Below, piece by piece: positions 1 through 60,648 of a stretch of DNA of 60,648 nt. The position numbers and the translations under genes were made by a program. Origin of the DNA: a virus (lineage: Duplodnaviria; Caudoviricetes); the IMG/VR virus record IMGVR_UViG_3300022602_000101, positions 1 through 60,648 of that record; one strand, 5' to 3'. The stretch's first letter is position 1. The number at the start of each line of letters is the position of its first letter. The notes under the pieces were generated by a model. It worked only from the letters and a program-made list of their open reading frames with translations, searched no databases and was not told where the DNA came from.

Positions 1-593
1 CCTATACTCCCACCAATGACCCATGTTTCATGTCACATATTAGGCATGACGTAGTCATGTTATAACGCATAGCGTTACGGCATGACACATGCCACATGAT
101 ACACATGACTCATTGACTCAATGACTCATCCCCCCACCACAATATGATGCTTGACACATGTACAGCATCCTGTACAGGTATCTGTGTTCATTAATCATAT
201 TGTACATGGTACCAAGGAATAGTGTGCAGGGAGAACCTGCAACAGAACTAAACCCAACAACTAACATAGCTTGATAAACACCTTGGTAACATGCCTTATT
301 TGGGGCACAGGGATGGCCCTAGAATCAATTATCTGGCACATGGGTATACCATGGTAGCCCCCACCCCCTGCCACACCGCCCCATGCCTGTACTTCGTGTA
401 TCCCATATGATACATATTGTGTACCATTATCGTGTGTATCGTAAAATAGTACATGTGTTTATTTTATTTGTTGTTAATTACGTGTCAGGGTAACAATGGC
501 AAATATAATAAGCAATGTATGCACTGCTAACCATGGTTATGGCGCAGTGTATTGCGTGCTATTGTGGCAAATGTATCACGTGATGATGGAAAA

Positions 594-1040
594 TCACACA
601 GGGGTTGTTACTTTGCGCCAAGCACGCATTTTTTGTATACCATAGACACATGCATCAACCTCGGTAAGTTTGGCACGTGTACCCATGGTGTGCTTCCTGA
701 TACGCTTAATGATACGTGGTAATTTCCAGTCGTTGTTATGCTGCCACATGTGGCGCATTTCATGGGCGACAACGTAAATCAGTTCCTCAAGCCATGTGTA
801 GTGGGTTGATTCAAGGTAGCCCCTGCGTTGTAGACGCACATGAGGCTTGGTGTACGTGAAGGGCTTGGGCACATGGATCACAATGCGTTTATTGTGGTAA
901 TAAGCACCATGATGGTAGCGTTTGGTGGTTTTGAATTTAAACTGCTTGATGTCTTTCAGGTAGACACCTGATGGTTGGCAGTAACGTATGATCTGATGCA
1001 GCAAAGCATCGTTGATAGATGTTGTATTGACTAGTTTCAT
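594..1040 (-). CDS. SprT-like zinc metallopeptidase-domain protein
   Basis: HExxH motif (VAHEMRHMWQ) and a downstream E (TEVDA); own sigma70-like promoter at 1052-1079. Confidence 0.6.
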   Translation of the reverse strand: MKLVNTTSINDALLHQIIRYCQPSGVYLKDIKQFKFKTTKRYHHGAYYHNKRIVIHVPKPFTYTKPHVRLQRRGYLESTHYTWLEELIYVVAHEMRHMWQHNNDWKLPRIIKRIRKHTMGTRAKLTEVDACVYGIQKMRAWRKVTTPV

Positions 1041-1051
1041 AAGAGATAGCC

Positions 1052-1079
1052 ATACTAGACTAAATTATAAGTATGTCAA
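1052..1079 (-). promoter_or_regulatory. sigma70-like promoter with TTATAATTTAG box in the spacer
   Basis: Minus strand reads TTGACA-N16-TAGTAT just upstream of the ATG at 1040. Confidence 0.6.
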
Positions 1080-1161
1080 TAACTATTATTAGGCATGACT
1101 AATAAAAAACCATGTTGCCATGTGGCAAATGTCTTGGGTATTATTGGCACACGTATCACAT

Positions 1162-1404
1162 ATGAAACATCACGCTCACATGCATCACGCACACCCAGGG
1201 TTCCACGCAGCAGCTGAAGGCATTGCCCACCGTCAAGGCATTCCAATGGCACGTGCATCCGCAATCCTTGCTAGCGCTACCCGTCACGCATCACCTGCAG
1301 CCAAGAAGGCTAACACAGCACTGAAAAATGTGCGCATGGGTAAGATGGACCACACGCACACAGCATCACACAAGCATGCTGATGGTTACGGTTATCATTA
1401 TTGA
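1162..1404 (+). CDS. small His/Lys-rich phage protein
   Basis: MKHHAHMHHAHPGFHAAAEGIA...AILASATRHASPAAKKAN resembles small basic proteins of uncultured aquatic phages; start moved to ATG 1162, downstream of TTGCCA-N18-TATTAT. Confidence 0.6.
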   Translation: MKHHAHMHHAHPGFHAAAEGIAHRQGIPMARASAILASATRHASPAAKKANTALKNVRMGKMDHTHTASHKHADGYGYHY

Positions 1405-1754
1405 TAACTAAGAGTACGCAGATACTTTTTATATCTGCTAACACGAGACGCCACGGTGCTTTTAGTAAAGCCCGTGATGCGTGCTATTTCGTCACGTGAG
1501 AGATTCTTCTCCCACAAATCGTGACATAGTTTGAACTCGGCACGTGGCACCCTGACCTTTTGACCAGGCCTCACTTGTGTTACCTTTATTAAGCCTTGTT
1601 CCTTGGCTTTGTTAACTGCGTCCCTAAATTCAGCGTAGTTAATCTTTTTCTTTGTAGCCTCTTCTTCCTTGATGATTTTGCTTGCATGTCGTTCGAGCAA
1701 ATTGAGTGCATTATTGATTGATTCAATATAATGAGCATTGTACATAACGCTCAT
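1398..1754 (-). CDS. helix-turn-helix DNA-binding protein
   Basis: C-terminal LSRDEIARITGFTKSTVASRV HTH pattern. Confidence 0.6.
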   Translation of the reverse strand: MSVMYNAHYIESINNALNLLERHASKIIKEEEATKKKINYAEFRDAVNKAKEQGLIKVTQVRPGQKVRVPRAEFKLCHDLWEKNLSRDEIARITGFTKSTVASRVSRYKKYLRTLSYQ

Positions 1755-1817
1755 ACCCTATTTCTTGGTTGGTATCATTTGCAAAACATTAATTGCATCG
1801 ATAACTAAATAATATGC

Positions 1818-1845
1818 TTGACAAGGTTTTTTAATTTTTTAAAAT
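1818..1845 (+). promoter_or_regulatory. sigma70-like promoter, probably leaderless
   Basis: TTGACA-N16-TAAAAT-N6-ATG(1852). Confidence 0.65.
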
Positions 1846-1851
1846 CGGCAC

Positions 1852-2646
1852 ATGGGTCACATGAAACATGATGCTATAACAATAAATGAAATTGTATCAC
1901 GATTGGGACAAAAGCTGTCATTGGTACAGATAGCAAATGAAGTAAATGTTCCATACAACACTGTGAGACATGTAGCCAAGAAACATGGTTTCAAGCAACG
2001 TGATGTCAGTGTTATCAATAGACCATTTGGTAACTGCTCCATGGATGCATATGATGTGTATGATGATTATGTGAATCATTCAATGAGCATCAATGAAATT
2101 GTAACAAAATCACAATCATCCAAAAAAACCATAAGCAGGATACTTAAAGAATTTGGTATTGATCCAAAAACAAATCGTGTCGGCAGAAAGTACAAAGCAG
2201 TTCGCAGCTATGTTGAAAGACGTGTACAATTAAAAAAGCCATCAGTAATTAAAAACAAGAAACTCAAGAAATGGCGTGAGACACATGGTAGGTTACTAAT
2301 ACCAGTGTATGAAGACATACAAAAAGGCTTAACAATTATCGATGCATGTAAAAAGCATAATGTTACCAAGGTGTATGCACGTTACCACTTCCAACGTTTG
2401 CAAGATAAGTATGCTGAGTACTTGGATTTTGGTCAACCAATGACGCTCAAGTTAACAGTATCACGTGAAAGATTAAAACAATTTGAATGGGTAGCAAAAC
2501 AATCACATAATAATGTGCTTGACTGGGCTTTACAAACTTTAAAAGCTGTCTGTGACAGCAAAGATTACTACAATGGACGAAATAAAGACAACAGAACCGA
2601 TACAGACTCCAACGGAGATGGTCAAGAATCAGAAGCGACCAGCTGA
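1852..2646 (+). CDS. multi-HTH DNA-binding protein
   Basis: Three HTH-like segments (LSLVQIANEVNVPYNTVRH; MSINEIVTKSQSSKKTISRIL; LTIIDACKKHNVTKVYARY). Confidence 0.6.
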   Translation: MGHMKHDAITINEIVSRLGQKLSLVQIANEVNVPYNTVRHVAKKHGFKQRDVSVINRPFGNCSMDAYDVYDDYVNHSMSINEIVTKSQSSKKTISRILKEFGIDPKTNRVGRKYKAVRSYVERRVQLKKPSVIKNKKLKKWRETHGRLLIPVYEDIQKGLTIIDACKKHNVTKVYARYHFQRLQDKYAEYLDFGQPMTLKLTVSRERLKQFEWVAKQSHNNVLDWALQTLKAVCDSKDYYNGRNKDNRTDTDSNGDGQESEATS

Positions 2647-3280
2647 GTCACGTCAGGATCTGTACAGCCGTGCATTTGGTATCTTTATGAATGACCCAAG
2701 GAAACCAAGCCTTGTAGATGTTGCACGTGAATTACACATACAACCAACACATTTGGTAAAACATGCACAAGAAAATAGTTGGGAACAGTTACGTCTCAAT
2801 AGTAGCAACTTGTTAACTACTGCACAAAATGAACGCAGGCTTAACAAAGTTAAAATACTTGATGAACGTATCATTAATACTGTTGATACAGTTACACAGC
2901 ATCTAAGTAATCAATACATAAGCCTCGCACAAAAGATTAGTTTGCTACCAGAAGACCCTGATGATGTGCCAGATGATGAATTAGACAAAGATGATCATGG
3001 AAATGTCAAAAATAAACCAAAGCGTGACAAACTTTTGGAGAAAAAACTGTTTTTAATGAATGAAGTCAGCAAAGGTTTCATGCAAATGGCCAAAGATGTT
3101 AACAGTATTGGCTTATTGACACCTGCTAAGATGCTAAATGCTGAATCAACAGCAGAGAATTTGAGTCAATTGACCAAATTAAACATAATGATCAGCACAA
3201 TACAAAACAAGAAGACAGAAAAAGACGTCACTAACGTAATAGAAATTAATACTGATAAGAAAGGTACAGATGGAGAATGA
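2573..3280 (+). CDS. putative terminase small subunit
   Basis: N-terminal HTH (PSLVDVARELHI...ENSW) plus helical body, just upstream of the large terminase; call is mainly positional. Confidence 0.45.
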   Translation: MDEIKTTEPIQTPTEMVKNQKRPAESRQDLYSRAFGIFMNDPRKPSLVDVARELHIQPTHLVKHAQENSWEQLRLNSSNLLTTAQNERRLNKVKILDERIINTVDTVTQHLSNQYISLAQKISLLPEDPDDVPDDELDKDDHGNVKNKPKRDKLLEKKLFLMNEVSKGFMQMAKDVNSIGLLTPAKMLNAESTAENLSQLTKLNIMISTIQNKKTEKDVTNVIEINTDKKGTDGE

Positions 3281-3509
3281 AAAACATGTGGAAAAGCCTA
3301 AAAAATTATCTAGGCAGCGTATTTGGCAAAACAAACGCCTTGCTGAGGGCAAATGCGTTAGGTGTGGAGCTGCTAGAAACCTATATGCGCAAAGGTGCGA
3401 TGCTTGTCAGGCGATTGAAACGCAAAGGGCGAGGGAAAAAATTGGCTTTAAGGAATGGAAAGCAGGCAGCAGAGGACGCAAGCCCAACATTCATAAGGTT
3501 ACAGAATGA
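3270..3509 (+). CDS. small zinc-finger protein
   Basis: CVRC...CDAC, basic; stop overlaps the terminase start (ATGA). Confidence 0.6.
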   Translation: MENEKHVEKPKKLSRQRIWQNKRLAEGKCVRCGAARNLYAQRCDACQAIETQRAREKIGFKEWKAGSRGRKPNIHKVTE

Positions 3510-5494
3510 CAAAGGAAGAAAAACTACACTTAAGTTCAATAAACGAGATCTTGGAGCGTGCGAAAGACCCACACAACTCAAACCGTTTCAAGGATTTGAC
3601 AGACGCAGTGGCTCTAATACTAGAGGACCAAAGCTTCGTTGAGTTATTGCAGAAAAGTGAAAAACAAATACAGATCACTACAGAAAAAGATCTGTACAGT
3701 GTAGCATTTGCGTACCTACAAATGTTTTTAATGAGACGTGATTATGAATCAGCTGCTACATTGCTATGGGGACCTGAAACATTTACGTCAGAACCACGAT
3801 CAGTACAAATGGTGTGGCATGGTATCAAGAATCACCATCTTGTTAACATACTTGGAGCAGCATCCATGGGTAAAACTTACTCTGCTTCTGCTTGGATGTT
3901 GTTAGATTGGATACTGGATCCTGATTGGACACTGGTGCGTGTGATGTCGACCAAGGAGGAGCACGTTAAGAAAAACTTGTTTGGTGATATGCAGCGTATG
4001 TATCAGAATGCCGTGATACCGTTGCCAGGAAAAGCCGACAGTGAGTCCATTGCCACAGAAAACGGTAAACGTGGTGGTATGGGTATCTTCATTCTTACCA
4101 TCGCCCGTGGTGATCAAGCACGTGGTGCCATCAAGGGTGCCAAGATTAAACCACGTCCTAAGCATCCACTCTTTGGTTCATCATCACGTTCACGTTTGCT
4201 TATCGATGAAGCACAAGAAGTCCCCACCAATGCATTTGAGGAAATACCCAATTTGTATTCCTCAATGGAAGAAGGTGACATTGAGCATACCAAGATTGTA
4301 ATGGCAGCTAATCCCAAAGATGTGTTTAGTGAATACGGTAAGAACTGTGTTCCTGAACAAGGTTGGGATGACATACAAACCATGATGTCCGACCAAGATA
4401 CATGGGAAGGCAATACTGGTTGGCATTGTGTTCGTTTGAATGCAATGAAGTCAGAAAACGTGATCCACAAAGCTGATATTCACAAACGTTTCTTTACCCA
4501 CAATGGGTACAAAATGAAACTCAAGCAATACAGTGGTGATCCTGATCATCCAATGATGTGGTCAGAAGTGTATGGCATGTTTCCACCAAGAGGCAACAAA
4601 ACCGCCATCATACAAAAGCATTGGGTTGATCGTGCATATGGTGAATGGATCTTTGATGGTGGTAGTGTTACCATTGCTTCTGTAGATCCTGCATTCACTG
4701 GTGACTTACCAACTATGGCAACAGGTCGTGTAGGTCATGCTGTAGCATATCGCACATATAATGATGAAGTAATCAAATTAGACACACCAGCAATGCGTGT
4801 GCAAATTGATGCAGTGGGTGTATTGCCTCGTGGTGATACACAGGAACTAGCTGATTCAATTATGGATCGATTAAAAGACCTTGGTGTTATGCCAAGCAAC
4901 TTTGCAATTGATCGCACTGGTATTGGTCAAGGTGTGCATGATGCTATACGTAGACAATGGTTAACAAAGATACAAAATGTAGTTAATCCACGTGGTACAG
5001 CTGATCCAGTTTCAATTATGGGTATCAACTATGCTGAAAAAGCTACTGATGTACTCATATGCGAAGAAGACACAAAAGCTCCTTTTCAACTATATGATGG
5101 CATCAGGTCAGAAATATGGTATGCTACAGGCAGATTCTTTGAGTATGAATACCTTAAAGTCGGCAAAGGAGTTGATCAGGATACTTTACAAGAACTGGTT
5201 GATAGACGTGGTGGTTCTCCTGCTGGCAAAGGCAAGTTACTTCAAGTGGAAAGTAAGGATGTGTATAAGGCACGAGGAAACAAGTCGCCAGATAGAGCTG
5301 ACGCATTTACCATGCTTGTACAATGCGCACGTATCTCAATGGCCATCAAGCCACAATCACCAGACACACAACCATTAGAAGAAGAGGGATCAATAACTGA
5401 TTATGCGGATAGCTTTAGCGTAAAGTTTGGCACACCAATCAATTTGGGATTTAACAATGAGTTGCCTCAAGGTCTCAATATCAATAAAGATTAA
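3506..5494 (+). CDS. terL: terminase large subunit
   Basis: Walker A GAASMGKTY, Walker B LLIDEAQE, coupling motif AANP, RNase H-like nuclease (VDPA, IDRTGIG, KSPDRADA). Confidence 0.92.
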   Translation: MTKEEKLHLSSINEILERAKDPHNSNRFKDLTDAVALILEDQSFVELLQKSEKQIQITTEKDLYSVAFAYLQMFLMRRDYESAATLLWGPETFTSEPRSVQMVWHGIKNHHLVNILGAASMGKTYSASAWMLLDWILDPDWTLVRVMSTKEEHVKKNLFGDMQRMYQNAVIPLPGKADSESIATENGKRGGMGIFILTIARGDQARGAIKGAKIKPRPKHPLFGSSSRSRLLIDEAQEVPTNAFEEIPNLYSSMEEGDIEHTKIVMAANPKDVFSEYGKNCVPEQGWDDIQTMMSDQDTWEGNTGWHCVRLNAMKSENVIHKADIHKRFFTHNGYKMKLKQYSGDPDHPMMWSEVYGMFPPRGNKTAIIQKHWVDRAYGEWIFDGGSVTIASVDPAFTGDLPTMATGRVGHAVAYRTYNDEVIKLDTPAMRVQIDAVGVLPRGDTQELADSIMDRLKDLGVMPSNFAIDRTGIGQGVHDAIRRQWLTKIQNVVNPRGTADPVSIMGINYAEKATDVLICEEDTKAPFQLYDGIRSEIWYATGRFFEYEYLKVGKGVDQDTLQELVDRRGGSPAGKGKLLQVESKDVYKARGNKSPDRADAFTMLVQCARISMAIKPQSPDTQPLEEEGSITDYADSFSVKFGTPINLGFNNELPQGLNINKD

Positions 5495-5496
5495 TC

Positions 5497-6090
5497 ATGA
5501 AAGCTAATGCAGGAGTAATTCCACCAAATGGGTATCATTATGTTGTTAATGATCTAGTTACATTACGTGCTGGTACCTTTGAATTACTTGTAAAAGCTAT
5601 TGGTGATTGGCGCACACAAAATGGCATACCAGTGGGTGATCCTGAGCGTGATCTTGATAACTTTATATGTTCAAAATGGCCAACCTATTGCCAAACTGAA
5701 CCACGTGAACAAGCAGCCATGACAAAAAACCAAAACATGTATAAGCATGTTAATGCATGGGGTGCAATAATGCTACGTAACATGCCAGCTGGTGGTTATG
5801 AGCTTGTTGATCAAAAAACAGCTGAAGATAGGGTTAAGACATGTATAACATGCCCATTTAACAAAGCATGGCGCAAAGATTGCGTACCATGTATGAAATC
5901 AACCGATGCCGTATTGGTCAGGATAAGGCAGTTGCGTAAAATTACGCTTGACGATGATGTTATGGGTTGTGTTATAAATGGGTTTGACATTAAGACAGCG
6001 GTTCATTTGCCAGATTCAGCTTTTCAAATGACTGCTGAAACAAAAGCAATGTTACCCCAGAACTGTTGGCTTAATAATTTAACCACATAA
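5497..6090 (+). CDS. Cys-rich hypothetical protein of the head module
   Basis: 197-aa ORF with CITCPFN, CVPC and PQNCW; follows the terminase. Confidence 0.7.
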   Translation: MKANAGVIPPNGYHYVVNDLVTLRAGTFELLVKAIGDWRTQNGIPVGDPERDLDNFICSKWPTYCQTEPREQAAMTKNQNMYKHVNAWGAIMLRNMPAGGYELVDQKTAEDRVKTCITCPFNKAWRKDCVPCMKSTDAVLVRIRQLRKITLDDDVMGCVINGFDIKTAVHLPDSAFQMTAETKAMLPQNCWLNNLTT

Positions 6091-6094
6091 TACC

Positions 6095-6337
6095 ATGTCA
6101 CCATTCCGCTCCAAAGCTCAAGCTCGTTATTTATTTTCACAGGAACCAAATGTTGCAAAAGAATTTGCAAGCAAGACACCAAGTGTCAAAAAACTTCCTG
6201 AACGTGTTGGTCCAAAAGATCCATCCAAAAACAAACCAGTAACAGCAGCTTTTAAAAAAGGCAAAAAAAGTAACATTGCTTCTACTACACCAACATCACA
6301 GGCATTATCAAGCTACGATGCAAATCCCCAATCCTAA
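6095..6337 (+). CDS. small basic protein (MPFKSKAQ-type)
   Basis: MSPFRSKAQARYLFSQEPNVAKEF matches a widespread small phage protein N-terminus. Confidence 0.65.
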   Translation: MSPFRSKAQARYLFSQEPNVAKEFASKTPSVKKLPERVGPKDPSKNKPVTAAFKKGKKSNIASTTPTSQALSSYDANPQS

Positions 6338-6593
6338 ACCATTAGGTATGACCAAGGACTCTTGGTCACGTGAAGGGCAAAAATGCAAAAACAGTGAACG
6401 GTTTCTTGAAAACTATGATGCCGTATTTGCTAATCGCAAACGTGAGCATGGTCACGTAAAGTATGTCTATAAAGATGGTAAACGTTATGTGCTACCAAAT
6501 CCATCAACACATGGAAAAGAGGCACAAAAAGCATGGGATAAGTTTAACAAAGAAACTGGTGGTTTGAATTATAAAATTGAATCAATTGTATGA
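6318..6593 (+). CDS. hypothetical protein (F-x-E/D-NYDA-V/I-F motif)
   Basis: Shares FLENYDAVF/FRDNYDAIF with the ORF at 55514; start may be 6318 or 6348. Confidence 0.55.
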   Translation: MQIPNPKPLGMTKDSWSREGQKCKNSERFLENYDAVFANRKREHGHVKYVYKDGKRYVLPNPSTHGKEAQKAWDKFNKETGGLNYKIESIV

Positions 6594-6901
6594 GTACAAA
6601 AGAAAAAGCAAAGCCAGCACAGATACTATGTGCACCAGTATTAACATTTACACAGTCTGATGCTAACATAGTTGCTAACAAATGCCCATGCACACTAGTA
6701 GACGGCAAAAACAATGTATTGTTTGTAATGCCAATATTGGAAAAAGAAGGTATTGAGAAACGTGAAGGTAAACTAATTGTTGTTCATCACACAAAAGACA
6801 ATGTAACTGGTGAGGAAAAGGTTGAAAGTGAATGGTCAGTACCAGTTCCAATAACACAAACCATTAACAAAAATATCTTTCAAGTAGATATCAAATTATG
6901 A
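6590..6901 (+). CDS. hypothetical protein
   Basis: ATGA-coupled ORF in the operon. Confidence 0.6.
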   Translation: MSTKEKAKPAQILCAPVLTFTQSDANIVANKCPCTLVDGKNNVLFVMPILEKEGIEKREGKLIVVHHTKDNVTGEEKVESEWSVPVPITQTINKNIFQVDIKL

Positions 6902-7227
6902 TTCCAAAACGAGCAGGTTCACCGCCATCACCATTAAATGATGTGCCCACGTTGCCACCAATACCTGAACCACCAACAGATACAAATAATGTAAGTTATG
7001 CCATGCAACCTGCCAATGAGTCAGTTGCACCTGCCCTATTAACAAATGGTCCAGCAATCATACTAAACTCATTAAGCAAATTTCTTAAGGTTACTAAAAA
7101 TCATCAAGTACCCAAAGATACTTTTGATTCACTTGTTAACAAAGGGCTTATTGTTACTTATGGTGATTATGCAGTAGTTAGTGGCAAAGGTTTGATATAT
7201 CTTGTTGATTTTAACATGGTTGCATGA
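6898..7227 (+). CDS. hypothetical protein, Pro-rich N-terminus and winged-helix-like C-terminus
   Basis: ATGA-coupled; FDSLVNKGLIVTYGDYAVVSGKGLIYL. Confidence 0.55.
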   Translation: MIPKRAGSPPSPLNDVPTLPPIPEPPTDTNNVSYAMQPANESVAPALLTNGPAIILNSLSKFLKVTKNHQVPKDTFDSLVNKGLIVTYGDYAVVSGKGLIYLVDFNMVA

Positions 7228-7463
7228 TTATCAAATGGAATACACCTGTGCTATTTGCTAAAGCATTATGGCGTTCATTAAAAGCATTCTTCAAAAAGGA
7301 AGATGTATTTGTTAGCTCACAAGAAGCCGACAGAAGACTGAGTCGTTGTTATACATGTGATTATCATAATGATGGGCAATGCAATCAGTGCACCTGCTAC
7401 ATTCACATAAAAGCACTTTTAAGGACAGAAAACTGTCCAATAGGACGTTGGCCTAAAGTCTAA
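7224..7463 (+). CDS. small Cys-rich protein (DUF6171-like)
   Basis: RRLSRCYTC...CNQCTCYIHIKA...CPIGRW. Confidence 0.65.
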   Translation: MIIKWNTPVLFAKALWRSLKAFFKKEDVFVSSQEADRRLSRCYTCDYHNDGQCNQCTCYIHIKALLRTENCPIGRWPKV

Positions 7464-7484
7464 CTCTTTGATATATTACATTAT

Positions 7485-9926
7485 ATGGCTTCTACAGCAC
7501 CTCAAGATACCACCCTACCTCCAAACAAGTATCCCAATGTTTCGGGTGTTGTTACTATTGAGGCACCACCAGTAACAGGGCAAAGACCCAATTTAAAGCT
7601 CGATACTGACGCAAGGAGTATCAGGACCACAGATCAGGCATGGAACCTCTGTAAATCAACAGAATCGGCCAATAAAACAAGGTCCCAACGTGCCACAATG
7701 ATGGAGTTAGAGTACTCAGGTCAGGCACCATTCTCACAAGCTGAACAGATAGAAAAAGCTAATAGCTGGCAGTCCAATACAAATACAGGTATTCTTGCTG
7801 GTATTGTTGATCGCAAGACACTGCGTTTTGTTAATGCCATTACATCTCAGATTTATCTAACTCGTTCATCACTTCCAACAACATGGCCTGACTGGAAGAA
7901 GAAAAGTGATCTTTTCGACATACATACAACCCGTATGATACAGGGTTGGAAGAAGTACTCAACATTTGTGCCAGCATTAGCACGTGAAACAGTACTGCAT
8001 GGTTATGCCTTTTCTGACTTTTTAGACCCTTATACATGGACCCCTCGTATGTTTAAACAGGACGTGGCATACGTACCTGATGAGGCTACACAGTATGCTG
8101 ATGAGCTACAGTTCCATGTAATTAAACAGGATTTCTTGCTTCATGAGTTCATTGATATGATCAAGGATGAAAAAGAAGCTGAAGAAATGGGCTTCAACAT
8201 GCAAAATTGTATTGAAGCATGTAATATGTCTGAGGTTAAGAATCCTCGTGAAGACATGATGGTTACGGAGTTCCGTAAATTTGCTGAATTTATTAGTGAT
8301 GGTGTGCTTGGTTTAACGTATTCAGTATCTGGTCCACGTGTTATTAAGACATACTTATTGTGGAACAGGGAATACGATGGAAAAGTGTCATTTTGGATAC
8401 TGCTGAGAGATAATGGCAAGTTGCTACGATTCTCTGAGAAGATATATCCAAGCATGAATGATGTGGTGACGCTGTTCAGTTTCCAACCAGGGAACGGACA
8501 CCTGCACTCCAGTAAGGGCATTGGTCGTATGATCATTGGCTCTGTCCGAATTGCTGAACGCATTCGTAATAAGATGGTCGATAACATCCACATGTCATCT
8601 TTAGTTATTCTCAAGGCCGACTCAGCAGCTCGCAATAAACTGCAACCAGTCGTTCATGCTCCATTTGTTGTTATTGATAAGAGCATTGAAGTCGAACAAC
8701 AGAGATTCTCTGCAGATGGTGAAATGTATGCAGCACTTGATCAACGCTTGACCAATTACATGGAACAAGCAGCTGGTGCTTACATCACACCTAATACAGG
8801 TGAAGGTGGTCAGCCAATCACAGCAACAGAAGCCTCACAAGATGCACAACGTGAGCAAGAGAACATGGACATTACTGAAACACGCTGGAGAGATCAATTC
8901 TCCCAATTGGTTCAGACCATGCAAATGCGTGCATTCTCAGACGATAATATCGATGCTGCAAAGAGATACTTTAAAGAGCTAACAACACAGTTTGTAAATC
9001 AAGATAATCTTGAACCATCTGATGTAGAAAAGACGATTAACAAACTTATTGGTAATAATGATGAATCCAATATGCCAATTCGCACATTGGTTAATATGTT
9101 CATTGATGGTTTATCAGAAACAGAAATCAAATCACTACGTGCTGCACCAACATCAGGCTATGCTCATACAGATGACGCAATTGTAGCTCAAGGTGTGTTA
9201 GCAGTTGGCAAAATGTATCAAGGTAATCCTAACATTAACCAAACAGAGCTTATTAAGCGCAATGTTGAGGCTCTTGCTGGTCCAGACGTGGCTAAAGCCT
9301 TGGTTATTGATATGCCAGATCAAACAATTACTGCAGAAGCTACACGTATGCAGTTAAGTGAAATTACCACAATGAAAGCTTTACAGCTTCCTGTGCCAAT
9401 TTCACCAAGAGATAACCACTTAGCACACGCTACAGTCTGTATGCAGGCTCTAATGCAAGCAGGACAGGCATTAAGTAACATGGCTACAATGGAACAAGCA
9501 TTCAAACCTACTGAATTACTGGTAAATCACTTTGGTGATCACTTACAAGCATACTTAGCTCAAGGTAATCCAAGTCAGAACCCACAATTCAAGGAAATGA
9601 ATGAGTTTTACAAGAGATTCAAGGCTCAGTTTGCTCAAGCTGTACAGATTCATGCACAACAAGCAATGGCTGCACAGGCAGTACAAGCTGGTGCATCACC
9701 TGATGATGTACATGCAATACAATCTGCACCATTACCACCAGTACCACCTAATGTAACACAGGGTGTTAGTGCACCACCAAAAGGTATGCATGGTGGGGTA
9801 AAAGAGGGTGGCCCTGATGTTAAATCAATACAGTCTGGTTTAGCACAAGCTGCTGGACAAAATGCTCCAAATGAGATTGAACAGAGACAGAAGAGGGCTT
9901 ACTACAGGCCACCAGGGGTTGAATAA
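7485..9926 (+). CDS. portal protein
   Basis: 813 aa between terminase and scaffold; helical, TATEA motif, Gln/Pro-rich C-terminal tail typical of podovirus portals. Confidence 0.8.
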   Translation: MASTAPQDTTLPPNKYPNVSGVVTIEAPPVTGQRPNLKLDTDARSIRTTDQAWNLCKSTESANKTRSQRATMMELEYSGQAPFSQAEQIEKANSWQSNTNTGILAGIVDRKTLRFVNAITSQIYLTRSSLPTTWPDWKKKSDLFDIHTTRMIQGWKKYSTFVPALARETVLHGYAFSDFLDPYTWTPRMFKQDVAYVPDEATQYADELQFHVIKQDFLLHEFIDMIKDEKEAEEMGFNMQNCIEACNMSEVKNPREDMMVTEFRKFAEFISDGVLGLTYSVSGPRVIKTYLLWNREYDGKVSFWILLRDNGKLLRFSEKIYPSMNDVVTLFSFQPGNGHLHSSKGIGRMIIGSVRIAERIRNKMVDNIHMSSLVILKADSAARNKLQPVVHAPFVVIDKSIEVEQQRFSADGEMYAALDQRLTNYMEQAAGAYITPNTGEGGQPITATEASQDAQREQENMDITETRWRDQFSQLVQTMQMRAFSDDNIDAAKRYFKELTTQFVNQDNLEPSDVEKTINKLIGNNDESNMPIRTLVNMFIDGLSETEIKSLRAAPTSGYAHTDDAIVAQGVLAVGKMYQGNPNINQTELIKRNVEALAGPDVAKALVIDMPDQTITAEATRMQLSEITTMKALQLPVPISPRDNHLAHATVCMQALMQAGQALSNMATMEQAFKPTELLVNHFGDHLQAYLAQGNPSQNPQFKEMNEFYKRFKAQFAQAVQIHAQQAMAAQAVQAGASPDDVHAIQSAPLPPVPPNVTQGVSAPPKGMHGGVKEGGPDVKSIQSGLAQAAGQNAPNEIEQRQKRAYYRPPGVE

Positions 9927-9934
9927 TAACGACA

Positions 9935-10204
9935 ATGAGCAATAAATACGTTCTTAATGATGGCTTCAAACTAGAGGTCATCAAAATGCTAGATACTGTA
10001 CCATTTAAGGAACTACTAGCAGTGGTAAAAGCACGTACACCTGAGTATGCAGGCAGTACATCTGATATTCATGTAATAGCAGCACAAGCAAAGCTACGTG
10101 AGGGCTATGAATTGGCTATTGATAACCTGCTAAACATTGTACATGAAGAAGCTTTTGAGCCAAAGCTTGACCAAGAGCAGATACTATTGAGTCCAGAGGA
10201 CTGA
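9935..10204 (+). CDS. small head-module protein
   Basis: 89-aa helical ORF between portal and scaffold. Confidence 0.65.
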   Translation: MSNKYVLNDGFKLEVIKMLDTVPFKELLAVVKARTPEYAGSTSDIHVIAAQAKLREGYELAIDNLLNIVHEEAFEPKLDQEQILLSPED

Positions 10205-10265
10205 TATAATTAAAATTAGGCTTGACGTTATATTAAACAAATTAGATTGTTTGTCCATATAATTT

Positions 10266-11675
10266 ATGGATACACAAGACGTTGAAAACGAGCCATTAGT
10301 TGAAAACGAAGTAGTACAGCAAGAGCCACAAGTTGAACTTAGTGAACAAGCGACACCAGAAGAGCTAGGTGTTGGCAAAGTGCAGGCTAATGAACCATTT
10401 AGCCCAATTGATTGGGATAGCAACATTGACAAGATACAAAATGACATTGTTGCTAAGAAACAAAAAGACGAAATAGCAGCAGAAAATGCTAAAGAAGAAG
10501 CTGGCATCAAAGATGATGAGCCAGAAACTAAACCTGCAGAAGAATCAAAAGAGAAAATCAAAGATGAGCAACCAAAAGAAGCCAAAGTTGAGCCAGTCAA
10601 AGAAGAGGTTAAAGAGCCAACCAAGGCAGAAGAAATTGCTGAGATTGCAGAGCTTGAAAAAAAGATCGATCCACATTCCTCACCAAAAACCAAAAAGCTT
10701 TTTAATGAGGTTAAAGGAATCGCTGCAAAAGAACGTGCAGAACGTGAAAAGATTGCTAATGAACTTAAAGCAGCACGTGAAGAGCTAGAGAAAACAAAAA
10801 CAAATGCAGTACCAAAAGAACTGCAAGATGAGCTACAACAGTTACGTGACAAAGTTCGTCAGTTTGATGCAAATGCTGATCCAGCAATTATCAACAAGTA
10901 TGACAATGTTATCACAAGTAACAATGATAGCATTATTAAAACACTTACTGATGCAGGATTGCCACAAGAGCATGCAGAGCGCTTAAAGAAGAGTGGTGTT
11001 ACATTAGCTAATCTAAAACCATATCTTGATACATTAGAAACAGGTAAAGGTGCTGATGGTAAGCAATATGATGCTGATCCTGATACAGCTGAAGCTATTC
11101 GTGAGCGTTTACGTGAAAACATGCGTCTTGGTAAAGACAAGGAACGTGAAATCACTGATTGGCGCAATAATTACGAGCAACGTACTAAAGCACAAGAAGA
11201 GCAACAAAAGGCATCAGTAACTGAAGCAGAAAAACGTCTAGCAAATGAATTTCAAACGCATGTTAGCAAATGGGACTTCTTAAAGAAACCAGCTGATGTG
11301 CTTGATACAGATGCACCAGCAATACGTAAGCAAAAAGAAACAGCTATCAAAGAGTTTAATGAAGTTGCACTTAAGTATGGTGAAACAATCAAGAAGGAAA
11401 CAGCTACAGCACTTGATGCACAAATAGCAGCACGTACTGGTATCTTGTATCGTGATCATATTGCACCAAAATTAGCTAATCAGTTGCAGAATGCTAATAA
11501 GGAAATTGAGACACTAAGAGCACAGATCAATAACATGAAGAAAGCTGGCTCAGTATCAAAGACAATTGGAACATCAAAACCAGCAGCAGCACCTAAGAAA
11601 GAAATAAATATGGGTGATGGTTTTGAAGACCTAATTGATGCAGCAGCAGCAGAAGCATTTAACAACAAAGGTTAA
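10266..11675 (+). CDS. capsid scaffolding protein
   Basis: Acidic E/K-rich disordered N-terminus, long coiled coils, position after the portal. Confidence 0.7.
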   Translation: MDTQDVENEPLVENEVVQQEPQVELSEQATPEELGVGKVQANEPFSPIDWDSNIDKIQNDIVAKKQKDEIAAENAKEEAGIKDDEPETKPAEESKEKIKDEQPKEAKVEPVKEEVKEPTKAEEIAEIAELEKKIDPHSSPKTKKLFNEVKGIAAKERAEREKIANELKAAREELEKTKTNAVPKELQDELQQLRDKVRQFDANADPAIINKYDNVITSNNDSIIKTLTDAGLPQEHAERLKKSGVTLANLKPYLDTLETGKGADGKQYDADPDTAEAIRERLRENMRLGKDKEREITDWRNNYEQRTKAQEEQQKASVTEAEKRLANEFQTHVSKWDFLKKPADVLDTDAPAIRKQKETAIKEFNEVALKYGETIKKETATALDAQIAARTGILYRDHIAPKLANQLQNANKEIETLRAQINNMKKAGSVSKTIGTSKPAAAPKKEINMGDGFEDLIDAAAAEAFNNKG

Positions 11676-12634
11676 TGAGTCTAGACATCAAGAAAGCAGT
11701 AAATGATTTCGTAAACAAATACGGACTTCAGGAATCTGCTGCAATCACAGGCAAATCAGCTAGCACTGTTGCTACATGGAGCCAAAGCAAAAATGTTCCA
11801 TTTGATGCATTACAAGCTATGCTTGAAAAGGAACCAGATATGTTTTTTGGTCATGCAGCACAAGAACCAGAAACATTGGCTCCTTATGAATTTCCTGCTG
11901 GAAAACGTGTGGCAATACTAATGCCTTCAATTCGACCAATACACATTGGTGTATTGAAAGCAATTACCACATTGTATGAGAAAGATAAGATGCAGTTTTA
12001 TACTGTAGCTGACAACTCATATGTGCGTTCAAGGAACAACTGTGCTCAATGGTTCCTTGATAGCAATTGTGATTACTCATTTTGGATAGATGATGACACA
12101 GTTTTGCCACATGGTGATGTTAACTATTACCGCACATTGGCTGAAAATCCTACATTTCCAGTTGGTTTCATTAACATTAATCCAATAGCACGTTTAATGC
12201 AGACCAATCGTACACTTGTTGGTGGTTGCTACTTTGGTCGCAGTTCAACAGGTGTAGCACAATTTAAAGAAGCATATGCATCTAATATCGCAAATGATGC
12301 TGCACATTCAGGTCCACGTAACGCTGTTAATCCAACAGACTGGATCGGCTTTGGTTGCACTTTGGTGCACAGAAAGGTTTTCACAGATATCATCGAAAAA
12401 GTACCTAATATTGCTGTAACGAATACTGCGTATGCACAACGTTTTGGCTATAAGTACAATTTCTTTAATCACATTGATGATGAACATTCTGAGGACACAT
12501 CATTTTGTTACAGAGCAAAACAAGCTGGTCATCAAGCATATGTAGACATGGCAGTGATGCCATTACATTTGGGACCAGTCGGATACACTTACCATAACAC
12601 TAACAAGAAAAAGGCATTCGTGCCATCATACTAA
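11675..12634 (+). CDS. GT-A fold glycosyltransferase with N-terminal Cro-like HTH
   Basis: SRNNCAQWFL...FWIDDD (DxD), WIGFGCTLVHRKVF, SEDTSFCYRA; N-terminal GLQESAAITGKSASTVATW. Confidence 0.75.
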   Translation: MSLDIKKAVNDFVNKYGLQESAAITGKSASTVATWSQSKNVPFDALQAMLEKEPDMFFGHAAQEPETLAPYEFPAGKRVAILMPSIRPIHIGVLKAITTLYEKDKMQFYTVADNSYVRSRNNCAQWFLDSNCDYSFWIDDDTVLPHGDVNYYRTLAENPTFPVGFININPIARLMQTNRTLVGGCYFGRSSTGVAQFKEAYASNIANDAAHSGPRNAVNPTDWIGFGCTLVHRKVFTDIIEKVPNIAVTNTAYAQRFGYKYNFFNHIDDEHSEDTSFCYRAKQAGHQAYVDMAVMPLHLGPVGYTYHNTNKKKAFVPSY

Positions 12635-14034
12635 TGACTAATAAAAAGCCAGCACGCAAATTACTAATAGTTATCAACTATTATGACGGTGATAGATTAA
12701 TGGCAAAGACGTTAGCAGAATTAATTGCTGACTTGGAACCAAAACGTAATGAGAAAGCAGACATATTGTTTTTCAGACGTTATGATGCAGAGCAAATGCC
12801 AAATCTATTAATTGATAAGATGACAGATAAGTTTGAAAAATGTAAGCAGCTAAAATGCAGACGCATGAATGCTGTGGGTTATCCATATGGTCCAAATGAG
12901 ATGTTTTATGATTTGTTGGAACGTATGAATAATCCTGAATGGCAAACAGATTACTATGCGTTCCTAAACATGGAAGCTGACTGTGTTCCACTGTCCCCTG
13001 GGTGGATTGACAGACTGCTTGAAGAGTTTGGTGAAGCATACAATGATGGCAAATTTGCAGTTGGTCATGTTGTGCCAGTCAACCCTGGTCAACACCTGAA
13101 TGGTGCTGCTCTTTACTCCAGTGATTTCTGGCAACGTGCAGGTGGCATGAACATGATTGGTGGACCAGCAGCTTCTGCCTATGACATTTATCATGCTAAC
13201 AGAATCTTACCAATAGCCAAAGATACCAATGCTATGTTAATGGATTTTAATCGTAAAACCATTAGCGAAAGTGATCTTGAAAGTATCCGCAAGAATGGTG
13301 AAAAACCAGTATTCTTACATGGTGTCAAAGATATGTCAGCATTGATTGGCATACGCAATAAGTACATCAAAGGTGGTACAGTTGATTTACCAGTTAAGTT
13401 AAAAACCATCATGACATATTTTGATGTTGATCCAGATAACAATCCTAATGCACAGCAACAAGTATTGGAACTCTGGAAAAAGACATGGACACGTTTTGGT
13501 TATAATCCAGTAGTGTTAACAGAATGGGACGCAACAAAGCATCCTGAGTATCAAGCACTCAAAGCTACATTAAAGAATCTTAAAACAGATGGTAACCGTA
13601 AGACACAGTTAGCTAAGTTTTACAGATGGTTAGCATTTGATTATTCTGGTGCAGGTTTCTACACAGAATATGATGTTTTTCCTAACTCACAGTTTACAAC
13701 CGATGATCTGCCAAAAGCTGAAGCAGTTAATTTCTTAGAAAATGGTGAAATTAGTGCGGTTACAGCTGATCGTGAAGGATTAAAGTTTCTAATAGAAGCT
13801 ATTAGAGAAAATGATTATAGTACCAATCTAAAGATGCCAACAGATAAGGAAATCATCCTTAAAGAATCTGATGCATTCTGGATCCGTAGAACCAATCTTG
13901 TTGGTGCATGGAGCATTGGTCGTTGGGCAGAAAGCCACTTGGTACATTTCTCTTACAAAGCATGTAAGAATGTATCAGGAACTGTTAACAAGATACCAAT
14001 AATTGAGCAGTACTTAAAGACTGTTAATCCTTAA
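12634..14034 (+). CDS. two-domain glycosyltransferase-like protein
   Basis: Domain 1 FLNMEADCVPL...HLNGAALY; domain 2 LELWKKTWTRFGYNPVVL...FYRWLA...YTEYDV. Confidence 0.65.
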   Translation: MTNKKPARKLLIVINYYDGDRLMAKTLAELIADLEPKRNEKADILFFRRYDAEQMPNLLIDKMTDKFEKCKQLKCRRMNAVGYPYGPNEMFYDLLERMNNPEWQTDYYAFLNMEADCVPLSPGWIDRLLEEFGEAYNDGKFAVGHVVPVNPGQHLNGAALYSSDFWQRAGGMNMIGGPAASAYDIYHANRILPIAKDTNAMLMDFNRKTISESDLESIRKNGEKPVFLHGVKDMSALIGIRNKYIKGGTVDLPVKLKTIMTYFDVDPDNNPNAQQQVLELWKKTWTRFGYNPVVLTEWDATKHPEYQALKATLKNLKTDGNRKTQLAKFYRWLAFDYSGAGFYTEYDVFPNSQFTTDDLPKAEAVNFLENGEISAVTADREGLKFLIEAIRENDYSTNLKMPTDKEIILKESDAFWIRRTNLVGAWSIGRWAESHLVHFSYKACKNVSGTVNKIPIIEQYLKTVNP

Positions 14035-14899
14035 GCATTGCTTCAATTTGTTGTCTGTATTCAGGGGTAACACCACGTCTCGACCAAAAGTAACGTATAG
14101 GGTTGATTAAATCACCCTTAACAGGGTTTGTGTCCATGTCATAGATAACTGTGTATGGACGCTCACCAATGGGTTCAAAACGGTCATTACGAGGCATTGG
14201 TTCAAGACCAAATTGTTTCCATTTTGGGTCAGCCCAAAAGGAACCAGGGGTGGGTGCCACAGTGACAATCCTATACTTGTGTGCATCAAACTTCAATATG
14301 AACGCACCCATATCAGGAAACTCTGAGAATGTCTGTGGATACTCATTTCTTTGTAATAATGTGTATGCCGTAAATGGGTAACCATGCAGATCCTCAATGT
14401 GATTCCTGAATCTGCGATACATATCAATTAAGTACACTGCTGGGTGTCTCACCATGCATTCCCATTCACAATCAAAACCAAGGTTGTTTTGTATGTTAGT
14501 GCGCCATTTGATACGATTGGTATGATGCTTAAAATCATCAAAATGCTCTCTAACAAGCAATGGTTTACCATCATGGATAAATGTCTCCATATTGAACGGT
14601 TCGCCAAATATACAGTCTGAATCAATGTGCATTACTGCCTCAGTGCCCTTGGGACACCATAAATCAGCCTCACATTTGGCTATCATGTGGTGTAGGAACT
14701 CTTTACCAGCCATGGGCAAATAATGACGCAAAGTGCAGCCATATTTGTCAGCTAACACTTGGAACATTTCCCTATCACCATATTCCACAACTAAAGTGAT
14801 TCCACTATAACCACTTCCAAACTTCTTAACTGTACGTAAAGTATACTCAGCAAACTCGTAATCCTTACGGTATGTAACCATCATTATTTCGACACGCAT
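14024..14899 (-). CDS. GT-A glycosyltransferase-like protein
   Basis: VTYRKD, KCEADLW, MHIDSDCIF (DxD), FSEF; on the opposite strand within the structural block. Confidence 0.65.
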   Translation of the reverse strand: MRVEIMMVTYRKDYEFAEYTLRTVKKFGSGYSGITLVVEYGDREMFQVLADKYGCTLRHYLPMAGKEFLHHMIAKCEADLWCPKGTEAVMHIDSDCIFGEPFNMETFIHDGKPLLVREHFDDFKHHTNRIKWRTNIQNNLGFDCEWECMVRHPAVYLIDMYRRFRNHIEDLHGYPFTAYTLLQRNEYPQTFSEFPDMGAFILKFDAHKYRIVTVAPTPGSFWADPKWKQFGLEPMPRNDRFEPIGERPYTVIYDMDTNPVKGDLINPIRYFWSRRGVTPEYRQQIEAMLKD

Positions 14900-14928
14900 G
14901 TATCCTAAGTCTATCTATCTTAATAGGA

Positions 14929-14957
14929 TTGCGCCACCGTTAACTTAACCGTATTAT
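14929..14957 (+). promoter_or_regulatory. leaderless-type sigma70 promoter
   Basis: TTGCGC-N17-TATTAT-N6-ATG(14964). Confidence 0.6.
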
Positions 14958-14963
14958 AAAAAC

Positions 14964-15824
14964 ATGGACAATAATTGTATAATCCCACCGACAGTTGCAT
15001 ACCTATTTAAGGGTGTTGTGGGTGCTACAGGTGTATCAGGTCCCCAAGGGCCAATAGGTCCAAATGGTGGCCCATCAGGTCCCAGTGGCCCTACTGGTCC
15101 TCTTGGCCCAACTGGAGCCACAGGAGCAGGTGTTACTGGCCCAACAGGGGCAACTGGAGCCACAGGCTTACAGGGATCAATCGGTTTAACAGGACCTACG
15201 GGTCCAATTGGTGCTACTGGTGCATATGGTCCAACAGGTCCATCTGGTTCAACTGGTGCAACTGGAGCATTAGGACCACAGGGTCCAGCTGGAACAACAG
15301 GCGCTACAGGATTAGTAGGTCATACTGGTGCCACTGGCCCAGCAGGTGGACCAACTGGTGCAACTGGCGCACAGGGTCCGACAGGTCAAACTGGCCCAGT
15401 ACCAACCATATTAGGTCAAACTAACCAGATTAATGTAACATCAACTGGTGCAGTTTATACCATTGGTTTATCAAGCAACATAACTGGACCATTATCATAT
15501 TCTGCCAACATTTTCTCAAATACCGTTAAAACAATGACTTATGGTTCAACAACCAACATTGATTTTAGCCAAGGTGACATGCAGCAAGTACAGTTAACTG
15601 GTGATGTGACATTTACTACATCAAATATTCGCCAAGGACAATCGCTGCTAATCAGAGTAACATCTGATAGTTCAACACGTAATCTTACATTCCCATCAAG
15701 TTGGTCATGGTATCCCTCAAGTGTTGGTGCGCCAACAACAATTGCTCCAACAACCTCATGTTTACTAGCATTGACGGCATGGACAACAAGTGATCTTGGC
15801 ATCTCAGCAGCATGGGCATACTAA
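14964..15824 (+). CDS. collagen-like virion fibre protein
   Basis: Gly-X-Y (GPT/GAT/GPQ) tract followed by a beta-rich C-terminal domain. Confidence 0.85.
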
Positions 15825-15825
15825 C

Positions 15826-16188
15826 ATGAAACCATTTAATACAGCATTTGTGGGTACATTAAATGCAGCATTAATGGCTGATGTTAATACAACAACAGCA
15901 TTTGGTGATGTTATTATTTATCATGGTTCAACAGCATGTGTAAGTAATCAAGTATTTGTTACAGCTAATGGTGGTACAACACCATATACATATACATGGT
16001 CATATGTATCAGGTTCATCAACACCAGCTATTAGTAATACATCACCAGCATATGCTGTGTGGTCAGCATCATCATCAATTCCGACCACAATGAATTCAGT
16101 ATGGAATTGCACAGTAACTGATGCACATGGTAAGACAGCAGTAACACCAAATATTGCAATACAACTAATATTTGAATCTAATTTGTAA
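15826..16188 (+). CDS. Ig-like virion accessory protein
   Basis: [14 protein letters not shown]...[11 protein letters not shown] Ig-like signature. Confidence 0.65.
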
Positions 16189-16210
16189 ACTTTGGAAACT
16201 CTTTGTCCGC

Positions 16211-18754
16211 ATGGCTACTCCCGTAATTAACACAGTAACCCAACCAATCACCACAACTGCCGAAAGCACATTGGGTGCAACGGGTGCAACTGGTCCAATG
16301 GGTCCACAAGGACCAGCAGGTCCAGCTGGTGCTAATGGTAGTGGTGGTAGTGGTAATGGTGGTACAGGTGCAACAGGTCCAACTGGTCCACAAGGAGCAA
16401 CTGGTGCAGGTGCAACAGGTGCGCAGGGACCAACAGGTCCAATTGGTCATACTGGAGCAACAGGACCTGCTGGCGCCACGGGTGCCCCTGGTCCAGCTAG
16501 CACACAAGGCGCCACTGGTTCTACTGGTGTTCAAGGTCCAGCAGGTGCCACTGGTGTTGGTGCATCAGGACCAACAGGACCCACAGGATCAATTGGTCAA
16601 ACAGGTCCAGTCGGACAAACTGGCCCAACAGGAGCTACAGGAACTCAAGGACCAACTGGATCAGTTTGGTATAATGGTGTTGGATACCCAAATCCAACAG
16701 GTGCCAATGGTGACTATTATTTAGATAAATCAAATGGTAATGTTTATCAAAAACAAACAGGTTTATGGAATTCACCAGTAACTAATATTTTTGGTCCAAC
16801 AGGTGCACAAGGAATACAAGGCGCAACTGGTGCAACTGGTGCTGGTGGTAGCGGTGGTGCAACAGGTGCTACAGGTGCCACAGGTTCTGCTGGTATACAA
16901 GGAGCTACAGGATCAACTGGTGTTCAAGGAGCACAGGGAATAACTGGTGTTCAAGGAATTACTGGACCACAAGGTCCCCAAGGTATTAGTGGGCCACAAG
17001 GTGCTCAAGGAATTTCTGGTGCACAAGGACCAAGCGGTAATCAAGGTGCAGTTGGTCCGACTGGTGCGACAGGTGTAACTGGAGCTGTTGGTCCAACAGG
17101 TGCTGCTGGTATTACTGCAGGTACTACTGGACAAAGATTAATAACCGATACAACGAGCGGTTCTGCTATTATAACATGGGGAAATGATCCCATGATTTAT
17201 GCTGAAGATTACAATTTAAAAACAAGCAATACTGCAAGTGATAATAATACCGCATTACAAAACGCAATAAATGCAGCAATGGCAGTAAATGGAACATTAT
17301 TAATACCATCTGGTATTTTTAATATTAGTACATCGATGCAAATAGGAACATCTACTTCGTCGACTTTCAATGGACGCATAAAAATAAAAGGTTGTGGAAA
17401 AAATGTAACTCAATTAGTTCAAACAAGTGCAACAAATGGAATTACATGTTATTTTGGCACTCCAAATTCTTATGATATTGGTTTAGAAATATCAGATTTA
17501 ACAATAATTGGAAACAATGCATCATGTGCTACTGCAATATATATTAATTGTGGATATTCTGGATCTATTGAGAATAGAGATATTATAACTATTAATAATG
17601 TTACTGTAACTGGAGTTTATCCAAGTACAAATGGTTGGACTAATGGTATATGGATATGCAATGGTTGGCATATTAATATAATAAATACTTATGCAGGTGG
17701 TTGTATTGGAAGATTGCCAACTACAAGCGGATTAGGTTCTGGTGCTGGATTCTATTTACAAGATTGCGTTAATTCAAAACTAGTTAATGTTACATCAGAA
17801 TGGTGGGCAAAAGGATATTATTCTCCTAATTTTTATACAAGTGCTTGGGCAAGTGGTTCTAGTTACACAGCTGGAACACTTACTGGTTCTACATTTATTT
17901 ATGCTCCTGACGTTATAGCTTATAATATAGCAAATAATACAGGTTACAGTTATTGGTATGAATGCATACAAAATATAACAAATAGTACGATTGAACCTTG
18001 GTTAGATCCTACTCATTTTGCGCAAAGAGTAGGACCCAATCAAGGAACGCAAATTAATAATTTCATGACGTTAAATACTACAAGTGCTATTTATAGCCAG
18101 CATTCAACAATGTATTTAACTAACTTTTTATTTGATAATGGTAATAATACCAACAGTAATTGGCAAACCATTTATTTAAAAGATCATTTTGGTATTGGTT
18201 ATATTTCTTGTGGGCAAATTTTACAAAATGGTGGAACAAATCAAATTTATATAGATGGTGGAAGTGGTGTTATAATATCCAACGTTGATTTTACACAGCA
18301 AAATACATTAACAGAATCTTCAATTCGTTTAGTTAATAGTGCTTATAATAATTTAATTACTTCATGCGTTTTTGCTTCAGCAGTTGGAATAAAAATAGAC
18401 AATGGATGTACTAATAATATTGCTAGAGCAAATATGAATCCTAATGGGTGCATTGATAATAATGTAAATGCTCCATTAAATTATCTAGGAGATGATGTTG
18501 GATACCAAGGATTGATAACATTAACTGGTGGATCATCAACAGAAGTACATTCTATAGATGTATCTAAATCTGGATTAGGTAGACAACCTGATGGTGTCAC
18601 AATTCAAGTAACTTCTGATCCATCTTTTGGTGCATTATATTACTGGCAAGATACTGGTAATAACAGAAATACCGTAAGAGTAATGTTTTTCTTATGGAAT
18701 GGTGGTACATTACCAAATGCTACTATTCGTTATTCAATGAGATGCGGTCCATAA
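16211..18754 (+). CDS. collagen-stalked tailspike-like protein with pectin-lyase-type beta-helix
   Basis: Collagen tracts, [15 protein letters not shown] knob, [13 protein letters not shown]...LLIPSGIF beta-helix start. Confidence 0.8.
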
Positions 18755-18767
18755 CAATTTAAATCAT

Positions 18768-20948
<2,181 letters not shown>

Positions 20949-20951
20949 TAA

Positions 20952-20980
20952 TTGCCCCAAAAGCCCTTAACTGATACCAT
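20952..20980 (+). promoter_or_regulatory. leaderless-type sigma70 promoter
   Basis: TTGCCC-N17-TACCAT-N6-ATG(20987), with an extended TG. Confidence 0.6.
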
Positions 20981-20986
20981 AAAAAT

Positions 20987-21694
20987 ATGTCAAACGGTTG
21001 TAATACATGCTCAGATGGTACTAGTTGGCCAAGTCCCAACTGTGCCCCACCTACCCCTGTAACCACAATTGTAGCTGGTCCACAAGGTCCTAGTGGCCCA
21101 TCTGGTGCTACTGGCCCACAGGGTAACCGTGGGCAACAGGGATCAACTGGCGTCACTGGTCCAACTGGGCCACAAGGACAAATTGGTTTACATGGTATTA
21201 CAGGTGCAACAGGTGCCACTGGCCCTGCAGGTACTAGTTCAATATTAGCTTACTTTACTGGTCATCAATGGAATCCAACATTACCATATAATGGCACAAT
21301 AACATCAATGACTGGAAATCAGATCCTTAACATGGGTCAGATACCATTTTCAAGTGGTGGCTATATATGCGATTTTAAGATACAATTTGCTTGGGTTGGT
21401 GGTGCTGCAACAGCTGGCAGCGGTATTGATGGTGATTTAAATATACAAGTTGGTCTTGGTAACACTGTGGCAACAATCCATTGGGGATTAGCTAACTCAG
21501 CTTCAACAAGTATTGGTGTGGTACAAGGTTACTCACACTCAATACTATTACCATTAACACAAGGTTCTAATATTTACTTATCAACAAGTGCTAATTTCTT
21601 GTTAGTGGGTGCACAGTTGTCTGTGTACAATTATCAAGGAACGGGTACTTACATTATTAACTCCCCAGGGTGGCAGACTGGTGGCAACGATTAA
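20987..21694 (+). CDS. short collagen-like fibre protein
   Basis: Cys-rich N-terminus, short Gly-X-Y tract, beta-rich head. Confidence 0.8.
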   Translation: MSNGCNTCSDGTSWPSPNCAPPTPVTTIVAGPQGPSGPSGATGPQGNRGQQGSTGVTGPTGPQGQIGLHGITGATGATGPAGTSSILAYFTGHQWNPTLPYNGTITSMTGNQILNMGQIPFSSGGYICDFKIQFAWVGGAATAGSGIDGDLNIQVGLGNTVATIHWGLANSASTSIGVVQGYSHSILLPLTQGSNIYLSTSANFLLVGAQLSVYNYQGTGTYIINSPGWQTGGND

Positions 21695-21713
21695 CCTATC
21701 CCCATAAAATATT

Positions 21714-22172
21714 ATGACAGAACAAGAACGCTACGATGAATTCCCAGTGCACATTGAAGTTGGCAAAAAGATGAGCAAAGTTTTGCCCAAAATGACCAGC
21801 TTAGATGAGGTCAAAAAGGGCAAAGAAAAAACATTTTATCCAACACTATACATTAGTGATATCAAGGGACTAGAAAAGCTACCAAAAGAAGGATGTGTAC
21901 TTGTGGACTATGTTCGCAAATCAATGCACATTCATGAAGTAGATGGTGAAGATCCAACATGCTCAGTAGAGCTTGAAATTCGCACAATCTGTCTGCCAGA
22001 AGAGCATGAAGAGACAAATAGTGCAGAAGACCTCGTTGATGATCTCGCCCACAAAGCTGGTGTCACAAAAGGTGGCAAGAACACCAAAGCAATGGAAGAA
22101 GAAGAGGAAGACGAAGAACACGAAGCATACGAAGCAAAATCACAAGCTGAAGAAGACGAAGATAACGAATAA
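21714..22172 (+). CDS. acidic hypothetical protein
   Basis: YPTLYI...VELEIRTI core and poly-Glu tail. Confidence 0.7.
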   Translation: MTEQERYDEFPVHIEVGKKMSKVLPKMTSLDEVKKGKEKTFYPTLYISDIKGLEKLPKEGCVLVDYVRKSMHIHEVDGEDPTCSVELEIRTICLPEEHEETNSAEDLVDDLAHKAGVTKGGKNTKAMEEEEEDEEHEAYEAKSQAEEDEDNE

Positions 22173-22178
22173 TACATC

Positions 22179-23183
22179 ATGCTAACACATGGCCAACCAA
22201 ACCTAGCACCACCAGTTCTTGGCGACATCATTGCTGCTGCCAAGACTCGTGACATATTGGGTATTGATGATAGAGATACTATTATTGATTACATCCAACG
22301 TGCCATTGATATGGTGTCATGGAAAACCAATTGGGACCCATATTTGGGACAAATGGATATATGCTGTGATTGCAATGGTGTGGTTACTGTACCAAGTGAA
22401 GTTGGTACAATATTGGCATGTAATGTTGGTGGATTTCCTGCACAGTTTAGAAATTCATGGTTTCAGTACCACATTAATGGCCCTGGGACCGAGTGGGGTG
22501 CAGGCACCGCTGGTGGCTATGGTGGTGTAGGACCTGACACTGGTTACGTTTGGGATGATCGTGGCAAATATGCTACCTTTCAAGATCCAAAGGGTTGGTC
22601 CTATCTTGCAGCTATTGTTGAGAATCCAGCTGATGGCCAAGGCAATCTCAGCATTGAAGTTCATGGCGACACCATGGACTCTAATTACAATACCAAGTTT
22701 GATATTGTTCAAATACCATTACTCAATGGTTATGCATCAACTGATTCAGCTGCTACACAATTTAAAACAATCACAAGAGTCATTAAGCCAGTAACACAAG
22801 GTTATGTGAAGCTTATTGCATTTGCTGGTGTACAAGGTGGAGCTGGTGAAACACTTGGTTATTATGCACCAGAGGAAACACAACCACAATACAGACGCAT
22901 ACGTGTTAATGCAGCATGTAAGTGGGTACGCATCATGTACAGACGTGCCGAGATAAAACTTGTTAATGATAATGATTTGGTACCATTCCCATCAAAACAA
23001 GCAATGTTGCTATTGCTGAAGAGCATACGTTTATGGGAAACAAACAATACTGATCTTGGACAGACATATGAGAACAAAGCGTTTCAGTTGTTGCTAGAAC
23101 AACAATTGATACAAGATGGTCCAGCTAACTTTAAGCTGCAAATTGAACCAGGTTGGGGCATGGACTGCACCGACTACCGTTAA
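22179..23183 (+). CDS. head-tail adaptor / tail tubular protein A-like
   Basis: Size, helical ends and position before the large beta-rich tail protein. Confidence 0.55.
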   Translation: MLTHGQPNLAPPVLGDIIAAAKTRDILGIDDRDTIIDYIQRAIDMVSWKTNWDPYLGQMDICCDCNGVVTVPSEVGTILACNVGGFPAQFRNSWFQYHINGPGTEWGAGTAGGYGGVGPDTGYVWDDRGKYATFQDPKGWSYLAAIVENPADGQGNLSIEVHGDTMDSNYNTKFDIVQIPLLNGYASTDSAATQFKTITRVIKPVTQGYVKLIAFAGVQGGAGETLGYYAPEETQPQYRRIRVNAACKWVRIMYRRAEIKLVNDNDLVPFPSKQAMLLLLKSIRLWETNNTDLGQTYENKAFQLLLEQQLIQDGPANFKLQIEPGWGMDCTDYR

Positions 23184-23195
23184 TAATCAATTCAC

Positions 23196-25475
23196 ATGGC
23201 ACAAAATGTACCTAATACAAGAACTTTCAAAGACATCACTGGCCTTACTGGTGGTGTTAATAGCTTCTTGGACCCACAGTTCATTCAGGATACACAAGTG
23301 CGTTGGGCTGAGAATGCGGTAAACAAAGGTGGAATCTGGCAGACACGCCCTGGGTACGACACCGTTAGTGATTTATCCACCACTAATCAAACTGGTGCAC
23401 TCTACAATTGGTTAGTCAATTTATCACAATCAAGTGATACAGTAACACTAGCCACTGGTACAGTTACATTATATGTAGAAAACCTGCGTAATTTTAATTA
23501 TGGTGAAAACATAACCATAACATCACTTACTGATTCAACAAAGTACATGGTTGGTACAGTTGTTTCACAAGATGATAGCAATTTATTAACAGTTACTGTT
23601 ACATCACAATCAGGCACTGGTTCCTATACTGGTTGGGTTGTGACGTTAAACAGTGATAGTCAGTTACAGTTAGTACCACAATTTTTTACAATATTTCAAC
23701 CAACAACTGGTGGTCCACAATTTGTTTATGGTATCAGTGGTGGCGTATTTATAGCTAACATTAATGCTGATGGTACTTATGATGAACCACGTCAACTAGA
23801 ACAATTGTTGTTTGATACATCTGTTGATCAAATGTGTGTGTGCACAACTGTTCGCAGTTCGACCATACAAGATGGTACAATATTTGTAACACAACCAGTT
23901 AACACACTAATGATACAAGATGGTGTTAGTCGTGCTGGTTATTGGGATGGAACATCAGGCAATCATCTGAATCCGACCAAACAATGGACCTTAGATAGCA
24001 AAGGTAATATCATATATACCGATGGCTACAACCAAACACGTATTGGCAAGTATATGGCATGGAGTGGCAACAGACTATGGGTATCAAATGGTACACAAGT
24101 ATTTGCATCTGATTTAGATGATCCATTACATTTTACTGAGGAAACAGTATTAACAAACATACCAGTATTTACATTTCCAAAGAACATCACTGGCATGATT
24201 GATCGTGGTACATCAGGAACATTAGAAAATCTGATGTTTATTGGTACTGAGGATGGAATTTACACAATATACACTGGTGTTCAGCAACGTAGTTCATGGA
24301 CATCAACACCTGATTTTGTACGCAAGATATTCTCAGGTACAGGATGTGTATCACATAAATCCATGATTACACACATGGGTCTACTTTATTGGTATTCAAA
24401 TACTGGTATTGTAGCATTTGATAACTTAGGTACTGTTACATCAACACAATCAATTACACCAATTGATAGTGAAATGAGCTATTCAAAGCAACAAATGGGT
24501 AATGACAGATCCAAGATATGTGCTGGTCATTTTGACTCATATGTGTGGTGGTCAGTACCAGTAGCAGTTGCTAGCAATACAACAGGCTATGCTGCAACCT
24601 ATAATAGCAAGGTATACAATGGTCATACACAGGTATTGGATCGTTTAGTTACCCCTAGTGCTTTTTATTTGAACACGATTACAAACTTTGGTGGCACTGG
24701 CTGGCAAGGTGTTTGGACGGGTTTAAGGCCAATAGAATGGGCAACAGAGTCAATCTATGGTAAGATAAGGAACTACTGCTTATCTCTTGATTATGACGGT
24801 CAATTACGCATCTGGGAGGGTTTTAATGGCAACAGATGTGATAATAATAACCCAATATCATGGGCCATTGAGACAAAAGCACATAATGTAAACATGACTA
24901 ATCCAATGTTTACATATTCGGTTTTCAGGTATTTTAGGCTATTATTGAGTGAAATATATGGAAATTTGACTATTAATGGGTACTGGAAAGGCTTAAGAGG
25001 ACAATATCATCAATTATTGGATACGGCTGTCACCGCCACCCCTGGGTCCATTTTGTTGAATAACCCTGATTACCTTCCTATCATTAACAACACACCTGCT
25101 ATCAATTTTGTTAAGCAAACACGTGACATCTTGTCCAAGGATAACCGCATAACTGAGGAAAACACCTCTGTTAACGTGGAAAGCCAATTCCAAGATGATA
25201 TAGATAGGGCATTTAGCCTATTACTTCAATTTAACGGTGTTGGTGCCCTCAAAGCTTACCGTATAGCCGTTGATGCTAACCCTGATAACACTGAAGGTGC
25301 CGTAGTGCCACCAGAAGATGGCCAACACATATTACCAGTTGTTACTGCACCTGAATATGTTGAAGGTGATATACCAAGCTATACCACAGTATCACGTGAT
25401 TCTAAACTGGCCATAACCCCTGTTGAAAGTCATTATCTAGAACTGGGTTATCAATTACCGTTACCATCATCTTAA
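23196..25475 (+). CDS. tail tubular protein B / nozzle-like protein
   Basis: AENAVNKGGIWQTRPG N-terminal motif and WSGNRLWV...FASDLDDP beta-propeller-like repeats. Confidence 0.7.
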   Translation: MAQNVPNTRTFKDITGLTGGVNSFLDPQFIQDTQVRWAENAVNKGGIWQTRPGYDTVSDLSTTNQTGALYNWLVNLSQSSDTVTLATGTVTLYVENLRNFNYGENITITSLTDSTKYMVGTVVSQDDSNLLTVTVTSQSGTGSYTGWVVTLNSDSQLQLVPQFFTIFQPTTGGPQFVYGISGGVFIANINADGTYDEPRQLEQLLFDTSVDQMCVCTTVRSSTIQDGTIFVTQPVNTLMIQDGVSRAGYWDGTSGNHLNPTKQWTLDSKGNIIYTDGYNQTRIGKYMAWSGNRLWVSNGTQVFASDLDDPLHFTEETVLTNIPVFTFPKNITGMIDRGTSGTLENLMFIGTEDGIYTIYTGVQQRSSWTSTPDFVRKIFSGTGCVSHKSMITHMGLLYWYSNTGIVAFDNLGTVTSTQSITPIDSEMSYSKQQMGNDRSKICAGHFDSYVWWSVPVAVASNTTGYAATYNSKVYNGHTQVLDRLVTPSAFYLNTITNFGGTGWQGVWTGLRPIEWATESIYGKIRNYCLSLDYDGQLRIWEGFNGNRCDNNNPISWAIETKAHNVNMTNPMFTYSVFRYFRLLLSEIYGNLTINGYWKGLRGQYHQLLDTAVTATPGSILLNNPDYLPIINNTPAINFVKQTRDILSKDNRITEENTSVNVESQFQDDIDRAFSLLLQFNGVGALKAYRIAVDANPDNTEGAVVPPEDGQHILPVVTAPEYVEGDIPSYTTVSRDSKLAITPVESHYLELGYQLPLPSS

Positions 25476-25515
25476 ACCATTGCGTATTTTAACCTTATAT
25501 TGATAAAGTAATTCC

Positions 25516-26220
25516 ATGAGTACGACCATCCCAATCACATTAACGCCTATACCAGTTCCTGTGAATATTCAGGCCGTTAATATCAATGATTTCTTGGGAA
25601 TCGTTTGTGAGTACATTAGTGGATCAATCTCACAAAATGTTAGCTTCTTTCAACAAGGTGCAACTGCTCCAAACAGTAACCAAGGAATATTTTACAATAC
25701 TAGTACACAACGCTTTGAGACATGGAACTCAAACAATGGTGTATATCAACCAATCACTGAGTTACAAGTTGGTGATCTTAAAGCAGCTTTCCGCACAAGT
25801 GATGATACAGTTAATGGTTGGATACTATTAGACGGACGTGTTATCAGCACAATTACTGGTTTGACACAGGCACAAAATTCTAATTTGCAAAACCTTTTTG
25901 GTTCTGGTGGTAGTTTACCTAATTTCTCATTCCTTGGTGCATTAAGTGGATTACCACCTGTTGGTACATTTAGTGGCATATCAAACACATCAATATCACC
26001 AGCAGTTGGTGCTATTGCTGCATTGCCAGTTAGCTCAAGCTACACACAAAGTGAAGTACAGAACCTGCGTAATAGCACTGAAACATTGGATGAATCAACC
26101 AATGCATTACAGGTAACAGTATCACAAATTATTTCAAATAGTGAAACAGTGTTAACATCATTACAAAACACCAGCACTGTAACAGGTGCAAAATGGTTTG
26201 TATTCTGTGGATATCAATAA
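25516..26220 (+). CDS. tail collar-like structural protein
   Basis: VGDLKA...GWILLDGR...LFG...LPN tail-collar pattern; promoter TTGCGT-N18-TAAAGT-N6-ATG. Confidence 0.6.
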   Translation: MSTTIPITLTPIPVPVNIQAVNINDFLGIVCEYISGSISQNVSFFQQGATAPNSNQGIFYNTSTQRFETWNSNNGVYQPITELQVGDLKAAFRTSDDTVNGWILLDGRVISTITGLTQAQNSNLQNLFGSGGSLPNFSFLGALSGLPPVGTFSGISNTSISPAVGAIAALPVSSSYTQSEVQNLRNSTETLDESTNALQVTVSQIISNSETVLTSLQNTSTVTGAKWFVFCGYQ

Positions 26221-26221
26221 A

Positions 26222-26731
26222 ATGTCATTACAAGTAGCAGATCAATCAATAGTACGCAGCCAATCTGACGGTGATCGTTTGGCTAATGCTGATTGCTCAC
26301 TTGATAATATCAACAAGCTAGAAGCTGAGTTACTAAAGCTGCCACAGATTGATTGCCCATTACATCACAGTTTCGCCCCACATGTATATCTACGTGAGAT
26401 AACAATGCCAGAGGGTGCATTCATCATCGGCAGAGAGCATACAACAGAACATTTTAATATCATCTTAACAGGACGTGCATCAGTATTAATGGACGGTGTT
26501 GTACATGAGATACAAGCACCATGCATCATTAAATCAAATGCTGGTGTCCGCAAGATACTATACATTCATGAAACAATGCGTTGGGCAACAGTGCATCCAA
26601 CAAATGAAACAAACATTGAAATACTAGAAGAAACATTAACAGTGAAAACACCAGCTTTTCGTGATCATGAGATGCGTAAACAACTTGAGGACTTCCAAAA
26701 GAAGCTAATCGAACTAAAGGAGAAACAATAA
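26222..26731 (+). CDS. cupin-fold protein
   Basis: HSFAPHVYLREITMP...GREHTTEHFNIILTG...WATVH; this family often precedes podovirus ejection genes. Confidence 0.7.
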   Translation: MSLQVADQSIVRSQSDGDRLANADCSLDNINKLEAELLKLPQIDCPLHHSFAPHVYLREITMPEGAFIIGREHTTEHFNIILTGRASVLMDGVVHEIQAPCIIKSNAGVRKILYIHETMRWATVHPTNETNIEILEETLTVKTPAFRDHEMRKQLEDFQKKLIELKEKQ

Positions 26732-27595
26732 ATGGCTTTCGTAGGAACTGCAGTCTTAGGTATCGGTGGTGCACTAGCAGGTGGTGCTGGTCTTCTTGGC
26801 GCTAGCGTTGGTGCCATTGGAGGAGGTCTCCTTGGTGCTGGCATTGGATCAGCTCTTGGTGGATCAATGGATGCACAATCAGCTGCACAAAAAGCTGGCC
26901 AAATGGCACAGAACTTAACGTATCAGCCAATTGATCTTAATGCATTGCAGACACAAGCACAGCAAGCAGCTCAACAGAACCTTGCTAACTCAATTAAGTT
27001 AGAACAACAATATTTCCCACAAGCAGCAGCAGCACGTGCTGGTACACAGAATCTTGTAGCACAACAAGTGGCACAAGGTGGTAGATTGACACCAGATGTA
27101 TCAAATGCGGTAACACGTTCAGCAATGGCATCAGGTGGTGCAGGTGGGTTTGGTGCTGGTCCATTAGCAGCAGCTAATTTGGGACTCACTGCACAGGGAC
27201 AGATTAATAACGCAATTGGTCTTGGTCAGAATTTATCACAAACAGAAATGGCAGGATTACCAACTTCTGGATTGGATCCAGGCGCATTGGCCTCGGCAGC
27301 TATTGGTCAAAATCAGCAAATGAATCAATTCAACATTGATAAGACTGGTCTGCTAACAAATGCTCTACAAAGCCAAGCAAATGCACAAAGTGCATTAGGT
27401 GGATCACTAATGGGTGCAGCTAATATCTATGGAAACATGGTTGGTACTAAAACACCAAATACGCCTAATCCATTTAATACGGGTAATAACATTACATTAA
27501 ATTCACCAAATTTATTGTATAATTTGGGTTCTAGTAATACATCGACTGTACCAACCAATATACCAACGTTTGTTAACCCATTTGGAGGTAAATAA
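26732..27595 (+). CDS. internal virion (ejection/pilot) protein
   Basis: Gly/Ala-rich hydrophobic N-terminus, Gln/Ala-rich body. Confidence 0.65.
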   Translation: MAFVGTAVLGIGGALAGGAGLLGASVGAIGGGLLGAGIGSALGGSMDAQSAAQKAGQMAQNLTYQPIDLNALQTQAQQAAQQNLANSIKLEQQYFPQAAAARAGTQNLVAQQVAQGGRLTPDVSNAVTRSAMASGGAGGFGAGPLAAANLGLTAQGQINNAIGLGQNLSQTEMAGLPTSGLDPGALASAAIGQNQQMNQFNIDKTGLLTNALQSQANAQSALGGSLMGAANIYGNMVGTKTPNTPNPFNTGNNITLNSPNLLYNLGSSNTSTVPTNIPTFVNPFGGK

Positions 27596-27601
27596 TTAGT
27601 T

Positions 27602-29767
27602 ATGCCAATACCGAATGATCCAACAACAGGTTTTCAATTAAGCGCATTACCACAAGCCTTCAGTGTTCCATCAAACATTGGAAAGTTTGATGTTGGTCAA
27701 ACGCAGCAAGCATATGCTAATTCATTAAAGAATGCACAAGCTACTGCTTTAGTTGGACCAGAGACAGCAGCTGCTGTTTCGCAAGCTAGATACAATCAAA
27801 TGCTAGCAAATGAAGGCATGAAACGTCTTCCAGCTGAAACACAAGCATTGTTATCCAAATATGGATATGAGCAAATTGCTAATGAGAATAAGAAAAACTT
27901 TGAAACAGGAATGTCTGGTTATCAAGGTGACATAGGTAAATACACAGGTGCTTTTAATCTGCAAGATCTTAGCAATAAATTTACAACTGGAAATATTAGT
28001 AGTGCAGCAATAGGTGCTCCTGTTGTAACTACACCAAAATCAAGTTTGTTAGCACAACCTCCTGCTAATACTGGTACTAGCATAGCAGATGAAATATTAA
28101 ATTCAAAAGGTATACAATCTGCAGCTCAAAAAGCAGAACAAGAAGCAAAAGATCAAGCTAACCCAGAAAATAATATACCTGCCACAGAGGAACCAGAAGA
28201 AACTCCTGAAACAAATACTACACCAAATCAAACAGCTCCTGCAAATGTTGCTAATGCTGTTACATCTGCTATTACATCAGCAGCTCCATCTGCTGGAACA
28301 ACTACTGGATCTAATGCCTTACCATCTTTAGCTTCTGTACCACCAACTACTCCAAGTGTTGGAACTAATGCATTTGCTGCTTTATCAAATACTCCTTCCA
28401 TAACTCCATCGTCACAAGCGACTGGTAATCCACCTGTAACACAACAGGCACAAGCAGTATCTAATCAACAAGCACAAGCTGCCACACCAAAGGAAGAAGC
28501 AGGACCTTATTCTGATATTAAAGTATTACCTAATGGAAACTTTCAAATCAATGGTGTTTCATTAACTCCACAACAATTGGAACAAAATGCTAACCTCATT
28601 AGACAAGGATTTAGACCACAAGGTAATTTGATGTCATGGCATAAGATAGATTGGGATAACGGCTATGAACAAACATCTGGTCCAGGTGGAATTGGAATTA
28701 GTAAACCAACTTCAATACCTAAAGATAGAATGGATTTATATAACGATGCAAAAAGTGCTGTAATGCAAGCAAAGTTAATTGATCCTACGTATCAAACACC
28801 AGAAGGAGTAGGTATTGGTGCAATAAAAGAAGATGCTATGGATATAGCAAGTGCACCAACATTGCAAAATCCTAATCATGCAATGCCAGCACCTAATCCA
28901 GCTATGGGAATTTATGATCCCAAAGAAGCTGCAAAAGTTAGAACTGCAGCTTATAAACAAGGTAATAGTCAAATGACTATTGCTGATGGAATGCAATCTA
29001 ACATTGCACAGGTTAAAAACGATCTACAAGAGTTTCAGAATTTAAATCATAGTACATCAACTGGACCAGTTTCATCTTTAATAACTCCATTGTTAGCATC
29101 AGGACAAAATGTACAAGCATTTATCAATAGTCTTGCACAATCACCAGATGCAAATGTAAAAAAACAAGCAGCATTGGCACAAAGTCATGCAGTTGATCTT
29201 GAAGCAATGAAAAACATTCATGATCGTCTTGTTACTGAAATGTTAAGACTTGGTTCAAGTAGCAATACTTTAGGTGCACCAAATGCATCTGGTGGACCAT
29301 CTGGTTTAGGAAGAATAATGAATAATGAATTAGGATGGATTGCAGCTGCATCACCTAATCCTACTCAATTAACACAAACTAATGATATTGTTATTAACGA
29401 TGCATTAAGCAGATTGGATCGCACTAATGATTTAATTGATTATGCACGTGAATACAACAAAGATTACCACACAATTGAAGGAGCTGGTGATAATTTTCAA
29501 AAGTATGCTAATGAAAATCCATATTTTATTAATGGTAAATCTAACCCAAATAGAATACCATGGCAGCAAGTGCTAATGTCAGATGAATGGAATAAAGCAC
29601 ATCCTGCTCAACAAAATAGTCCATCATCTGGAGTACAATTGAATAACAGAACATTATCTGCTGCATCAGCACCACAAGCAGCTGCGTTAATGAAAGTAAT
29701 TAATAATCAAAACGCAACAGCAGCTCAAAAAGCTCAAGCACAAGATCTCTATAATCAACTTCCATAA
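27602..29767 (+). CDS. internal virion (ejection) protein
   Basis: 721 aa, A/Q/P/T-rich, Cys-free, in the ejection-gene position. Confidence 0.6.
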   Translation: MPIPNDPTTGFQLSALPQAFSVPSNIGKFDVGQTQQAYANSLKNAQATALVGPETAAAVSQARYNQMLANEGMKRLPAETQALLSKYGYEQIANENKKNFETGMSGYQGDIGKYTGAFNLQDLSNKFTTGNISSAAIGAPVVTTPKSSLLAQPPANTGTSIADEILNSKGIQSAAQKAEQEAKDQANPENNIPATEEPEETPETNTTPNQTAPANVANAVTSAITSAAPSAGTTTGSNALPSLASVPPTTPSVGTNAFAALSNTPSITPSSQATGNPPVTQQAQAVSNQQAQAATPKEEAGPYSDIKVLPNGNFQINGVSLTPQQLEQNANLIRQGFRPQGNLMSWHKIDWDNGYEQTSGPGGIGISKPTSIPKDRMDLYNDAKSAVMQAKLIDPTYQTPEGVGIGAIKEDAMDIASAPTLQNPNHAMPAPNPAMGIYDPKEAAKVRTAAYKQGNSQMTIADGMQSNIAQVKNDLQEFQNLNHSTSTGPVSSLITPLLASGQNVQAFINSLAQSPDANVKKQAALAQSHAVDLEAMKNIHDRLVTEMLRLGSSSNTLGAPNASGGPSGLGRIMNNELGWIAAASPNPTQLTQTNDIVINDALSRLDRTNDLIDYAREYNKDYHTIEGAGDNFQKYANENPYFINGKSNPNRIPWQQVLMSDEWNKAHPAQQNSPSSGVQLNNRTLSAASAPQAAALMKVINNQNATAAQKAQAQDLYNQLP

Positions 29768-29775
29768 ATACATCA

Positions 29776-32658
29776 ATGCAGCCAGATCCTACAGCTAATA
29801 CTGCAAGCCAAGATCCGTCTATTGATGATATTCTGTCACAAGCTAAGACGTTTATAGGTTCACAGAAACAAAAGGCACCAGCACAATCAGCTGCCAATGT
29901 GCCTTATCCTATTACTGTACCATCTAGTGGTCAGCCACAAGCAGCAGATGATATTGATGCAATATTAAAAAATGCACAAAGTTATGTGGCTAGTCAAAAA
30001 CCAGTACCAACAGATATTGATTCATTGGCTAAATCAGTACAACAAGCTGAAGCAAATGTTAATCAAAATCCTTCTGATGAAAATACAAAAGCATTACAAA
30101 GTGCTTACGAGAATTATTATAAAAATACTAATGTTGGACAAAGAGCAGCATACAATTTAATGCCAGATCAAAACACCTTGCAAAATGTTGTACAAGGTGG
30201 TAAAAATCTTGTAGGTTCTGCATTATCAGCAGTTGGTGAAGCAGGTGAAGGATTAGTAACAAATCCATTAGATACATTACAAGGCATACAAAGAGGTGCA
30301 GTAACAGGTATGGGCAAGTTGGCAGCATTTCCTGCACAAGCTTATTCTGCTGCTAAACAACAAGTTTATGCACAAGCAGGTGAACCATCAGATATACCAG
30401 CTGCAGCAAAAATGGCAGCTGAACGCACCGCTGATACAGCTAAATTAAATCAAGCACTGGAATCATATAAGAAATATGGTGCTGGTATGGATACACGTGA
30501 GATAGGTGAAGGTGGTATGGCAGCAGCAAACATCGCTGAAAATGTTGTACCATTTGTAGCTGCACCAGAAAGCATTTTAAGTAAAGGTGGTGCAGAATTA
30601 TCTGAAGCAGATAGAGCAATCGCTGCACAAAAAGCTTTAACAGCTGCAAATCAGCCATCTAATCTTGGTGCAAAAATTGGTAAATTCGTTGGTGGTATAA
30701 AAGGTGGATATCAAGGTAAGCTAATAGGTGAAACAGGTGGTTCTATTGTTGATAAAATGTTTGAATCTGAAACGCCTACTATAAAATTTAAAACACCAGA
30801 AGATGTACAAAATGCAATAGAAGCAGAAAAGATTGGTGTTGAAGCATATTCTGGAGATGTTGAAAGATTAACTAAGGAACTTGCTGCAGATCCTGAAAAT
30901 AATGATTTAAAGAAACAGTTGTATCAAGCTACACTGCAAAGAAACAATGCTGCATCACGTTTAAATACAGCTAATGAAGCAATGGGTGCTATTCAAAAAG
31001 GTGTTGAAAAAGCACAACCATCAGTACTTGGACAGACTGCTAAAGATGCATTAAGAACAGGTGGTATTTTTGCTGCTAACGCAGAGGCACAACAAGCCCC
31101 TGGGACCTCAGTGGGTGGTGCATTTGGTCAAGGTGCTACACTTGGTGGATTAACCACATTAGGTGTATCAGGTGGTAAAAATATTGCCAATACAGTACAA
31201 GGATTTAAGCAAGGTATATCAGAAGAACCAACACCAGCACCAACACCAGCAACACCACAGGAAGCAACTGTTGGTACACCTGAAGAAAAAGCTGGTACAG
31301 AAGCTCCTGAAACAGCTACACCTGCTCCTGTTGCAACACCTACACCAACAAAGCCACTAGCTGCACAAGCTCCCACAACCTCTGAAGGTTATGGTCCAAA
31401 TCGTGTACGTTTACGTGCTCAATACACTGTCGCTGGTGACGTTAAGAGTATGTCACATGATGAAGTAACTGATTTTGATAAGACATTGAAATCAGATGAT
31501 TCACCAATAGCTAATGCTATACCTATTAATAAAGGAGACATTGAATCAGTTGGTCATGGATCTGATTACATGTACATTAAGTTTAATAAACCTACTGTAT
31601 ATAAAGGTGAAAACATTGATCAGTATGCTTACTCTAATGTACCAAAGAGCGTATACACTGAAATGTTAAATTCTGATGATCCATACGCATATTTCCAAAA
31701 GAATATACGCAGGCAGTACAATACAACTGCGATCAATCCAATACATACAAAAGAAGATTTAGCTTCATTATCAAATGGTAAACAATTACCAAATAAGAAT
31801 GAGCCAATATCTGTAGAAGAAACAAAAGGTACTGAAGAAACACCTGCTGCACCAAATAAACCATTGGCTGCACAACCAGAAGCACCAACAAGTGCATTGG
31901 CTGCACCTAGAAAACCAGCTGGTGAGGGATATGCTACTGCTGAACAATTGAAAGAGCAGTATGATAATGATCAAATGCGTCAAAACTTCGTTAATGAAGT
32001 TCGTAATACAGCTAATAGAGTAGAAGCCAATACAGCTGCACAATTACAAGCTGAAAAACAAGCTAAGATACAAAAGATAATGTCTGATGTAAACACTAGC
32101 TTGGAACAAAAGAGACAAGCTATAGCTGATCAACGCAAAGCAGAACAAGATCAATTAGAAGCAATACATAACACACCTGAATATCAGCAAATGACGGAAT
32201 GGTTAAAGAAAGCTGATACAATGGTTCAAAAAAGTGTAGTAGGATCCGCTAAAGGTGGACCATTAAATTCAATACCAGCTCCTGAATTAGATAATGCATT
32301 GAAAGCATTAGAAGCACGTAGATCAGCTGGACCAGAACAACCAAATTATCCTGAATTTTCTGGTAAGAAACCAGTTAAAGGTATAGTGTATCAATTGAAA
32401 GCAATTGGTGAAAATGATAAATTAACACCTGAACAAGAAAGCATTAAACAAGCTATTTTGGATCATGATGCATTAGCTGAACAGGAAAGAACAAGCTCTG
32501 CAGCTGCTGTTAAATTAAAAGAAAAATTGGCAGCACAGGCTAATAAGCCATTAGCAAATGCACCAGCACCAAAAGGTGGACGCAAAAAGGTCTCATTAGC
32601 TGCATCACAGCCACATGAGGGGCCAGAGGAAAATCCACTTGGTACTAGCTCACCGTAA
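29776..32658 (+). CDS. large internal virion protein with embedded KTSC-like domain
   Basis: 960 aa, Ala-rich, Cys-free; IESVGH...YAYSNVPKSVYTEMLNSDDPYAYFQKNIRRQY at ~31534-31719. Confidence 0.65.
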   Translation: MQPDPTANTASQDPSIDDILSQAKTFIGSQKQKAPAQSAANVPYPITVPSSGQPQAADDIDAILKNAQSYVASQKPVPTDIDSLAKSVQQAEANVNQNPSDENTKALQSAYENYYKNTNVGQRAAYNLMPDQNTLQNVVQGGKNLVGSALSAVGEAGEGLVTNPLDTLQGIQRGAVTGMGKLAAFPAQAYSAAKQQVYAQAGEPSDIPAAAKMAAERTADTAKLNQALESYKKYGAGMDTREIGEGGMAAANIAENVVPFVAAPESILSKGGAELSEADRAIAAQKALTAANQPSNLGAKIGKFVGGIKGGYQGKLIGETGGSIVDKMFESETPTIKFKTPEDVQNAIEAEKIGVEAYSGDVERLTKELAADPENNDLKKQLYQATLQRNNAASRLNTANEAMGAIQKGVEKAQPSVLGQTAKDALRTGGIFAANAEAQQAPGTSVGGAFGQGATLGGLTTLGVSGGKNIANTVQGFKQGISEEPTPAPTPATPQEATVGTPEEKAGTEAPETATPAPVATPTPTKPLAAQAPTTSEGYGPNRVRLRAQYTVAGDVKSMSHDEVTDFDKTLKSDDSPIANAIPINKGDIESVGHGSDYMYIKFNKPTVYKGENIDQYAYSNVPKSVYTEMLNSDDPYAYFQKNIRRQYNTTAINPIHTKEDLASLSNGKQLPNKNEPISVEETKGTEETPAAPNKPLAAQPEAPTSALAAPRKPAGEGYATAEQLKEQYDNDQMRQNFVNEVRNTANRVEANTAAQLQAEKQAKIQKIMSDVNTSLEQKRQAIADQRKAEQDQLEAIHNTPEYQQMTEWLKKADTMVQKSVVGSAKGGPLNSIPAPELDNALKALEARRSAGPEQPNYPEFSGKKPVKGIVYQLKAIGENDKLTPEQESIKQAILDHDALAEQERTSSAAAVKLKEKLAAQANKPLANAPAPKGGRKKVSLAASQPHEGPEENPLGTSSP

Positions 32659-32853
32659 CTTGGTGGTTTGATGCTTACCCTTAATGTGATGGTGTAAGTA
32701 GCTACCTTTGCTTGGTGCGTTCATGAGTGCCTGATACTTGGCTGGTGGCACATTTGCGTAGTTGTATACTGAACCATCATGGAATGTTACTGATAGCAAC
32801 ATGTGGTGGTTGTCATAGTGAACTGTATCAATGTTGGAACTGCTTACTTTCAT
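32650..32853 (-). CDS. KTSC domain protein
   Basis: VSSSNIDTVHYD...VTFHDGSVYNYANVPPAKYQALMNAPSKGSYLHHHIKG, a canonical KTSC pattern. Confidence 0.85.
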   Translation of the reverse strand: MKVSSSNIDTVHYDNHHMLLSVTFHDGSVYNYANVPPAKYQALMNAPSKGSYLHHHIKGKHQTTKLR

Positions 32854-32896
32854 GCTTGTAATTAGGCATGACGTTGCATTATATGGCAACAAGTAA

Positions 32897-33454
32897 ATGG
32901 ACATAACGTCACTAACCCAACCATGCAACTATGACAGGATACTTGATGAGGAAACTCCACAGGCGCAGCGAATTGCCCGTTATCTTACTGGTTACAACGT
33001 TATTCGTGTACTTGATATTGGGTGTGGTCCTGCTAATTACGTTGAAACATTACGTGATGCTGGGATTTCGGCATTTGGCATAGACATCGATGAAAGATGT
33101 TTGCGATCAGTGTATTGTTTTTGCATGGATCTCACTAAGGAGCCATGTCCCATTAAATCACCAGTGGTATTGTCACTTGAGGTTGGTGAACACATACCAG
33201 CACAATATTCTAAAAGATACATTGAGTTTATTGCTGAGGCTGAACCAACCATGGTTATATTCAGTGCAGCTAATCATGGTCAAGGTGGTGATGGACACAT
33301 TAATTGCCAAGGTAAGAGCTACTGGGCAACACGCTTTGAATGGTTTGGTTACACCTATGACCCAATCGCCACACAAGACTTTGTTGATTACATGAAAGAT
33401 GGTTATCACCTTGGATGGTTAGTTAAAAATGTAATGATATTTTATAAAACATGA
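32897..33454 (+). CDS. class I SAM-dependent methyltransferase
   Basis: VLDIGCG motif I, SLEVGEHI, GQGGDGHINCQ; a type often found in glycan-modification loci. Confidence 0.85.
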   Translation: MDITSLTQPCNYDRILDEETPQAQRIARYLTGYNVIRVLDIGCGPANYVETLRDAGISAFGIDIDERCLRSVYCFCMDLTKEPCPIKSPVVLSLEVGEHIPAQYSKRYIEFIAEAEPTMVIFSAANHGQGGDGHINCQGKSYWATRFEWFGYTYDPIATQDFVDYMKDGYHLGWLVKNVMIFYKT

Positions 33455-34632
33455 AAAAGCCTACTCTCCACGTTATTGCACCATTTCATACCATGATGAA
33501 TACTGATTTTCATCATTGTGCATTTACACAAAAAGCATTCCGCATCCCAAAAATGATGCAGCCATTGGGGTATGAGGTGGTTGAGTATGCTAATGGTGTG
33601 TCAGAATCAGAAGCTGCCATCAAGGTCATGATACTCTCACAAGAGGAGCTTGAGAAATCAACTGGCAAGCATGAGAAGTCAGCATTCCATGGTAACACTG
33701 CTGTTATTGGTACTCCACATTGGACTGAGTTTGATAAACGTGTTAAGGAACAGTTAGCAAAGCATGTAAAACCTAATGACATCATTTGTCACCCATTTGG
33801 TAGGGCACATGCTGACATTGTGAAGATGTTTCCACAACAGTACCATGTTGAAACAGGTATTGGTTACCCTGACTCAGACTTTGGTGCATTCCGTATCTTT
33901 GAATCATATGCATGGATGCACTACCATTTGGGCAAAAAGCTACATTTCGACCAAAATGGACGAGTATGCTACAACCAAGATCAATTACCAATAGTGGGTG
34001 AAGGTGGTAAGGATTACATGTGGATCGTTCCAAACTACTTTGACCTTGAGGATTGGCCATATAACCCCAATAAGGGCCAGTATTTGCTCTATTACGGCCG
34101 TATCTGCACAGAAAAGGGTCTAGATACCATTAAAGCTATTGCTGACTATCTTGACGAGGAAATCTGGCTTGTTGGCCAAGGTGATTCATCACCATGGAAG
34201 CATGAGAAACTTGTATACAAGGGACCACGCACTGGTAAAGAACGTTCTGAAGTGGTTGGTAATGCCAAAGCGTTACTCATGCCAACACGCTACATTGAAC
34301 CATTTGGTGGTGCTGGTGTTGAGGGACAACTCACTGGTGCCCCACTAATAGCTAGTAGCTATGGTTGCTTCAGTGAAACAATTGAGCATGGTAAAACAGG
34401 CTACAGGTGCCACACATTGGGTGATTGGTTAGATGCAATCAAGAATGTGAATGATGGCAAAATCGACCGAGAATACACATCACAAAGAGCACAAAGACTG
34501 TACTCATTAGATACATGTGCTGAACGCTTTGATGCAATATTCCAACAGATATGTGACCTTGGTAGACCAGCTAATGACCCATTAGGATCAGGGTGGTATC
34601 ACCGTAAGGGACATATGGTACATTTACCCTAA
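33451..34632 (+). CDS. GT-B (GT4-like) glycosyltransferase
   Basis: YYGRICTEKG, PTRYIEPFGGAGVE (ExxxxxxxE), ETIEHGKTGY. Confidence 0.85.
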   Translation: MKKPTLHVIAPFHTMMNTDFHHCAFTQKAFRIPKMMQPLGYEVVEYANGVSESEAAIKVMILSQEELEKSTGKHEKSAFHGNTAVIGTPHWTEFDKRVKEQLAKHVKPNDIICHPFGRAHADIVKMFPQQYHVETGIGYPDSDFGAFRIFESYAWMHYHLGKKLHFDQNGRVCYNQDQLPIVGEGGKDYMWIVPNYFDLEDWPYNPNKGQYLLYYGRICTEKGLDTIKAIADYLDEEIWLVGQGDSSPWKHEKLVYKGPRTGKERSEVVGNAKALLMPTRYIEPFGGAGVEGQLTGAPLIASSYGCFSETIEHGKTGYRCHTLGDWLDAIKNVNDGKIDREYTSQRAQRLYSLDTCAERFDAIFQQICDLGRPANDPLGSGWYHRKGHMVHLP

Positions 34633-35255
34633 ACTGCATCACCCTTCTTCAGGTTATCAATTGCCCACAACGGCTGCAAATTGGTGTAGTGGAAGCATGC
34701 TGCCTGCTGCACTGGATCACTCATGTCATATGAGCTACATGGCTTAATGTGATCAATGTGCCATTCACCATAATTGGACCATGACATGCCACTGGTGAAA
34801 CGTGCCTCAAGATGTGCACGCAATTGCTCCACTGTGCAACCAAGGAGTTGCAATGTTTTGTCTGCTTTCAAATAACCAGTCATCACATGCTTTAAACGAT
34901 TACGAAGATTTGCTAACACTTTGTAATTGATATCAGTGTGGCGTTTATTGCGCACATATTCTCTGCGGAATCTTCTATACTTTGGTGTTCTTGCTCGTTC
35001 ACGCCAATATGTTCTTAAACGTTCTCTATTTTCTTCTCTGTATTTTCTTAAGTATTCTGTTTTCTCTTCTCTTTTACCTTTGTCATTGATACATTGCTTT
35101 TCTATTTTACTTTTACGATAAGCAGCATCTGTATCGTATTTTTCTTTCATTTTTTTTCTGCAATACTCATTAATTTTTGCTCTGTATGCAGGATCTTGCA
35201 TACGTTTTTCTTTCCATGCTTTTAAATATGCTGCTTTTTCTTCTTTGGTTTTCAT
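34629..35255 (-). CDS. HNH endonuclease (free-standing, homing type)
   Basis: Basic helical N-terminus; GMSWSNYGEWHIDHIKPC...FHYTNLQPLWAIDNLKK. Confidence 0.85.
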   Translation of the reverse strand: MKTKEEKAAYLKAWKEKRMQDPAYRAKINEYCRKKMKEKYDTDAAYRKSKIEKQCINDKGKREEKTEYLRKYREENRERLRTYWRERARTPKYRRFRREYVRNKRHTDINYKVLANLRNRLKHVMTGYLKADKTLQLLGCTVEQLRAHLEARFTSGMSWSNYGEWHIDHIKPCSSYDMSDPVQQAACFHYTNLQPLWAIDNLKKGDAV

Positions 35256-35294
35256 TTAGTGATACAAAACTTCTTTTTATATATATGCAAGCAT

Positions 35295-35325
35295 AAAAAA
35301 GGAGCACTCCGAAGAGTGCCCCTTT
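35295..35325 (-). terminator. intrinsic terminator of the capsid transcript
   Basis: Minus strand AAGGGGCACTC-TTCG-GAGTGCTCCTT-TTTT, with a cUUCGg tetraloop. Confidence 0.85.
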
Positions 35326-35357
35326 GTGTTATAGCTTATTACAAGCTAATGGTTGTA

Positions 35358-36611
35358 TTAAGCACCTGAAACGCCTGTGCAAGCGATAACATTATCGTTC
35401 TCGAAGCAGCGTTTATAAAGGATTGGTAATACGAACCAAGGATAGATTGGGCGATAAGCACGACCGATCTGGAATGCAAGAACTCCATAATTTCTGAAAA
35501 AATTCTGCACCATATCTGGGTATGCACCAAATATGACTTCACCACCGAACATTTGCTGTGCCCATTTAACACGGCCTTCACCAACCCACTTTGCTGGTAC
35601 TTGGCGCTCAAATGAGTTACGAGCAAACAAGAAACCAACTTCATGAGAAGCTACTAACCAGCCTGGGTTCACAACTTCGATTGTACCAGTTGTACCAGAT
35701 ACAGCTGCATATGGTTCAACAGCGACATAAGCACTGCCTGACCAGTTGTAGCGTAGTGGACGTTGGTCTTCACCGAAATCAATACCACGGTAGAGAGCTT
35801 TGAATAAGTAACCATTGTTACCTTTCTTAGCTTCAGCTTCACCACTGATAGCGGATACAGCTAATGGTCCGATTGGGAATGAAGCGTAGGAACCAGGTTG
35901 ACCTGAACCTAAGTCATTACGTAGGTACTCTAAGATATCAGCTGAACCAATGAAGCGAACGTGAGCATTTTCACCTTCACCGAATTTCCATGCTAATAGA
36001 TCCTGTGTGAGGTAACGAGCATAGCGGTGGAGAAGTTCAAATGTTAAACGGCTATCCGAATAAGTATTTGGTAATGCTGTGTCGATCTGTTGCTGACCAC
36101 CAGAGATGGTGCTATAGAACGATGCACTTGATTGAACAACTGCTTTAACACCAGAGCGTGAGAAGATTTCAGCACGTGTGTCAGCATTGATCAATTCTGT
36201 GGAGTATTGCTGTACAGCTTGTAACTGTGAAGCTAAGGACTCTTTGAATGAATTGTATGCAACGTTAAGAGCGATAACATCAGAGAAATCTTGGTAAATC
36301 TTAGCTTGATATTGGTAGCTAGATGTACCTGATTTGCTGTTACCAGCATTGGAACCGATACTTGTAACATTGCCCATAACATTGAAGCTTGGGAACGTCA
36401 TGGAAGTACCAGGGACGGTACGACCTTGCACTACTGAGACGTGCACAGGTGATACTTGAGCCTCAAAGGTCTTCTGTGGAAGCACTGAGAGGTAAGGAAC
36501 ATTGGCAGCTAAAGCAGCGCCAATAGGAGCGATAATGCGAGTTGGATCTGCAGCAAAAATCTGTGTTGCTGTTGGTAGATCCACAAACGCAGGAGTAGGA
36601 GTAATAGGCAT
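35358..36611 (-). CDS. major capsid protein
   Basis: 417 aa; high-expression codon choice (TTC/AAC/ATC/GCT/CGT); own strong promoter and terminator; C-terminal AYRPIYPWFVLPILYKRC resembles capsid proteins of related uncultured phages; no other capsid candidate. Confidence 0.75.
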   Translation of the reverse strand: MPITPTPAFVDLPTATQIFAADPTRIIAPIGAALAANVPYLSVLPQKTFEAQVSPVHVSVVQGRTVPGTSMTFPSFNVMGNVTSIGSNAGNSKSGTSSYQYQAKIYQDFSDVIALNVAYNSFKESLASQLQAVQQYSTELINADTRAEIFSRSGVKAVVQSSASFYSTISGGQQQIDTALPNTYSDSRLTFELLHRYARYLTQDLLAWKFGEGENAHVRFIGSADILEYLRNDLGSGQPGSYASFPIGPLAVSAISGEAEAKKGNNGYLFKALYRGIDFGEDQRPLRYNWSGSAYVAVEPYAAVSGTTGTIEVVNPGWLVASHEVGFLFARNSFERQVPAKWVGEGRVKWAQQMFGGEVIFGAYPDMVQNFFRNYGVLAFQIGRAYRPIYPWFVLPILYKRCFENDNVIACTGVSGA

Positions 36612-36761
36612 GATTGTGAATATGACTAACTGTTTTTCTGTTTTGCTATGGATACAGCCATAACTACTGTTTGCTGGTGGGTATTTCCAAGCATGCTAGA
36701 CCCGTTTCGCTCCAGCAGGTATGCTCTTTCGAGCGAGCCGACCTTACGGTTAGACCTCTGT
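36612..36761 (-). ncRNA. structured 5' leader of the capsid mRNA
   Basis: Hairpins ACC-GUAA-GGU and GCUC-GAAA-GAGC (GNRA loops); UGCUGG/CCAGCA enclosing GGGU/ACCC; UUAUGG/CCAUAG. Confidence 0.55.
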
Positions 36762-36767
36762 GTTAAC

Positions 36768-36797
36768 ACATTAACATATTACGTTTTTACTTGTCAA
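36768..36797 (-). promoter_or_regulatory. strong sigma70-like promoter for the capsid gene
   Basis: TTGACA-N18-TAATGT with an extended TG. Confidence 0.7.
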
Positions 36798-36833
36798 TTA
36801 GTAGTTAATCTAATGATAATGATTACATGACAC

Positions 36834-37175
36834 GTGAATAAAACTGGTTATTACACAGATCCGACAAGAAAATGCAGATTTTCAGTGGATTACGTGACCC
36901 CTGGGGCACAAGGACTGGCATGGGCCATCTTGCTAAAAGCTATTGAAGATGGGTGCAGTGAAGACTGGTTACGTGACATCATCAGGTACTACGGTATCAA
37001 CTTCGATGAGGATCTTTTGAGTCGTTTACCTGCAAATAAGGTAAAACTAAACAATCAAACTAATCAAATGATGGGATTTCGTTTCACACATGTGCAAACC
37101 CCTCGTAAACCACTATTAAGCATGGAAGATGGCCTACACATTAAAGGACTCACAAAGGTTGCCACAGAGGAGTGA
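36834..37175 (+). CDS. hypothetical protein
   Basis: 113-aa GTG-start ORF divergent from the capsid gene. Confidence 0.5.
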   Translation: MNKTGYYTDPTRKCRFSVDYVTPGAQGLAWAILLKAIEDGCSEDWLRDIIRYYGINFDEDLLSRLPANKVKLNNQTNQMMGFRFTHVQTPRKPLLSMEDGLHIKGLTKVATEE

Positions 37176-37187
37176 TTTTGTTACTGT
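37159..37187 (+). promoter_or_regulatory. leaderless-type sigma70 promoter
   Basis: TTGCCA-N17-TACTGT-N6-ATG(37194), with an extended TG. Confidence 0.6.
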
Positions 37188-37193
37188 TGAAAT

Positions 37194-40010
37194 ATGTCTT
37201 GCGACCCATGTTCACAACCTGCTTGGTGTACCCCACCAAATTTTGACATACTGTTCCCTGACCTCATTGGTCCAACAGGTGCCACAGGTGTGCTTGGGCC
37301 AACTGGTGCCACGGGTCCGCAGGGTACCACAGGACCTACTGGTCCAAAGGGTAGCACAGGTAGTACGGGACCAATTGGACCACAAGGGTTAACAGGACCA
37401 CAAGGTGTGACTGGCCCATCAGGACCAACAGGTCCTAGTGGTGCAACAGGGCCACAAGGTACCACTGGTACCACAGGTGCGACAGGTATCCAAGGACCAC
37501 AGGGTGGTACTGGACCAACTGGCGCACAAGGCATACAGGGTGCAACAGGACCCACAGGTATTCAAGGGCCACAAGGCTCAACAGGTGCAACAGGTGTTAT
37601 TGGTCAAACTGGTACAACGGGTGCCACGGGACCAATTGGCACAACTGGTGCAACTGGACCACAAGGTAGCACAGGACCGACTGGTACACAGGGTATCACT
37701 GGACCAACTGGTGCAACTGGACCAATTGGTGTCACTGGTCCGACAGGACAAACAGGACCATCAGGTCACACTGGCGCAACAGGTCCACAAGGGCCAACTG
37801 GATCACAGGGTACAACTGGACCAACGGGACCAATTGGTATTAGTGGTGCAACAGGTAGCACTGGATCACAGGGTTTAACTGGTAGCACTGGACCAACAGG
37901 TATACAGGGTCCACAGGGTAGTACTGGTGCGACAGGTGTACAAGGTGTAACAGGGCCAACAGGACCGCAAGGAACGACAGGACCAACGGGACCACAGGGT
38001 GATCGCTATTCGACAACGAGTACAACATCTTTGGCGATACCAGCACTGAATGCATCAGTGACGCTGACAGTGGGCACAGGGTTGGCATACACAGCTGGAC
38101 AGGAAGTCGTTGTTTATAATTCAGCTGGCAACAATTTTAGCATGGTGCTGACGAGCTACAATAGTGGCACGGGTAGCATGACGGGTACAGTTAATAACAC
38201 AGTTGGTAGTGGTACATACACTACATGGACAGTGAACTTGTCAGGCGCCGTTGGGTCCCCAGGGGCCACTGGCGTCACAGGTCCCACTGGTCCTAGTGGT
38301 GTCAATGGTGCCACTGGTCCATCAGGTCCCACTGGTCCCACTGGACCCACTGGTCCACAGGGTATCACTGGACCCGTTGGTGGCACTGGTGCCACAGGTT
38401 CCACTGGACCAGCTGGAACAAATGGTGCAACAGGTGCTACTGGTATACAGGGACCAAGTGGTCCAATTGGACCAACAGGACCAATTGGTATAACGGGTGC
38501 CACTGGTATTCAAGGTCCATCAGGACCAACAGGTGCCACAGGACCACAGGGTGCTACAGGTGCTGGTGTAACAGGTGCCACTGGACCAACTGGTGCTGGT
38601 GGTGCACTTGGTTATTATGGTTCATTTTACGATACAACTAATCAAACAGCATCAAGTACAACAACGGCATATGTTGTTAACATTGGTGGTTTATTTGAGA
38701 ACAATGGTGTATCGATAACATCAGGCAACAGGATTACTTTTGCGAATGCTGGCACATATAATTTACAGTATTCAATACAGTTTACTAATAGTGATTCAAA
38801 CTCAGATAATGTTGATGTTTGGTTGCGCAAAAATGGTACTGACATAACAGATAGCAATAGCATTTACAATGTATCAGGAACATCACATGGTGGTTCAGGT
38901 GCATTAATTGCTGCTGTTAATTATGTACTTACAGTGGCTGCTGGTGATTACTTGCAGCTCATGTGGGCAGTATCAAATACCACAATTGGTATTACGACAT
39001 TTGCAGCACAGACAGGACCAACAGTGCCAGTGACCCCAGGCGTCATTGTCACTGCACAACAGGTCATGTACACACAGCTTGGACCATCTGGTGCCACTGG
39101 TAGCACTGGACCACAAGGCAGCACTGGTGCCACTGGTGCACAAGGTGTCACAGGTATCACTGGTGCTACTGGTATTCAGGGACCAGCTGGTGCAACTGGT
39201 GCAACAGGTGTTGCTGGTGTTAATGGTGCAACTGGTCCAACTGGTATACAGGGACCACAAGGTGCCACTGGCGCCACTGGTGTGCAAGGTGTCACTGGAC
39301 CAACAGGTGTTGCTGGTACCAATGGTGCGACAGGTGCAACTGGTACAGCTGGTAGCAATGGAACAACTGGTGCAACAGGACCAAGTGGTATTGTTAATGT
39401 ACAGACATTAGCTAGTGGTCCAACTGGTGCACATAATGGTGATCTGTGGTGGGCGACCAATACGGGTCAATTAAAGATTTATTATACTGATTCAAACGGT
39501 TCACAGTGGGTCGATGCATCACAAGGTGCTGCTGGTCCACAAGGTCCAACGGGACCAACAGGTGTCACTGGTAACACAGGTAGCACTGGTGCAACTGGTC
39601 CACAGGGCACAACTGGTCCAACGGGTACACAAGGTACCACTGGTCCAACTGGTCCACAAGGTGGCACTGGCAGCACTGGTCCAACTGGCGTGCAGGGAAC
39701 AACTGGTCCAACAGGTGTTAGTGGTCCAACAGGACCAACTGGTCCATCAGGTATTGTTACAGTGCAAACACTAGCAAGTGGACCAACAGGACAACTCAAT
39801 GGTAATTTATGGTGGAACACCAACACTGGTCAGCTCAAGATATGGTACACTGATACCAATGGATCACAATGGGTTGATGCAGCACAGGGTGCAGCTGGAC
39901 CACAGGGACCAACAGGCGCCACGGGTGTTACTGGTTCACAAGGTAGCACTGGTGCAACAGGACCAGTACCAATCGGCAAAATAGCAGCTTTATCAATGAT
40001 ATTCAGTTAA
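37194..40010 (+). CDS. long collagen-like fibre protein
   Basis: 938 aa; Cys-rich N-terminus; several Gly-X-Thr tracts with an inserted beta module, a BclA-C/C1q-like domain (YYGSFYDTT...[11 protein letters not shown]) and two [15 protein letters not shown] knobs. Confidence 0.88.
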
Positions 40011-40022
40011 CAACTTACTCAC

Positions 40023-40379
40023 ATGGCTAATCCTAATATTGCAGGCTTAACATACATCTACGGAACAACAAATGTTGTTAGTAGTGTATCTACATCAGGT
40101 AGCACAGTCATCTCATCAGTGCCATCAGCAACTGTGTACAAAGTGGATAGTGTTGTTGCTGCCAATAAAACAGGTAGTAGTGCTACAATTACTTTATATG
40201 TAACACGTAGTTCTGTTAATTATAACATTGCCTATCAAATTACTGTTCCAGCCAATGCTACGTTAGTAATTATAGGCAAAGATAGTTTTATTTACATGAA
40301 TGAATCAGATGTGCTAACAGCTGTTGCTGGTACAAGTTCCGCTATTGACATCGTTGCATCATACGAAGCTATTTCCTAA
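40023..40379 (+). CDS. small virion structural/adaptor protein
   Basis: MANPNI...ITVPANATL...SYEAIS; a family that typically precedes glycine-rich proteins in aquatic phages. Confidence 0.65.
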   Translation: MANPNIAGLTYIYGTTNVVSSVSTSGSTVISSVPSATVYKVDSVVAANKTGSSATITLYVTRSSVNYNIAYQITVPANATLVIIGKDSFIYMNESDVLTAVAGTSSAIDIVASYEAIS

Positions 40380-42763
40380 TGCGTTACCTAAAAGGCTCAT
40401 ACCTTAACACATCAACGACACCAGCACTAACAAGTGCGGTTGGTAGGTGGAACCTTGCTGATCAATTTGATGCAGCGAGACAGGGTACTTGGCCAGTAAT
40501 TGGTGTTACCGCAACAGGTGGTACACAAACATCAGGCAATGGCTACAATCAATGGAGCTTTACAACAACAGGCTCTAGCACGTTTACAGTTAGTTCTGGT
40601 GGTACTGTTTATTATGCTATAGTTGCTGGTGGAGGTGGCGGAGGTGCTGGTATCGGCGGAGGTGGCGGAGGTGGTAGTGTGGTATTAGGACAGACTACTT
40701 TAACGGCTGGTACATATACTATTGTCGTAGGAACAGGAGGTGCAGGTGCTGCATCACAATCTGTAAATGGTTCAAACGGAAACAATAGCAGTGCATTTGG
40801 TTTTGCTGCTGTTGGCGGTGGTGGCGGAGGTACAGATACAGGATCAGGAAGTAGTATTTTACCTAATGGTGCTGGAAATTCAGGAGGTTCTGGAGGCGGT
40901 GGTCGTGGACTTGGTGGTGCTATATCCATAGGTGGCGTTGGTGTTGCTGGTCAAGGATGGCAAGGTGGTGGAAATGGTAATTCATCTAGTCCATATCCAT
41001 CAGGAGGTGGCGGTGGTGCAGGAGGAATAGGTGCTACAGGTTCTGGATCTAATTCTGGAAATGGTGGTACAGGCTTAGGTGTTTATTTACCAGTAAGTAA
41101 TTCAACAATTTATTATGGAGGAGGCGGTGGAGGTGGTGCACAATCAATAGGTGTTGCAGGATCAGGTGGTACAGGAGGCGGTGGTGCAGGAGCAACATCT
41201 GGATCAGGTACATCTGGAACGGCTAACACTGGAGGCGGAGGCGGTGGAGCTGGAAATTCAGGTTCAAATTCCGCAACAGGAGGCTCAGGCATCGTTGTTA
41301 TATGGTCACCTATAGCTACCCTAGCTAAGACTCCTTATGTGCAATATGCTGTCGTTGCAGCAGGCGGTGGTGGGGGTAATACTGGCGGTGGTGGCGGTGC
41401 AGGTGGTGTATTACAAGGACTTGCTCAAGTGAGTGCTGGAACGGCCTATACGATTACAGTGGGATCAGGCGGAGCTGGTGGAACAGGATCTACAGGTTTA
41501 GGAGGAGCTGGTGGCAATTCAGCATTTGCATCTTTTGCTACGGCTACAGGTGGTGGATCTGGAGGTGGTTACAACGGATCAGATCAAGTTCCTACAACAG
41601 GTGGTAGTGGTGGTGGTGTTGAATCTGCTGGCAGTCTTTTTAACGGAGCTGCTGGAACAACAGGCCAAGGCTATGCAGGTGGTGGTAACGGTTCTAAAAA
41701 TCCTCCATATCCAAACGGAGGTGGTGGTGGATACGGAATGATAGGAGCTACAGGAACGGCATCTAGCAGTTCAGCAGGTGTAGCAGGTAACGGAGGCGAT
41801 GGCTTTACAACCTACATAGCCAACCCAGCAACGTATAGCTGGTCTAATCATTTTAATGGTAGTACAGATAATTTTACTGTACCTACTTCTTTTAGTATAT
41901 CTTCAGCTACAGCTTACACTATAGAATGTTGGGTTTTTATAACATCTTATTCATCTTATGGATTTATGTTTGGTGAATCAAATAATGGGATGAATTTTAA
42001 TATAAATTCAGGAGGTACGGTTTCGTTAAGTAAATCTGGAATTGGTTATGTTTTTAATGGGGTTGGTTCCGTTCCATTAAATACATGGACTCATATAGCA
42101 GCAGCAAGAAACACATCTAATTCTGCAAGATTATGGATTAATGGAGTTAGTATAGCAACTGCTACAGATAGTTATAGTTATACCAATACTACTACTTATG
42201 TTGGATCTGCTACATCTGGCAATTATTTAAACGGTTATATATCTAATTTAAGATTAGTAAATGGAACTGATGTATATGGAGTTGGTAATTCAACAATTAC
42301 AGTTCCGACAACTCCTTTAACAAATGTTACAAATACTCAATTATTAACGTGTCAGTCACCTACTTTTAGCGATTCTTCAAGCAACAACTATACATTAACA
42401 ATTAATGGTTCGCCATACATAGCCTCCCAAAACCCATTTGGTGCTTCCTACGCAGGGGGTGGTGCAGGTGGTGGTGCAAACGATGGTGTTATACCTGGAT
42501 ATGGTGGTATGGGTGGAGGTGGTAATGGTAACACAGGATTAACAGGAGGTGCAGGTGGTACAAACACAGGTGGTGGTGGGGCTGGCGGTCAATGGACTCC
42601 TACATCTTCTAGTACAGGTGGTGCAGGTGGTTCTGGTATTGTCATATTAGCTTATCCTTCCACCTATGCTACTGCTGCTAGCACCACGGGTTCGCCCACA
42701 CTGACCACTGCTAATGGTTACAATGTTTACAAATTCACTGCATCAGGTAGTATCACATTTTAA
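40379..42763 (+). CDS. glycine-rich virion protein with LamG/concanavalin-like domain
   Basis: Two VAGGGGGG...GGSGIV domains; LamG-like YTIECWV...WTHIAAAR...NGYISNLRLV inserted in the second. Confidence 0.8.
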   Translation: MRYLKGSYLNTSTTPALTSAVGRWNLADQFDAARQGTWPVIGVTATGGTQTSGNGYNQWSFTTTGSSTFTVSSGGTVYYAIVAGGGGGGAGIGGGGGGGSVVLGQTTLTAGTYTIVVGTGGAGAASQSVNGSNGNNSSAFGFAAVGGGGGGTDTGSGSSILPNGAGNSGGSGGGGRGLGGAISIGGVGVAGQGWQGGGNGNSSSPYPSGGGGGAGGIGATGSGSNSGNGGTGLGVYLPVSNSTIYYGGGGGGGAQSIGVAGSGGTGGGGAGATSGSGTSGTANTGGGGGGAGNSGSNSATGGSGIVVIWSPIATLAKTPYVQYAVVAAGGGGGNTGGGGGAGGVLQGLAQVSAGTAYTITVGSGGAGGTGSTGLGGAGGNSAFASFATATGGGSGGGYNGSDQVPTTGGSGGGVESAGSLFNGAAGTTGQGYAGGGNGSKNPPYPNGGGGGYGMIGATGTASSSSAGVAGNGGDGFTTYIANPATYSWSNHFNGSTDNFTVPTSFSISSATAYTIECWVFITSYSSYGFMFGESNNGMNFNINSGGTVSLSKSGIGYVFNGVGSVPLNTWTHIAAARNTSNSARLWINGVSIATATDSYSYTNTTTYVGSATSGNYLNGYISNLRLVNGTDVYGVGNSTITVPTTPLTNVTNTQLLTCQSPTFSDSSSNNYTLTINGSPYIASQNPFGASYAGGGAGGGANDGVIPGYGGMGGGGNGNTGLTGGAGGTNTGGGGAGGQWTPTSSSTGGAGGSGIVILAYPSTYATAASTTGSPTLTTANGYNVYKFTASGSITF

Positions 42764-42777
42764 TATCACATAACATC

Positions 42778-43194
42778 ATGGCACACTTCGCACAAATCGA
42801 CATAAATAGTAAGGTTATCAACGTTCTCGTTGTCCCTGATGATCAAGCATCACGTGGCAGTGATTACTTGTCCAAGGATCTTGGCCTTGGCGGTCTCTGG
42901 GTACAAACAAGCTACAACACACGTGGTGGTGTTCACTATGGTCCTGATGGTCAGCCTGATGGTGGTGTTGCACTGCGCAAGAACTATGCTGGCTTGGGCT
43001 ACAGCTACAATGCCACACTTGATGCATTTGTCCCACCACAACCATATCCATCATGGGTGCTCAATAATGACACTGGTTTGTGGGACGCACCAGTTGCAAT
43101 GCCAGCAGCTATTGATGGCTCAATATGGGTATGGGATGAACCAAGCAAGGGTTGGGTTGCCAATGCATTACCAACAGCGCCAACAACAACCTGA
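42778..43194 (+). CDS. conserved partner of glycine-rich proteins (possible fibre chaperone)
   Basis: MAHFAQI...WVQTSYN...LRKNYAG.GYSY...PPQPYPSW family pattern. Confidence 0.7.
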   Translation: MAHFAQIDINSKVINVLVVPDDQASRGSDYLSKDLGLGGLWVQTSYNTRGGVHYGPDGQPDGGVALRKNYAGLGYSYNATLDAFVPPQPYPSWVLNNDTGLWDAPVAMPAAIDGSIWVWDEPSKGWVANALPTAPTTT

Positions 43195-43245
43195 TTGCCA
43201 ACAATACCAATAACAGGGTAAATTAATTATTAACAACATACTACC

Positions 43246-43848
43246 ATGGCACTGAATTTTCCAGCATCACCCTCAGTTGGCAACACCTACACCTATGGCT
43301 CATATACATGGCAATGGGATGGTAACTCGTGGGTGGGCGCAGTGCCAATTGTTAATGCTACCATTAACAACACCACCATTGGTGCCACAACACCAAGCAC
43401 AGCGGTGTTCACCACATTGGCCACAACGGGTGTTACCACACTTGGTACCTATGCGACCATTTATGAATTAATTGAGAATGCCACAATAACAGCTGGTGCA
43501 CCAAGTTCGACAACGAACTTTGATGTCATCACACAGGCAGTGCAGTATTACACCAGTAATACAACAACCAATTTTACACTCAACATACGTGGTAACAGTT
43601 CGACCAGCCTGAATTCATTATTGTCGGTGGGACAATCAGCCACCATTGCATTACTGGTCACCAATAGTTCATCAGCATTCTACCCCAATGCTATCACCAT
43701 TGATGGTACCAGTGTGACACCAAAATGGGGTGGTGGTACAGCACCAACCAGTGGTGATGCTAGTGCCATTGACGTGTATGTATTTACTGTTATTAAGACA
43801 GCTAGTGCTACCTATACTGTATTAGGTAACCAGACAAAATACGCTTAA
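43246..43848 (+). CDS. virion structural/adaptor protein
   Basis: MALNFPASPSVG...WQWDG..W N-terminus and YYTSN...PKWGGGTAP...IDVY C-terminal domain. Confidence 0.7.
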   Translation: MALNFPASPSVGNTYTYGSYTWQWDGNSWVGAVPIVNATINNTTIGATTPSTAVFTTLATTGVTTLGTYATIYELIENATITAGAPSSTTNFDVITQAVQYYTSNTTTNFTLNIRGNSSTSLNSLLSVGQSATIALLVTNSSSAFYPNAITIDGTSVTPKWGGGTAPTSGDASAIDVYVFTVIKTASATYTVLGNQTKYA

Positions 43849-43851
43849 TAT

Positions 43852-45561
43852 ATGCCAATACTATCCACCAGAGGTGCAGCAACATACAGAGGCTATGTTA
43901 CACAAAGCTATGGTATTACTTCATCATATCTTGTTGTTGGTGGAGGTGGTGGCGGTGGAGAACATATAGGTGGCGGAGGTGGTGGCGGTGGTCTTGTAAT
44001 TGGCACTGCTACATTAACATTAGGTACAACTTATACGGTAACAGTAGGTGCTGGAGGTACTGGTGCTCCTGGTGGTGGCAATGGTACTGGTTTTGCTACA
44101 AGTGGATCTAATTCAGTGCTAAGCGGAACAGGAATAGCTACTGTCACTGGTTATGGTGGAGCACGAGGTTTAACAACTTACGAGACAACTGCTGTAAATG
44201 GTGGCTCTGGCGGAGGTGGTGGTGGTTTTGGTTCTGGAACTGCTGGTTCTTCTCCAGGTGGAAGTTCAACACAAACAAGTCCTACAGGTGGTACTGGATA
44301 TGGAAATTCAGGCGGTTCAAACGCTATTGGTCCATACAGAGGTGGCGGTGGCGGTGGAGCTGGGGCTGCTGGTGCAAACGGAGGCTCTGGTAGTAACGGT
44401 GGAAACGGTATAGCATCTTCTATAACAGGAACATCAACTTATTACGCGGGAGGTGGTGGTGGAGGTAGTGATACAATAGCAACTTCTCCTTATTCAACTG
44501 GTGGTTTAGGAGGTGGCGGTAATGGTACATATCAATCAGGTGGTTCTGGAGGTAATGGTACAACAAACACAGGTGGTGGAGGAGGCGGTGGGGGAGGTGC
44601 GTATCAGGCAGGTGGAGCAGGCGGTAGCGGTGTTGTTATTATTTCCTTACCTGCTGGTTATGCAGCTACAACCACAGGAACTGTGACAGTAAGTTATAAT
44701 GGTGCTAACACAGTATATACATTTACAGGATCAGGTTCGTTTACACCAACTACATCATTTTCTGCTAGTGGTGGAACTAAAACATCAGGTAATTATTTTA
44801 ACCAATGGACGTTTACTACCAATGGTACTTTTACTGTTACTAGAGCAGGAACTATAAATTACGCAATTATAGGCGGAGGCGGATCGGGCGGAACTCATGT
44901 AGGCGGAGGCGGTGGTGCAGGCGGAGTTATTACAGGAACAATGAGTTTAGGACTAGGTTCTTATGCAATTACAGTAGGATCAGGCGGGGCAGCCGTACAA
45001 GGAACTTCTGGAAGTCCATATGTAGTAGGTAATGCTGGTTCTTCATCGTCTGCTTTAGGATATACTGCTTATGGCGGTGGCGGTGGCGGAGTATTTAATT
45101 TTGCAACTCCTACTGCGGGATCGCCTTTTGGCTCTGGTGGCGGTGCAGGCGGTTATAATTCTGGTGGAAATGTAAATCCTACTAGCGGCACTTCAGGTCA
45201 AGGATACGCAGGCGGAAATACTTCCTCTATAGGATCGGGTGGTGGTGGTGGTGGTGCTTCTCAAGCAGGTGCAAATGCTTCTAGCGGTAATGGTGGTAAT
45301 GGCGTTCAAATTTCTTTACCAGTTGATGGATCTAATAATTATTACGCAGGCGGTGGGGGTGGTGGTTGCGAATTTACGGCTGATACAGGTGGATTAGGTG
45401 GAGGCGGTGCTGGATTTTTTGCTAATAATTATACTTTAACAGGATCAGGTTATCCTGCTACTTTTTATGGATCAGGCGGTGGTGGAGCAGTAGATTCAAC
45501 AGGTACTTATACTTCAGGTGCTGGTTATCAAGGAATAGTTATAATTTGGGCACATCAATAA
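43852..45561 (+). CDS. glycine-rich virion protein
   Basis: Two glycine-rich domains paralogous to those of 40379. Confidence 0.8.
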   Translation: MPILSTRGAATYRGYVTQSYGITSSYLVVGGGGGGGEHIGGGGGGGGLVIGTATLTLGTTYTVTVGAGGTGAPGGGNGTGFATSGSNSVLSGTGIATVTGYGGARGLTTYETTAVNGGSGGGGGGFGSGTAGSSPGGSSTQTSPTGGTGYGNSGGSNAIGPYRGGGGGGAGAAGANGGSGSNGGNGIASSITGTSTYYAGGGGGGSDTIATSPYSTGGLGGGGNGTYQSGGSGGNGTTNTGGGGGGGGGAYQAGGAGGSGVVIISLPAGYAATTTGTVTVSYNGANTVYTFTGSGSFTPTTSFSASGGTKTSGNYFNQWTFTTNGTFTVTRAGTINYAIIGGGGSGGTHVGGGGGAGGVITGTMSLGLGSYAITVGSGGAAVQGTSGSPYVVGNAGSSSSALGYTAYGGGGGGVFNFATPTAGSPFGSGGGAGGYNSGGNVNPTSGTSGQGYAGGNTSSIGSGGGGGGASQAGANASSGNGGNGVQISLPVDGSNNYYAGGGGGGCEFTADTGGLGGGGAGFFANNYTLTGSGYPATFYGSGGGGAVDSTGTYTSGAGYQGIVIIWAHQ

Positions 45562-45562
45562 C

Positions 45563-45820
45563 ATGAAAAAACTATTATTCTTTATCCCTTTAATAGCTTT
45601 TGGTGCAGCTACACAGGCTCCGTCTAATTACGAGCTATTAGATACTCAAGGCAACGTGCTAGAGATATTTGTAGCTACGCCAGAAGTGGCAGCTACCTAT
45701 CCAGCGTGTGTAAAAGAAATCTATCCTACGGCTGTAAGTTGCGTACTTTATGTTGCACCTACTCAGCCAACGCTGGACGTTACGCCTTCTGTAAATACAA
45801 CAATTTCCATTACATTCTAA
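45563..45820 (+). CDS. small protein with signal-peptide-like N-terminus
   Basis: MKKLLFFIPLIAFGAA. Confidence 0.55.
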   Translation: MKKLLFFIPLIAFGAATQAPSNYELLDTQGNVLEIFVATPEVAATYPACVKEIYPTAVSCVLYVAPTQPTLDVTPSVNTTISITF

Positions 45821-45854
45821 GCATTGCTTGCCATAACTAAACGCATCATTTAAT

Positions 45855-46004
45855 ATGTCATTTATGATCATCGCAATTATACTCACAGTTGTCACAGTTT
45901 TCATTATTGGTGTGCTTGTTGCACTCAAGAATGGCAAGAAAATCACTGACACAGCAACAGCTGTTAAAACAGCTGCTAATGACATCACTAATACAGTAAA
46001 GTAA
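45855..46004 (+). CDS. small single-pass membrane protein (not in the ORF track)
   Basis: MSFMIIAIILTVVTVFIIGVLVALKNGKK...; TTGCCA-N17-TAATAT-N7-ATG suggests a start at 45864. Confidence 0.55.
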   Translation: MSFMIIAIILTVVTVFIIGVLVALKNGKKITDTATAVKTAANDITNTVK

Positions 46005-46008
46005 GCCT

Positions 46009-46512
46009 ATGGATATCACTGGTATACTTGCCTCAGCATTGACAGGTGGTACTGGTGGTATCATTGGTGTGGTCGGCAATGTTGCTAGCACCTTCATGGC
46101 GCTGAAGCAACAGCAACAGGAGCATGATTTTCAATTGAAGATGATGCCCCTGCAAATGGCTGCAAAGCAAGCTGAAGCAGCTGCTGCTATTGAACAAACC
46201 AAGGCTGAAGTAGCAAAAGTGGTTGAGCAAGGTGCTGCGGATGCCTTTACTGCCTCACAGAAAGCTGATGAAGCTACTGGTAAAGAGGATTCATGGGTAC
46301 TTGATGTTAAGGCATTAGTGCGACCAACCTGCTTGTTCCTGCTTGGTTGTGGCACTATTGCTTTCTATTTATCTGACAGTGCAACAACTGACATGCGTCA
46401 GTACATTGTGCAGAATATCGTTTGTGATTTTTCCATGGCGATCTCGTGGTACTTCGGTGCACGTGCGTCAGCTAACATTATGAATGGATTCAAATCGAAA
46501 GCAGGAACATGA
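46009..46512 (+). CDS. holin-like membrane protein
   Basis: N-terminal hydrophobic helix, coiled coil, WV...LVRP and two TM segments ending WYFGAR. Confidence 0.7.
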   Translation: MDITGILASALTGGTGGIIGVVGNVASTFMALKQQQQEHDFQLKMMPLQMAAKQAEAAAAIEQTKAEVAKVVEQGAADAFTASQKADEATGKEDSWVLDVKALVRPTCLFLLGCGTIAFYLSDSATTDMRQYIVQNIVCDFSMAISWYFGARASANIMNGFKSKAGT

Positions 46513-46724
46513 CCTACGACCCCAATTCAGACAACGCAATGTTTGCACGTATCCTAACTGAGTTAAAGGATATCAGATGTGACATTGGTGAAATTAAGAC
46601 ACAAGTTTACAAGACAAATGGTCGTGTCACAAAATTGGAACATGATAAATGGATGCAACGTGGCATTGTGCTAACAATATCAGTGCTAGCATCAATACTG
46701 TGGCATGTATTTTTTTATAAATAA
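46509..46724 (+). CDS. small coiled-coil membrane protein (lysis-associated)
   Basis: TNGRVTKLE plus a C-terminal TM helix. Confidence 0.6.
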   Translation: MTYDPNSDNAMFARILTELKDIRCDIGEIKTQVYKTNGRVTKLEHDKWMQRGIVLTISVLASILWHVFFYK

Positions 46725-46762
46725 GGCTAGACAATCGTAATGATTCTGTTAATACGATCTTC

Positions 46763-47572
46763 ATGGTAACAAAATCCCTGAAGCCAATTAAGAAGATTAG
46801 AAGGCTATTCTGGGATATTGAAACGTCTCCAAACGTAGTACTTTCATGGCGTATTGGTTATAAAATCAATATTGATCATGATAATATATTAAAGGAACGT
46901 GCGATCATTTGTATCGGTTACAAATGGGAAGGTGAGAAAGATGCCCACTGCTTACGCTGGGACAAGAATCAAGATGATACACATATGTTGGCTAGCTTCA
47001 TGGAAATCGCCAACACAGCTGATGAGCTAGTGGCACATAATGGTGATAAGTTTGACCTACCATGGATCAGAACTCGTTGTATCAAGCACAAGATACCCAC
47101 GTATCCCACATATAAGACAATTGATACACTGCAGCTAGCCAGACGTCACTTTAACTTTAATAGCAACAGACTGGATTATTTGGCCAAGTTCCTAGACATT
47201 GGCGCCAAGATACATACCACATATGGTTTGTGGAAGAGCATCATACTTGAGAAGGACAAAGATGCACTTGATGAGATGGTCAAGTACTGTAAGTATGATG
47301 TAGTGCTACTTGAAAAGGTATACAACCGCATTGCTGAACATGTGACTCATAAGACCCATGCTGGTGCTGTTGCTGGTCGTGACAGATGGTCATGTGCCAA
47401 GTGTGCTAGTGAAGAGGTGCATTGCAGTTTAACACGTTTAACAGCAGCTGGTAACAAGGTGCATCAAATGAAGTGTAACAAGTGTGGTGGGCTTTACAGC
47501 ATTAGCCACAAACTATTTATGGATTATCAGGAAGCAATGTTTGACAAGAAGAACAAGCCTCTGATAAAGTAA
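46763..47572 (+). CDS. DnaQ/RNase H-like 3'-5' exonuclease with C-terminal Zn ribbon
   Basis: WDIET, AHNGDKFD, YCKYDV (Exo I-III); CAKC...CNKC. Confidence 0.85.
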   Translation: MVTKSLKPIKKIRRLFWDIETSPNVVLSWRIGYKINIDHDNILKERAIICIGYKWEGEKDAHCLRWDKNQDDTHMLASFMEIANTADELVAHNGDKFDLPWIRTRCIKHKIPTYPTYKTIDTLQLARRHFNFNSNRLDYLAKFLDIGAKIHTTYGLWKSIILEKDKDALDEMVKYCKYDVVLLEKVYNRIAEHVTHKTHAGAVAGRDRWSCAKCASEEVHCSLTRLTAAGNKVHQMKCNKCGGLYSISHKLFMDYQEAMFDKKNKPLIK

Positions 47573-47603
47573 AAAACTCTCACCCGTTCAAAGTAAGAGT
47601 TTT
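47571..47603 (-). terminator. intrinsic (possibly bidirectional) terminator
   Basis: Minus strand AAAACTCTTAC-loop-GTGAGAGTTTT-TT between convergent operons. Confidence 0.6.
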
Positions 47604-47711
47604 ATGTTAGAGTGTCTCCCATAATTTGGCCAAACTATGAGTTAATACTGCACCAATAGTACAGTTTTGCTCTACGCTGGACCACATTATGGCAGACTTT
47701 ATTATAATGTG

Positions 47712-48194
47712 TCAAGCACATTTAATTTGTGCAAAATGGTGTGCAATGAGTAGCCCATCAGCATCACCATGTGCCTTAATGCTAGCAGTAAACTTGGGGT
47801 ACATCTGACACCCACGTAGCATGCTGGCTTTCTTTAGCTCACTAGACCCCTTTATTTGGCCAAGGACGGGCACTTGCCATGTTTTGCTATCAACTACCTC
47901 ATAACCAATCCTAAGCAGTTCTAGGGCTATTAAAACGGCTTCAAATGACCTTTGTGCTGGCAATACTGCATTAAGGAACTGACCAGTAAATGGTCGCTCC
48001 ACATAAGCAAAGATGTCCTTCTCCTTGTTATGTGCCAATATATCCATGAACTTGGGTACATCGATACGTTTGATGTGCTTACCAGCTTTGCCGAGTAAGC
48101 TATCCTTGATTGGCATCTCATCAAATACGACCCCATTAGGGCCAATGATGGCGAAGCTACCTGATGTTCCATTGTCTATTCCAATTATTGTCAT
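47712..48194 (-). CDS. RuvC-like Holliday junction resolvase
   Basis: IIGIDNG, AYVERP, KTWQ, DADGLLIA. Confidence 0.8.
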   Translation of the reverse strand: MTIIGIDNGTSGSFAIIGPNGVVFDEMPIKDSLLGKAGKHIKRIDVPKFMDILAHNKEKDIFAYVERPFTGQFLNAVLPAQRSFEAVLIALELLRIGYEVVDSKTWQVPVLGQIKGSSELKKASMLRGCQMYPKFTASIKAHGDADGLLIAHHFAQIKCA

Positions 48195-48397
48195 TTGTCG
48201 CCTTTTTTGAGGAATGTCTCACATTCAGGACATTCCCATGCTTTAATACGTTTAGCCTTTGGATCATACAACCCATTGAGTCGTGAGAAGTGGGTCGCAT
48301 TACCATATTCATGTTTCATGTCATCTGGTATCAGGTTGCCAATTAAATTGGCACCGCATTGTGGGCAATTAGTTTTATCTAATACTGCTATTTTCAT
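48191..48397 (-). CDS. small zinc-ribbon protein
   Basis: CPQC...WECPEC. Confidence 0.65.
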   Translation of the reverse strand: MKIAVLDKTNCPQCGANLIGNLIPDDMKHEYGNATHFSRLNGLYDPKAKRIKAWECPECETFLKKGDK

Positions 48398-48593
48398 TTT
48401 TAGTAATATCAAAAGTTAGGTTACTATGCATTCTAATTTGATCTGAGCAATAATGTCTGATAATGCCACCATTACATAAAGCGACACACCAAATATCATT
48501 TTCAAATGTAGAACCATCACGCACATAAATTGCATAACCATCACCATGCTCTTTAGTCACAACTGGAATTGGATTCTTGAATTCATGTATCAT
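48375..48593 (-). CDS. hypothetical phage protein
   Basis: MIHEFKNPIPVVT...GYAIYV...ENDIW; ATGA-coupled. Confidence 0.65.
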   Translation of the reverse strand: MIHEFKNPIPVVTKEHGDGYAIYVRDGSTFENDIWCVALCNGGIIRHYCSDQIRMHSNLTFDITKNENSSIR

Positions 48594-48976
48594 GGTATTC
48601 TGTAGTAATGCATTACTCTGTATGCGTATAGTTCATTTAATGTGGTATATCTGGTCGCATAAGGTCCAGCATTCCACGCTAGTGCAAGATTGTGTGGTGT
48701 GACTTCAATGCGCCTATGCACCAGTATGCGCTCATAATCACGTAGTATGGTTAATGCAACAGTGCGTTGTTGCGTGTAACTGCTAATGGGTATGTTGATA
48801 TTGCTATACTGATACCAAGTGCTTGGCTTGATCTGCCAGTCACTGAACTCACCATGCTTACCAATCTTACCATGTGATCTTTCAGCATAAGCAATCGCAT
48901 CAAGCATTAGTTGCTCATTGATGTGGGCTTTCGCTATGGTTAATAGTAGCATTGATATTGTTATTAATCTCTTCAT
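48590..48976 (-). CDS. lytic transglycosylase/lysozyme-like protein with signal peptide
   Basis: DAIAYAE (catalytic Glu), WQIKPSTW, LAWNAGP, YAYRV; hydrophobic N-terminus. Confidence 0.7.
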   Translation of the reverse strand: MKRLITISMLLLTIAKAHINEQLMLDAIAYAERSHGKIGKHGEFSDWQIKPSTWYQYSNINIPISSYTQQRTVALTILRDYERILVHRRIEVTPHNLALAWNAGPYATRYTTLNELYAYRVMHYYRIP

Positions 48977-49250
48977 GATATTTGTTAACGACTAAGTTAC
49001 CTAAGTGAACTAATACTGTGTTGATATGTTTGCATCGTGTTGTGTTAGCGAAACCATAGTTAACAATGCGTTTACCATTGTTGCGGAAACAAATTAGCTT
49101 CTTGTACTTGAAGTCACCACAAGAGCATTCTCCGTTTCCATTGTTCTCATTCATGTCAACCAAGTGAGGATAATCCCCACTTGATTGCACCCAAAAACGC
49201 ATTGCTTCACCAATAATTGGTTCAACTTGTTTGATGTTTATAGTACACAT
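48915..49250 (-). CDS. SWIM zinc-finger protein
   Basis: CSCGDF...RCKHI; start uncertain. Confidence 0.7.
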   Translation of the reverse strand: MCTINIKQVEPIIGEAMRFWVQSSGDYPHLVDMNENNGNGECSCGDFKYKKLICFRNNGKRIVNYGFANTTRCKHINTVLVHLGNLVVNKYHEEINNNINATINHSESPHQ

Positions 49251-51051
49251 AACGGTAGTATTGTGTTGGCCAGAATTGCCAGCTATGTTTGTCAAAGAAT
49301 AGTGGTAAGTCCTTATCCTCACCCTCACCAAAGCGTTGCTTGTCCAGTCGCATGCGACCATCGTACCATCTTTCAAGTTCTGCTATCTTCAGTGGATCCT
49401 TTGCTTCAGTTGCTTCATCAATCTTACGTTGCTTGAGCTTATTGCGCCAAACAACCACAACATTGAATGCAGCATTGTTGATGTCTTGTGATCCACTGAT
49501 GTCAGTCTTTGTTGGTACCTTGTCTTCATTCTCACTCTTACGTGAGTGCGCAACAAGGATCACATGAGCACCAGTGTCATTACAGAAAGCAGTTAACTCA
49601 TCCATGAAACCACGTTGACCATTGTAATCCTCACCTGATACACCGCACTTAAACAGTGAATCAATAACAAAGACATCAATACCAAAGCGCTTGCGTGCAT
49701 ATGTCATGGCACTAAGCAGATTGGCTTTTTGTGCCACACCAACATGATCATAGAACCACAAACTGTTATTGAGCCAATTAAGGCAACCATCAAGCTCATC
49801 CTTTGTATCAGGACGCTTCTTGGCTAATGCACTACGTGTCATCATTTGTAATGTTTTGGCTGGTTTGATTTCAAGTGAGGCATCAAATACCTTAGCACCA
49901 AGACTCACTAAATGAATCAGTAGGTGGTTCAATAATTGTGTCTTACCATGACCAGAATAGCCTGATACAACTGTGAACTCACTTGGACGTATGCGTAGTG
50001 GGAACTCATTCCATGGCATTGGATAACCTGCTTCACCATGTTTTGCATCATACAAGTCCCATACGGCATCATTGAAGCTCATTGCAGTCTTGATCTCTTC
50101 AAGATCAATCTGTGTTGATTCATCAAGTGCTTTCAGGAATGACTCACGATTCATGTTTTGTTGTAAGCATTCATTGGCATCCTTATATGGTAAGGTGACA
50201 ATATAGCTACGATGTAAACCAAGTCTGCGTGCAATCTTTTCGGCTGATTCACGACCAACGCCGTCCATATCAGTTGATATGTAAATGCGTTCAAAGCGTT
50301 CAAGCCATTCCCAATCAAGCTCGATCCACTCTTGGTCGGCAACACCATTAGGCACACTGACGGCAGCTATGCCAACAGTCTGATATGACATGGCATCAAT
50401 CTCACCTTCAGTGACAACAAGTGTGTTGTCATTGTCAGTCACAGTTTTCTTACCAAATAAACAACGCTTTGTGTCCTTTGATGCCCACATCTTTTTCTTA
50501 CCATCAACACCACGTGCAATTTCAAGATACTTCATGTGAACTGCTTTATCATTACCAATATCGAAGTATGGGAATGCAATTGCAGTATCACCATTGATAC
50601 CTGATATGAAATTCTTTGTAACAATCTCTTCAGTTAACTTACGTTCATTAACCAAATAATTCATTACATTGGTTTGTTGTGTTGCTAGTTTAACATTAAG
50701 ACCTGTCTTGTCAGGCATTGCATAAACTTTGGGTTTATACTTCTTAACTGATGCATGATCATCCTTGATGCCAAGCCATTCCTTGGCCTGCTTTGTGGCT
50801 TCTACATAGGTTATATTGCGAGCTTTCGCCCATAACCATAATGCAGTACCACCTTTGTCTGATTCATTAGCACGATCAATGAAACAGCCCACTCTTGGTC
50901 CAGTAACATAAATATGAAAGCTGTCTCCAGCCTCACCATTGATATTACCAAGATGTGCAATATGACCCTTAACCTTTGCGTTAGGGTACAACATGGCAAC
51001 AACATCCCCCATGCGCTGCTTGAGCACATTGTTCAATTCTGCCGTATCCAT
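49222..51051 (-). CDS. primase-helicase (T7 gp4/Twinkle-like)
   Basis: TOPRIM VTEGEIDAMS, SVPNG, DMDGVG, KDANE; SF4 helicase SGYSGHGKT, VIDSL, LVAHSRK, KQRFG. Confidence 0.93.
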   Translation of the reverse strand: MDTAELNNVLKQRMGDVVAMLYPNAKVKGHIAHLGNINGEAGDSFHIYVTGPRVGCFIDRANESDKGGTALWLWAKARNITYVEATKQAKEWLGIKDDHASVKKYKPKVYAMPDKTGLNVKLATQQTNVMNYLVNERKLTEEIVTKNFISGINGDTAIAFPYFDIGNDKAVHMKYLEIARGVDGKKKMWASKDTKRCLFGKKTVTDNDNTLVVTEGEIDAMSYQTVGIAAVSVPNGVADQEWIELDWEWLERFERIYISTDMDGVGRESAEKIARRLGLHRSYIVTLPYKDANECLQQNMNRESFLKALDESTQIDLEEIKTAMSFNDAVWDLYDAKHGEAGYPMPWNEFPLRIRPSEFTVVSGYSGHGKTQLLNHLLIHLVSLGAKVFDASLEIKPAKTLQMMTRSALAKKRPDTKDELDGCLNWLNNSLWFYDHVGVAQKANLLSAMTYARKRFGIDVFVIDSLFKCGVSGEDYNGQRGFMDELTAFCNDTGAHVILVAHSRKSENEDKVPTKTDISGSQDINNAAFNVVVVWRNKLKQRKIDEATEAKDPLKIAELERWYDGRMRLDKQRFGEGEDKDLPLFFDKHSWQFWPTQYYRYVYYKHQTS

Positions 51052-51055
51052 AAGA

Positions 51056-51901
51056 CTATCCTTTCTTTTTAGTTTTTACAGGTTTGTCTGCAGTTTTACT
51101 ATCTCGTACTGCATGGTATTTGTTTCTCTCAACTTTCCAAACCTTATCATTCATTGGCCAATACTTTTTTGTGCTGAACCATAAGTAAGAGATACATAAG
51201 AATTCCTTGTATGCTTGTTCTTGTTCCTCAACAGTGTAAACTTTCCACTGTGGCATCATTGGTTGTTCACTATTGATACCACAATTGATAATGCGTGGTG
51301 GTTTTTTTAATCCAAACTGCTTTTGATAACACTTAGCATAGAAAGCTAACTGTATCTTGTATGAATCCCAGAATGATGCTTTACCATTACGGAACTTGCT
51401 TGTCTTGTAATCAATGATGGCAAGACCATGTTCCTTTGTGACTGCAACAAGATCAGTGCGACCAGCAACGCCAACATCTTGATCGGCAAGCATAATCTCA
51501 CTGCTGACACGTTCTGAGACCATATCATGATACGCTGGAGCAAATGCTTCAATGTATAGTGCTAGGTCTTGGTCAATTGTCATCTGTGGGAATATGTCTA
51601 ATGCATCATGTAGGCGTGTGCCAAAGTCAGCTGCATCAGTACCCTTCTTGCTAGCAAGATCACTAATAAACTTCTTGTAGTTTTCAAGATCATCACCCTT
51701 GTATGGATGAGCAACCATGGCTTGAAACAATTGATCTTGTTTCCAAGTATCAAGTGCGCCATTAGCACGTTCCTTCAACACTGTTGTTATTGAAGGATAT
51801 GCGTTAACTTCACGTGCTGACCTGAGATCCAGATCATGCGCTGAAGCAATAGTGCCATCGGTCACAGTGTACCAATGGCCTGATTGTGCAAAGAATGACA
51901 T
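51056..51901 (-). CDS. PD-(D/E)XK exonuclease
   Basis: PSITTVL, GTRLH, AGRTDL, IIDYKT, QLAFY. Confidence 0.85.
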   Translation of the reverse strand: MSFFAQSGHWYTVTDGTIASAHDLDLRSAREVNAYPSITTVLKERANGALDTWKQDQLFQAMVAHPYKGDDLENYKKFISDLASKKGTDAADFGTRLHDALDIFPQMTIDQDLALYIEAFAPAYHDMVSERVSSEIMLADQDVGVAGRTDLVAVTKEHGLAIIDYKTSKFRNGKASFWDSYKIQLAFYAKCYQKQFGLKKPPRIINCGINSEQPMMPQWKVYTVEEQEQAYKEFLCISYLWFSTKKYWPMNDKVWKVERNKYHAVRDSKTADKPVKTKKKG

Positions 51902-51902
51902 C

Positions 51903-52556
51903 TTAGAATGGATCTTCTTCAGATTGTACTGGTACGACAACCTGTTTCAAATCTGTTGGCTTAACTTGCACTGATGGCAAATGGTTCTGTAAACCTTTTC
52001 GTTGTGCATCAATGTTCATATTCATTGCAAGATTTTCATAAAATTGTGCACTGAATGATCCATTCATTGATTTCACAAGTTGTGCTTTTTCCATACACAG
52101 TAGTGCAAGTGCAGCAATCTTGCCCAATTCTTCTTGCACATTAATTGGTGACACTGATGTTTGCACTGTTACATTGTTACGTGCAGTGGTCACAGTTTGT
52201 GTTGGCTTTGGCATGTGAACACCAGCAACACCAGCAGGATTACCTGAACCACCAGCTGATGATACAATGCTTAACTTTGCACCTTTGTTGATGGCAACTT
52301 GTGCTACATTTTTGAATTCTTTGCGCTTTAATGATCCATAAAAACTAACGATCATACCTTCATAACGTTGTAGATCAATTTCCCATGTTGTACCTTGTAT
52401 GGTTGATGAATGATCTTGTGGATCAACTAAATTACATTTAGCAGAATTTTTACCATCTGCTGGTGTAACATCTGTTACAAGTGCTTGGAATGTACCATTC
52501 ACCCATGCATCTAATGGTAATTGTTTGATTTCTGCGATTGTTGTTGTTTTAGACAT
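51903..52556 (-). CDS. OB-fold single-stranded DNA-binding protein
   Basis: Beta-rich OB-like N-terminus, Gly-rich linker, acidic-aromatic tail EEDPF. Confidence 0.65.
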   Translation of the reverse strand: MSKTTTIAEIKQLPLDAWVNGTFQALVTDVTPADGKNSAKCNLVDPQDHSSTIQGTTWEIDLQRYEGMIVSFYGSLKRKEFKNVAQVAINKGAKLSIVSSAGGSGNPAGVAGVHMPKPTQTVTTARNNVTVQTSVSPINVQEELGKIAALALLCMEKAQLVKSMNGSFSAQFYENLAMNMNIDAQRKGLQNHLPSVQVKPTDLKQVVVPVQSEEDPF

Positions 52557-52561
52557 AATGT

Positions 52562-52744
52562 TTATAATTTAATTTTGTTTTCTTTAAGTTTATTTACCAT
52601 TTGATCAATAACATAACCTGTGCGTTTGTAGCTTTCAGGTACATGTTTCTCTATGTATTCAAGTGTTACTGGATCAACAGAACACGAGAGGATCTTTCTT
52701 AATCCTTTGCCCAAACGTGGGCGTCCTAATTTAGTTTTTAGCAT
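52562..52744 (-). CDS. small ribbon-helix-helix-like regulator with GRP (AT-hook-like) motif
   Basis: LGRPRLG...LSCSVDPVTLEYIE...GYVIDQMV. Confidence 0.55.
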   Translation of the reverse strand: MLKTKLGRPRLGKGLRKILSCSVDPVTLEYIEKHVPESYKRTGYVIDQMVNKLKENKIKL

Positions 52745-52746
52745 AT

Positions 52747-52950
52747 TTATTGTAAGGTTGAAATTATTGTACAGCGTGTTGTTGGCTTGTTTGTTACTCT
52801 CATGAATCGTTTGACAGCATGTTCTTCACTATGTGATTCGATCCACAATGATCCACCACATTTGACATATGCTGGTGGTTTTGATGGTTGTCCCTTTTCT
52901 GTCCATGGAACAACCATTTCATGTACATACCATTCAATTTGATATCTCAT
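52747..52950 (-). CDS. hypothetical protein
   Basis: Tightly packed in the replication operon. Confidence 0.55.
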   Translation of the reverse strand: MRYQIEWYVHEMVVPWTEKGQPSKPPAYVKCGGSLWIESHSEEHAVKRFMRVTNKPTTRCTIISTLQ

Positions 52951-53216
52951 TATTGTGATGAATTCACATCATGATCTATCACTGCTGAATTTGGGTTATC
53001 AAGGAATTCACGTATTGCCTTGGTTGCTACACCAGCAAGGATGACATGCGGTTGCATGTTAGCTGGATTAAGGTTCTCATAGTTCAGTTCAGGAACAAAC
53101 TTCACATCACTGATTATGGAACCCGTTGGTGACTCAGGTGTTGGTTTTAGCAGTGCAATTCGTATTGTTGCCTTGCCAACCAACATTGGGTTCTTTGGGT
53201 GGAATTGATCTTTCAT
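52950..53216 (-). CDS. hypothetical protein
   Basis: First gene of the leftward operon; TTGACC promoter upstream. Confidence 0.6.
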   Translation of the reverse strand: MKDQFHPKNPMLVGKATIRIALLKPTPESPTGSIISDVKFVPELNYENLNPANMQPHVILAGVATKAIREFLDNPNSAVIDHDVNSSQ

Positions 53217-53224
53217 CGCAAGCA

Positions 53225-53302
53225 GGAATGCACTTTGTTACAAGAAGGTCAATATATATTTTATAAAAAAGTATTGCATTCTTATAATTTAATTCATTTG
53301 AT
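53225..53302. promoter_or_regulatory. divergent promoter pair with TTATAATTTA box
   Basis: Minus strand TTGACC near 53247-53252; plus strand TTGCAT at 53274 followed by TTATAATTTAA at 53282-53292. Confidence 0.55.
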
Positions 53303-53311
53303 GCAGGAACT

Positions 53312-53473
53312 ATGAGTGAAATAACAAAAATGTCCGAACAAGAATTAAACAAACTGTTAGCTGAAATATATGATGAGTTACCTGAGAATCCATATACTGA
53401 AGCTGAACTTGATGAATTAGAAAGATTACAACATTTACAAAACAACAGATTTCGTTTACCCCATGAAATATGA
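53312..53473 (+). CDS. small acidic protein (not in the ORF track)
   Basis: MSEITKMSEQELNKLLAEIYDELPENPY..., 53 aa, ATGA-coupled to the next gene. Confidence 0.6.
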   Translation: MSEITKMSEQELNKLLAEIYDELPENPYTEAELDELERLQHLQNNRFRLPHEI

Positions 53474-53646
53474 GCTTACCACTTGGCGAACAGATCAGAC
53501 TATTACTAGATGAAATGAATTACGACAAAGAACGTTTAACAATGGCAGAGGATTTACTCAATGAGGCATGGTGCCACATTACAGATCAAGACTTGAGACA
53601 AAAGATTAGTGATTATTTAAAAGAAAACATATTATCACGACAATGA
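53470..53646 (+). CDS. small helical protein (not in the ORF track)
   Basis: MSLPLGEQIRLLLDEM..., 58 aa, ATGA overlaps at both ends. Confidence 0.65.
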   Translation: MSLPLGEQIRLLLDEMNYDKERLTMAEDLLNEAWCHITDQDLRQKISDYLKENILSRQ

Positions 53647-53924
53647 ACCACGCAGACAAAGCAATTGAATTGGTACTTGGTGAACGCAATGCACACTATG
53701 GCACACCACTGGATGATTACACAAAGACCGCCAAAATATGGTCAGGTCTATTAGCACATAAACTTAAAGCTGAAATCACACCACAAGATGCAGTGATTAT
53801 GATGGTTGGCATGAAGCTATCACGTGAGATGCATTTGCACAAAGAAGATAACATTATTGATGCACATGGTTATCTGTTGTGCCTTGAGTGGATACAATCA
53901 GGTAAACGTCCAACAAAGGATTAA
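53643..53924 (+). CDS. DUF6378-like protein
   Basis: GERNAHYGTP...AKIWS...MKLSRE...DNIIDAHGY. Confidence 0.75.
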   Translation: MNHADKAIELVLGERNAHYGTPLDDYTKTAKIWSGLLAHKLKAEITPQDAVIMMVGMKLSREMHLHKEDNIIDAHGYLLCLEWIQSGKRPTKD

Positions 53925-53925
53925 C

Positions 53926-54168
53926 ATGGAAGACAAACTAATTGATGTGCCTGACAAGTATCAGGTTGAATGGGAAGGCATGCCTGAGTTTGTGCAAGAG
54001 CCACAGAAACCATTTGCTAAGATCATTGTGCGTTTTGAGACAGAACAAGACTTGCAAGACTTTGCTAAACTAATCGGCCAAAAGCTAACACCAAAAACAA
54101 AAAGCATATGGCACCCACAACTGGTACGTGGTAAGAACGCAGGACTCAGATATACTGATGCAACCTAA
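53926..54168 (+). CDS. small partner protein of TET-associated-type glycosyltransferases
   Basis: EWEGMPEFVQE...IIVRFETEQD...FAKLIGQKLTPKTKSIWHP. Confidence 0.65.
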   Translation: MEDKLIDVPDKYQVEWEGMPEFVQEPQKPFAKIIVRFETEQDLQDFAKLIGQKLTPKTKSIWHPQLVRGKNAGLRYTDAT

Positions 54169-55021
54169 GTATCCAGTCTACGTGATTAGTAAGGGTCGCT
54201 GGAATGTGCGCTTAACAGTGCGTGCATTGGAGCGCATGGGTTGCAAGTACTCCATTGTGGTTGAGCCACAGGAATACAATAACTATGCTGAACACATTGA
54301 TAAGCGTAACATATTGGTATTACCATTCAGCAATTTGGGTCAAGGTAGCATACCAGCACGCAATTGGGTGTGGGAGCATAGCATGTCACTCGGCCATGAT
54401 AAGCATTGGATCCTTGATGATAACATTGAGGACTTTAATAGACTCAATAGGAACATGAAGCCAGTGGTGCGTACACCAGCAATCTTTAGAGCAGCTGAGG
54501 ACTTTGTTGATCGCTACACAAATGTAGCCATTGCTGGATTCAATTATTATTCATTCTGCAAGACAACTGATCGTGTGCCACCATACTACCTTAACACACG
54601 TATTTATTCATGTATCCTAATTGATAACAAGATACCATACAAGTGGCGTGGCAGATACAATGAGGACACAGACCTTAGCCTGCGTGTACTCAAGGATGGT
54701 TACTGCACAGTGTTATTCAATGCTTTCCTTGCTGGCAAGGTGACCACCATGCGCATGAAAGGTGGCAACACTGATGAACTGTACCAAGGTGAGGGCAGAA
54801 AGCTTATGGCACAGGCATTAGTGGACATGCACCCTGACGTGGTCAAGATGACATGGAAGTTTAACAGATGGCATCATCAGGTTGATTACAGGCCGTTTAA
54901 GGCAAATAAATTGATTAAGAAACCAGATCTAGTTGTGCAAAAAGGGATTAACAATTATGGTATGATATTAACAAATCATGAGCCTAAACCACAAACTCAA
55001 CCAACCATTCAGCATAGGTGA
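54158..55021 (+). CDS. TET-associated/GREB1-like DNA glycosyltransferase
   Basis: YPVYVISKGR, ARNWVWEHS, HWILDDNI, RIYSCILI, WRGRYNEDTDLSLRVLKDG, MKGGNT. Confidence 0.8.
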   Translation: MQPKYPVYVISKGRWNVRLTVRALERMGCKYSIVVEPQEYNNYAEHIDKRNILVLPFSNLGQGSIPARNWVWEHSMSLGHDKHWILDDNIEDFNRLNRNMKPVVRTPAIFRAAEDFVDRYTNVAIAGFNYYSFCKTTDRVPPYYLNTRIYSCILIDNKIPYKWRGRYNEDTDLSLRVLKDGYCTVLFNAFLAGKVTTMRMKGGNTDELYQGEGRKLMAQALVDMHPDVVKMTWKFNRWHHQVDYRPFKANKLIKKPDLVVQKGINNYGMILTNHEPKPQTQPTIQHR

Positions 55022-55202
55022 CAAAGTATGGTTACATGACAGATGTAGTCCAAGCGGTATGGTTGTGAAAACAGTTGATACCAGATATGAAAGAATGTAT
55101 ATGGTTGAGTGGAATGATGGTGACTGTGACGAGTACTATGATTTTCAATTAACAAAAGACCGCCCAGAAAAAGATTTAACCCTAATAAATATAGATGACT
55201 AA
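54978..55202 (+). CDS. small SH3/KOW-like protein
   Basis: FSIGDKVWL...GMVV...YMVEW. Confidence 0.55.
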   Translation: MSLNHKLNQPFSIGDKVWLHDRCSPSGMVVKTVDTRYERMYMVEWNDGDCDEYYDFQLTKDRPEKDLTLINIDD

Positions 55203-55431
55203 AGCCGACCTACTAAACGTACTACAGAACACAGAAAAGATTACATTACATCTTGATGATGGTAAATCTGTTTTTGGTAAAGTGATTGATGTGTATGCTA
55301 GCCTGATACATGTTGAGCAACTGGATCAATCTGGTAACAAACTCAACGATGTGATGATACCACTCACAAAGATTGCTGCACTAGTGATTGATTTGCCAGC
55401 AGTGAAACCTGATGCACCGATTGATGTATGA
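55195..55431 (+). CDS. Hfq/Sm-like fold protein
   Basis: Helix (DLLNVLQ), then ITLHLDDGKSVFGKVIDV...LIHVE...VMIPLTKIAALV; parallels the Sm1/Sm2 motifs. Confidence 0.5.
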   Translation: MTKADLLNVLQNTEKITLHLDDGKSVFGKVIDVYASLIHVEQLDQSGNKLNDVMIPLTKIAALVIDLPAVKPDAPIDV

Positions 55432-55517
55432 ACACAACACCCACCATATTGGCCACACTGATAGCTGTGGCCATTGTGCTTGTATTACTTAAACTACCAA
55501 GGGATCCACAACTATGA
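55428..55517 (+). CDS. 29-aa membrane peptide (not in the ORF track)
   Basis: MNTTPTILATLIAVAIVLVLLKLPRDPQL with ATGA overlaps at both ends. Confidence 0.5.
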   Translation: MNTTPTILATLIAVAIVLVLLKLPRDPQL

Positions 55518-55717
55518 GCGATGGAGGCAAGGGTGACCGCCCAAGAAACTGCTACAGTAATCAATTCAGGGACAACTATGACGCAATATTCAGGTCTAAA
55601 AAGAACAGGAACACTGAAGCGCACACCGTTGAGACGAGTCAGCAAGAAACGGGCAAAAGAGAACAAACTTTACAGCGCATTAAGGACAGAGTATCTGCAG
55701 CTACACACCAAGTGTAA
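55514..55717 (+). CDS. small protein (GKGDxPR...NYDxIF family)
   Basis: MSDGGKGDRPRNCYSNQFRDNYDAIF, a common small phage protein motif. Confidence 0.55.
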   Translation: MSDGGKGDRPRNCYSNQFRDNYDAIFRSKKNRNTEAHTVETSQQETGKREQTLQRIKDRVSAATHQV

Positions 55718-55901
55718 GGTGTGCGAGGATCAGGGTTATGTACCAGTGCGTAAAGCAACTGAGATACATCATATGAACAAGAGATTTGGTTCACGTTTGA
55801 ATGACATGACCATGTGGTTACCAGTGTGTCATGCATGCCACATGGCAATTGAGGCTGACAAGAAGAATGCACGTGAAGTGGGTTATTTGATGGATATTTG
55901 A
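55578..55901 (+). CDS. HNH endonuclease-like protein
   Basis: KRTPLRRVSKKR, CKVC, EIHH, VCHACH. Confidence 0.75.
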   Translation: MTQYSGLKRTGTLKRTPLRRVSKKRAKENKLYSALRTEYLQLHTKCKVCEDQGYVPVRKATEIHHMNKRFGSRLNDMTMWLPVCHACHMAIEADKKNAREVGYLMDI

Positions 55902-55906
55902 TTTAT

Positions 55907-55950
55907 TTATAATTTAGTGCTTGCAATGTGTGGGGAATGTGTCATGCCTA
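55907..55950 (+). promoter_or_regulatory. promoter with TTATAATTTAGTGCTTG box
   Basis: 17-bp identity with 59887-59903 (minus strand); TTGCAA as -35. Confidence 0.55.
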
Positions 55951-55963
55951 ATAACATTCTCCT

Positions 55964-56257
55964 ATGAATACATATCAAACACTACAGTTCGACAATAATC
56001 AAAAAATATTAAAACAGTTGTACTTGCCTGATGCTATCAAGAACAACTTCGTACTAGCTTATGCTAAGTACATGAACGCACTTAATGACATCAGCAGAAA
56101 CGAAGATGGACATGTTAATACCATGCTCGATAACGCAGGTTTGGATGACATCAAACGTGACATATTATTCATCATGCAGAAATTGCAACGCTTTGAGAAT
56201 ACACAATGTGCGGTGCGAATTGATGCTAAGGGATCATTCTTTGTGGGGGACAAATAA
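55964..56257 (+). CDS. hypothetical protein
   Basis: 97-aa ORF after the promoter. Confidence 0.6.
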   Translation: MNTYQTLQFDNNQKILKQLYLPDAIKNNFVLAYAKYMNALNDISRNEDGHVNTMLDNAGLDDIKRDILFIMQKLQRFENTQCAVRIDAKGSFFVGDK

Positions 56258-56258
56258 C

Positions 56259-56432
56259 ATGGACGACATACAATTGGACATCATATCGGAACACGAGCTT
56301 GACCAACTGTTTGCAAGCTATGGCCTGAACCGCCCAAAAAGAATCAGCACAGAGATACGCAATGTTATGGAACTGTTGCAAGGTAATGCTAGCAACTTGC
56401 CCGACAACCAAGAAAGGCACATTACCACATGA
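56259..56432 (+). CDS. hypothetical protein
   Basis: MDDIQLDII..., tightly packed. Confidence 0.5.
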   Translation: MDDIQLDIISEHELDQLFASYGLNRPKRISTEIRNVMELLQGNASNLPDNQERHITT

Positions 56433-56569
56433 ATCCTTATGCCGTATGGGTACCCACTAACACTGGGCACTACTTGCTAACATTCCCTGACATGGACGCA
56501 GCATTCATCTTTGTGGTCAAGTTTGGTGGTGGCCTCAAGGTCATCGAGAACACTTATGAGACATTCTAA
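56429..56569 (+). CDS. 46-aa hypothetical protein (not in the ORF track)
   Basis: MNPYAVWVPTNTGHYLLTF..., ATGA overlap. Confidence 0.5.
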   Translation: MNPYAVWVPTNTGHYLLTFPDMDAAFIFVVKFGGGLKVIENTYETF

Positions 56570-56570
56570 C

Positions 56571-56792
56571 ATGAATATACAAAAAACAATAACATGGGAA
56601 GATGGTACAAGTGTGACGATTGATACACTCAACAAACCAGTTGGTTACACATGGCTTGGTGACATACGTGACAAGCGTGAGTTACCAGTGGCACATGACT
56701 GGCGCAGGTATTGGGGTAACATGGATGGCACAAAGGACAGGTACTTTTCGCCCACAATCAAACATGCCTACCAATGGGATAGTGGGGACTAA
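56571..56792 (+). CDS. hypothetical protein
   Basis: MNIQKTITWEDG...AYQWDSGD. Confidence 0.55.
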   Translation: MNIQKTITWEDGTSVTIDTLNKPVGYTWLGDIRDKRELPVAHDWRRYWGNMDGTKDRYFSPTIKHAYQWDSGD

Positions 56793-56794
56793 TT

Positions 56795-57010
56795 ATGAAA
56801 CAAAAGGCCGTAAAATCAAAGGAAAGGGCACTAGCAATGAAACAGATATCATTATATGAACATGGACAACAACTGCACGACCAGTTTGCTTACATCAGAT
56901 CACTAAACAGGCAAATTGAGTCACTGCAACGACAAAACAGTTTGCTACTCAATGAAATGTTGCGACTGGATCAACTTTTGTCAGGTAAACAATTAAAGAA
57001 CAACAAGTAA
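56795..57010 (+). CDS. small coiled-coil protein
   Basis: Heptad pattern, tightly packed. Confidence 0.55.
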   Translation: MKQKAVKSKERALAMKQISLYEHGQQLHDQFAYIRSLNRQIESLQRQNSLLLNEMLRLDQLLSGKQLKNNK

Positions 57011-57014
57011 TAAA

Positions 57015-57287
57015 ATGAAATACGAATATAACATACAACTAGAAGCATCAGAAACAAGTGGCAAACTAAGCGAAGATCTCTACAAGAGCTACACGCTTTA
57101 TGCCACCGTTAACAACAAACCATCAAAAACTGTGACCATTGGTATCATTGCCATCAATGATGGTGAGTTTCAGGTACAATTCACTGGTAGCTCAAAAGAT
57201 TATGGTATCAGTAGCAACGGCATCAATGTTATTGCTAACATGCTTGATACATTAAACATTGCACTGCAAGCAGTTAACAGGAAATAA
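57015..57287 (+). CDS. hypothetical protein
   Basis: 90-aa ORF in the operon. Confidence 0.6.
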   Translation: MKYEYNIQLEASETSGKLSEDLYKSYTLYATVNNKPSKTVTIGIIAINDGEFQVQFTGSSKDYGISSNGINVIANMLDTLNIALQAVNRK

Positions 57288-57288
57288 C

Positions 57289-57558
57289 ATGAGTAACAAA
57301 ACAAAAATGAGTACACTGTTTTTTGCAGTGAGTGATGATAATGAAAACAACTTTACCATATGGCAACCATTGAAAAAAAGCAAAGTTGGTAGTGACATTA
57401 AGTTAGGTGAATTGGTGCTAGTGGAAATGTTAAACAAGTACATATTCTTTCCAGAAAGAATTGATAACAAACCCATAGAAATACCACATAACTTGCAACA
57501 TGAGATAGATTGCTTGAGAAAACACATACAAGCAGTTGTAGACGAAGACATTGTGTAA
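57289..57558 (+). CDS. hypothetical protein
   Basis: MSNKTKMSTLFFAV..., last gene of the operon. Confidence 0.6.
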   Translation: MSNKTKMSTLFFAVSDDNENNFTIWQPLKKSKVGSDIKLGELVLVEMLNKYIFFPERIDNKPIEIPHNLQHEIDCLRKHIQAVVDEDIV

Positions 57559-57629
57559 CATTATGAACCAAAATCGACCAAGAAGATCACCGATGTAATA
57601 AAGACATCACATATGGTACACTAACACAC

Positions 57630-57776
57630 ATGTATCTCATAAAAACAATTGGTCTCATGCTACTAGCCATCCTTGCCGTCATACTCGACATAACTATCTG
57701 GCTACTCATGGTGCCAAGGGAAGGTGTCATGGTTCTTGCTAACTGGATCAATAAGGACACAACGGACGACATGTGA
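57630..57776 (+). CDS. 48-aa membrane protein (not in the ORF track)
   Basis: MYLIKTIGLMLLAILAVILDITIWLLMVP...; TG-G-TACACT-N7-ATG leaderless-type start. Confidence 0.5.
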   Translation: MYLIKTIGLMLLAILAVILDITIWLLMVPREGVMVLANWINKDTTDDM

Positions 57777-57860
57777 CAGGGTGTCACATTGCACCATGCC
57801 TCATGCAACAACTGACAACATGTGCTTGACACATGCGGACACATGCGGACATTGTGGCAC

Positions 57861-57890
57861 TTGACACATGCATCATGTTTCTGATACCTT
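57861..57890 (+). promoter_or_regulatory. sigma70-like promoter of the candidate ncRNA
   Basis: TTGACA-N18-TACCTT with an extended TG; predicted start ~57897. Confidence 0.6.
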
Positions 57891-57896
57891 GCTGGT

Positions 57897-58262
57897 ACAT
57901 CAGGCGTGATGGTGGATCAATTTGTTAGTGTTTGAGTGCCCCACATGATCACGCCCCATGTGGGGCTTTCTATTGTCACCTGAAACGACAATACAAACTG
58001 ATCCAACCACCTGTGCAAGGTGTAACGGTCTTGATGTTAGTAGCGGTGCCACCTTGACCAATCTGTTAGACCAAGTGGCTTAATTCATGGCGAAACCCGT
58101 TAGGGGTTTGTGAGTCGCTACATGCAGGGTCAATTGAGCCAATACCGCCCCATATGCATGTAGGTGTTCATCAGGCTTCCTAGTCCGATTTGCAATAGTG
58201 ATGCACACTCACCTGTCATGGGTGAGTTGTGCCCATGCAACTAACCCTGAACCGAAATGCAC
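57897..58262 (+). ncRNA. candidate structured non-coding RNA
   Basis: Nested helices 57897-904/58030-37, 57911-25/57993-58008, 57938-47/57957-66, 57971-77/57987-93; further domains 58043-58148 and 58203-58232; no plausible ORF. Confidence 0.55.
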
Positions 58263-58269
58263 TAGTGAA

Positions 58270-58615
58270 TCATGGTACATGGTACAATGTGCCAATACCA
58301 ATATGAACCAATCCAATTGGTACAATGTGCCAATGCACCAATGTGAACCAATGTGAACCAATGTGCCAATCCAATCCCAATCCAATGTGCCAATGTGAAC
58401 CAATCGAATTGGCCAATCCAATTCGTATCCAATCCATGTGGCAATCCCAATCCATGCAATGTGGCATTACCAATGCCAATTTGCAATAGTATCAATCTCA
58501 TACCATGGGATACATGTGAGACTGATACTTGATACTAAGGATACATTGTCACCATTGTCACCAATAACCAAATGAACCAATGAACCAATCTAATAAGAAC
58601 CAATGAGCCAATGGA
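58270..58615 (+). repeat. CCAAT short-repeat array 1
   Basis: About 25 CCAAT copies by hand count, with units such as GTGAACCAAT and GTGCCAAT. Confidence 0.9.
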
Positions 58616-58677
58616 TCTCACGTGGGTGCGAGCGTGCGTGCGAGAATGTGCCCGTAGCATGCGTACCATTGGGGCAC

Positions 58678-58707
58678 AAAAAAGGACACACCTTGCGAGT
58701 GTGTCCC
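58678..58707 (-). terminator. intrinsic terminator
   Basis: Minus strand GGACACAC-TCGCAAG-GTGTGTCC-TTTTTT. Confidence 0.85.
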
Positions 58708-58723
58708 GTTGTGTGGTGTGGTG

Positions 58724-58960
58724 TTAACGTATTTTGTTAAGTTCCCAAGCAAGGTGCTTGCTAAGGTTCTTCGTAAGCATGATTTTCAATTCCCAACGTG
58801 AGTATTCGTTGTGGTCTAAATGGTAGATACGTGAATTCCACCTGTTAATGTAATCGGTGCATTGTTGACTTGTACCAACGAATGCAACGGAGTACCTTGG
58901 TTTGCAACCATAGTAGTATCTTTTTGCTCGTACAGTGTGTGTTAATGAATCTGTATTCAT
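58724..58960 (-). CDS. hypothetical early protein
   Basis: MNTDSLTHTVRAKRYYYG...YHLDHNEYSR. Confidence 0.6.
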   Translation of the reverse strand: MNTDSLTHTVRAKRYYYGCKPRYSVAFVGTSQQCTDYINRWNSRIYHLDHNEYSRWELKIMLTKNLSKHLAWELNKIR

Positions 58961-59220
58961 GTTAGTGTTTTTTATAATTGTTGTTAATTTGTAAATACGT
59001 TTTGTTAAATCTTTCAAACTCTCCCGAAGTATCGTTAATGCTGACACCATTAGTTTTAAAATAGATGTTTACGTCTTTTAAATAATCGTACGCTCGTTGC
59101 CTATCGTATAAATCTTTTAAACTTTCAATGTAGTTTAAAGCCTCATCTACTGTTTTAATTTGATACAGATTTTCAATACTCAATATACCATATTCTATTT
59201 TCATGTTAGTGTTTTTTATA
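58956..59220. repeat. 21-bp perfect direct repeat flanking one gene
   Basis: TTCATGTTAGTGTTTTTTATA at 58956-58976 and 59200-59220. Confidence 0.9.
58962..59204 (-). CDS. hypothetical protein (repeat-flanked cassette)
   Basis: 80-aa AT-rich ORF ending YKKH, like its upstream neighbour. Confidence 0.65.
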   Translation of the reverse strand: MKIEYGILSIENLYQIKTVDEALNYIESLKDLYDRQRAYDYLKDVNIYFKTNGVSINDTSGEFERFNKTYLQINNNYKKH

Positions 59221-59850
59221 TGTTACGTTAAAAGCATCTGTGAAGCATAGGCGACACTCTAAGCATTTGTTGCCTTGCTTGCTACTAGGACAAGTGTAGT
59301 CAGATTCACTTACGCTTGAAACTTGCACTCCTAATCTCTTTGCAAGTGCCGTTGGTGCTAATCCGTCAACCTTGTAGCCACTTAAGCGAATGACTAAGTT
59401 GCTAGGCACCTTGTTTCCTGACTCAATGTACTCCCTAACGAATCCGTATTCCTTAGTAGGTAACCAATGTTTTAGGTGCGAAGTGCCTTCACAAATTGCC
59501 ACTATCTTTTTAAGATGATCAACGGATTGCAAATCGCCCGAATCAAACCATCTAAAATAGCCACTCTTTTCAAAACGTTTCAGTGTCTCAATCATTGCCT
59601 CAATGTATAATGGCGAGTACAGTGCCTGTAGTCGTCTTGCCATGGCGTTTTGTGTTGTAGGCATGCGATAAAAATTTGTACATGCGTAGCATTCATGACA
59701 CACTGTACCTTCTGTTTGTGCTAGCTTGCTACCTGTTTTGCAATGCTCTGCAGAGATACTCCATGAGTAGCAAGGCATCTTGGAAGGCTCGGACAAACCG
59801 CCCGTCAATTCATTCAATTGTTTTTTTGTTAGTTTTTTATTGGTTATCAT
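59206..59850 (-). CDS. GP88-like Cys-rich protein
   Basis: LSEPSKMP, CKTG...VCHECYA, YFRWFDSGD, HWLPTKE, NLVIRLS, CP...CLECRLC; start moved to MITNKK. Confidence 0.75.
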   Translation of the reverse strand: MITNKKLTKKQLNELTGGLSEPSKMPCYSWSISAEHCKTGSKLAQTEGTVCHECYACTNFYRMPTTQNAMARRLQALYSPLYIEAMIETLKRFEKSGYFRWFDSGDLQSVDHLKKIVAICEGTSHLKHWLPTKEYGFVREYIESGNKVPSNLVIRLSGYKVDGLAPTALAKRLGVQVSSVSESDYTCPSSKQGNKCLECRLCFTDAFNVTYKKH

Positions 59851-59860
59851 AAGAACCTGT

Positions 59861-59903
59861 AGCATGAAACAATTGTTTACATGATTCAAGCACTAAATTA
59901 TAA
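59861..59903 (-). promoter_or_regulatory. promoter with TTATAATTTAGTGCTTG box
   Basis: Minus strand TTATAATTTAGTGC-TTGAAT-N17-CATGCT. Confidence 0.55.
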
Positions 59904-59939
59904 TAAAGTAATGCTAATATACCTTATAAGAATCTCTAA

Positions 59940-60056
59940 TGATCCAATATGAACCAATGCGAATTGTTCCAATCGAATCCAATTGTACCAATCCAATGCG
60001 AATCGAATTGCAATCCAATCCAATCCAATCCAATCGAATCCAATGCAATCTCAATC
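59940..60056 (+). repeat. CCAAT short-repeat array 2
   Basis: About 11 CCAAT plus CGAAT/GCAAT variants; shares CCAATATGAACCAAT with array 1. Confidence 0.9.
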
Positions 60057-60245
60057 CGTTTTTTTCCATTTGGTTCTTGCTATGATGAAGTGGCACACAC
60101 TAACATTGCCTTGAGTCAGTTACATAGTTTCTTGATTCATTGTATATTGTCATTCATAAGAACATGCCACATTGCCGTCACAAGTAGTGTGGCATTGTTC
60201 ATTTGTGGCTCATGCGTGCACGCGAGAGTGAAGCATGAGGGCATG

Positions 60246-60272
60246 AAAAAACCCTGCTTGTTAGGCAGGGTT
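60246..60272 (-). terminator. intrinsic terminator
   Basis: Minus strand AACCCTGC-CTAACAA-GCAGGGTT-TTTT. Confidence 0.8.
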
Positions 60273-60290
60273 GCAATGTGTGGGTGAATC

Positions 60291-60458
60291 TTATTCTTCT
60301 TCGTCTTCCTCTACAGTAGACTCAAGGTCATAGTGTTTATAACTAGACAACTCGCTCAAGACGTCTTCCTGAGTCAGCTCTACTGCTTCGTCTTCGTTGT
60401 CTGCTTCAACCTCATGTATTATTGGCTGAATGGTATATGTAACAATATATTTAGGCAT
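60291..60458 (-). CDS. small acidic early protein
   Basis: MPKYIVTY...EVEADNEDEAVE...EEDEEE. Confidence 0.6.
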   Translation of the reverse strand: MPKYIVTYTIQPIIHEVEADNEDEAVELTQEDVLSELSSYKHYDLESTVEEDEEE

Positions 60459-60648
60459 GTGATGCTTCCCTTCTTGGTAATGTGCATAAGCCTGCATTAA
60501 TCAGGTCACGAGCAGTTCGACCATAGAAACCCTGCAACTGCCACACAACGCCCGTATCAATGAGACGTTGGAATAGCTGAATCACTTGGTCTTGATCGAG
60601 TGTGCCTAACTCAAAGCAAAGCATTTGGTCTAGATAATCATGGTTCAT
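60451..60648 (-). CDS. conserved small phage protein
   Basis: ELGTLD...LFQRLIDTG..WQLQG.YGR.A..LI family pattern. Confidence 0.7.
   Translation of the reverse strand: MNHDYLDQMLCFELGTLDQDQVIQLFQRLIDTGVVWQLQGFYGRTARDLINAGLCTLPRREASHA

Follow-up and report, generated by a model that had tools for sequence, protein, structure and literature searches.

A stretch of a freshwater phage genome, 57861-58262 on the plus strand, appears to be a stand-alone gene for a structured non-coding RNA of about 370 nt, belonging to a family that Rfam 15 does not hold and that occurs in at least three lineages of freshwater phages. A short sequence near the predicted start of the RNA (the 5' box) is perfectly complementary to the apical loop of a terminator-like hairpin in all five variants found, although the matching letters differ from one variant to the next. 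The RNA is thought to consist of a variable 5' module, whose box-loop pairing may set the ratio of short to long forms, followed by a conserved 3' core of unknown function. In the absence of any transcript evidence, the start site, the termination and the read-through are all predictions. That this is a real, transcribed, structured RNA family with a genuine box-loop pairing can be held with considerable confidence, the complete reading with short and long forms is somewhat more likely than not, and an action of the pairing on termination remains tentative.

Genomic setting

The sequence analyzed (the window) is a linear IMG/VR virus record of 60,648 bp (IMGVR_UViG_3300022602_000101), estimated to be 86% complete, whose two ends are joined across about 870 nt by a related contig (L083). 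It encodes a large terminase (phrog_2, E 5.7e-18), collagen-like tail fibres, a primase/helicase, an exonuclease and a DNA-polymerase exonuclease subunit. Near-identical DNA was found only in freshwater and lake DNA runs. The element lies in a 940-nt gap between converging genes: small plus-strand ORFs end at 57776, and a minus-strand operon of three genes at 58724-59889, including a PF17338/GP88 protein, ends at a terminator at 58707-58683. There is no same-strand ORF downstream in the window or in L105, a distant relative described below, and both sit at a junction of convergent genes.

A sequence-only reading had proposed a promoter-driven phage ncRNA or attenuator switch with a loop-to-5'-end pairing and possibly short terminated and long read-through forms, and its main idea holds. 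All 24 motif strings that it named are at the stated places, including TTGACA at 57861-66, an 18-nt spacer, TACCTT at 57885-90, ACATCAGG at 57897, CTTGATGT at 58030, GCCCCACATG at 57938 with CATGTGGGGC at 57957, ATCACGCC at 57948 with GGCGTGAT at 57903, and TATTGTC at 57971 with GACAATA at 57987. Some of its individual helices, however, did not hold up. The 8-bp closing helix between the 5' end and CUUGAUGU (58030-58037), which counts a G-U pair, is matched or beaten in 870 of 2000 shuffles, and its last base, 58037, is T only in the window, being A in the other 12 sequences that reach it and in 4 of 4 sequencing runs. The helix GGUGGAUCA-UUUGU/ACAAA-UGAUCC-ACC exists only in one of two alleles (allele A), its 5' arm being replaced in allele B while the 3' arm stays. 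Moreover, GGCUUAAUU/AAUUGAGCC has no counterpart in the distant relative L103, and GCGGUG/UACCGC has a possible 5-bp counterpart there that would cross another helix, H7.

Folding energy, known families and coding potential

The region 57897-58262 folds at -123.4 kcal/mol, better than shuffled sequences (z -2.94, 0 of 100 shuffles as good). The excess lies in 57897-58037 (z -3.22, 2 of 200), whereas 58038-58290 alone is ordinary (z -0.75, 49 of 200), and the minus strand folds as well or better over the whole stretch (z -4.03). Whole elements in two distant relatives also fold well, with z -4.15 for L103 and -5.43 for L130, the latter from only 20 shuffles. G-U pairs in H2 and H3 of allele B and in H3 and H7 of L103 fit the plus strand only.

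No Rfam 15 family reaches its gathering threshold anywhere in the window. In 57500-58800 there are four matches with E 1.8-6.6, all below gathering, the best scoring 19.2 bits against a threshold of 39. In L130, L103 and L116 (the same contig as L105) only tRNAs pass, with sub-threshold ar14 and YrlA. ARAGORN finds no tRNA or tmRNA in the window. No ORF is conserved across lineages: the only cross-lineage blastp match is 21 aa over the conserved nucleotide blocks, and that 123-aa frame in L103 is shut in L105. No description of this RNA was found in the literature, although the search was not exhaustive and did not extend to supplements.

Close and distant relatives

Among 80 loci fetched through the GP88 protein, a single one (L002) showed nucleotide homology. 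DNA patterns revealed more in IMG/VR, and a metagenome scan gave 13 loci, some being the same contig present in two collections (L082/L093, L084/L088/L002 and L085/L096). Among 15 sequences, 11 of them distinct, the cassette 57870-57995 exists in two alleles, A (7, including the window) and B (8), which are about 73% alike over the 97 nt that BLAST aligns. In contrast, the flanking -35, the -10 and 57996-58290 are 98.6-99.7% alike. The 3' part, 57996-58290, has only 4 variable sites in 295 (58036, 58037, 58195 and 58217), while neighboring coding DNA is 82-97% alike in 150-nt windows. No linkage was found between the cassette allele and the flanking sequence, and assemblies from four sequencing runs break at the cassette borders.

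Two diverged copies, L103 and L105, were detected by nhmmer (E 2.4e-7 and 1.2e-6) among 17 loci fetched through the primase/helicase, their primase being 71% identical to that of the window. In both, the element follows tRNA-Thr, tRNA-Gly, an ORF and tRNA-Gln on the same strand and again faces converging genes. A pattern built from two shared blocks then gave a third lineage, L130, confirmed at E 1.9e-12, on a G+C-richer contig whose 670-aa ORF looked terminase-like by eye. Other searches added nothing: blastn of 57780-58720 against a phage GenBank collection gave no match, an exact hairpin pattern gave 0 hits in IMG/VR, and BLAST of the L103 element against five whole related records gave 0 of 5. 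Profile nhmmer over 12 stretches of four of those records and the 17 primase loci, and over all 136 loci (1.28 Mb), returned only the known lineages. Further pattern scans found nothing new, one hit (L117) being a chance match without further similarity and six contig hits being chance (nhmmer E 0.16 or worse). A scan for terminators whose loop matches upstream sequence was too noisy to find new members, with 102 hits from 413 hairpins, many in A+T-rich or palindromic loops.

Promoter and variable 5' module

The element begins with a sigma-70-type promoter that is conserved as a promoter and not merely as sequence. The -35 hexamer TTGACA (57861-57866) is identical in alleles A and B, and the extended -10 (TG-n-TACCTT, 57882-57890) is kept as part of TGATAC(C/A)TT...GGTACAT, although the 18-nt spacer between them is replaced in allele B without any change in length. 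The start is predicted at A57897. A TTGAC hexamer lies 42-43 nt before the 5' box in all five variants, although in L130 the TTGACC at the right distance is not accompanied by a convincing -10.

The predicted transcript starts with a small hairpin, H1 (57898-57911, CAUCA-GGCG-UGAUG), which is present in all five variants with different sequences. The 5' box, GGCGUGAU, occupies 57903-57910 (transcript positions +7 to +14) and is the perfect complement of 57948-57955, in the 9-nt loop of H2, a terminator-like hairpin (57938-57971) with a 10-bp stem followed by UUUCU. A terminator-like site was called at 57953-57966. H2 is kept in three lineages with different sequences, with stems of 7-12 bp and U-tracts running from UUUCU, which is weak, in allele A to UUUUUUCUUUU in L103 and L105; the U-tract is stronger in B, L103, L105 and L130. 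The box starts at +7 in every variant, and the five box-loop pairs, GGCGUGAU/AUCACGCC in A, GUGCCGU/ACGGCAC in B, and GGUGCAAC/GUUGCACC, GUUAACGGC/GCCGUUAAC and CGGGUGGA/UCCACCCG, comprise 8, 7, 8, 9 and 8 nt of perfect Watson-Crick pairing. Shuffling the upstream sequence 20,000 times gave such a match with p of 0.0017, 0.0021, 0.0027, 0.0013 and 0.0014, and the complementarity is far beyond chance once relatives are added. The H2 loop is exposed in every variant (unpaired probability 0.74-1.0), whereas the box lies in or next to the loop of H1 (0.27-0.86), and about half of it is buried in H1 in A and L130 (mean 0.27 and 0.38). No consistent third copy lies downstream.

Inside the variable cassette, an island, TTTGTTAGTGTTTG (57921-57934), is identical in A and B, but its role is uncertain. 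H3 (57971-57993, UAUUGUC/GACAAUA) follows H2 and is kept in L103 and L130. Between A and B, 7 of 46 predicted pairs changed on both sides with pairing kept, 5 of them among the 7 pairs of H3. H4 (58008-58022, CACCU/AGGUG) is invariant in the clade, so no covariation is available, and hairpins of other sizes lie at this place in L103 and L130.

Conserved 3' core

Across the three lineages, the 3' core contains the invariant blocks UUAAUUC(C)AUGG, GUGAG, CAGGYUUCCYAKUCC, AUGGGUGAGKUGU and, exactly 9 nt later, AYUAACCC, between which helices sit at the same places with different sequences. H5 (58048-58079, GCCAC(C)UUG...CAAGUGGC) lies just 5' of the UUAAUUC block and corresponds to GGCAGGG/CCCUGCC in L103 and AUCAGGCU/GGCCUGAU in L130. 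The segment 58080-58115 comprises the block UUAAUUCAUGG, the H6 hairpin (58093-98/58104-09) and the block GUGAGU, H6 being ACGC/GCGU with a GAAA or GCAA loop in L103/L105 and UGCCA/UGGCA with a GCAA loop in L130. H7 (58118-58163) is a 9-bp helix, CUACAUGCA/UGCAUGUAG, enclosing a small hairpin; L103 has CGUAGAACG/UGUUCUAUG, and L130 has CCGUAGC/GCUACGG around an insert of about 150 nt. The block CAGGCUUCCUAGUCC follows at 58172-58187. The H9 hairpin (58203-58232) holds the invariant AUGGGUGAG-K-UGU block (58218-58230), and its lower stem covaries (GCACA/UGUGC, GCGAUA/UGUCGC, CGCACA/UGUGCG). Alternatively, GGGUGAG could pair with the downstream CUAACCC as a pseudoknot, but both blocks are invariant. 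The last block, A-Y-UAACCC, lies within 58240-58262, and homology with other lineages ends near AAUGC. The 3' end of the RNA is not defined in the window, whereas L130 has its own strong terminator about 90 nt further on.

MAFFT could not align the 5' half of L130 or keep helix arms in register, and no covariance model was therefore built. Fixed windows around the anchors were searched, with 1000 shuffles of the 3' window, and six helices recur in allele A of the window, L103 and L130 with combined Fisher p of 5.6e-6 (H2), 9.4e-4 (H3), 2.8e-3 (H5), 0.013 (H6), 1.1e-4 (H7) and 1.2e-3 (H9). These figures are generous, because the windows were chosen after the sequences had been seen. Moreover, only three lineages are known and the 3' core hardly varies within the window's clade; covariation there rests on two or three comparisons.

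Possible mode of action and similarity to known RNAs

RNA-level covariation downstream of H2, with no promoter between H2 and the 3' core, means that polymerase must pass H2, while a hairpin plus U-tract kept in every lineage suggests that some polymerases stop there. A short RNA (about 75 nt in the window, 75-111 nt among the variants) and a long RNA of about 370 nt or more are thus likely, with H2 inferred to be a leaky intrinsic terminator. The box-loop pairing, across 40-70 nt, may help to set the ratio of the two forms or the fold of the long form, acting in cis as a pseudoknot or kissing contact, or in trans between the short RNA and nascent chains. Each lineage, and each of the two co-existing alleles, would thereby have a private pairing code. 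Co-existing, freely recombining alleles fit a specificity code better than a purely internal contact does, but this is inference. However, pairing to a hairpin loop does not by itself prevent the hairpin from forming, so a role in termination is not implied by the anatomy, and there is no downstream gene for an attenuator to regulate.

Large structured phage RNAs of unknown function, such as GOLLD and ROOL, are an open problem. They are phage-borne, often next to tRNA genes, several hundred nucleotides long, and include covarying loop pairings (PMC12286853). All copies of the present element lie on viral contigs, with tRNA-Gln directly upstream in L103 and L105, although the window itself has no tRNA. 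No match to the GOLLD or ROOL models was found even at E up to 10 in 57500-58800, or up to 1 in the relatives; the copy in the window is smaller, has a clear promoter, and its covarying pairing joins the 5' end to the loop of a terminator-like hairpin. In the same-strand phage antisense RNAs P4 CI, P1/P7 c4 and Gifsy-1 IsrK, complementary elements lie on one transcript and control acts through a terminator and through short and long isoforms (PMC4825925 for IsrK and P4 CI). Here, no Rfam C4 match was found, there is one partner site rather than two, no regulated same-strand genes lie downstream, and a large conserved 3' core is present that has no counterpart in those RNAs. The phi29-type packaging RNA (pRNA) also appears to have two mutually complementary loops that covary between related phages, but no Rfam match was found, one of the partners here is a terminator-like hairpin loop, and the large terminase and genome of about 61 kb are unlike the phi29 type. 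In the control of plasmid replication by kissing-loop antisense RNAs (ColE1 RNA I/II, R1 CopA/CopT, pT181 attenuation), loop-loop pairing of 6-8 nt probably acts as a specificity code between close relatives, coupled to a terminator in pT181; the partners there come from opposite strands, whereas here both lie on one strand of one transcript and no replication gene follows.

Alternative explanations

It is possible, although less likely, that the RNA is self-assembling, with the 5' box of one molecule pairing head to tail with the H2 loop of another to give dimers, rings or larger RNA-only assemblies around the conserved 3' core, as in phi29 pRNA or the ROOL, GOLLD and OLE complexes. The freely swapped cassette would then act as a bar-code keeping the RNAs of co-infecting relatives apart, and the element would be a compact cousin of the ROOL and GOLLD assemblies. 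Two mutually complementary elements do sit in one RNA and covary freely, the H2 loop is exposed, the two alleles co-exist in the same lakes unlinked to their flanks, and GNRA loops are present in L103, L105 and L130. The phage-borne layout, next to tRNAs in L103/L105, with a conserved 3' part and a variable 5' part, is also described for GOLLD, and pairings first seen by covariation in ROOL and GOLLD proved to be intermolecular (PMC12286853). However, nothing in the present data distinguishes pairing within a molecule from pairing between molecules, no Rfam model of pRNA, ROOL or GOLLD matches, the linker of 37-70 nt is long enough for an intramolecular contact, and a hairpin followed by a U-tract is more simply read as a terminator. 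A more doubtful proposal is that the short RNA is a trans-acting antisense regulator of the neighboring convergent operon, its conserved single-stranded island (57923-57933) pairing over the start codons of two minus-strand genes, with the 3' part a separate matter. The island is the only stretch kept between A and B inside the cassette, and the exact 10-mer AAACACTAAC occurs 3 times in 60.6 kb, once as the complement of the island and twice directly before the AUGs at 59204 and 58962. A one-mismatch copy lies before the GP88 gene, and both target sites are kept in the B-allele contig L084. Nevertheless, about two 11-mer matches to a 79-nt RNA are expected by chance in 60 kb, the two targets are copies of one 38-nt repeat and so count as a single event, and L103, L105 and L130 show no comparable complementarity at start codons. 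A ranking of targets by duplex energy gave implausible values and was not used. This reading explains neither the box-loop covariation nor the conserved 3' core.

A DNA-level element such as a replication origin or packaging signal, in which the helices would be by-products of protein-binding inverted repeats, is unlikely. CCAAT arrays lie at 58270-58620 and 59930-60060, the site is a junction of convergent genes, both strands fold equally well, and L130 also has tandem repeats nearby and lies next to the terminase-like ORF. However, L103 and L105 have the element but no such arrays, G-U pairs would be C-A mismatches on the other strand, five unrelated box-loop sequences would require five matching changes in protein specificity, and the box keeps a fixed distance from the promoter. 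Least likely is that the region is only the intrinsic terminator of the upstream plus-strand operon, followed by spacer DNA or a small unannotated protein gene. Besides the terminator-like site, a 41-codon frame (57958-58083) is open in both alleles, but the promoter is conserved between the operon and the hairpin, the covariation extends well beyond the hairpin, and 57996-58290 is nearly invariant in comparison with the coding flanks. The 41-codon frame has no Shine-Dalgarno sequence, starts inside the 3' arm of the hairpin, and has 5 of 7 residues changed exactly where H3 pairs are kept.

Repeats, start regions and promoter-like motifs around the RNA gene

Two arrays of irregular CCAAT-type repeats, both C-rich on the plus strand, are found at 58270-58620 and 59930-60060 of the window, with 18-20 CCAAT per 300 nt against about 0.3 expected. 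The first array follows the RNA gene, and the second follows a strong promoter-like site at 59876-59904 that matches 11 of 12 consensus positions. The arrays vary by insertions and deletions among close relatives and are absent next to the element in L103 and L105, two loci carrying diverged copies of the element. It could be hypothesized that they are iterons, rut-like sites or repeat RNAs. Just upstream of the RNA promoter, at 57826-57860, a second TTGACA at 57826 is followed by a direct repeat, (A)CACATGCGGA twice, which is kept in both cassette alleles and may be an operator. Moreover, the motif (G)CTTGACACAT recurs at intergenic sites, at 151, 57826 and 57861 on the plus strand and at 47715 on the minus strand, and may mark a class of early promoters.

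Two minus-strand genes share the start region AUAAAAAACACUAAC-AUG (58961-58970 and 59205-59214, minus strand), with no Shine-Dalgarno sequence. The 10-mer of this start region is the exact complement of the conserved island 57924-57933 in the RNA, and these are the only three exact copies in the window. A one-mismatch copy (59828-59837) precedes the GP88 gene. The internal AUG at 58962 is the likely true start of the 108-aa ORF.

Mosaicism and features of related contigs

Further ORF-poor stretches rich in CATG/ACATG words lie around the contig ends, at 1-500 and 60100-60290, and the related contig L083 shows that the ends are joined by about 870 nt that the window lacks. When 59208-59832 of the window was compared with L083:7717-8424, the GP88 gene region was found to be replaced in L083 by unrelated or very diverged sequence, while both sides stay 92-99% identical, which is a mosaic gene swap. 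In addition, the stretch 57250-57650, holding a 99-aa ORF, is unlike every related contig, whether A-type or B-type.

Repeats were also observed in more distant sequences. A more distant relative (G004, 66 kb) has GATTGCTCAATCGGATT-type repeats near a tRNA-Thr (locus L129, 1190-1300) but no copy of the element. In L130, the contig representing the third lineage, tandem repeats (CCCTTGTT-type, and a unit of about 22 nt, GTGAGCACTCAGTGAGGACTCC) lie just upstream of the element, between it and the putative terminase-side genes (L130:1700-2000, minus strand). A sub-threshold Rfam hit to the alphaproteobacterial sRNA ar14 (28 bits against a threshold of 58.8, E 0.12) covers the 5' module of this copy (L130:1546-1662, minus strand), and its H2 loop holds a CCUCC anti-Shine-Dalgarno-like word that the other variants lack.
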